A stretch of 32,000 bases of DNA from Methylophaga frappieri (GCF_000260965.1 NC_017856.1:2190001-2222000), one strand, 5' to 3'. Positions 1 through 32,000 are shown, numbered from the stretch's first letter. Notes: generated by a model from the letters alone, not told the origin. Numbers and translations are program-made.

Positions 1-342
1 AAACAACGGCTAAAACAAGGGATTTGGGTAGTGGTTTTTCCAGAAGGCACGCGCATACCGGTAAGGCAGCAAGGGCGTTTTGGTATTGGTGGCGCAAGGT
101 TGTCGGTTGAAGCTGGTGTACCGGTGGTGCCTGTTGCGCATAATGCCGGTTATTGCTGGCCGAAACGGGGCTTTTTAAAACACCCGGGGGTGATTAAGAT
201 GGTTATTGGCGCCAGTATTGAGACGAAGGATCAATCAGCGGCCGAAATTAACCATCAGGCAGAAATGTGGATGACGGCAACAATGACAGAGCTGGAGGGA
301 TTGCCGCCGGCAGTTACCCTAAAACGGGATAAAAAGGATTAA
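1..342 (+). CDS. plsC: 1-acyl-sn-glycerol-3-phosphate acyltransferase, C-terminal part (5' end lies outside the window)
   Basis: The frame is open from base 1. The translation ...KQGIWVVVFPEGTRIP... carries the acyltransferase FPEGTR block, followed by a VPVVPVA block. Stop TAA at 340-342. Confidence 0.7.
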   Translation, partial: KQRLKQGIWVVVFPEGTRIPVRQQGRFGIGGARLSVEAGVPVVPVAHNAGYCWPKRGFLKHPGVIKMVIGASIETKDQSAAEINHQAEMWMTATMTELEGLPPAVTLKRDKKD

Positions 343-344
343 CA

Positions 345-2420
345 GTGGCACGATCTGAAGGCATCCTGCGGTTACTGATTGTGGATGATTCGCTGACTGA
401 TAGTGAGGCGGTCATTAATGTGTTACGTAGTGCAGGCCATGCGGTTAGAGCAAACCGAGAGGATCGATTCGATGCGCTGGAGCAGGTACTGAGTAATCAA
501 ACCTGGGATTTGTTAATTTGCCGTGATCATCTGCCAAGTTTACCGCCACTGGACATCATTAATCTGGCACAGCGGTTAGGTAAAGATTTACCTTGTATCG
601 TGCTTTGTCAGGATCTCACATTATTGCCAGCACTGTTTCATGGCGGTGCCCATGATGTGGTCAGCTATCAGGATGTGGAGCGATTGCAATTTGCGGCGGC
701 GCGAGAAATTACCAGTTTACAGGTGCGCCGTTTGGCGCGGCGAAATGAACGTGCTTTGCGCGAGAGTGAAAAACGTTCTCAGGCGTTGTTAGAAAGTTCG
801 CGTGATGCGGTAGCCTATATGCATGAAGGCATGCATATTTATGTTAATCGGGCATATTTGAATCTATTTGGTTATGAAGAAGCAGAAGATATTGATGGCC
901 TGCCGATCCTCGATTTGATTGCGGCAGAAGATCACAATAAATTTAAAGCGGTGTTTCGTCAGTTTACCGAAACCGCCGATGCCTTACCTCAAACTGTGGC
1001 CGTGCAGTGTTTAAAAGAGGAAGGACACAGATTCAGCGCCAATATCGAATTTTCCCATGCGCGAGTTGAAGGCGAAGATTGCACACAGGTCGTTATTCGC
1101 GATGAATCGGTGTCGAGTGACGATAGCAACAAATTACAACTGCTGCGGGATCATGATTTATTGACCGGGCTGTATAGCCGTGCCCGATTTGAAGATGAAA
1201 TGGAAAAAGCGATTAGTGCTGCAGCAGAGGGGCGCGGTGATGCTGAATTGCTATTTATCGTGCTTGATGATTTCCAGGCCATCAAAGCCCAGGTTGGTCT
1301 TGGCACCAGTGATGTCGTGATCAAAAGCATCGCGGAGCTGCTGCGCCGTACTCTCATTGAAGGCGAAGTGTTAGGCCGTTATGCCGATCAGGTTTTTACA
1401 GTGATTGTGCCTAGCGCGAATGAGCGTGAAGTCGATCAGCGCGCTGAAATCTATCGACGCGTGGTTGATGATTATGTGTCTCAGGCGAATGGCAAAATTA
1501 TTGATCTGCACTGCAGTATCGGTATCAGTCGTATTACAGAGAATATTGCCAGTGCTGCAGCGGCATTGGAAAACGCGGACAGAGCTTGCGTTCGTGCGCA
1601 GCGAAGTGGCGGCAATCAAGTGGCCCGCTATCAACCAGACACGGAGACCGCTTCGGCATCCGCCCAGCAGTGGCAGACAGTGCTGCAGTCAGCGCTTAAG
1701 GAAAATAACTTTTTCCTTAATTTTCAACCTATTATCAGTCTTCATGGTCCAGAGCAAGAATTATATGAAGTCTTATTAAGACTCACCCTGCCTTCCGGAA
1801 AAACAATAAAGGCAGATGATTTTATTGCGTCTGCGGCGACTTTGGAGATCATGGCCGAAGTAGATAAATGGGTGATACGACAGGCATTACAAAGCCTGAA
1901 ACAAGTTCAGATCCCGCATCCTAAAACCCGTTTCTTTATCAAGTTGTCAGAGCAAACACTGCATGAAACCGGCTTTGTGGATTGGTTATCTGCCACATTG
2001 CAAGCGCATGACATCAAGGGAAGCGCACTGGTATTCGAGATTAGTGAAACCGCTGCGGTTGATAATCTGGAACAAAGTAAACAAACCATCAGTCGTCTGA
2101 AGGAAATTGGTTGCGAGTTTGGTTTGGAGCATTTTGGCAGTGGTATCGACTTCTCCCATAGTTTGACGATACTGGACGTTGATTATCTGAAAATTAACGG
2201 TAACTTTGTTGAGAATATGGCTCAGGACCCTGAAAATCAGACTGCAGTTAAAGCTATTATTGAAATGGCCCGCCAAGCGAAAAAATATTGCATTGCGGAA
2301 TTTGTCTCGGACGCAAACAGTTTGGCCCTGTTGTGGCGATTTGGCGTCGATTATGCGCAAGGCTACTACATCCAAGAGCCTGCAGCGGAACTCTACTATA
2401 ACTTTGATGATGAGGCCTGA
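345..2420 (+). CDS. fimX: FimX-like c-di-GMP sensor: pseudo-receiver, PAS, degenerate GGDEF and degenerate EAL domains (691 aa)
   Basis: GTG start 2 nt after the plsC stop. REC-like N-terminus (LLIVDDS...DLLICRD). PAS segment (LLESSRDAVAYMHEGMHIYVNRAYLNLFGY). The GGDEF position reads RYADQVF (1383-1397). The EAL position reads EVL (1767-1775). The DDFG, KID and EGVE catalytic motifs are replaced by EHFG, KIN and EFVS. From memory, the domain order, EVL motif and length match Pseudomonas/Xanthomonas FimX. Confidence 0.7.
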   Translation: MARSEGILRLLIVDDSLTDSEAVINVLRSAGHAVRANREDRFDALEQVLSNQTWDLLICRDHLPSLPPLDIINLAQRLGKDLPCIVLCQDLTLLPALFHGGAHDVVSYQDVERLQFAAAREITSLQVRRLARRNERALRESEKRSQALLESSRDAVAYMHEGMHIYVNRAYLNLFGYEEAEDIDGLPILDLIAAEDHNKFKAVFRQFTETADALPQTVAVQCLKEEGHRFSANIEFSHARVEGEDCTQVVIRDESVSSDDSNKLQLLRDHDLLTGLYSRARFEDEMEKAISAAAEGRGDAELLFIVLDDFQAIKAQVGLGTSDVVIKSIAELLRRTLIEGEVLGRYADQVFTVIVPSANEREVDQRAEIYRRVVDDYVSQANGKIIDLHCSIGISRITENIASAAAALENADRACVRAQRSGGNQVARYQPDTETASASAQQWQTVLQSALKENNFFLNFQPIISLHGPEQELYEVLLRLTLPSGKTIKADDFIASAATLEIMAEVDKWVIRQALQSLKQVQIPHPKTRFFIKLSEQTLHETGFVDWLSATLQAHDIKGSALVFEISETAAVDNLEQSKQTISRLKEIGCEFGLEHFGSGIDFSHSLTILDVDYLKINGNFVENMAQDPENQTAVKAIIEMARQAKKYCIAEFVSDANSLALLWRFGVDYAQGYYIQEPAAELYYNFDDEA

Positions 2421-2448
2421 TACGAGGTAAGTATCCTCCTCGTATCAG
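2417..2448. terminator. Hairpin between the convergent fimX and htpX genes (candidate bidirectional terminator)
   Basis: An 11-bp perfect stem, CTGATACGAGG (2417-2427) pairing with CCTCGTATCAG (2438-2448), with a 10-nt loop. It overlaps the fimX stop codon. There is no strong U-tract on either side. Confidence 0.45.
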
Positions 2449-2463
2449 ACTTATTCACAATGA

Positions 2464-3351
2464 TCACTGTTGCAGTGCTTCAATTCGCGATGCCAGTGGT
2501 GGATGGGTCATAAACAGTGCACTTAAGCCGCCGCGACCGCCCGATATGCCAAAAGCATGCAGTTGATCCGGTAACGGTTCGGTACTGGTGCCGGCGAGGC
2601 GTTTAAGTGCAGCAATCATCTTGGGAGCACCCACCAGGCTGGCAGCGCCGGCATCAGCACGATATTCGCGTTGGCGACTAAACCACATCACGATAATACT
2701 GGCCAGAATACCCAGCACCAGCTCCGCGATGATGGAGGTTATCCAAAATGCCGGGCCATGGCCGTTTTCCGTTTTAAACACAACACGATCAACCAAGTGA
2801 CCGACAACTCGGGACAAGAAGATCACAAAGGTGTTCACTACACCTTGAATTAATGCCATGGTCACCATATCACCGTTGGCAATATGACTAACTTCATGGG
2901 CCAGCACAGCTTCCACTTCCTCTTCAGTCATGGCCTGCATTAACCCCGTACTTACAGCAACCAATGCATTGTTACGGTTGGCACCCGTAGCGAAAGCATT
3001 GGGTTCGGGGGCATTGTAAATCGCGACTTCGGGCATGCCGATCCCCGCTTGCTTTGCTTGACGGGCTACAGTATCAAGTAGCCATTGCTCTGTGCGATTG
3101 CGAGGCTGTTGAATGACTTGGGCACCGGTCAGACGTTTTGCCGTCCATTTCGATATCAATAAGGAGATAATCGAACCACTGAAGCCCATGATGGCAGCCA
3201 TAATGAGCAGGGAATTAGTATCTAATCCACCTTGCGCGTCGAGCATGCCATCAATGCCAAATAATCGCATGGTGAAACTGAGCACTGCCAGTACCGCGAT
3301 ATTGGTCCCTAAAAAAAGCATTATGCGTGTCATTGTTATTTTCTCCGACAA
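2464..3351 (-). CDS. htpX: Zinc metalloprotease HtpX (M48 family, membrane heat-shock protease)
   Basis: 295 aa with hydrophobic N-terminal segments, an [10 protein letters not shown] (HExxH) motif and the C-terminal tail [12 protein letters not shown] typical of HtpX. Confidence 0.9.
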
Positions 3352-3393
3352 ATTATTATTGTTGTGATGTAAATGGTGTTGCTGATGTCCTTT

Positions 3394-4494
3394 TCAATAG
3401 TTCAGACATTGTATTTGCAGTTCTGTTGCCAAGCGATGACAGTAAGGTAAAAGTGCAGCAAGCGACGTCTTTACGGGATAAAGAAAGCTGCACAAAATAT
3501 GGTTCTCAGGAATCCGCTGTCCAACCGGTGGTAAATCATGACAGTTAGCCGGCCAGTTAAACTGGTCTGGGATGCGAATAGGTCTTGCCGTAAAACAATA
3601 ATAGAGTAGCTGGGGCGGACAAACTGGCAGCGCTGGCAGGCTTGGCAGTTGTCCCTGACAAGCATCGAGATGCCATTGAATCAGGGGCCACGTGATTGGC
3701 AGGCATTGCATGCTGGCGGAAGGACGTGGATTGATTTCCAGAATATGAATCTGGCCTTGCTTATCTATTATAAAATCCAGCGAACAAAAGCCGCGCAATG
3801 ACAGCGCTTCGGTCAGTTGTTGGCAATAATCAGTTAGCAATCGTTGCTGCGCAGTGTCTAAATCCAGCTGATTGGTGATGGCCAGTAATTGAAAGTCATG
3901 TTGGGATGTATTGCGACAGATCTGTTCATTAAAACTCATGATCTGACAGCGCTGACCATTGGCTAAAAATAATACTGAGGCGCTGCGTCCCTGGAGCCGG
4001 CGTTGATAATATTCCTGATTTTCAAGACAACGATTTGCAGGAAAAATGTGTGTGCCGCCCCAAGCAGGCCAGCGTTTTATCAGCCAGTGTTGAGGATCTG
4101 TAGGCGGGGTTAGCTGCGTGTCAGGTGTTGCGATATTCAGAGACTGCGTTAATTTTTGCCAAGCCGGATGCCTCAGATGGGGCAAACAGTGTGCTGGTAG
4201 CGTATTGGCAAGCCGAAGGTATGCTGGCAGAACAATATCGAACAGTGCTTCAAAACCGGTTGTAAAGATAAGGGTTGCCGGCTGCTGATCTGATAATTGC
4301 GCAATGCATTCATTAAGTTCTTCAGAATTATCTACTGCCAGGTCAGGCAGCGGTAACCATTTGTCCGCGACCGCACGGGTATCTGTATCGCCAAAGGCAT
4401 CCGCAACACGAACAGAGTAGCCTGAACGTGTTGCGGCTTCAGCGAAAAACCGGCCGCTTTGGCCGATAATGAGTAGACGGGGTTTACAGGTCAG
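3394..4494 (-). CDS. ATP-grasp family protein of the H4MPT-linked C1-transfer gene island (orf5/COG2232-like carboligase); start codon uncertain
   Basis: The C-terminal part (track ORF 3394-4185) has an ATP-grasp signature (FCSLDFIIDKQGQIHILEINPRPSASM). The same frame stays open up to 4497 and encodes a convincing pre-ATP-grasp domain (KPRLLIIGQSGRFFAEAATRSGYSVRVADAFGDTDT...). That stretch contains no ATG, GTG or TTG. The only candidate starts are CTG at 4494-4492 and ATT at 4470-4468. Confidence 0.6.
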   Translation of the reverse strand: MTCKPRLLIIGQSGRFFAEAATRSGYSVRVADAFGDTDTRAVADKWLPLPDLAVDNSEELNECIAQLSDQQPATLIFTTGFEALFDIVLPAYLRLANTLPAHCLPHLRHPAWQKLTQSLNIATPDTQLTPPTDPQHWLIKRWPAWGGTHIFPANRCLENQEYYQRRLQGRSASVLFLANGQRCQIMSFNEQICRNTSQHDFQLLAITNQLDLDTAQQRLLTDYCQQLTEALSLRGFCSLDFIIDKQGQIHILEINPRPSASMQCLPITWPLIQWHLDACQGQLPSLPALPVCPPQLLYYCFTARPIRIPDQFNWPANCHDLPPVGQRIPENHILCSFLYPVKTSLAALLPYCHRLATELQIQCLNY

Positions 4495-4497
4495 ACG

Positions 4498-5404
4498 TCA
4501 AACCAGCTTTCGCGCCCCATCAAAGGCATTGCGAAAATCGAGGTAAACAGCTTTATCACTCTCCAGAGTTTCCTTGAGCAAGGCCTGCTGTAATTTATAT
4601 TTAATATTACCGACCGCCAGAGCACCAATACCTACGGCATCTGGAGCATTGGTCGCAAATTTGAGTGGCTCGCCATCATGCATCAATTCCAGTCCTTCGA
4701 TACCAAGTGGCGCCACCGCGTTTACATCACCGGCAACCTTAAGGTTTCTTGCGTCTTCAAGTACGGAAGCACTGAGCACTTGTACACCTGCTTTAGCAGT
4801 GCAGAAAACGACGTCAGCGGTACTGAGCAAACGCGCCTTATCCGCATCAGAAGCGGCGGTAGTTGCTTTTAGATCAACGCCATAACGTTTTTTCATTTCT
4901 GCAGCAAGTTCCAACGCGGTATCAATCGAAAAATGATCGACAATCGTCGTGTCAGTGCCTTGCTGAGCGGCAATGACAGCTGTGGCCAGACCGACAGGAC
5001 CGGTGCCACCAAAGACCACGGCTTTACAATTTTTATAATCCTGATTGAAATGCTTTTTTAACTCACGTTCGACACAGGCGACCAGTGCTGCAGCAGTTGT
5101 GAACGCGCCACTGGGATCAGCCATCACAGAAATTTCAAAGGGCGGCGACATCGCTTTTTTGGCAGCATCCAGCATATCCATTGCCAGTCCAATATCCCGT
5201 CCACCGATAAACATGCCGGTTTTTTTTACGCCGGCAGGACCACGAGAAAAAAATCGCATCCTGAGTCAGCCCTGCCACCTCTTTAAGCTCGACATGACTA
5301 TAAGGGATTAAGGCATCGTAGCCGGCATCCAGTGCCATATTGATGTCGAAAGGACTATTATGCTTCATGGGGTTAAGCATATGAATAATGGGACGTTTAG
5401 CCAT
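4498..5404 (-). pseudogene. mtdB: Methylene-H4MPT dehydrogenase MtdB, split by a 1-nt insertion in a homopolymer run
   Basis: Track ORFs 5135-5404 (MAKRPIIHMLNPMKHNSPFDINMALDAGYDALIPY...GLTQDAIF) and 4498-5259 (...SRGPAGVKKTGMFIGGRDIGLAMDML...) are the N- and C-terminal parts of one MtdB-type protein. They join at the A7 run on the plus strand (5247-5253). Removing one base gives DAIFSRGPAG, which matches the family consensus. The total of 907 nt is not a multiple of 3. Confidence 0.8.
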
Positions 5405-6416
5405 GGTGACTCCTTAATTGAGTAAATGGGGTTTCCGGACAATCACGGATAATTTGAGCGGGTTTTTGGGTGGCAGCGGTAACATGAAATTGCAAACCTC
5501 GCATTTCCGTTTGCTGGCATTGCGCCTCAAGTGCCGCTTTAAGCGTTGTAGCCGCTTCGGGGCTATCGACAAAAACACAGCCAGTCGGCCCCCAAGAGCT
5601 TTGCGCAATGCCTCGATGCCCCATATTTCGTGCAAGATGCAGGAGTTGTGCGACGCGAGGACTGGTAAATTGACCACCTTGTGCTGGCGCGAAATATTCA
5701 CCGATTAAGGATTGAATATCAGTAATCGCGGCGCCAAATGCATCAATATTAGCCTCAACCAGCGCAGGCAATAATTGCATCAATGTGAGGTGACAGATTG
5801 CTTGGCTGTCAGTCGCTGAAAATCGTGGCAGTGTGGTAAAAGCCTTTTTTTCAGCTTGACCATGCACGCCTTGGTAATGCGGATCCATAATGAGCAAAAT
5901 TCGCCAGGATTCCGGAAAAGCATGATGCATTAACAAGGGCGGTACATCGCTGCTATCTGCGAGTCCGCCATCAACGACAAAACCACCACGCTCAAAGGTA
6001 TTAATACCGATACCAGAACGTTTGCCTCGTCCTGTCAGTTGGGCAATTTGACTGCTGTTTAAGGTGACACCATAAAATGCTGCCAGTGCATGACCGAGCG
6101 AAATGGCAAGTTGCGTCCCTGAGCCTAATCCGGCATGTTCGGGAATCATTTCTTGCAATTGAATATGCGGTGATATTGACTGGCCTGGACGGTGTTGCTG
6201 AAGTCGGGCAATAATCTGCTCCGCCAATGTCTGAACCTTCAAACCTATCGCTTCATTTGCCTGACCAGTGATTTGCAGGTGATCACCAGGATGCACTTGT
6301 AGTCTGACTCGATGGCTGTCGATAGCCATCCCAATGCTGCCGTAACGACGCCCAAGGTTCGCGCCCAGATCCAGAAAACCCAGGTGTAATCGCGCTGGCG
6401 CAGTCACTGTTATCAT
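5397..6416 (-). CDS. mptG: Beta-ribofuranosylaminobenzene 5'-phosphate (RFAP) synthase, GHMP-kinase fold, methanopterin biosynthesis
   Basis: 339 aa. The N-terminus ITVTAPARLHLGFLDLGANLGRRYGSIGMAID and the GHMP motif PEHAGLGSGTQLA fit the family. Its 3' end overlaps the mtdB start by 8 nt, and it lies between the two mtd genes. Confidence 0.75.
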   Translation of the reverse strand: MITVTAPARLHLGFLDLGANLGRRYGSIGMAIDSHRVRLQVHPGDHLQITGQANEAIGLKVQTLAEQIIARLQQHRPGQSISPHIQLQEMIPEHAGLGSGTQLAISLGHALAAFYGVTLNSSQIAQLTGRGKRSGIGINTFERGGFVVDGGLADSSDVPPLLMHHAFPESWRILLIMDPHYQGVHGQAEKKAFTTLPRFSATDSQAICHLTLMQLLPALVEANIDAFGAAITDIQSLIGEYFAPAQGGQFTSPRVAQLLHLARNMGHRGIAQSSWGPTGCVFVDSPEAATTLKAALEAQCQQTEMRGLQFHVTAATQKPAQIIRDCPETPFTQLRSHHG

Positions 6417-6450
6417 GAGGCTACTCGCAGGACAGAACCATTATTCATGT

Positions 6451-7317
6451 TTAAGATGCTTTATCGATCTTGCAGGCAATATCATAGAGCGTGGTTTCAT
6501 CGAGAAAAACATCATTGCTCTCAAACAGGGAAGCGATAGCGCCACGGTGAATTTTCATCTTGAAATTACCAATAGCAATGGCACCATAAAAACGAACTCC
6601 CTGTTTTTCTACCCCGTCATCCATGACTTCCAGGCCCTCTACGCCAAGCGGTGGCACAGCGTTCACATCCGCAATGACTTCCAATGACTTACTCTGCTGC
6701 CAGACCGTTTCGGGAACGATACAAACACCAGCAGGACCCGCAGCGATGGCAACGTGCGTATCGGCTAGTAATTTTGCGACAGCTTCATCGCTGCGCGTTT
6801 CACCGGGAATGACATCGACTTGATAAGCCTTTTTCATCTGAGCAGCGGTTGATTTGCTGCGTTCAAGACTACGCGAGGTCAGTACCACTTCTCCCGCCCC
6901 TTCTTGTAAAAGATATAGTGCAGTGCGTTGGCCAACCGGTCCGGCACCCAAAATAACTACTTTCTTGCCTCGGATGTCATAGTTGTTCATGACTTTGCGC
7001 GCAATCGCGGCGGCCGTTGTATTAGAGCCGTTAGGATCGAGCATCACGGAAACCCGGACTGGCCCAAAAAAAGCATTTTTTACGGCGTCACCAACACGAT
7101 CGCTGGCAGCGACATTGGATCCTCCAATGAAAATAGCGCTATTTTTGAGGTTTTTACCGCCACGGGTAAAAATCATACCGTGAACATGCGACGTCACATT
7201 ATCTCTAGTCGCATTACCATGGGCGATGATGTTATCGACACCAGAGTCGTAAGCTACAGCCTGATCAAATGTGCTTGCGACAGGGTCGGTATCAAGGTGC
7301 AGTAACAGTTTTTTCAT
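6451..7317 (-). CDS. mtdA: NADP-dependent methylene-H4MPT/methylene-H4F dehydrogenase, MtdA type
   Basis: MKKLLLHLDTD...GNATRDNV...IFTRGGKNLKNSAIFIGG...FFGPVRVSVMLDPNGSNTTAAA...ADVNAVPPLG is co-linear with MtdA as I recall it from Methylobacterium. The ATG at 7317 gives 288 aa and has a GGAAG Shine-Dalgarno sequence upstream. The track's earlier start at 7335 is less likely. Confidence 0.8.
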   Translation of the reverse strand: MKKLLLHLDTDPVASTFDQAVAYDSGVDNIIAHGNATRDNVTSHVHGMIFTRGGKNLKNSAIFIGGSNVAASDRVGDAVKNAFFGPVRVSVMLDPNGSNTTAAAIARKVMNNYDIRGKKVVILGAGPVGQRTALYLLQEGAGEVVLTSRSLERSKSTAAQMKKAYQVDVIPGETRSDEAVAKLLADTHVAIAAGPAGVCIVPETVWQQSKSLEVIADVNAVPPLGVEGLEVMDDGVEKQGVRFYGAIAIGNFKMKIHRGAIASLFESNDVFLDETTLYDIACKIDKAS

Positions 7318-7520
7318 GTTATTTCTTCCGGACACTGTTATTTGAAATTGTTATTAGGTAAGGATTTTACCTTATCTCAGGAAGCGGGGGAAAATTGAGT
7401 TTAAGAAAGTGGTTGCTTAAAGAATGTGGTCTGGTTTAACGTTGGCGTTATGGATTAAGGAACTATAGTTTTAAGGTCAATGTCCCAAGTTTTCAATAAT
7501 ATTAATGAAGGAAGAGTGAA

Positions 7521-7883
7521 ATGAGGAAATTCAGCGTATTAGTTTTGGCTACAGGAATGATATTACCAACTATTGGATCGGCTCATGATCACAATGTACA
7601 AGATTTCTCTACTGTGACTAAAGTTCATTACGTTCAGGATTGTATGACTGCTAATGGAGACATGAATGTTTATGAAAGTGTCTATAAATGTTCCTGTGTT
7701 ATCGATGCCATTGACGCTGCTTTTACTGAAACCGAGTTTGATGATATCAGTACCGGGTATATGTATCGAAATTTACCAGCGGATCGAGGCGCGCAATTTC
7801 GAGATGATAAGAAATTGAATGAAGTCTCCGACAAATTTGATGAAGTCATTGCGGCTGCGTACAAAGATTGTCGGTTACAATGA
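7521..7883 (+). CDS. Small secreted hypothetical protein (120 aa, four Cys)
   Basis: GGAAGAG ribosome-binding site, signal peptide MRKFSVLVLATGMILPTIGSA, and a strong terminator immediately downstream. I recognise no family. Confidence 0.55.
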   Translation: MRKFSVLVLATGMILPTIGSAHDHNVQDFSTVTKVHYVQDCMTANGDMNVYESVYKCSCVIDAIDAAFTETEFDDISTGYMYRNLPADRGAQFRDDKKLNEVSDKFDEVIAAAYKDCRLQ

Positions 7884-7895
7884 GGTTTTAAAACT

Positions 7896-7928
7896 AAAAA
7901 AATGCCAGTCATTACTGGCATTTTTTTT
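7896..7928. terminator. Bidirectional rho-independent terminator
   Basis: Stem TGCCAGT (7903-7909) pairing with ACTGGCA (7914-7920), loop CATT, flanked by an A7 run upstream and a T8 run downstream. It lies between the convergent 120-aa gene and the carrier operon. Confidence 0.8.
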
Positions 7929-7967
7929 GCGCAAGTAAAGCCTTGAATCTTGATGTTTATTTCAAAC

Positions 7968-8759
7968 TCATATCGTTTTTTCAGAGTTAAATGTCATGTC
8001 TTTACTATCCCTTACAAAAGCCTTAAGCGTACCTTCTTCGCGAGGCGTAAAAACGAAACGAACACTTGGATCTTCGCTAATTGAAATTCCCGCATCAATT
8101 TGAATCAAGCTTTTTCCATTAAATTGAATATCAATATGATCCACATAGTGTGCATTAATATAGCGTCGATTTTTCTGATCAAATTGTAAACCGCTATAAT
8201 TTGGGTGGCTCACAATAACTTGAGCATGAACGGGCTCGTTCAGTTGTGGCTGTCGCATTCTAATTTGCATTTGACCAAGTCGTGCTTGTGCGGCGGCGGC
8301 ATCTTTCCCCGCAGGCGCGCTACAACCTCCAGATGCCTTAACAAAGCGGCTGACCATGTGCAATGAGTTATCGTTCATTTCAGCGATAACACGCATGTCC
8401 GTATATTGATCAACGCGAACACGAGTACTTATCTCAACATCAGTCATCTCAGGGTTTAAATGGAAGTTGGCCGAGTATGGATCAGGATTATTATCAATAA
8501 TTAAATGAATGTTTTTAATGTAGGTTGTTTCGGTTTGCGGTTTTAACAATTTAATCGTTATGGGAACAATTGCGGCATCTTCGGCTCTCTTGGGGGCGTC
8601 GAGACTAATCAGATCATTTGCATCCTCTCGGATATCACGTCCCTCAAAATGAATCTCTTTTAATATTGGCCACATCGGCTCCTTTGGCGTGTCAGCTTGA
8701 GCAGGCAGAGTTAAGGACACACAAATGCTGACTATTAATAAGCAGAAGCGTTTAAACAT
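7968..8759 (-). CDS. Periplasmic SoxY-SoxZ fusion protein (quinoprotein-dehydrogenase-associated SoxYZ-like carrier), copy A
   Basis: ATG at 8759 with a GGGAGAG ribosome-binding site, and a signal peptide. SoxY-like LDAPKRAEDAAIVPITI. Internal GGCSAPAGKD, with the Cys codon at 8322-8324. SoxZ-like VSHPNYSGLQFD...GISISEDPSVRFVFTP. Confidence 0.75.
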   Translation of the reverse strand: MFKRFCLLIVSICVSLTLPAQADTPKEPMWPILKEIHFEGRDIREDANDLISLDAPKRAEDAAIVPITIKLLKPQTETTYIKNIHLIIDNNPDPYSANFHLNPEMTDVEISTRVRVDQYTDMRVIAEMNDNSLHMVSRFVKASGGCSAPAGKDAAAAQARLGQMQIRMRQPQLNEPVHAQVIVSHPNYSGLQFDQKNRRYINAHYVDHIDIQFNGKSLIQIDAGISISEDPSVRFVFTPREEGTLKAFVRDSKDMTFNSEKTI

Positions 8760-8838
8760 ATCTTTCTCTCCCAAAGAAAATGATTAGCTATTATTTAGGA
8801 TAACCTTTTTTAGGATTAGTTCCTGTATATTTTTGGGA

Positions 8839-9639
8839 TTAAAAGCTTTTATTTAAAGTAAAGTTGCCACCTTTACTGTCGGTCACATCAACAGACAGCG
8901 TGCCCGACTTTTCCGGGGTAAACATAAAACGAATGCTCGGATCTTCGCTGATTGATATGCCACTTTCTAATTGAATTAGTGATTCATCATCCACTCGGAT
9001 ATCTATCTTTTCCACATAATGCGGGGGAATGTAACCTCGTGAAGCTTGGTCTATTTGCAAGCCGCTATTGTTCGGGTGGCTGATGATAAGCTGAACTGGT
9101 GTCATATCTCCCGGTACGACTGGGCGCATTCGTAATTGCATTTTACCTAACCGTGCCATTGCGGCTGACGGATCTTTGCCGGCAGGGGCGCTACATCCCC
9201 CCGTGGCTTTGATGTAATCACTGACCATGTACAAACGACCATCATTCATTTCTGCTATAGCGCGAATTGGAGTGTAGCGATCAACTCGAACTCGGGTGGC
9301 GATGTCGATTTCACCTAATTTTGGCGATAACAGGAAGTTTGCCGAGTAGGGCATGGGATTGTTGTCGATAAATAAATGCAGTCGTTGAATATAAGCCGTT
9401 TCCGTCGGTGTGAGATTTGAGCTAATGCGAATGGGTACAACGGCGGCGTCTTCAGCCCGTTTCGGTGCCTCGAGTTGCAACATTTCCGGCTCAGCAACAT
9501 GAATAATTTTATCCCCAAAATAATGTTGTTTTAAGGCAGGCCAGGCGGTTTCATCGGTTGTCTCTGATGTAGTTGCATTGACGGTGCTTGCAAACAGCAT
9601 GATGCTGAGAAAAAATAAACGACTCATGATGGATAACAT
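8839..9639 (-). CDS. Periplasmic SoxY-SoxZ fusion protein (SoxYZ-like carrier), copy B, tandem paralogue of copy A
   Basis: ATG 3 nt after the hydrolase stop, with a GGGAG ribosome-binding site and a signal peptide. LEAPKRAEDAAVVPIRI. GGCSAPAGKD, with the Cys codon at 9193-9195. ISHPNNSGLQID...GISISEDPSIRFMFTP. Hand alignment of a 115-residue core gives about two-thirds identity to copy A. Confidence 0.75.
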   Translation of the reverse strand: MLSIMSRLFFLSIMLFASTVNATTSETTDETAWPALKQHYFGDKIIHVAEPEMLQLEAPKRAEDAAVVPIRISSNLTPTETAYIQRLHLFIDNNPMPYSANFLLSPKLGEIDIATRVRVDRYTPIRAIAEMNDGRLYMVSDYIKATGGCSAPAGKDPSAAMARLGKMQLRMRPVVPGDMTPVQLIISHPNNSGLQIDQASRGYIPPHYVEKIDIRVDDESLIQLESGISISEDPSIRFMFTPEKSGTLSVDVTDSKGGNFTLNKSF

Positions 9640-9642
9640 AGC

Positions 9643-10568
9643 TTACTCCCACTCCAATTCTACAAACGCAGCGGTCACATTGCGTCGGTGATAATGTTGA
9701 AACAATTGCCAATTTGAACACGCATTGGGAGCAACAGTTTCCGTTGCCTGATCAATTGTGCCCATATCCTGAATAATTTCGCGAATGTCGGTTCGAACTG
9801 TTTTCAAATAGGTCAGTATGGGTTGCCAAACAGCCGACTCTGCGCCTATTGCAGCAGGACCATGGCCAGGAATAATCGCATGAAACGATTGTTGCTGAAA
9901 TTTTTCCAATATAGCAATCCAGCCATTAATACTGCCATCTAAGGCCGGTATTCGTTCTCGAAACAATAAGTCTCCCGTCCAAAGGGTATTGGTCTTTTGA
10001 TCCAGAACGGTAAGATCATGATCTGTGTGCGCTGTGGTGTATGCGGTGAGCAATAACGACCGGTTGCCGAGATCCAGTGTAGTTGGTTCTGATGTTGTGA
10101 CTAACTGATCGGGCCCGATGAACTCAGTGCCATTATACGCTGACCCCAGAATTTCAGAAAATTGCCGTTGATAATGCGCCAAGCGACTTGCCATCGCATT
10201 CGGCATTTTTTCGTGACCAATAAAAATAGTTTGCTCATCGTCAAAAGCCGCGTTGCCAAGCATATGATCCGGATGAACATGGGTATTAATGACATAGCAA
10301 ACGGGCAGTGAGGTCACGCTTTTAATTGCTTGTTTAAGGTGCGTGCCCTCACGGTAACTGCCACCGCTATCTATAACCGCGACACAACGTTCACCAACAA
10401 CAAACCTACATTGGCAATGGCACCCATATTGGTTTCGTTGGCATCTTCATGCACGCCTTGATGATAATAAACGCCATCGGCGACCTGATTGATGGGGTAA
10501 GCGTCATCCGCATGTGAAGCGCTACTGAACAACATTAACATCAGGACTAAGCTGGATTTTCCCCTCAT
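9643..10568 (-). pseudogene. Secreted metallo-beta-lactamase-fold zinc hydrolase (SoxH-like, 'quinoprotein relay system' type), split by a 1-nt deletion
   Basis: Track ORF 10371-10568 encodes a signal peptide plus ...GVYYHQGVHEDANETNMGAIANVG. Track ORF 9643-10317 carries THVHPDH and the rest of the MBL fold. That second frame is open upstream and reads FVVGERCVAVIDSGGSYREG. The two frames join at the AAA run on the plus strand (10402-10404). The total of 926 nt is not a multiple of 3. Confidence 0.75.
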
Positions 10569-10643
10569 TGGGTGTCTCCGGAAAATGAACCAATACTGTT
10601 ACAATATCGCATTTTTCAACATTGATGTCAGCCGAGGGAAAAC

Positions 10644-12044
10644 ATGACTATTCGTACACGATTTGCACCAAGTCCAACCGGTTATTTGCATGTTGGTGGT
10701 GCCCGTACAGCGCTGTTTTCATGGTTGTATGCGCGCAAGCAAGGAGGCCGCTTTGTTTTGCGAATTGAAGATACGGATCTGGCGCGTTCAACAGAAGCAT
10801 CAGTTAATGCCATTTTGGAGGGCATGAATTGGCTTGGCTTGGATTATGATGAAGGACCTTTTTATCAAACCCAGCGATTTGATCGATATAAAGAAGTGAT
10901 TGCCCAGCTCTTAGCACAAGGCGATGCCTATTACTGTTATTGCACCAAGGAAGAGCTGGAAACATTGCGTGAGCAACAGCGAGCTAATAAAGAAAAGCCA
11001 CGTTATGATGGGCGCTGGCGGGATCGGACAGATTCTCGTCCAGGCGTTGAGCCGGTTATTCGTTTTAAAAATCCGCTAACAGGTGTGGTCACTTTTCGCG
11101 ATGCGATTCGGGGGGAAGTAACTTTTAATAATAGTGAACTGGATGATCTGATCATTGCGCGAGCGGATGGCACACCAACCTATAACCTGACGGTTGTTGT
11201 CGATGATCTGGATATGGGCATGACCCATGTGATTCGTGGCGATGATCACATCAACAACACGCCGCGACAAATTAATATCTTTAATGCGTTAGGCGCAACA
11301 CCACCCGTGTTTGCCCATGTGCCAATGATATTGGGAGATGATGGTGCGCGGTTGTCCAAGCGTCATGGTGCTGTCAGTGTCATGAGTTATCGTGATGAAG
11401 GCTACTTGCCAGAAGCGCTGTTGAACTACCTGGTCCGTTTAGGCTGGTCACATGGCGATCAAGAAGTGTTTTCACGCGAGGAAATGATCCAGTTATTTGA
11501 TATCGACGATGTTAACCGGGCGGCATCAAGTTTCAATACCGAAAAGCTGATTTGGCTCAATCAGCATTATATTAAACACAGTGAGCCAGCCTATATTGCG
11601 GAACACTTGCAATGGCATCTGGAAAAACGTGATTTAGACATCAGCAATGGCCCGGCATTAACGGATGTCATTGTGTTGTTGCGTGAGCGTGTCAAAACAC
11701 TGGTCGAGTTGGCTGATAGTTGCCGTTATTTTTATCAGGACGTTGAGGAATATGACGAAAAAGCGGCAAAAAAACATCTTACCGCAGATAGCTTGCCCAT
11801 TCTGAGTGATTTTTTGTCACGACTGCAAGCGCTTCCAAACTGGCAGGCAGCCTTAATTCACTCCGAAATCAAAGCCTGTGCTGAGGCATTTGGTGTCGGC
11901 ATGGGAAAAGTAGCACAGCCCGTTCGGGTTGCTCTGACGGGTAACACCGTATCACCTTCGTTAGATCTGACTTTAGCTTTAGCAGGACGTTTGCGCACTG
12001 AAAGCGCAATTCGCCGTGTGATTAATTGGATTGAAAAGGAGTGA
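10644..12044 (+). CDS. gltX: Glutamate--tRNA ligase
   Basis: 466 aa with the class I signatures [10 protein letters not shown] (HIGH) and LSKRHG (KMSKS). Confidence 0.95.
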
Positions 12045-12163
12045 CATTTTCATCTCAATGCAGGGATTAGATCATTATTTATTTAAAATCATAAGGTTAC
12101 GGGATAGGGAATTTATTCCCACTATTGGCGCGGAAAAAGTCACAAAAAAGTTCGGAAAATGTC

Positions 12164-12192
12164 TTGACTGAAAAAAGGCTTACGATTATGGT
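12164..12192 (+). promoter_or_regulatory. Candidate sigma70 promoter for xoxF
   Basis: TTGACT (12164-12169), a 17-nt spacer, then TATGGT (12187-12192). It lies about 70 nt upstream of the xoxF ATG. Confidence 0.35.
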
Positions 12193-12260
12193 GCCTCTTA
12201 AGCATGAAATACGTGCTCAAATTTTCGTGCAATGACGAAAAGCAATCAGAGGATAACTTT

Positions 12261-14039
12261 ATGAAGCTGAAAACATTATCAATTGCCATGATGGGACTGG
12301 CAGCACCAGGGCTGGTAGCCGCTGATGAACTGCTGGAAATGCAAAAGAATCATGACGAATGGGTCATGCCGGCAGGTAACTATGCCAATCACCGCTACAG
12401 CACCCTGACTGATATTAATAAAGAGAATGTCAAAGATCTGAATATGGCTTGGTCCTTCTCCACAGGGGTTCTCCGTGGTCATGAGGGTAATGCACTGGTT
12501 ATGGACGGTACGATGTATGTTCATACCCCGTTTCCAAACATTGTTTTTGCACTTGATTTGAACAATGATGGGGCAATCAAATGGAAATATGAGCCAAGCC
12601 AAAACTACGATGAAACCGTCCCAGTCATGTGTTGTGACACGGTGAACCGTGGTCTGTCTTATGCTGACGGTAAAATCTTCCTGAATCAGGCTGATACCAC
12701 GTTGGTGGCATTGGATATGGAGACTGGTGAAGAGGTTTGGTCGGATAAACGTGACGATGCGAAAGTAGGTGCGACCAGCACTGCTGCTGCCCACGTTTTT
12801 GATGACAAAATCATTGTCGGTATTTCAGGGGGTGAGTTTGGTGTTCGTGGTTATGTCCAAGCTTATGACTTAGATGGTAACGTTGTTTACAAAGCCTACA
12901 GCACCGGTCCTGATGACGAAATGTTGATTGATGGCGAAAAGACAACGACCATGCTTAAGCCGATTGGCAAGGACTCATCCCTGAAAAGCTGGCAAGGCGA
13001 TCAATGGAAAATTGGCGGCGGTACCACTTGGGGTTGGTATTCATATGACCCGGATTTGAATTTGTTCTATTACGGCTCTGGTAACCCATCAACCTGGAAC
13101 CCAGTACAACGTCCTGGTGATAATAAATGGTCTATGACAATTTTTGCTCGTGACCTTGATACCGGTATGGCCAAATGGGTCTATCAAAAAACACCATATG
13201 ATGAATGGGACTATGATGGTGTTAACGAAAACATTTTGGTTGACCAAAAAGTCAACGGCAAAATGCGTAAGACGTTGGTCAATTTTGACCGCAATGGTTT
13301 TGCCTATACGTTAGACCGTGTGAATGGTGAATTGCTGGTTGCCGAAAAGTTTGATCCAGCGGTGAACTGGTCAAATGGTGTCAGCTTGGAAACAGGTCGT
13401 CATGATCGTGTTGCTAAGTACTCCACTGCCCATAATGGTGAGGATGTGAATACGACAGGTATTTGTCCGGCAGCATTGGGCACAAAAGACCAACAGCCAG
13501 CGGCATACTCACCGCGTACAGGCCTGTTCTATGTACCAACAAACCATGTGTGCATGGACTACGAGCCATTTGAAGTGGAATACGTCGCTGGTCAGCCGTA
13601 TGTGGGCGCGACATTAGCAATGTATCCAGCACCAGGTGGTACACACTTGGGTAACTTCATTGCCTGGGATGCACGCGAAGGTAAGATCGTTTGGTCTAAC
13701 CCGGAACGTTTCTCGGTCTGGTCTGGTGCGTTAGCGACCGCTTCGGATGTTGTTTTTTACGGTACGCTTGAAGGTCATTTAAAAGCGGTTGATGCACAAT
13801 CAGGCCGTGAACTGTGGCGGTTTAAAACGCCATCAGGGATCATCGGTAACGTGAACACTTACAAGCATGATGGTAAGCAGTACATTTCTATCTTGTCAGG
13901 TGTCGGTGGTTGGGCTGGTATCGGTATGGCTATCCCAAGTCTGGAAAATGATGCTGATGGTTTGGGCGCGGTTGGTGCCTACCGTTCACTGTCTAGCTGG
14001 ACAAACCTGGGTGGTGTATTGAGTGTGTTCAGCCTGTAA
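12261..14039 (+). CDS. xoxF: Lanthanide-dependent PQQ methanol/ethanol dehydrogenase, XoxF type
   Basis: ATG at 12261 with an AGAGGA ribosome-binding site and signal peptide [21 protein letters not shown]. Vicinal Cys pair [10 protein letters not shown]. Full-length co-linearity with the MxaF/XoxF family. The motif DEWDYDGV has Asp (13215-13217) at the position where calcium-type MxaF has Ala. No mxaI small-subunit gene is adjacent. Confidence 0.9.
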
Positions 14040-14089
14040 TAAGGCCATGCGTATATTGATTGATTAAATATACGAAGCAAAAGAAAAAA

Positions 14090-14120
14090 CCCGGTGCCGA
14101 TTGGCACTGGGTTTTTTTTT
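14090..14120 (+). terminator. Rho-independent terminator after xoxF
   Basis: CCCGGTGCC (14090-14098), loop GATT, GGCACTGGG (14103-14111), then a T9 run (14112-14120). Confidence 0.85.
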
Positions 14121-14179
14121 GAAACTGACAAGGTTATTGTATTGTCATAAATGTTCCCAGTAATGATAAGGAAAAAGTA

Positions 14180-15058
14180 ATGATTAAGCGACAGCAGTGG
14201 ACAGTTTTATTAGGCGGTTTGTTTGTGACAGCAATAGGTTCAGCTAATGCTGCAGACTTGGAGCCGTTAAAGGGACAAGAGGTTTTACGTGTTTGTGCTG
14301 ACAAAAACAATATGCCTTACTCTAATGGTGATCTTGAAGGCTTTGATAATAAAATTGCAGCCCTTTTAGGTGAAGAGTTAGGTATACCCGTAGAGTATTA
14401 TTGGTTTCCTCAGCGAATTGGCTTTGCGCGAAATACGTTAAAAAAAGAACATCCAACCGAAGCTCGCTATATGTGTGACGTAGCATTTAATATTTCTGAG
14501 ACATCTGATTTCGTCAAAACTACAAATCCTTATTATGAGTCTATAGAAGTAGTTGCTTATCGGAGCGGAGAAGGTTATGACATCAATAAGTTGACCGATA
14601 TTAAAATGGCAAATGAACAGCATGGTCCTCTGAAAATTGGCCTGTTTGATCGTGCGTTAACGACAAAGCATATCGTTGACATGGGCTTAGCCGATAACAT
14701 TGTTTATTATCAAATGATGGCTGGTGGTTGGGATGTGACCCCAGGAAGAATTATCGAAGATCTTGCTGCAGGTAAAGTCGATGTTGTTCCTATGTGGGGG
14801 CCTATCGCTGGCTATTATGGAGCCAGACAAGATGTTGATATTGCGGTTAAGCCGCTGAATGAGTTGGGGCAACGCCATGTATTTGCTTTTAGTATGGGAA
14901 CGCGTTATGGCGAACCAAAATGGACGGCATTGTTAAATAAATTTATTGAGAAGCGTCAAGATGATATTGATGCAATCATTGCTGAATACAATTTACCTTC
15001 TTTAGAAAATGTTAGTCCGACCCCTGCTAAGCGGATTCGCAAAGATGATGACGATTAA
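14180..15058 (+). CDS. xoxJ: Quinoprotein-dehydrogenase-associated periplasmic substrate-binding protein (MxaJ/XoxJ family)
   Basis: Signal peptide, then LRVCADKNNMPYSNGDLEGFDNKIAALLGEELG, typical of MoxJ/XoxJ. It lies directly downstream of xoxF. Confidence 0.8.
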   Translation: MIKRQQWTVLLGGLFVTAIGSANAADLEPLKGQEVLRVCADKNNMPYSNGDLEGFDNKIAALLGEELGIPVEYYWFPQRIGFARNTLKKEHPTEARYMCDVAFNISETSDFVKTTNPYYESIEVVAYRSGEGYDINKLTDIKMANEQHGPLKIGLFDRALTTKHIVDMGLADNIVYYQMMAGGWDVTPGRIIEDLAAGKVDVVPMWGPIAGYYGARQDVDIAVKPLNELGQRHVFAFSMGTRYGEPKWTALLNKFIEKRQDDIDAIIAEYNLPSLENVSPTPAKRIRKDDDD

Positions 15059-15088
15059 CAGGTGATTTACTTTTCAGAATGCGGCCCG

Positions 15089-15538
15089 TCATAGCGTGGC
15101 CGCATCTATGATATGCCTTAGGTTACCGTTAATTTTGGTGGAAAAGTTGCGCTGCTCACCGCGTCCTTTTTCCTGCATTAACCGACCACTGACGATGACG
15201 CCTTGGGATGTTTCACGAACGGCAATCGTACAAGGCATTTCATTGATCAGATGATCATCAATCAGCATCATTTCTTTAGCGTAAGTGATATTGCAGAAAC
15301 TAATAATGGTAGCTAATGGAAAGTTCGGATCGCCTCGGTCACGTATTGCTTGACCAATATCACTACGATGAATAATACGATAGTTGTACTCTGATATTGC
15401 TATATCCAGGCTCAGTAGCGTGTCTTCAAAATTATAAGGGCTTATCGATTGATAAACATTTAGTTGATTCGCCTGACAACCCGCGAAGGTGAGCCATGCT
15501 ACAGAAAGAAAAGCGTATTTAAACCAGGATATTGGCAT
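15089..15538 (-). CDS. DUF302-like lipoprotein
   Basis: Lipobox LTFAGC near the N-terminus. The core RIIHRSDIGQAIRDRG...PLATIISFCNITYAKEMM...MPCTIAVRE resembles the DUF302 pattern, recalled from memory and not searched. Confidence 0.5.
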   Translation of the reverse strand: MPISWFKYAFLSVAWLTFAGCQANQLNVYQSISPYNFEDTLLSLDIAISEYNYRIIHRSDIGQAIRDRGDPNFPLATIISFCNITYAKEMMLIDDHLINEMPCTIAVRETSQGVIVSGRLMQEKGRGEQRNFSTKINGNLRHIIDAATL

Positions 15539-15611
15539 AACAAAAATGGCCTTTAATATTCAGTTCAGTGACAGAATAACATCAAATAGTCTGTTTTATG
15601 GGAGAGAGAAA

Positions 15612-16298
15612 ATGATGAAAACCCGTTTTGCCGTGATACTTTTTTGTATGCTTTTAAGCTGTTTTGGCCAGGCTTATGCGGTACCAGGTTACTCGGAAAT
15701 AAATAATGCCTTGTTCGACAAATCTCACCTTAAAAACATTAATGAATCAGCAAAACTGACATATAAGTATCAGAAAACGAGTTACACAGAAGGTAACCGG
15801 GAAGATACGATTGTTATGTCGGTTGATAATATTCGAAATACAGGTCGCCGTGATACGCAGTTTGAGTTCTTCACTGGCAAGCATAATCGCCCATATCAAG
15901 CGATGAATGATCAGCGCGGTAACCCTATTTTTGTTTATTTTTTAGAGTTTGATGTGCATGAAATGGATCGTCTCACGGGCGGTGAGTGGCGCTATTTTCA
16001 ACGAAAACTTCGTTGGGCAATGGCTGCGGGCGCGGATAAAAAACAAGTCGAGATTGACTATCAAGGAAAAAAGGTAGAAGCAACGCAATATACGATTCAA
16101 CCTTATGTTGATGATCCTAAAAATGGTCGCTATAAACTGTATGCCGGAAAGTATTATATTTTTACGCTATCTGAAGCAGTTCCAGGTGAGATTTATCAAA
16201 TTAGAACGGTCGTTCCTGATGGCTTGACATGGGATGGTGAGCAAGTGCCATTAATTGACGAAACAGTTACATTATTTGATTATCGGCCAGAACACTAA
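15612..16298 (+). CDS. Secreted hypothetical protein (228 aa)
   Basis: ATG at 15612 after a GGGAGAGAG ribosome-binding site. Signal peptide MMKTRFAVILFCMLLSCFGQAYA. The track's longer start at 15489 would overlap the divergent gene. I recognise no family. Confidence 0.55.
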   Translation: MMKTRFAVILFCMLLSCFGQAYAVPGYSEINNALFDKSHLKNINESAKLTYKYQKTSYTEGNREDTIVMSVDNIRNTGRRDTQFEFFTGKHNRPYQAMNDQRGNPIFVYFLEFDVHEMDRLTGGEWRYFQRKLRWAMAAGADKKQVEIDYQGKKVEATQYTIQPYVDDPKNGRYKLYAGKYYIFTLSEAVPGEIYQIRTVVPDGLTWDGEQVPLIDETVTLFDYRPEH

Positions 16299-16696
16299 AG
16301 TATATTAAAGTTAAATCGAAGGCCATGATTATTGGTGTGCTTTTTAAGCGTCGTTTTAAGCAAAGCGCGTAATATGTGTTGGCATTCTAATAGGGTGAGC
16401 AATGGCTCTCGAATATCATTATTTGTTGGCAGCAAACGGTAAGATAGTTCTCCCAATCGCAAAAAGTAGCGATGATGAAATTCGCCTTGGCAGCGAAACA
16501 AGTAAAAGAACTCTGATATGACGGGGTACAATCGAACGAACAGCAAAGTGACATTGTAGCGCTTCCGAGTGTCGGCCTCTCTCAACCATAATTCTCGTTC
16601 TCTTATCTCTGCTGAGGGAATTAAATTAGGCTATTTAACTTAACCTGATGCTAAAACAGAATAAGACGACCGATTAAATATAAAAAATGGACTACG

Positions 16697-17098
16697 TTAT
16701 TTGACCACTTTCAATTGTGGTTTGCCGCTTGTGGTGCCTGGTGGTGGTGAGCTTGGCGGTTTAGGATCACTTGGTGGCGGTGACTGAAGTTCTTCGGGAA
16801 AAAACATGCCTTCGTTATTTTCCTTGCCATAAATAGCCTGTACGGCCGTTGTTGGGATAAATAACTCCATCGCCTTGCCAGAGAAACGAGCAGAAAAGCT
16901 AATCCACTCATTATCCATTTGCAATTGATGAATGGCATCGGGTGCCAGATTTAAGACAATGCGATTATCCTTGATATACGCAGCCGGAACCACCACGCCT
17001 TCTATTTCTGTATTAACCAATAGATAAGGCGTACATTGGTTATCCAGCAACCAGTCGTAAATCGCACGGATTAAATAGGGTTTTTGTGGTGTCATCAC
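16697..17098 (-). CDS. sspB: ClpXP adaptor / stringent starvation protein B
   Basis: The N-terminus PYLIRAIYDWLLDNQCTPYLLV...VVLNLAPDA is characteristic. It has a Pro-rich linker and a C-terminal GKPQLKVVK tail (ClpX-binding type). Confidence 0.85.
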   Translation of the reverse strand: MMTPQKPYLIRAIYDWLLDNQCTPYLLVNTEIEGVVVPAAYIKDNRIVLNLAPDAIHQLQMDNEWISFSARFSGKAMELFIPTTAVQAIYGKENNEGMFFPEELQSPPPSDPKPPSSPPPGTTSGKPQLKVVK

Positions 17099-17202
17099 GA
17101 ACTACCAAACATCATCACTGGATGCAGTTTACGCCTTGCGCACAACGAAAACCATCTTTGATTGAGCTGGCCGTGTGACAAGCAAGGCGCGTTAACCGGC
17201 GT

Positions 17203-17913
17203 TTAATGGACATCTTTCCAGTAAGCCTTTTTCAGGGCAACCGCGATGATGAAGAAAAATGCCAGATAGAGCAGAACCCACTTACCCAGTGCCAAGCGTT
17301 GTAGCTTTGAGGGTTCGCCGATATAAGCTAGGAAATTTACTAAATCACCAACGTATTGGTCATATTGTCTTTCTGTCAACTGACCTGTTTGCGCTATTGC
17401 CAACTGATGGTCTTCGTTTTCAGCCAGAAAACCTTGTTGCTCCCAGAGAACGTGCGGCATACCTGCATTAACCAAAAACAGGTTATTAGTGCCCATGGGG
17501 CGGGAGTCATCCAGATAAAAGTGACGCAGATAACTGTAAAGCCAATCCGTGCCACGGGCTCGGGCAATCACAGAAAGATCCGGTGGCACAACACCAAACC
17601 ATTTTTTCGCATCCTCCGGGCGCATCGCCACGGTCATCGGGTCACCAATTTTATCGGTAGTAAACATGAGGTTGTTGAGCACTAAATCCTCACTCATGCC
17701 CAAATCTTTTGCCATGCGGTTATAGCGCATATATGAGGCTGAGTGGCAGCTCAGGCAATAATTGGTAAAAATTTGTGCGCCGCGTTGTAATGACGCTTTG
17801 TCATACAAGTCCACGTCAAACGAATCAACTGGCGTACCACTGGAGGCCGCCATTGATGAAATAGAAAACAGAGTCATTAACGCCATCAAAGCGCCGGTCA
17901 TTAGCAGTTTCAT
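17203..17913 (-). CDS. petC: Cytochrome c1 of ubiquinol-cytochrome c reductase
   Basis: Signal peptide, heme motif CLSCHS, C-terminal membrane anchor, and a 4-nt overlap with petB. Confidence 0.9.
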   Translation of the reverse strand: MKLLMTGALMALMTLFSISSMAASSGTPVDSFDVDLYDKASLQRGAQIFTNYCLSCHSASYMRYNRMAKDLGMSEDLVLNNLMFTTDKIGDPMTVAMRPEDAKKWFGVVPPDLSVIARARGTDWLYSYLRHFYLDDSRPMGTNNLFLVNAGMPHVLWEQQGFLAENEDHQLAIAQTGQLTERQYDQYVGDLVNFLAYIGEPSKLQRLALGKWVLLYLAFFFIIAVALKKAYWKDVH

Positions 17914-19124
17914 TGGAAAGTCACCCTTTCTGGTACCGGTTTGTCTTTATCCAACTTCGTGTAAATCGGCATCAGAATGAAAAACGCGAAATAGATAAAC
18001 GTGAACACTCTCGCCAACATAGTGTAGAGACCAGTTGCCGGTTGCGTACCCAGATAACCTAATGCTAAGAAACTAATAACAAACAAGACCAATGCGGTTC
18101 GGAAAGCCGGACCACGATAGCGAACAGAACGAACTTTGCTGCGATCCAGCCATGGCAGCAGGAACAGAACTACAATCGCTAGTCCCATCGCAATGACACC
18201 CCAGAGTTTATCGGGAACCGCGCGCAAAATGGCATAGAACGGCGTGAAATACCAGAGCGGCACAATATGCTCCGGTGTTTTCAGTGGATCCGCCGGCACG
18301 AAGTTGTCTTTTTCAAGGAACCAGCCGCCCCCCTCAGGCATGTAAAACAACACCAAGGCAAAAATAAACAGGAAGGCGACCACGCCAACCAAATCCTTAA
18401 CCGTATAGTAAGGATGGAACGGAATGCCATCCAGTGGCTTGCCATTGGCATCTTTGGTTTTCTTAATCTCAACCCCATCCGGATTGTTAGAGCCGACTTC
18501 ATGCAGCGCGAGAATATGCATGACAACTAAGCCTAATAACACAATCGGTAAGGCGATAACGTGAAAAGCAAAAAAACGATTCAATGTGGCATCCGCAACA
18601 ACGAAGTCACCCCGAATCCACAATGCCAGTTCTTCACCAACCACAGGAATGGCGCCGAAAAGGGAGATAATGACCTGTGCGCCCCAGTAAGACATTTGTC
18701 CCCATGGCAATAAATATCCCATAAATGCTTCAGCCATCAGGACAACGTAAAGCAACATACCAAATATCCAGATGAGCTCACGTGGTTGTTTATAGGACCC
18801 ATAAATCAGGCCACGGAACATATGCAGATATATCACCACGAAAAATGCCGAAGCACCGGTCGAATGCAGATAACGAATCAGCCACCCCCATTCGACATCA
18901 CGCATGATGTATTCAACAGAGGCAAAGGCCAGATCGGCATCCGGTTTGTAATTCATGGTTAGAAAAATTCCGGTCACAATTTGCATGACCAGAATGAGTA
19001 AAGCTAATGAACCAAAGAAGTACCAGAAGTTGAAGTTTTTTGGCGCATAGTATTCGGAGAGGTGCTCTCGCCACATTTTACTGGCGGGAAACCGGGCATC
19101 GACCCAATCCATCAATTTGGCCAT
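17910..19124 (-). CDS. petB: Cytochrome b of ubiquinol-cytochrome c reductase
   Basis: 404 aa, polytopic membrane protein. Conserved RYLHSTGASAFF and PEWYF-like PLWYFTPFY motifs. Confidence 0.95.
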   Translation of the reverse strand: MAKLMDWVDARFPASKMWREHLSEYYAPKNFNFWYFFGSLALLILVMQIVTGIFLTMNYKPDADLAFASVEYIMRDVEWGWLIRYLHSTGASAFFVVIYLHMFRGLIYGSYKQPRELIWIFGMLLYVVLMAEAFMGYLLPWGQMSYWGAQVIISLFGAIPVVGEELALWIRGDFVVADATLNRFFAFHVIALPIVLLGLVVMHILALHEVGSNNPDGVEIKKTKDANGKPLDGIPFHPYYTVKDLVGVVAFLFIFALVLFYMPEGGGWFLEKDNFVPADPLKTPEHIVPLWYFTPFYAILRAVPDKLWGVIAMGLAIVVLFLLPWLDRSKVRSVRYRGPAFRTALVLFVISFLALGYLGTQPATGLYTMLARVFTFIYFAFFILMPIYTKLDKDKPVPERVTFQ

Positions 19125-19720
19125 TACGCAGCTCCTTTGGCGTCTTCACCAACGATGACGGTGTTATCACCTTGGAAGTGATAGGGAGGCACCTCGAGAT
19201 TTATCGGTGCGGGTACGCCCTGATAAACGCGGCCAGCCAAATCAAATTTGGAACCATGACAAGGGCAGAAGAAACCGCCTTTCCATTCCGAACCTAAATC
19301 AGCTGGCGCTAGCTCAGGACGGTAAGTCGGTGAACAGCCTAAGTGGGTACAAATACCAACAAGGACCATTACTTCTTCACGGATTGAGCGGGTTTCATTT
19401 TCACAATAGTCGGGTTGTTGTTTTGCCTTGCTACTATCTGGATCGCGCAAGCTCTCGTCTAAAGTCGCCAGTGCATCAAGCACGTCTTCACTACGACGGT
19501 AAATCCAAACCGGCTTACCCCGCCATTCAACTGTCAGTAATTGCCCGGTTTCTAATTGACTGATATCGACCAGAACCGGTGCGCCGGCTGCCTGTGCTTT
19601 GGCACTTGGCTTGATCGATGATACAAACGGAACGGCGACCGCGATGGCGCCAGCACCGCCGACCACACTGGCTGCAGCGGTCAAGAATCGCCGTTTGCCA
19701 GTATCTACGTTGTTACTCAT
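19124..19720 (-). CDS. petA: Rieske iron-sulfur subunit of ubiquinol-cytochrome c reductase
   Basis: Tat-like RRFL N-terminus and the Rieske boxes CTHLGC and CPCHGS. Confidence 0.95.
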   Translation of the reverse strand: MSNNVDTGKRRFLTAAASVVGGAGAIAVAVPFVSSIKPSAKAQAAGAPVLVDISQLETGQLLTVEWRGKPVWIYRRSEDVLDALATLDESLRDPDSSKAKQQPDYCENETRSIREEVMVLVGICTHLGCSPTYRPELAPADLGSEWKGGFFCPCHGSKFDLAGRVYQGVPAPINLEVPPYHFQGDNTVIVGEDAKGAA

Positions 19721-19833
19721 CAGATGCTTATCCCCTGATACTGATTAATGCGGTGTCAGGTATGCTGTTATTAAGGCGCACTTACTGACGTTAAATCCAC
19801 GGAATTTTAACATAGCCGCTGCCAATTAGGATC

Positions 19834-19861
19834 AAAAAAGCCCGCTTAAGCGGGCTTTTTC
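19834..19861 (-). terminator. Rho-independent terminator after the pseudoazurin gene (symmetric, could act in both directions)
   Basis: GCCCGC (19840-19845), loop TTAA, GCGGGC (19850-19855), flanked by an A6 run and a T5 run. Confidence 0.8.
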
Positions 19862-19885
19862 AAGAGCACAGGTAAAAGTAGTGCG

Positions 19886-20329
19886 TTATTCAACTGCTTT
19901 TTGTGTTTTTTTCACCAATCTTTTTAGTGCACCTTTGGGTTTAGAGTCGACGATTGCTTGAAGGTTAGTGGGTTCTCCAACAATGATTGCCCCGCCCATA
20001 CCAGCACCCCAATGAGGATCACACTTATAAAGATATACACCCTCTACAGTTAAAGGTTGAGTTTCAAAGTTTTCACCCATTTGGGACATGAAACCCTCGG
20101 CACCTTCTGGAAGATATTCTGTGACACCTTTTGAGTCAGTAAATTTAGTATTAACAAGGTGACCATTCATTCGATCCCATTTAACCGTGTCACCGGGTTG
20201 TATTTTAATGACTAGTGGGTCAAAAGAAGTCAAAGATGCATTGACGACATGTGTTTCTGCCATTGTTGCTGCAGAGAACATAGCGGATGTGCCCATCAAA
20301 ATACCAGCCATTGTTTTAGCAAATTTCAT
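19886..20329 (-). CDS. Pseudoazurin-type blue copper protein
   Basis: ATG at 20329 after an AAGAGGAA ribosome-binding site, with a signal peptide. PGDTVKW...NGHLV...PEGAEGF...GVYLYKCDPHWGAGMGGAIIVG...NL.A is co-linear with pseudoazurin and keeps the His/Cys/His/Met copper ligands. Confidence 0.8.
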   Translation of the reverse strand: MKFAKTMAGILMGTSAMFSAATMAETHVVNASLTSFDPLVIKIQPGDTVKWDRMNGHLVNTKFTDSKGVTEYLPEGAEGFMSQMGENFETQPLTVEGVYLYKCDPHWGAGMGGAIIVGEPTNLQAIVDSKPKGALKRLVKKTQKAVE

Positions 20330-20781
20330 AGTTGTTCCTCTTAACATTTCTTCAAAGGTTTTCTTTGTTCGCTGGGTGAATGATACAAAAAAAAGCTGAA
20401 CACCCACTGAACAGTGTGTTATTTCACTTAATTAATAGAATTTAACCATCAATTTGGAGGGTAATTTTACCTTCAGTTGTGGGAATTTGTCTAAATAAAG
20501 GGCTTCTGTTCTTTGTTTTTGTTAGGGGGGAAAGTCACGTTGTGGCTATTTAACATTAAAAATCATAGTGTTATTTTATTGCTTTTTGTTGCGCCATTTT
20601 AAGTGTGTGTGATTTGACACAGGATAGAGTCCCGACATTTGTTCTGGAATCACTTTTGGGTTAACAAACAGACGTAATGGCTGCATTTGGTTATAATTAG
20701 ACTATTTAACTTGAAATAACACATGCATCGCCCTATATCAGCTCTTGCTTGACTTAAGCGTAAGTATGATGGAGAAAAATC

Positions 20782-21021
20782 ATGCCTTTCTATGAATACC
20801 TATGTGATCAGTGTGGTCATGAGCTGGAAGCGCTGCAAAAAATCAGTGATGCACCATTGCGTGAGTGTCCCGCATGTCAGCAACCCGCTTTGAGAAAACG
20901 CATTTCGGCAGCGGGATTCCGGCTTAAAGGTCAGGGGTGGTATGAAACTGATTTTAAATCGGGCGAAAAACGTAACCTTGCTGACTCAGGTTCGAAAGGT
21001 AGCGAGACAACCACTAATTAA
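20782..21021 (+). CDS. FmdB-family zinc-ribbon protein
   Basis: MPFYEYLCDQCGHELE...CPACQ (CxxC...CxxC). The position upstream of aspS is common for this family. Confidence 0.8.
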   Translation: MPFYEYLCDQCGHELEALQKISDAPLRECPACQQPALRKRISAAGFRLKGQGWYETDFKSGEKRNLADSGSKGSETTTN

Positions 21022-21117
21022 GTGGTAAACCAGCATAAGCCAAATGGCGAGCGGTGTTTTTTAACTTGGCTTACTGTAGCCAACTATATTTTTAAATCAA
21101 TTTAAACTGGAAATATT

Positions 21118-22899
21118 ATGCGAAGTCACTATTGCGGCGAGGTCAATGAATCGCTGACCGGTCAATCTGTTTCTGTTGCTGGCTGGATGCACCGCCGCCG
21201 GGATCATGGCGGGGTGATTTTTATTGATCTGCGTGATCGTGAAGGCTTGGTTCAGGTTGTCTGTAATCCAGAAGATGCGGACAGTTTTGCTGTGGCCGAA
21301 AAAGTTCGAAGTGAGTATGTATTGCAAATTGAGGGTGTTGTCCGGCCTCGACCTGCAGGCAGTGAAAACCCGGATTTAAAAAGTGGTCAGATCGAAATCA
21401 TTGCTAAGTCGGTGACAATCGTAAATAGCGCTGAAACGCCGCCATTTCCGCTATCTGAACAGATTGATGTCAGTGAAGATGTTCGTTTGAGACATCGATA
21501 CATTGATTTACGTCGCCCTGAGATGCAGCAAAAGTTGCGTTTCCGCTCAAAAATCACCAGAGAATTGCGTCATTATTTGGATGAACAGGGGTTTCTGGAT
21601 ATAGAAACGCCGATCCTGACCCGGGCAACGCCGGAAGGTGCGCGTGATTATCTGGTGCCAAGTCGAACCCATCCCGGTGAGTTTTTTGCTTTGCCACAAT
21701 CGCCACAGTTGTTTAAACAATTACTGATGGTTTCAGGTATGGATCGCTACTATCAGATAGTGCGTTGTTTCCGTGATGAAGACTTACGTGCGGATCGCCA
21801 ACCCGAATTCACCCAGTTAGATATTGAAACGTCATTTGTCTCTGAAGAAGATCTGATGCAGATGATGGAAGAGATGATTCGTAATCTATTTGCTAATGTT
21901 TTAGAAGAAGCATTACCAAACCCGTTCCCACGCATGGCTTATTCTGAAGCCATGGCACGTTTTGGCAGTGACAAGCCGGATCTGCGTATTCCATTAGAGT
22001 TGGTTGAAGTCAGCGATCTGATGCAATCCGTTGATTTCAAAGTATTCTCATCACCAGCGCAGGATGATAATGGCCGGGTTGCTGCGTTGAGGGTGCCGGG
22101 AGGTAACGCCTTAACGCGGAAAGAGATTGACGATTACACCAAGTTTGTTGGTATTTACGGTGCGAAAGGGCTTGCCTATATCAAGATTAATGATCTCAGT
22201 GCTGGCCGAGAAGGTCTGCAATCGCCAATCCTGAAGTTTTTGCCAGATGAGGTCGTTGAGGCGATTTTGCAACGTACAGCAGCAGAAACAGGCGATCTGA
22301 TTTTCTTTGGCGCCGATAAAGCCACCACCGTAAATGAATCTTTAGGCGCGTTACGGGTCAAAGTGGGACATGATCTGGACATGGTTGAGCGAGGCTGGAA
22401 GCCACTTTGGGTTGTTGAATTCCCAATGTTTGAATGGGATGAAAAAACCAAGCGCTGGTATGCTTTGCACCATCCGTTTACAGCGCCACGTGAAGCGGAT
22501 TTGGGCTTATTACAATCGGATCCGGGCAAATGCTTATCACGTGCTTATGACATGGTGTTAAATGGCACGGAGCTGGGTGGTGGCTCAATGCGTATTCATC
22601 ATAGTGATGTACAAAAGCAAGTGTTTGAAATGCTGGATATTGGACCAGAAGAAGCGGAAGAAAAGTTTGGCTTCCTGTTACAAGCTTTAAAATATGGTTG
22701 CCCACCGCATGGTGGACTGGCGTTTGGTCTCGACAGGCTGGTAATGTTAATGACAGGATCCGCGTCGATCCGGGATGTCATGGCCTTTCCGAAAACACAG
22801 TCAGCAGCCTGTTTGTTGACCGATGCGCCCGGAAAGGTCGCTGAAGAACAGCTTAAAGAGCTAAATATTCGTCTGCGGAAACCGGTGCTTGCCGAATAG
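21118..22899 (+). CDS. aspS: Aspartate--tRNA ligase
   Basis: 593 aa with class II motifs ([35 protein letters not shown]). Confidence 0.95.
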
Positions 22900-22944
22900 G
22901 CAGGCAGCCGGCCAACTGCAGCGTTGAGTGTAGAGAGGTGAATC

Positions 22945-24057
22945 ATGGCAGTTGATGTAATCAGTAGCCCGATCCCGTTTGAAGACTATTTTTCGCTTGA
23001 TGATAGCGAGTGTGAACAGCGAATTATCGAAGCGAAGCAAGCCCTAGGTGAGGATCTTGTTATTTTGGGCCATCATTATCAGCGCAACGAAGTATTTCGT
23101 CATGCTGATTATTCCGGAGACTCGCTGAAATTATCCCGTAATGCTGCCTCATCAGATGCGCGCTACATTGTCTTTTGCGGGGTGCATTTTATGGCGGAGG
23201 TTGCTGACATTTTGTCCCGGCCGGATCAGATTGCCATTCTGCCAGATATGGCAGCTGGCTGTTCTATGGCAGATATGGCCAACCGAATCAATGTGGACAA
23301 AGCCTGGCAGGAAATGTCGGCGGTATTTGATCCTGATACCCTGGTCACACCGATTACCTACATTAATTCTGCAGCAGACTTAAAATCATTTTGTGGCAAG
23401 CATGGTGGTATCGTCTGTACCTCGACCAATGCGCCGCATGTGCTTGATTGGGCATTTTCGCAGCGCGAGAAAATTCTGTTCTTTCCGGATCAGCATCTCG
23501 GTCGTAATACGGGCTTCAAAATGGGCATTCCACTCGAAGAAATGGTGGTTTGGGATTTTGACAAACCGATGGGGGGCTTAACCCCAGAAGCATTGAAAAA
23601 TGCCAAGATGATCCTCTGGAAAGGGTTTTGTTCTGTGCACCAGATGTTTCAGCCCGTACAGATAGATAATTTTCTGAAAAAATATCCAGAGACCAAAGTC
23701 ATTTCTCACCCGGAATGTAGTTTTGAGGTCTGTCAAAAGTCGCATTATGTTGGTTCGACAGAATACATTGTCAGAACTATTGCTGAGAGTGAGCCGGGAA
23801 CCCGCTGGCTGGTAGGGACAGAACTGAATCTGGTTAATCGCTTGCACGAGCAATTTTCAGCAGAGGGCAAGTCTGTCCACTTTATGTCACCAACGGTATG
23901 TATGTGTTCAACCATGTTCAGGGTTGATCCTCAGCATTTGTTATGGGTACTTGAAAACCTGCTGGAAGGCCATGTGGTCAATCAGGTTTCCGTTGAGCCA
24001 GATACGGCAGCTCAAGCCAAGCTGGCTTTGCAACGCATGTTGGATCTGCCAATATAA
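22945..24057 (+). CDS. nadA: Quinolinate synthase
   Basis: 370 aa. ILGHHYQRNEV...ADYSGDSLKLS...FCGVHFMAE... and conserved Cys residues (CSMA, CSVH, CMCSTM). Confidence 0.85.
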   Translation: MAVDVISSPIPFEDYFSLDDSECEQRIIEAKQALGEDLVILGHHYQRNEVFRHADYSGDSLKLSRNAASSDARYIVFCGVHFMAEVADILSRPDQIAILPDMAAGCSMADMANRINVDKAWQEMSAVFDPDTLVTPITYINSAADLKSFCGKHGGIVCTSTNAPHVLDWAFSQREKILFFPDQHLGRNTGFKMGIPLEEMVVWDFDKPMGGLTPEALKNAKMILWKGFCSVHQMFQPVQIDNFLKKYPETKVISHPECSFEVCQKSHYVGSTEYIVRTIAESEPGTRWLVGTELNLVNRLHEQFSAEGKSVHFMSPTVCMCSTMFRVDPQHLLWVLENLLEGHVVNQVSVEPDTAAQAKLALQRMLDLPI

Positions 24058-24071
24058 TCGGGAGCCGCATC

Positions 24072-24257
24072 ATGGATGCGAAACAGACCAAGGTTGGTAA
24101 ATACTATCAAGTCCAGCCCAAAGATTTGCCGTTGAGCTGTCCTTTACCTGAGATGGTTTTATGGAATTCACATCCGCGCGTTTATCTCTCTCTGGAAGAT
24201 CGGGATGAAGTGCGCTGCCCTTACTGCGGCACACTTTATAAATTGGCTAAAAAATGA
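24072..24257 (+). CDS. Small zinc-finger (zf-CHCC-like) protein
   Basis: 61 aa. LSCPLP...HPRVYL...VRCPYCGTLY. Confidence 0.55.
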   Translation: MDAKQTKVGKYYQVQPKDLPLSCPLPEMVLWNSHPRVYLSLEDRDEVRCPYCGTLYKLAKK

Positions 24258-24694
24258 TGTCTCAGCTGCAGGTTGCCGTCGGCGTGGTCATCAATGAAAA
24301 TGCGGAAATTCTGATTGCGCATCGGCGCCCTGATCAGCATCAGGGAGATTTGTGGGAGTTTCCTGGCGGCAAACGTGAACCCAGCGAAAGTCGTGAAGCA
24401 GCATTGACGCGGGAATTGTTTGAAGAAGTGGGTATTAACGTCATTTCGGCAACCGAGCTTACCCGAATCAGGCATGATTATGCTGATCGTCGAGTTACCT
24501 TGGATGTGTGGTTGGTGACGGAATTTGACGGTGAGGCGCATGGTCGAGAGGGTCAGAAAATAAAGTGGTGTACCTTAGCGGCTTTGGCTGAGCACGACTT
24601 TCCCGCAGCCAATGCACCAATCATAACTGCGCTTCAACAGTGTGAACAGCTCAGTGTTTCTCGTAAGGAAAAGCCGGATCTTCCGGTGGAGTGA
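24254..24694 (+). CDS. mutT: 8-oxo-dGTP diphosphatase (Nudix)
   Basis: Nudix box [25 protein letters not shown] 4-nt ATGA overlap with the upstream gene. Confidence 0.8.
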
Positions 24695-24845
24695 CAGACT
24701 CGCCCGCAATCCGGTGATTTTCTGCTGCCCAGTCACCCAAATCAATCAGCTTGCAGCGTTCGCAACAGAAAGGTCGCCACTTATTCTCAGTTGACCAAGC
24801 TACTTTTTGACCGCAATTCGGGCATTCAACTTGGGTAACCATCAT
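24651..24845 (-). CDS. yacG: DNA gyrase inhibitor YacG (zinc finger)
   Basis: CPNCGQKV...[18 protein letters not shown] prefer the ATG at 24845, which overlaps the zapD TAA by 1 nt, over the track's TTG at 24857. Confidence 0.85.
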
Positions 24846-25621
24846 TACATATTGCAACAGCTGAGTCGGAACGGCACATCTTGGTTGATCTGCTGCGGTC
24901 GCTGATTAATATCAAATAACATAAAACGCACGGTAAACCGATGTTTGCCACCACTAATTTCAGGGAAATAGGCTGCCTGTGTGTTGATCATGACGCGAAT
25001 TAACTGACAGGGCTGGTTACCATCGAGTGAGCGTTGGAAAAAACCGTTCTCAGCCTGGGCATCACTAAACCCAGTACTGCCACGAATCAGTCTTAAACTG
25101 ATATCAATGGCGGCTTCAACTGCAACAAACTGCTCCAGCCAATAGCGTAATTGATTATGCCGATCAGCCAGAGGCGTGTGCTGTAACCAGTAATGATAAG
25201 CGGGTAAATCAAAATCACAGGTACCGCCAGCAATACTGGAACGCTGACGAATACTGTATAAAAACTCGTTTTCTTTTAACGCCTGGCCAATACCGGCTTT
25301 ACGAATTTGCAAGGCATCCAGCGTTTGATCCAGCTCGGCCAACAGCAGATCGAGTGCCTGACGATCAACGCCGGGCGTATTTTCAAGTGCAGATAAGGTC
25401 GTAACCAGTCGCTCAACTTCTTTGATAATCTCAGCTTTTAAATCACTGCGTTCAAAGATGCTCAAGACGTTGAGCATGGCATCAATAGCTTCACGGTGAC
25501 TGAAAATCTCATCGCGTTGGATGCTGTGATGAATACGAGCGAATAAAAACTCCAGACGCAAGAAAGTCCGAATACGCTCATTAAGGGGCTGTTCGTAAAT
25601 AGTCGTTGTATTCTCAGACAC
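24845..25621 (-). CDS. zapD: Cell division protein ZapD
   Basis: 258 aa. The N-terminus [19 protein letters not shown] is characteristic of ZapD/YacF. It sits in the conserved coaE-zapD-yacG order. Confidence 0.85.
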
Positions 25622-25627
25622 GTCAGT

Positions 25628-26239
25628 TCATTGGGCTGGTTTATTAAAATGACAGTGTTGCCGATATACCTTCAGCAACATTTCAACCTGTGATGCTAAT
25701 GCATGCTGGCTGTGATTGTTATCAATGATGTCATCAGCATAGTGTAATCTGCGTTGCTCATCAATCTGTGCATTAAGGATCTGTCTCGCCAACTGGGGGG
25801 AAATCGCATCCCGTTGTTGTAAGCGCTGTTGTTTCACTTTATCGTCAGCCGTAATCACTAATATTCGGTCAAACAAATCCTGCATTTGTGCTTCTATCAG
25901 TAATGGCACCGCAATGACGACCAAATCTGCCGTTGCATTATGCATTTGCGCTATTATCGCTTTTCTAATCGGCGGATGCAGGATCTGTTCTAATTTAGAC
26001 CGTGCCGCTTCATCCGTAAAAATCAATTCTCTCAATGCCTTACGGTCCAACTGGCCATCATCCAGCGCATACTGGTTGCCAAACGTTTGCAAGATACTGC
26101 GCCAAGCTGGCTGATCCGGCGCAGACAATTCTTTTGCCAGCCTATCTGCATCGATAATTTTTGCGCCGCCTTCGGCTAATAACTTGCAAACGGTACTTTT
26201 GCCACTAGCCGCGCCGCCAGTGAGGCCAACCCTGAGCAT
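25628..26239 (-). CDS. coaE: Dephospho-CoA kinase
   Basis: P-loop GLTGGAASGKST, 203 aa, downstream of pilD as in many gammaproteobacteria. Confidence 0.9.
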   Translation of the reverse strand: MLRVGLTGGAASGKSTVCKLLAEGGAKIIDADRLAKELSAPDQPAWRSILQTFGNQYALDDGQLDRKALRELIFTDEAARSKLEQILHPPIRKAIIAQMHNATADLVVIAVPLLIEAQMQDLFDRILVITADDKVKQQRLQQRDAISPQLARQILNAQIDEQRRLHYADDIIDNNHSQHALASQVEMLLKVYRQHCHFNKPAQ

Positions 26240-26242
26240 CAG

Positions 26243-27112
26243 TCAAGCCAGTCCTGCCAGCCGTAAATAGGCATGATTAAGTTGTTCGCCCCATATCAAG
26301 GCCAGCCAGCCAGCTGCAGCCAGATAGGGGCCAAACGGGATCGGCTGACTATGTTGATGCTGTTTAAACAGGATAAGGCAAATTCCAAGCACTGCCCCCA
26401 CTAATGACGACAAAATAATAATGACGGGTAAAAACTGCCAGCCCAGCCAAGCGCCTAAAGCCGCCAGTAATTTGAAATCACCGTAGCCCATGCCTTCTTT
26501 GCCCGTAATCAGTCGAAATAGTTGATAAACCAGCCATAGCGCCATATAGCCAGAGATAGCGCCTATCACTGCCGAGGTCAGATCCGTAAAAACATTAAAT
26601 AGGTTGAATACCAACCCCATCCAGAGTAGCGGCAGGGTTAAGTTGTCAGGTAACAGCTGTTTATCAACATCAATAAAGGTCAGCGCAATCAATAGCCAGG
26701 TGAGTAATAAAGCGCCAAGGCATGCCCAGCTAAACCCAAAGTGAGCCGCTACAATCGCCGACAAAACACCAGTTAATAATTCGATCAGTGGATAGCGAAT
26801 CGAAATCGGCGCCCGACATGCCCGGCAGCGCCCACCAAGGATCAGGTAACTCAGGATAGGAATATTATCCAAGGCGGGAATAGCCTTGCCACAATCAGGA
26901 CAACGAGAACGAGGGCGGCTCAGTGTCAGTGTCGATTGTGTCGGGGCCTTGGAATCCATTAGCTCATGACATTGTCGCTCCCAGTCGCGTTGCATGATAA
27001 GGGGGATGCGGTGGATGACGACATTTAAAAAGCTGCCAATCAGCAATCCTAAAATAGTGGCTGTTATTACAAAAGCCAGCGTTGAACTGACTAGCAAATC
27101 GACAACCGGCAT
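26243..27112 (-). CDS. pilD: Prepilin peptidase / N-methyltransferase (A24 family)
   Basis: Polytopic membrane protein. Tetra-Cys CPDCG...CRAC, and a GMGYGDFKL aspartyl-protease motif. Confidence 0.9.
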   Translation of the reverse strand: MPVVDLLVSSTLAFVITATILGLLIGSFLNVVIHRIPLIMQRDWERQCHELMDSKAPTQSTLTLSRPRSRCPDCGKAIPALDNIPILSYLILGGRCRACRAPISIRYPLIELLTGVLSAIVAAHFGFSWACLGALLLTWLLIALTFIDVDKQLLPDNLTLPLLWMGLVFNLFNVFTDLTSAVIGAISGYMALWLVYQLFRLITGKEGMGYGDFKLLAALGAWLGWQFLPVIIILSSLVGAVLGICLILFKQHQHSQPIPFGPYLAAAGWLALIWGEQLNHAYLRLAGLA

Positions 27113-28353
27113 TACACCACCGCGCCAAGCTTGAATATCGGCAGATACATGGCAATAACCAGCGTACCCACAACCACACCCAGAAAGGCCATAATGAGTG
27201 GTTCAAGTAAGGCGGTCATGTTATCGACGGCATCATCCACTTCGCGCTCGAAGAAATCAGCAACTTTCGCCAGCATCGAGTCCAAAGACCCCGATTCCTC
27301 ACCAATCGCGACCATTTGAATCACCATATTGGGAAATAACTCGGTATCAACCATGGCTTTGTTAAGCTGTGTTCCGGTTGCCACATCATCGCGCATGGCG
27401 AGTGTGGCATCGGTATAAACTATATTGCCCGTCGCACCGGCTACAGATGTCATCGCATCTACCATTGGCACCCCCGCTTTAAACATGACCGAAAATGTCC
27501 GGGAAAACCGGGCGATGGCACCTTTGGTCATCACCTCGCCGATAACCGGCAATTTGAGGGTTAAGCGATCCAGAAAGTGTTGTACTTTGCGAGAGCGTTT
27601 CTTGGCCATCATAAAGCCGACAACCGTGCCAATCAGCACCCCGAATATCAGCCACCATTTCTCTTGGAAAACCTCAGAAATCGAGATAACCAACTTGGTC
27701 AGGCCAGGCAGATCAGCGCCAAATCCGGTAAACAAAGATTCAAACTGAGGAATAACAAAAATCATCAATATGGCGGTCACGATGAAAGCCACGACGATAA
27801 TGGCAGCCGGATACACCAATGCTTTACGAATTTTGGCTTTAAGGGCTTCCGTTTTTTCCTGATAGGTGGCAATTTCGTGTAACAACGCTTCCAGCGTGCC
27901 TGATTGTTCACCGGCATTGACAAGGCTTACGTAGAGGTCATTAAAGTGAAGCGGGAATTTTGATAAAGATTCGGCAAGACTAGTGCCTGATTCCACATCT
28001 GCCTTAATGCTAAGAATCATCTCTTGCATGGAGGCATTCTCATGGCCTTCGCCAATGATTTGCATGGATTGCATTAACGGCACGCCAGAAGACATCATGG
28101 TGGCCAGCATTCGGCTGAAAATGGCAATGTCGGCGGGTTTGATAGGCGGTTTTCTTGGCGCAAACAAGTCCTTGGGTTTCTTGCGCACTTTTAACGGTGT
28201 AATGCCCTGACGGCGCAGATCGGCACGAACTGCTTGCACACCTTCTCCCGTCATCTGTCCTTTGACCCGCCGCCCTTGCTTGTTGGTGCCCTGCCAGAGA
28301 TAAAGCGTCGGCGCTGGTTCTCGTTTTTTCTTCGCTGCTACCGCTTGCGCCAT
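27112..28353 (-). CDS. pilC: Type IV pilus platform protein (GspF family)
   Basis: 413 aa with a duplicated GspF-type domain (SLVNAGEQSGTLE and MVAIGEESGSLD). Confidence 0.9.
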   Translation of the reverse strand: MAQAVAAKKKREPAPTLYLWQGTNKQGRRVKGQMTGEGVQAVRADLRRQGITPLKVRKKPKDLFAPRKPPIKPADIAIFSRMLATMMSSGVPLMQSMQIIGEGHENASMQEMILSIKADVESGTSLAESLSKFPLHFNDLYVSLVNAGEQSGTLEALLHEIATYQEKTEALKAKIRKALVYPAAIIVVAFIVTAILMIFVIPQFESLFTGFGADLPGLTKLVISISEVFQEKWWLIFGVLIGTVVGFMMAKKRSRKVQHFLDRLTLKLPVIGEVMTKGAIARFSRTFSVMFKAGVPMVDAMTSVAGATGNIVYTDATLAMRDDVATGTQLNKAMVDTELFPNMVIQMVAIGEESGSLDSMLAKVADFFEREVDDAVDNMTALLEPLIMAFLGVVVGTLVIAMYLPIFKLGAVV

Positions 28354-28356
28354 GAC

Positions 28357-30075
28357 CTATTCCTTAATCACGCGATTAATTTCTTCCAGACTGGTCAGGC
28401 CTGCCGCCACTTTTTTCAGTCCAGATGCCCGTAAATCATCAATACCTTCTTGTTCAGCCTGATCGGCCAGTTGGATGGCATTACCATTTTCCATAATGAT
28501 GCGACCCATTTCTTCAGAAACAGGCATTACTTGATAAATCCCCACGCGGCCTTTGTAACCGGCAGTACAGGAATCACACCCGACGGCTTTGTACGGTTTA
28601 AAACCGGTATCGACTTGTTGTTGGCTGAACCCTTCTGCTAGCAAAGTTTCCGCAGGCACATCCTCGGGCTGCTTGCACTTGGGACACAATCGGCGAGCCA
28701 GCCGCTGTGCAATGATGAGCGATACGGCAGAGGCGATATTAAAGGCGGGCACACCCATATTGGCAAGTCGTGTCAGGGTTTGTGGCGCATCATTAGTATG
28801 CAGAGTAGAGAACACCATATGACCAGTTTGTGCCGCTTTAATCGCAATTTCAGCGGTTTCCAGATCCCGGATCTCACCGACCATGATGACATCGGGATCC
28901 TGACGCAAAAAAGCCCGCAAACATTGTGAAAAGTCGAGGCCGATTTGCGGATGTACATTCACCTGGTTAATGCCGGGCAAGTTGATTTCTGCGGGGTCTT
29001 CAGCGGTTGAAATATTCCGATCATCGGTATTGAGAATATTCAGAGCCGTATAGAGCGAGACGGTTTTACCGCTACCCGTCGGGCCAGTAACCAGAATCAT
29101 GCCATAAGGTTTATGCATGGTATCGAGAAAGATTTGTTTCTGGTCTTCCTCATAACCGAGCGCATCAATACCCATCTGTGCACTGGTTGGATCCAGGATC
29201 CGTAATACAATTTTTTCACCAAACAGCGTTGGGATGGTGTTGACCCGGAAGTCGATGGCTTTGTTTTTGGATAATTTCAGCCGCATGCGACCATCTTGAG
29301 GGACTCGTCTTTCGGCAATATTCATTCGCGATAGCACTTTTAAACGTGCTGCAATACGGCCACTTAAAGCAACCGGTGCGGTCTTGGTCTCATGCAAAAT
29401 ACCATCAATACGAATACGAACCCGGTATTTATTTTCATATGGCTCGAAGTGAATGTCCGAAGCGCCTGCTTTGATAGACTGGGTCATGATGCCATTGATG
29501 AACCGAACAACGGGGGTGTCATCAATATTGCTTTCGGTAATGTCAGCAGAACGATCAACCTCGTCATCGGGACCAAGATCAATATCATCAAGGTCTGCAT
29601 TGGCAAATTCGTCTAGTTGTTGTTCGCGTTTGTCTAAGGCTTTTTCAATACTTAGTGCCAGTTTTTGTTCATCAACCAAAACCGGATAAGTATTTAATGC
29701 CGTGTTAAATTGAAATTCATCCAGCGCCTGCAGATTAGTGGGATCTGAAACGGCGACAAATAATCGTTTACCCCGCTGAAATAAAGGCAGCGCGTTATGC
29801 TGGCGAATCAATTTTTCCTGAAACAAACTGGTCGGCGCCAGTTCCAGATTCATGGTATCGATATCAAATAGAGGAACACCGAATTCTTGAGAGGCAATAT
29901 CCGCGATTTTTTGGCTGGATAACAGTTTGTGATTAACCAAATAGGTAACCAGCGATTGCTTCGCTTGTTTGGCCGCCATTTGCGCAGATTGGGCTTCTTC
30001 TTCCGAAAGCAGGCCTTCATTTACCAGCCGCCGGGCCAGACCGCTTAATCGAATCGGTACGGATGTATTTGCCAT
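28357..30075 (-). CDS. pilB: Type IV pilus assembly ATPase
   Basis: ATG at 30075 gives 572 aa. T2SSE N-terminal domain, Walker A GPTGSGKT, and tetra-Cys CPKC...CDSC. The track's 93-codon N-terminal extension overlaps lptM and the lysA start on the other strand and is rejected. Confidence 0.9.
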   Translation of the reverse strand: MANTSVPIRLSGLARRLVNEGLLSEEEAQSAQMAAKQAKQSLVTYLVNHKLLSSQKIADIASQEFGVPLFDIDTMNLELAPTSLFQEKLIRQHNALPLFQRGKRLFVAVSDPTNLQALDEFQFNTALNTYPVLVDEQKLALSIEKALDKREQQLDEFANADLDDIDLGPDDEVDRSADITESNIDDTPVVRFINGIMTQSIKAGASDIHFEPYENKYRVRIRIDGILHETKTAPVALSGRIAARLKVLSRMNIAERRVPQDGRMRLKLSKNKAIDFRVNTIPTLFGEKIVLRILDPTSAQMGIDALGYEEDQKQIFLDTMHKPYGMILVTGPTGSGKTVSLYTALNILNTDDRNISTAEDPAEINLPGINQVNVHPQIGLDFSQCLRAFLRQDPDVIMVGEIRDLETAEIAIKAAQTGHMVFSTLHTNDAPQTLTRLANMGVPAFNIASAVSLIIAQRLARRLCPKCKQPEDVPAETLLAEGFSQQQVDTGFKPYKAVGCDSCTAGYKGRVGIYQVMPVSEEMGRIIMENGNAIQLADQAEQEGIDDLRASGLKKVAAGLTSLEEINRVIKE

Positions 30076-30217
30076 GACTCGCCGTGATTCCTTAACATAA
30101 TGCTGTCGCCGATGCAGCAATAGTAGGGGAGTTAGGCGATAATTTCTAGTTTCTGATTCAAGCAGATAGTTAGGATCGCGTATAGTTTCTGCGATGTCAT
30201 TTACCGGGGAAGCACTG

Positions 30218-30346
30218 ATGCAAACATCTTCTGGCTGGCGAACGCTGGCACTTATCCTATGCACGGTTAGTTTACTGACTGCCTGTGGCCAAAAAGGCGA
30301 TTTATATCTGCCTGAAGGCAAAGCACAAACAATTGAGGTGGCGTAA
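30218..30346 (+). CDS. lptM: Small lipoprotein LptM/YifL (42 aa), below the ORF-track size cut-off
   Basis: MQTSSGWRTLALILCTVSLLTACGQKGDLYLPEG... has the lipobox LTAC followed by GQKGxLYLP, the hallmark of YifL/LptM. It sits immediately upstream of lysA-dapF. TAA at 30344-30346. Confidence 0.7.
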   Translation: MQTSSGWRTLALILCTVSLLTACGQKGDLYLPEGKAQTIEVA

Positions 30347-30352
30347 CAAAGC

Positions 30353-31600
30353 ATGGCTATTTTTCATTACCACGATGGGGAGCTGTTTGCTGAAAATGTC
30401 GCGGTTGCGGCCATCGCGGCGGCGCATGGTACGCCGGCTTATGTTTATTCTCGGGCTGCTTTGGAACAACATTGGCGGGCATTTGATACCGCGTTTGCGG
30501 CGCAACCGCATTTGGTGTGCTACGCCGTCAAAGCCAACTCCAATCTGGCTGTTTTAAATGTGCTGGCGCGGCTTGGATCTGGCTTTGATATTGTGTCCGC
30601 CGGTGAGTTAGCCCGCGTGCTGGCAGCAGGCGGTGAAGCAGAGCGGACGGTATTTTCTGGCGTGGGTAAAACGGCGGAAGAAATTGCCTATGCCTTAACG
30701 GCGAACATCCGCTGTTTTAATGTGGAATCGATTGCCGAACTAGAACGCATTAATCACGTTGCTGGTGAAATGAACAAAGTGGCGCCGGTCTCCATTCGCG
30801 TTAACCCAGATGTCGATGCGGGTACACATCCCTATATTTCAACGGGACTCAAAGAAAATAAATTTGGCATTGATATCAATTTGGCACCAGCGGTGTATCA
30901 ACAGGCAGCGGCAATGCCCAATCTGGATGTGGTTGGTGTGGATTGTCATATTGGTTCACAACTAACCAGTGTGACGCCATTTGTCGACGCTTTGCAGCGG
31001 GTTTTAGGCTTGATTGATACGCTCGAGCAACAAGGCATTTCCATTCATCATCTGGATATTGGGGGTGGGTTGGGGATTCACTACAAAGATGAAACGCCGC
31101 CGACACCGGCTGCCTACGCAGCAGCGATGCAGTCTCTATTGCAAGGCCGGTCATTGGAGATTTTACTGGAGCCAGGACGCGCTATCGCCGGGAATGCTGG
31201 CTTGTTGGTGACACAAGTAGAATATATCAAGGCAACGGATGAGCGACGGTTTGCGATTGTGGATGCGGCGATGAATGATTTGCTGCGCCCATCGTTATAT
31301 CAATCCTGGATGGCCATTGATCCGGTTCAACCACGTCAGAGTGAGGCGTTAAACTACGACATCGTAGGGCCAGTTTGTGAAACAGGTGATTTTTTGGGTA
31401 AAGACCGCAGCCTGGCAATCGCCCAAGGTGATTTATTGGCAATCCGCTCGGCTGGCGCTTATGGTTTTACGATGAGTTCAAATTATAATTCGCGCCCACG
31501 TGCCCCTGAGATCATGGTCGATGGTGATAGCGTTACTTTGGTTCGTGCGCGTGAGACAATCGAAAGCCTGTTTGCCAATGAGCAGATTTTGCAGGACTAA
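30353..31600 (+). CDS. lysA: Diaminopimelate decarboxylase
   Basis: 415 aa. The PLP lysine context YAVKANSN, plus HIGSQ, EPGRAI and CETGD motifs. Confidence 0.95.
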   Translation: MAIFHYHDGELFAENVAVAAIAAAHGTPAYVYSRAALEQHWRAFDTAFAAQPHLVCYAVKANSNLAVLNVLARLGSGFDIVSAGELARVLAAGGEAERTVFSGVGKTAEEIAYALTANIRCFNVESIAELERINHVAGEMNKVAPVSIRVNPDVDAGTHPYISTGLKENKFGIDINLAPAVYQQAAAMPNLDVVGVDCHIGSQLTSVTPFVDALQRVLGLIDTLEQQGISIHHLDIGGGLGIHYKDETPPTPAAYAAAMQSLLQGRSLEILLEPGRAIAGNAGLLVTQVEYIKATDERRFAIVDAAMNDLLRPSLYQSWMAIDPVQPRQSEALNYDIVGPVCETGDFLGKDRSLAIAQGDLLAIRSAGAYGFTMSSNYNSRPRAPEIMVDGDSVTLVRARETIESLFANEQILQD

Positions 31601-32000
31601 ATGATGTTGAAATTCAGCAAAATGCACGGATTGGGTAATGATTTTGTCGTTATTGATGCGATACACCAAGACATTTCGTTGACAACAGCGCAGGTTCAGT
31701 TTCTGGCGGATCGGCACCGGGGTATTGGTTGCGATCAAGTGTTGCTGGTGGAAAAAAGTCAGCTTGAAAACGTCGATTTTCGTTATCGGATTTTTAATGC
31801 CGATGGTGGAGAAGTGGCGCAATGTGGCAATGGTGCGCGATGTTTTGCCCAATTTGTTCGTGACAAAGGGCTGACCGATAAAGCGACCATTGCGGTAGAA
31901 ACGTCGGCTGGCATTATTTACCCGACATTGCATGCCAATGGCAATATTTCAGTTGATATGGGACAACCGCATTTTTTACCTGCAGAAGTCCCTTTTAGTG
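31601..32000 (+). CDS. dapF: Diaminopimelate epimerase, N-terminal part (continues beyond the window)
   Basis: ATG directly after the lysA stop. [20 protein letters not shown]...[11 protein letters not shown] contains the catalytic Cys motif. The frame is open to the window end. Confidence 0.9.

Follow-up and report, generated by a model that had tools for sequence, protein, structure and literature searches.

Three genes on the minus strand of Methylophaga frappieri, within a 32,000-nt stretch of DNA that was analysed as a whole (the window), form a compact unit transcribed in one direction. The first encodes a SoxH-related, di-metal metallo-beta-lactamase (MBL)-fold hydrolase (9643..10568), and it is followed by carrier A (8839..9639; 266 aa) and carrier B (7968..8759; 263 aa), each a fusion of SoxY-like and SoxZ-like domains. 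Only 3 nt lie between the hydrolase stop and the start of carrier A, whose GGAG site is located within the upstream gene; 79 nt separate carrier A from carrier B, which begins at the ATG at 8759 after a GGGAGAG ribosome-binding site. A preliminary description of this DNA had given the same two gaps and had noted a clean terminator at the operon end, which the present analysis locates as a bidirectional intrinsic hairpin (7896..7928; A8-TGCCAGT-aatg-ACTGGCA-T7) that serves both the operon and p120, the gene converging on it. Folding energy is -25.1 kcal/mol over a 96-nt stretch (z = -4.1 versus shuffles); the site was not flagged by the consensus scanner. At the other end, 75 nt lie between the hydrolase start at 10568 and the start of gltX at 10644. 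A sigma-70-like promoter candidate in this gap (10603..10631, minus strand; CTGACA-17-GATATT with a TG extension) is no more than a consensus match, such sites being as numerous in the region as expected from shuffles.

The preliminary description overlooked a frameshift in the hydrolase gene. The gene occupies two frames, a signal-peptide piece of 65 aa (10371..10568) and a catalytic piece of 224 aa (9643..10317/10425), so that the signal peptide and first ~55 residues are parted from the rest and the intact, secreted protein of ~307-313 aa typical of the TIGR04559 family is not found in the sequence as it stands. All MBL homologues are 307-313 aa; the public record for this gene contains only the 224-aa piece (P0271). 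Homologues carry an invariant stretch, ...GAIANVGF[VI][VI]GE.C..., across the break; its G-F-V would take GGT TTT GTT, against GGT TTG TT in the window, so one T is missing from the run at 10402..10404 (minus strand), a T3 for which homologues require T4. The repaired product is 308 aa long with a Sec-type signal peptide, judged by eye like those of the two carriers. The claim that all three products bear signal peptides is therefore valid only after repair, because the signal and catalytic pieces of the hydrolase are in different frames.

The repaired protein scores 391.3 bits against TIGR04559 ("quinoprotein relay system zinc metallohydrolase 2"; family name SoxH_rel in NCBIfam), and the 224-aa ORF alone scores 296.3 bits (curated cut-off 280). 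Pfam recognizes Lactamase_B. The THVHPDH motif is present, and H97, H99, D101, H102, H181, D200 and H236 are invariant and make up the complete di-metal ligand set of the MBL fold (HxHxDH, H, D, H). Among 16 HMM matches at E <= 0.001 there was no glyoxalase II or hydroxyacylglutathione hydrolase model, the remaining matches being class B beta-lactamase models, all far under their cut-offs. The closest solved relative, chlorothalonil dehalogenase (6uxu, E 1e-18), is uninformative on sulfur.

Most likely the break is an assembly error, in which case the organism itself would have an intact module. A second single-base frameshift occurs in the same 32 kb, at T7/A8 runs of a conserved gene of the H4MPT pathway of C1 metabolism, and points to indel errors in the assembly. 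The JAM7 genome was reportedly sequenced by pyrosequencing. The repair restores a single base, and the resulting reading is free of stops, aligns without gaps to homologues of 307-313 aa and keeps every invariant residue of the alignment. That the frameshift is genuine, leaving a pseudogene in a module that is decaying or rewired, with carriers that are hydrolase-free or non-functional, is somewhat unlikely. In its favour, the break is seen in the public record as well as in the window, T3/T4 is a short run for a sequencing error of the homopolymer kind, and possession of a second carrier sets this lineage apart. This question is independent of the mechanism considered below.

Both carriers exceed the curated cut-off of TIGR04557 (140 bits), at 273.3 bits for A and 266.9 bits for B. 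The two family models named in the preliminary description, TIGR04557 and TIGR04559, exist and recognize these proteins. Pfam finds SoxY in the N-terminal half and SoxZ in the C-terminal half of each polypeptide, and GGCSAPAGKD and SHPN.SGLQ are present in the translations. The models for true SoxY and SoxZ (TIGR04488/TIGR04490) are not reached, with scores of 72.5 and 75.9 bits against a cut-off of 125 for SoxY and of 60.4 and 66.1 bits against 76 for SoxZ. The two carriers are old paralogues. Identity between them is 52% over 262 aa and 66% in the best 115-residue window (A58-172), in line with the two-thirds identity estimated previously by hand. Carrier B is orthologous to the single carrier of other Methylophaga (74-77% identity to two of these, L006 and L007), and carrier A, the extra proximal copy, clusters with the additional carrier of one other locus (L011). 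An AF2 model of carrier A (pLDDT 93.3, pTM 0.86) is matched by Foldseek to SoxY (2ox5_Y, TMt 0.86) and SoxZ (1v8h, TMt 0.85), with TM values ranging from 0.85 to 0.87.

The cysteine codons of the two carriers lie, as the preliminary description had placed them, at 9193..9195 (carrier A, Cys149 in TGGCSAPAGKD) and 8322..8324 (carrier B, in SGGCSAPAGKD), both on the minus strand. There is one Cys per mature carrier, and Cys149 is the sole one of mature carrier A. Conservation of this residue among homologues is strong: at 33-50% identity, 129 of 131 representatives retain it, and in 117 of the 131 it is the only Cys of the mature protein. Profile alignment sets Cys149 onto the carrier Cys of solved SoxY structures (4uwq_B and 2ox5_Y). 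Its position is internal, residue 149 of 266 at the SoxY/SoxZ junction, with SAPAGKD and the SoxZ domain following. Two blocks of the AF2 model over the Cys loop average pLDDT 95 and 88; such a loop, with its predicted order and its two tethered ends, would serve less well as an "arm" than the C-terminus of SoxY, which counts against carriage of a sulfur adduct.

On the other side of gltX (glutamyl-tRNA synthetase, a housekeeping gene; 10644..12044, plus strand), and 1.6 kb from the carrier-hydrolase module, is a gene for a XoxF-type PQQ methanol dehydrogenase (12261..14039, plus strand; TIGR03075, 726 bits). The product has the vicinal Cys-Cys pair (VMCCD) and a WDYDG sequence with an extra Asp, and is 90% identical to the orthologue in locus L004. 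We take the DYD motif to be a lanthanide signature. Next come genes for a XoxJ-like periplasmic binding protein (14180..15058, plus strand; TIGR03871, 223.5 bits versus a cut-off of 212), a DUF302 protein that is a recurrent neighbour in gammaproteobacterial loci (15089..15538, minus strand), and p230, a secreted protein of ~228 aa that recurs in related gene clusters (15612..16298, plus strand) and has no family-model match in Pfam or NCBIfam. Convergent with the operon is p120 (7521..7883, plus strand), which encodes a secreted, helical protein of 120 aa with four conserved Cys (C..CxC..C). It too has no match in Pfam or NCBIfam, and its AF2 model (pLDDT 80) found no fold match in the PDB; gene order and the four Cys are conserved across loci. 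No Sox enzyme (soxXA, soxB, soxCD/SoxC) is encoded among the ORFs scanned in the window, and no rhodanese/CXXCW or thioredoxin-like gene occurs within the 32 kb.

Related loci were collected with the motif [VI]KASGGCSA as seed, the 80 best-scoring of at least 592 being taken; the survey comprises 85 loci overall, 40 of them with full flanks, and L001-L026 are Methylophaga-like. In raw counts, the full-flank loci contain the hydrolase (37/40), XoxJ (30/40), p120 (29/40), XoxF (28/40) and p230 (27/40), a strong enrichment beside XoxF-type dehydrogenases. Of the outcomes that the preliminary description had named as refuting it, none within reach of sequence analysis was seen: the HMMs match, the GGC cysteine is conserved, and the genes are enriched next to PQQ dehydrogenases. 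The hydrolase gene lies immediately upstream of the carrier gene and in the same direction in 71 of 83 loci, and two proteins (P0127, P0220) are carrier-MBL fusions. Carrier, XoxF, XoxJ, p230 and p120 genes occur in fixed orders across Beta- and Gammaproteobacteria, and p120 is found in 61 of the 85 loci. Neither p120 nor p230 has a family model, and both co-occur as tightly as the other module genes; the module is broader than the three genes originally proposed. The wedging of gltX between the operon and xoxFJ is real and Methylophaga-specific (22 loci, all Methylophaga-like; 0/59 other loci). Among the Methylophaga-like loci, tandem carriers behind a single hydrolase are seen in the window and in L011 only, and many Betaproteobacteria have two hydrolase-carrier pairs. 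Formaldehyde-oxidation genes surround the clusters, of the H4MPT type in Methylophaga and gfa/flhA/fghA in Betaproteobacteria. Only a minority of loci have sulfur-linked neighbours. A SoxC-type sulfite dehydrogenase (TIGR04555, 571 bits) adjoins the carrier in L009 and has homologues in three more loci (4/85 in all); genes for a TIGR03865 CXXCW rhodanese-like domain lie within 10 kb in 8/85 loci, and the domain is fused to the carrier, with the motif CHERCW, in one protein (P0204). Some Methylophaga have extra carrier loci remote from a PQQ dehydrogenase (L009, L024-L026), one of them that beside the sulfite dehydrogenase.

The M. frappieri genes are almost certainly a "quinoprotein relay" accessory module of the lanthanide-dependent XoxF, in which a periplasmic TIGR04559 hydrolase is translationally coupled to a TIGR04557 carrier that has been doubled. 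Examples with both families are PP_2677/PP_2678 of the P. putida ped cluster and META1p1703-1705 of M. extorquens. Like these, the M. frappieri proteins score above curated cut-offs, the carrier is a SoxY-SoxZ fusion with an internal GGC cysteine, the hydrolase gene is directly adjacent, and a lanthanide-type PQQ alcohol dehydrogenase and a XoxJ/PedG-type binding protein are nearby. Differences are the two tandem carriers behind one hydrolase, the gltX gene between operon and xoxF, the hydrolase frameshift of the record, and the lack of rhodanese/CXXCW and thioredoxin-like genes. Rhodanese and thioredoxin-like genes are part of the P. putida and M. extorquens clusters (PMC12997753).

Comparison with canonical SoxYZ (PDB 2ox5, 2oxg, 4uwq) shows both domain folds, a Cys at the homologous position after Gly-Gly, and a dedicated metallohydrolase partner analogous to SoxB. 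However, SoxYZ is a heterodimer and the M. frappieri carrier a single polypeptide; the SoxY cysteine is on a free C-terminal GGCGG arm and the carrier Cys in an internal, predicted-ordered GGCSAP segment; SoxB is a di-Mn type enzyme and the partner here has the MBL fold. SoxH of Paracoccus pantotrophus and related sox clusters is likewise a periplasmic MBL-fold protein, whereas TIGR04559 is a separate subfamily defined by its PQQ-dehydrogenase context, always paired with the fused carrier and outside any sox operon. Glyoxalase II (GloB) and MBL-fold thioesterases share the HxHxDH/H/D/H ligands and a C-terminal helical extension with the hydrolase, which is unlike GloB in being periplasmic and in its presumed substrate, a protein-bound adduct rather than a glutathione thioester.

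As to what the module does, the reading preferred here, to which we give a probability of roughly 0.4, is that the carriers covalently hold a sulfur adduct that the hydrolase removes, and that XoxF is thereby protected. The single Cys of the mature carrier, in a structured loop and homologous to the swinging-arm Cys of SoxY, would be loaded with reactive sulfur in the form of a persulfide, S-sulfonate or thiosulfonate. Loading might be spontaneous or might proceed through thiol/sulfur-transfer partners, of which the CXXCW rhodanese-like protein could be one in other genomes. The MBL hydrolase would then strip the adduct by hydrolysis, as SoxB unloads SoxY, to regenerate the free thiol; SoxH has been suggested as a SoxB substitute (PMC11237559). 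Two sites of XoxF, the C5 carbonyl of PQQ, which is electrophilic, and the strained disulfide of the vicinal Cys-Cys pair, would in this way be kept from sulfur nucleophiles, a role in protection or repair rather than in an energy-yielding pathway, and shielding of PQQ from sulfur nucleophiles has already been proposed (PMC12997753). Several observations count against the sulfur-adduct reading. The window is without rhodanese, SoxC or other Sox genes, and the sulfur-linked neighbours elsewhere are few. Most of the hosts (Variovorax, Methylibium, P. putida) do not oxidise sulfur, and the hydrolase ligand set is generic for MBL hydrolases and suits thioesterase chemistry equally. RB-TnSeq in P. 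putida gave minimal phenotypes, in experiments done without lanthanides (PMC12997753).

An alternative account, which is unlikely, would make the carrier Cys part of a thiol-disulfide relay, together with the CXXCW protein, the four-Cys p120 and thioredoxin-like partners. The relay would form or repair the disulfide between the vicinal cysteines of lanthanide PQQ dehydrogenases, or aid cofactor insertion, the hydrolase being auxiliary; in PMC12997753, disulfide formation or stabilisation of the cofactor is proposed. The same paper notes that the genes accompany enzymes with the vicinal Cys pair and that M. extorquens has a thioredoxin-like gene; the CXXC-type motif of the rhodanese-like partner (CHERCW), the four invariant Cys of p120, which travels with the module, and the presence in the same clusters of XoxJ, a proposed XoxF helper, all suit such a relay. 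It gives no role, however, to the metallohydrolase, which is the most tightly coupled partner by adjacency and by fusion; a single-Cys carrier would be an odd disulfide catalyst; and P. aeruginosa ExaA and MxaF-type enzymes make the same disulfide without these genes (PMC12997753).

The preliminary description had favoured an aldehyde relay, in which formaldehyde or another aldehyde product of a PQQ enzyme is captured by the carrier Cys as a hemithioacetal, oxidised by XoxF or another oxidant to a thioester, and released as formate by the glyoxalase-II-like hydrolase. XoxF and XoxJ, and not Sox genes, are the tight and specific neighbours of the module, its clusters lie in formaldehyde-oxidation surroundings, each carrier has a single free Cys, and the full ligand set is common to glyoxalase II. 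MBL-fold thioesterases are established. Such a relay is nonetheless decidedly unlikely. The hydrolase matches no glyoxalase II model at the threshold used, no candidate enzyme was found for loading or oxidising a protein-bound hemithioacetal, and a Cys in a predicted-ordered internal loop would probably be hindered sterically from reaching the buried PQQ site of XoxF. Complete cytoplasmic formaldehyde pathways are already adjacent in the hosts, and the carrier fusions found are to CXXCW rhodanese-like and MBL domains, none to C1 enzymes. The CXXCW fusion and the SoxC-type dehydrogenase at four loci tilt the evidence towards sulfur/thiol chemistry.

A broader proposal, which should be regarded as a long shot, is that the carrier-hydrolase pair with p120 (a four-Cys helical bundle) and p230 is an unrecognised covalent-catalysis or repair machine for lanthanide PQQ dehydrogenases, either converting a XoxF aldehyde to the acid through a carrier-bound thioester or clearing PQQ or the vicinal disulfide of sulfur adducts. 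Each of the two M. frappieri paralogues would then have its own partner or substrate. Finally, the sulfur alternative originally offered, an autonomous dissimilatory carrier for oxidation of thiosulfate or DMS-derived sulfur that adjoins XoxF by chance or co-regulation, is very improbable despite the homology to SoxY, SoxZ and SoxH and the Methylophaga loci remote from PQQ dehydrogenases, since the carriers fall under the true SoxY and SoxZ cut-offs, the window has no soxXAB, and chance adjacency is hard to reconcile with the order of XoxF, XoxJ, p230 and p120, which is fixed in Beta- and Gammaproteobacteria that include many non-sulfur-oxidisers.

The family, its PQQ-dehydrogenase context and its lack of a known function are already recorded in databases and in papers of 2024-2026, and the earlier statement that no biochemical function is known agrees with this literature (PMC12997753, PMC11237559, PMC11582611). 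Because family and context are thus curated and discussed in print, the novelty of the window is low: it adds one further example, with a doubled carrier. The survey places two unannotated secreted proteins, p120 and p230, in the same conserved gene set. It is important to emphasize that lanthanide-dependent alcohol dehydrogenases are widespread, that their accessory genes are only partly understood, and that the carrier-hydrolase pair ranks with the most constant genes beside them; the identity of the cargo on the carrier cysteine would tell protection or repair of the quinoprotein against sulfur nucleophiles from a pathway of protein-bound aldehyde.

The module of metallo-beta-lactamase-fold (MBL) hydrolase and SoxYZ-like carrier found in M. 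frappieri is encoded by three minus-strand genes: that for the hydrolase (9643-10568) comes first, followed by those for carrier A (8839-9639) and carrier B (7968-8759), two fused SoxY-SoxZ paralogues. Three nucleotides separate the MBL stop from the start of carrier A, with a GGAG site lying within the upstream gene. For carrier B the most likely start is the ATG at 8759, which has GGGAGAG ahead of it and puts a 79-nucleotide gap between the two carriers. The end of the operon is marked by a hairpin (A8-TGCCAGT-aatg-ACTGGCA-T7, 7896-7928) that folds far better than shuffled sequences (z = -4.1) and also serves the convergent gene at 7521-7883. Re-checking of the sequence bore out the coordinates, spacings, motifs and cysteine codons of the preliminary description, and its "two-thirds identical over a 115-residue core" corresponds to 66% identity of the carriers over A58-172 (52% overall).

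The module is a member of a curated family, the "quinoprotein relay", and is already so annotated in the source genome. With TIGR04557 (cut-off 140) carrier A reaches 273 bits and carrier B 267, and neither attains the cut-off of the SoxY or the SoxZ model proper; the hydrolase, once repaired as described below, scores 391 bits with TIGR04559 (cut-off 280). Pfam SoxY, SoxZ and Lactamase_B likewise match, and the family models named in the preliminary description do cover all three proteins. AF2 models carrier A with confidence (pLDDT 93.3, pTM 0.86), and the halves of the model superpose on SoxY (2ox5_Y, TMt 0.86) and SoxZ (1v8h, TMt 0.85). The cysteine loop is ordered in the model, with two blocks across it averaging 95 and 88, and in a profile search of the PDB Cys149 falls exactly on the substrate-carrying cysteine of SoxY. 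An exhaustive HMMER search gave 150 carrier representatives of 33-52% identity; in an alignment of the 129 of full-length size plus both carriers of the window, the GGC cysteine that the preliminary description had singled out was present in 129 of 131, within K-A-[SA]-G-G-C-S-A-P, and was the sole cysteine of the mature carrier in 117. The hydrolase carries a generic di-metal ligand set, and its matches among solved structures (chlorothalonil dehalogenase, the closest, and class B lactamases only) do not inform on its substrate.

What the preliminary description missed is that the MBL gene is not a single open reading frame. A 65-residue signal-peptide piece (10371-10568, minus) has its own frame, and the catalytic piece, which starts at 10425 or 10317 and ends at 9643 on the same strand, is in another; the public record holds only a 224-residue fragment (the homologue-library entry P0271). 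In 12 homologues of 307-313 residues the junction is spanned by GAIANVGF[VI][VI]GE.C, every residue of which is invariant, and adding one T to the T3 run at 10402-10404 yields a 308-residue protein that aligns with the homologues free of gaps. A second single-base frameshift interrupts a conserved C1 gene of the window, the Mpt_N-family, methylene-H4MPT dehydrogenase-like gene at 4501-5404 (minus), whose residues 1-68 and 51-301 are encoded in different frames, with the break near 5225-5262 at a T7/A8 stretch. The recurrence of a homopolymer frameshift in the same window suggests indel errors in the assembly, and the MBL break is probably such an artefact; that it is real appears unlikely. A metagenome scan turned up no independent copy of the site with either T3 or T4. 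Programmed frameshifting was considered and rejected, since no slippery heptamer is present at GTA GGT TTG and all 119 of the homologues listed are single open reading frames. The ATP-grasp gene at 3394-4497 (minus) is open and homologous to about 4482, with its first in-frame ATG, GTG or TTG at 4185, which points to an unusual start codon or to another sequence error.

The genomic company of the module was assessed in 85 loci: the best 80 of at least 592 from GTDB genomes, in a search seeded with [VI]KASGGCSA and run from a 28-sequence alignment subset, plus five Methylophaga contigs. Neighbors were scored by tblastn with the window proteins across all fetched loci; single-linkage clustering of crude ORFs was dropped, as it merged hydrolase and carrier and produced spurious antisense families in GC-rich loci. 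In 71 of the 83 loci with room for it, the MBL gene immediately precedes that of the carrier. Among the 40 loci of this set with complete 10-kb flanks, MBL is found in 37, XoxJ in 30, XoxF (62-91% identical to that of the window) in 28, and two secreted proteins that match no Pfam or NCBIfam model, p120 (window 7521-7883) and p230 (window 15612-16298), in 29 and 27. The enrichment beside PQQ dehydrogenases predicted in the preliminary description is apparent, 28 of 40 standing against some 1-2% by chance, a rough estimate from a few PQQ-dehydrogenase genes per several-Mb genome.

There are two recurrent gene orders. The first is XoxF-XoxJ-p230-p120-MBL-carrier, frequently with a second, divergent MBL gene after it and sometimes a second carrier too; it is seen in many non-Methylophaga loci, whose named hosts are mostly Betaproteobacteria (Variovorax, Methylibium, Rubrivivax). 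In the second, found in most of the remainder, XoxJ/XoxF is divergent from MBL-carrier and p120 is convergent. The window has the second order with gltX inserted, its divergent start 75 nucleotides from that of MBL; this wedging, remarked on from the start, belongs to Methylophaga-like loci only (22, versus 0 of 59 others in the best-80-plus-five set). In the window xoxJ follows xoxF directly (12204-15058), with a 140-nucleotide gap and no xoxG cytochrome gene between them; the interval is about 600 nucleotides in many non-Methylophaga, mostly betaproteobacterial loci, which is room for xoxG.

Of the two secreted proteins, p120 (plus strand, 120 residues) adjoins the carrier in 61 of the 85 loci, in both Gamma- and Betaproteobacteria. 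Its four invariant cysteines (C41, C57, C59 and C117, in a C..CxC..C arrangement) are kept from Methylophaga to Thiodiazotropha. Its model is a helical bundle (pLDDT 80), for which Foldseek gave no significant match in the PDB (best E-value 1.8). A word-limited sequence search matched only Methylophaga-like "hypothetical proteins", and the public M. frappieri record annotates p120 solely as a 73-residue version (Q7C_2203). The second protein, p230 (plus strand, about 228 residues), is conserved in the same xoxF clusters; in many loci outside Methylophaga, whose names are mostly betaproteobacterial, it lies between xoxJ and p120.

Other Methylophaga have a single carrier. Among the 26 Methylophaga-like loci in the best 80 of at least 592 and the added contigs, the tandem pair occurs, besides the window, only in L011, from an uncultured Methylophaga (OZ245877.1). 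In a neighbor-joining tree without bootstrap, carrier B clusters with single-copy orthologues (74-77% identity to those of the Methylophaga-like loci L006 and L007). Near the base of the Methylophaga clade, carrier A and the additional proximal copy from L011 form a pair. This makes the duplication an old one, mostly lost, and not recent. Some Methylophaga have additional loci that are not near any XoxF, with MBL and carrier or with the carrier alone (L009, L024-L026). Those at L024:7993-10735 and L025:8039-12065 are of a second MBL-carrier type, preceded by a TetR-like regulator and an 88-residue protein, and the latter is followed by a gene that has the appearance of a cysteine desulfurase. 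Outside Methylophaga, a second carrier and second hydrolase lie downstream of the first carrier at L036:12423-14233 and similarly in L029, L060, L065 and L085, with hosts named as Ideonella, Methylibium, Piscinibacter, Rubrivivax and an unclassified proteobacterial MAG. A "type 1" (TIGR04558) label for this hydrolase was discarded; the one example scored, from L036, reaches the cut-off of neither TIGR04558 nor TIGR04559 (199.7 and 168.3 bits) and looks like a divergent third paralogue or subfamily.

The identity and genomic context of the module are secure, and its function has been discussed in the literature. For Pseudomonas, a 2026 review on the ped cluster lists PP_2666 (rhodanese), PP_2677 (SoxYZ-like) and PP_2678 (SoxH-like) as conserved partners of lanthanide PQQ dehydrogenases, notes minimal RB-TnSeq phenotypes without rare earths, and proposes disulfide or cofactor maintenance, or shielding of PQQ from sulfur nucleophiles (PMC12997753). 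Fused SoxYZ clades occur beside PQQ-ADH/soxH and beside xoxF/fdh in a 2024 study of SoxY diversity (PMC11237559), and a Sox(YZ)-SoxH pair is found in a Hyphomicrobium PQQ-enzyme cluster (PMC11582611). None of these three papers reports an activity, in keeping with the earlier remark that no biochemical function was known; a search on SoxH, metallo-beta-lactamase and thiosulfate found nothing, and a 2025 Mol Microbiol paper on Hyphomicrobium does not mention the module.

Several loci and proteins offer hints of how the carrier might work. In the representative library it is fused to MBL in P0127 and P0220 (555-566 residues) and, in P0204 (470 residues, motif CHERCW), to the TIGR03865 "PQQ-dependent catabolism-associated CXXCW" rhodanese-like domain; all three could be gene-calling fusions in metagenomes. 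Eight of the 85 loci have the CXXCW domain within 10 kb, and the window has none. One Mo-enzyme family occurs within 10 kb of the carrier in four loci of that set (L009, L038, L052 and L078). At L009:8102-10798 (Methylophaga sp. EC01-02) that enzyme, divergently adjacent to the carrier, is a sulfite dehydrogenase of SoxC type (571 bits with TIGR04555); a c-type cytochrome accompanies it, and no PQQ dehydrogenase is encoded in the surrounding 10 kb.

We favor, with a probability of about 0.4, a SoxY/SoxB-like cycle in which a sulfur adduct would be loaded on the carrier cysteine and then hydrolysed off, and which may serve to protect XoxF. This reading is preferred because the lone, SoxY-equivalent cysteine is paired with a metallohydrolase (37 of 40 full-flank loci), occasionally in one polypeptide, and because the carrier is occasionally fused or adjacent to proteins of sulfur/thiol transfer and sulfite oxidation. 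Disulfide maintenance, among the roles raised in the ped review, could take the form of a thiol-disulfide maturation relay, an unlikely arrangement beside the sulfur-adduct cycle. Somewhat more doubtful is the aldehyde relay of the preliminary description, by which a product of XoxF would become a carrier thioester released by the hydrolase. An autonomous sulfur pathway is highly improbable. The question of function is a real one, if not newly answerable from the window, and what is particular to M. frappieri is a minor structural variant of the family, with two carriers, and a probable sequencing error.
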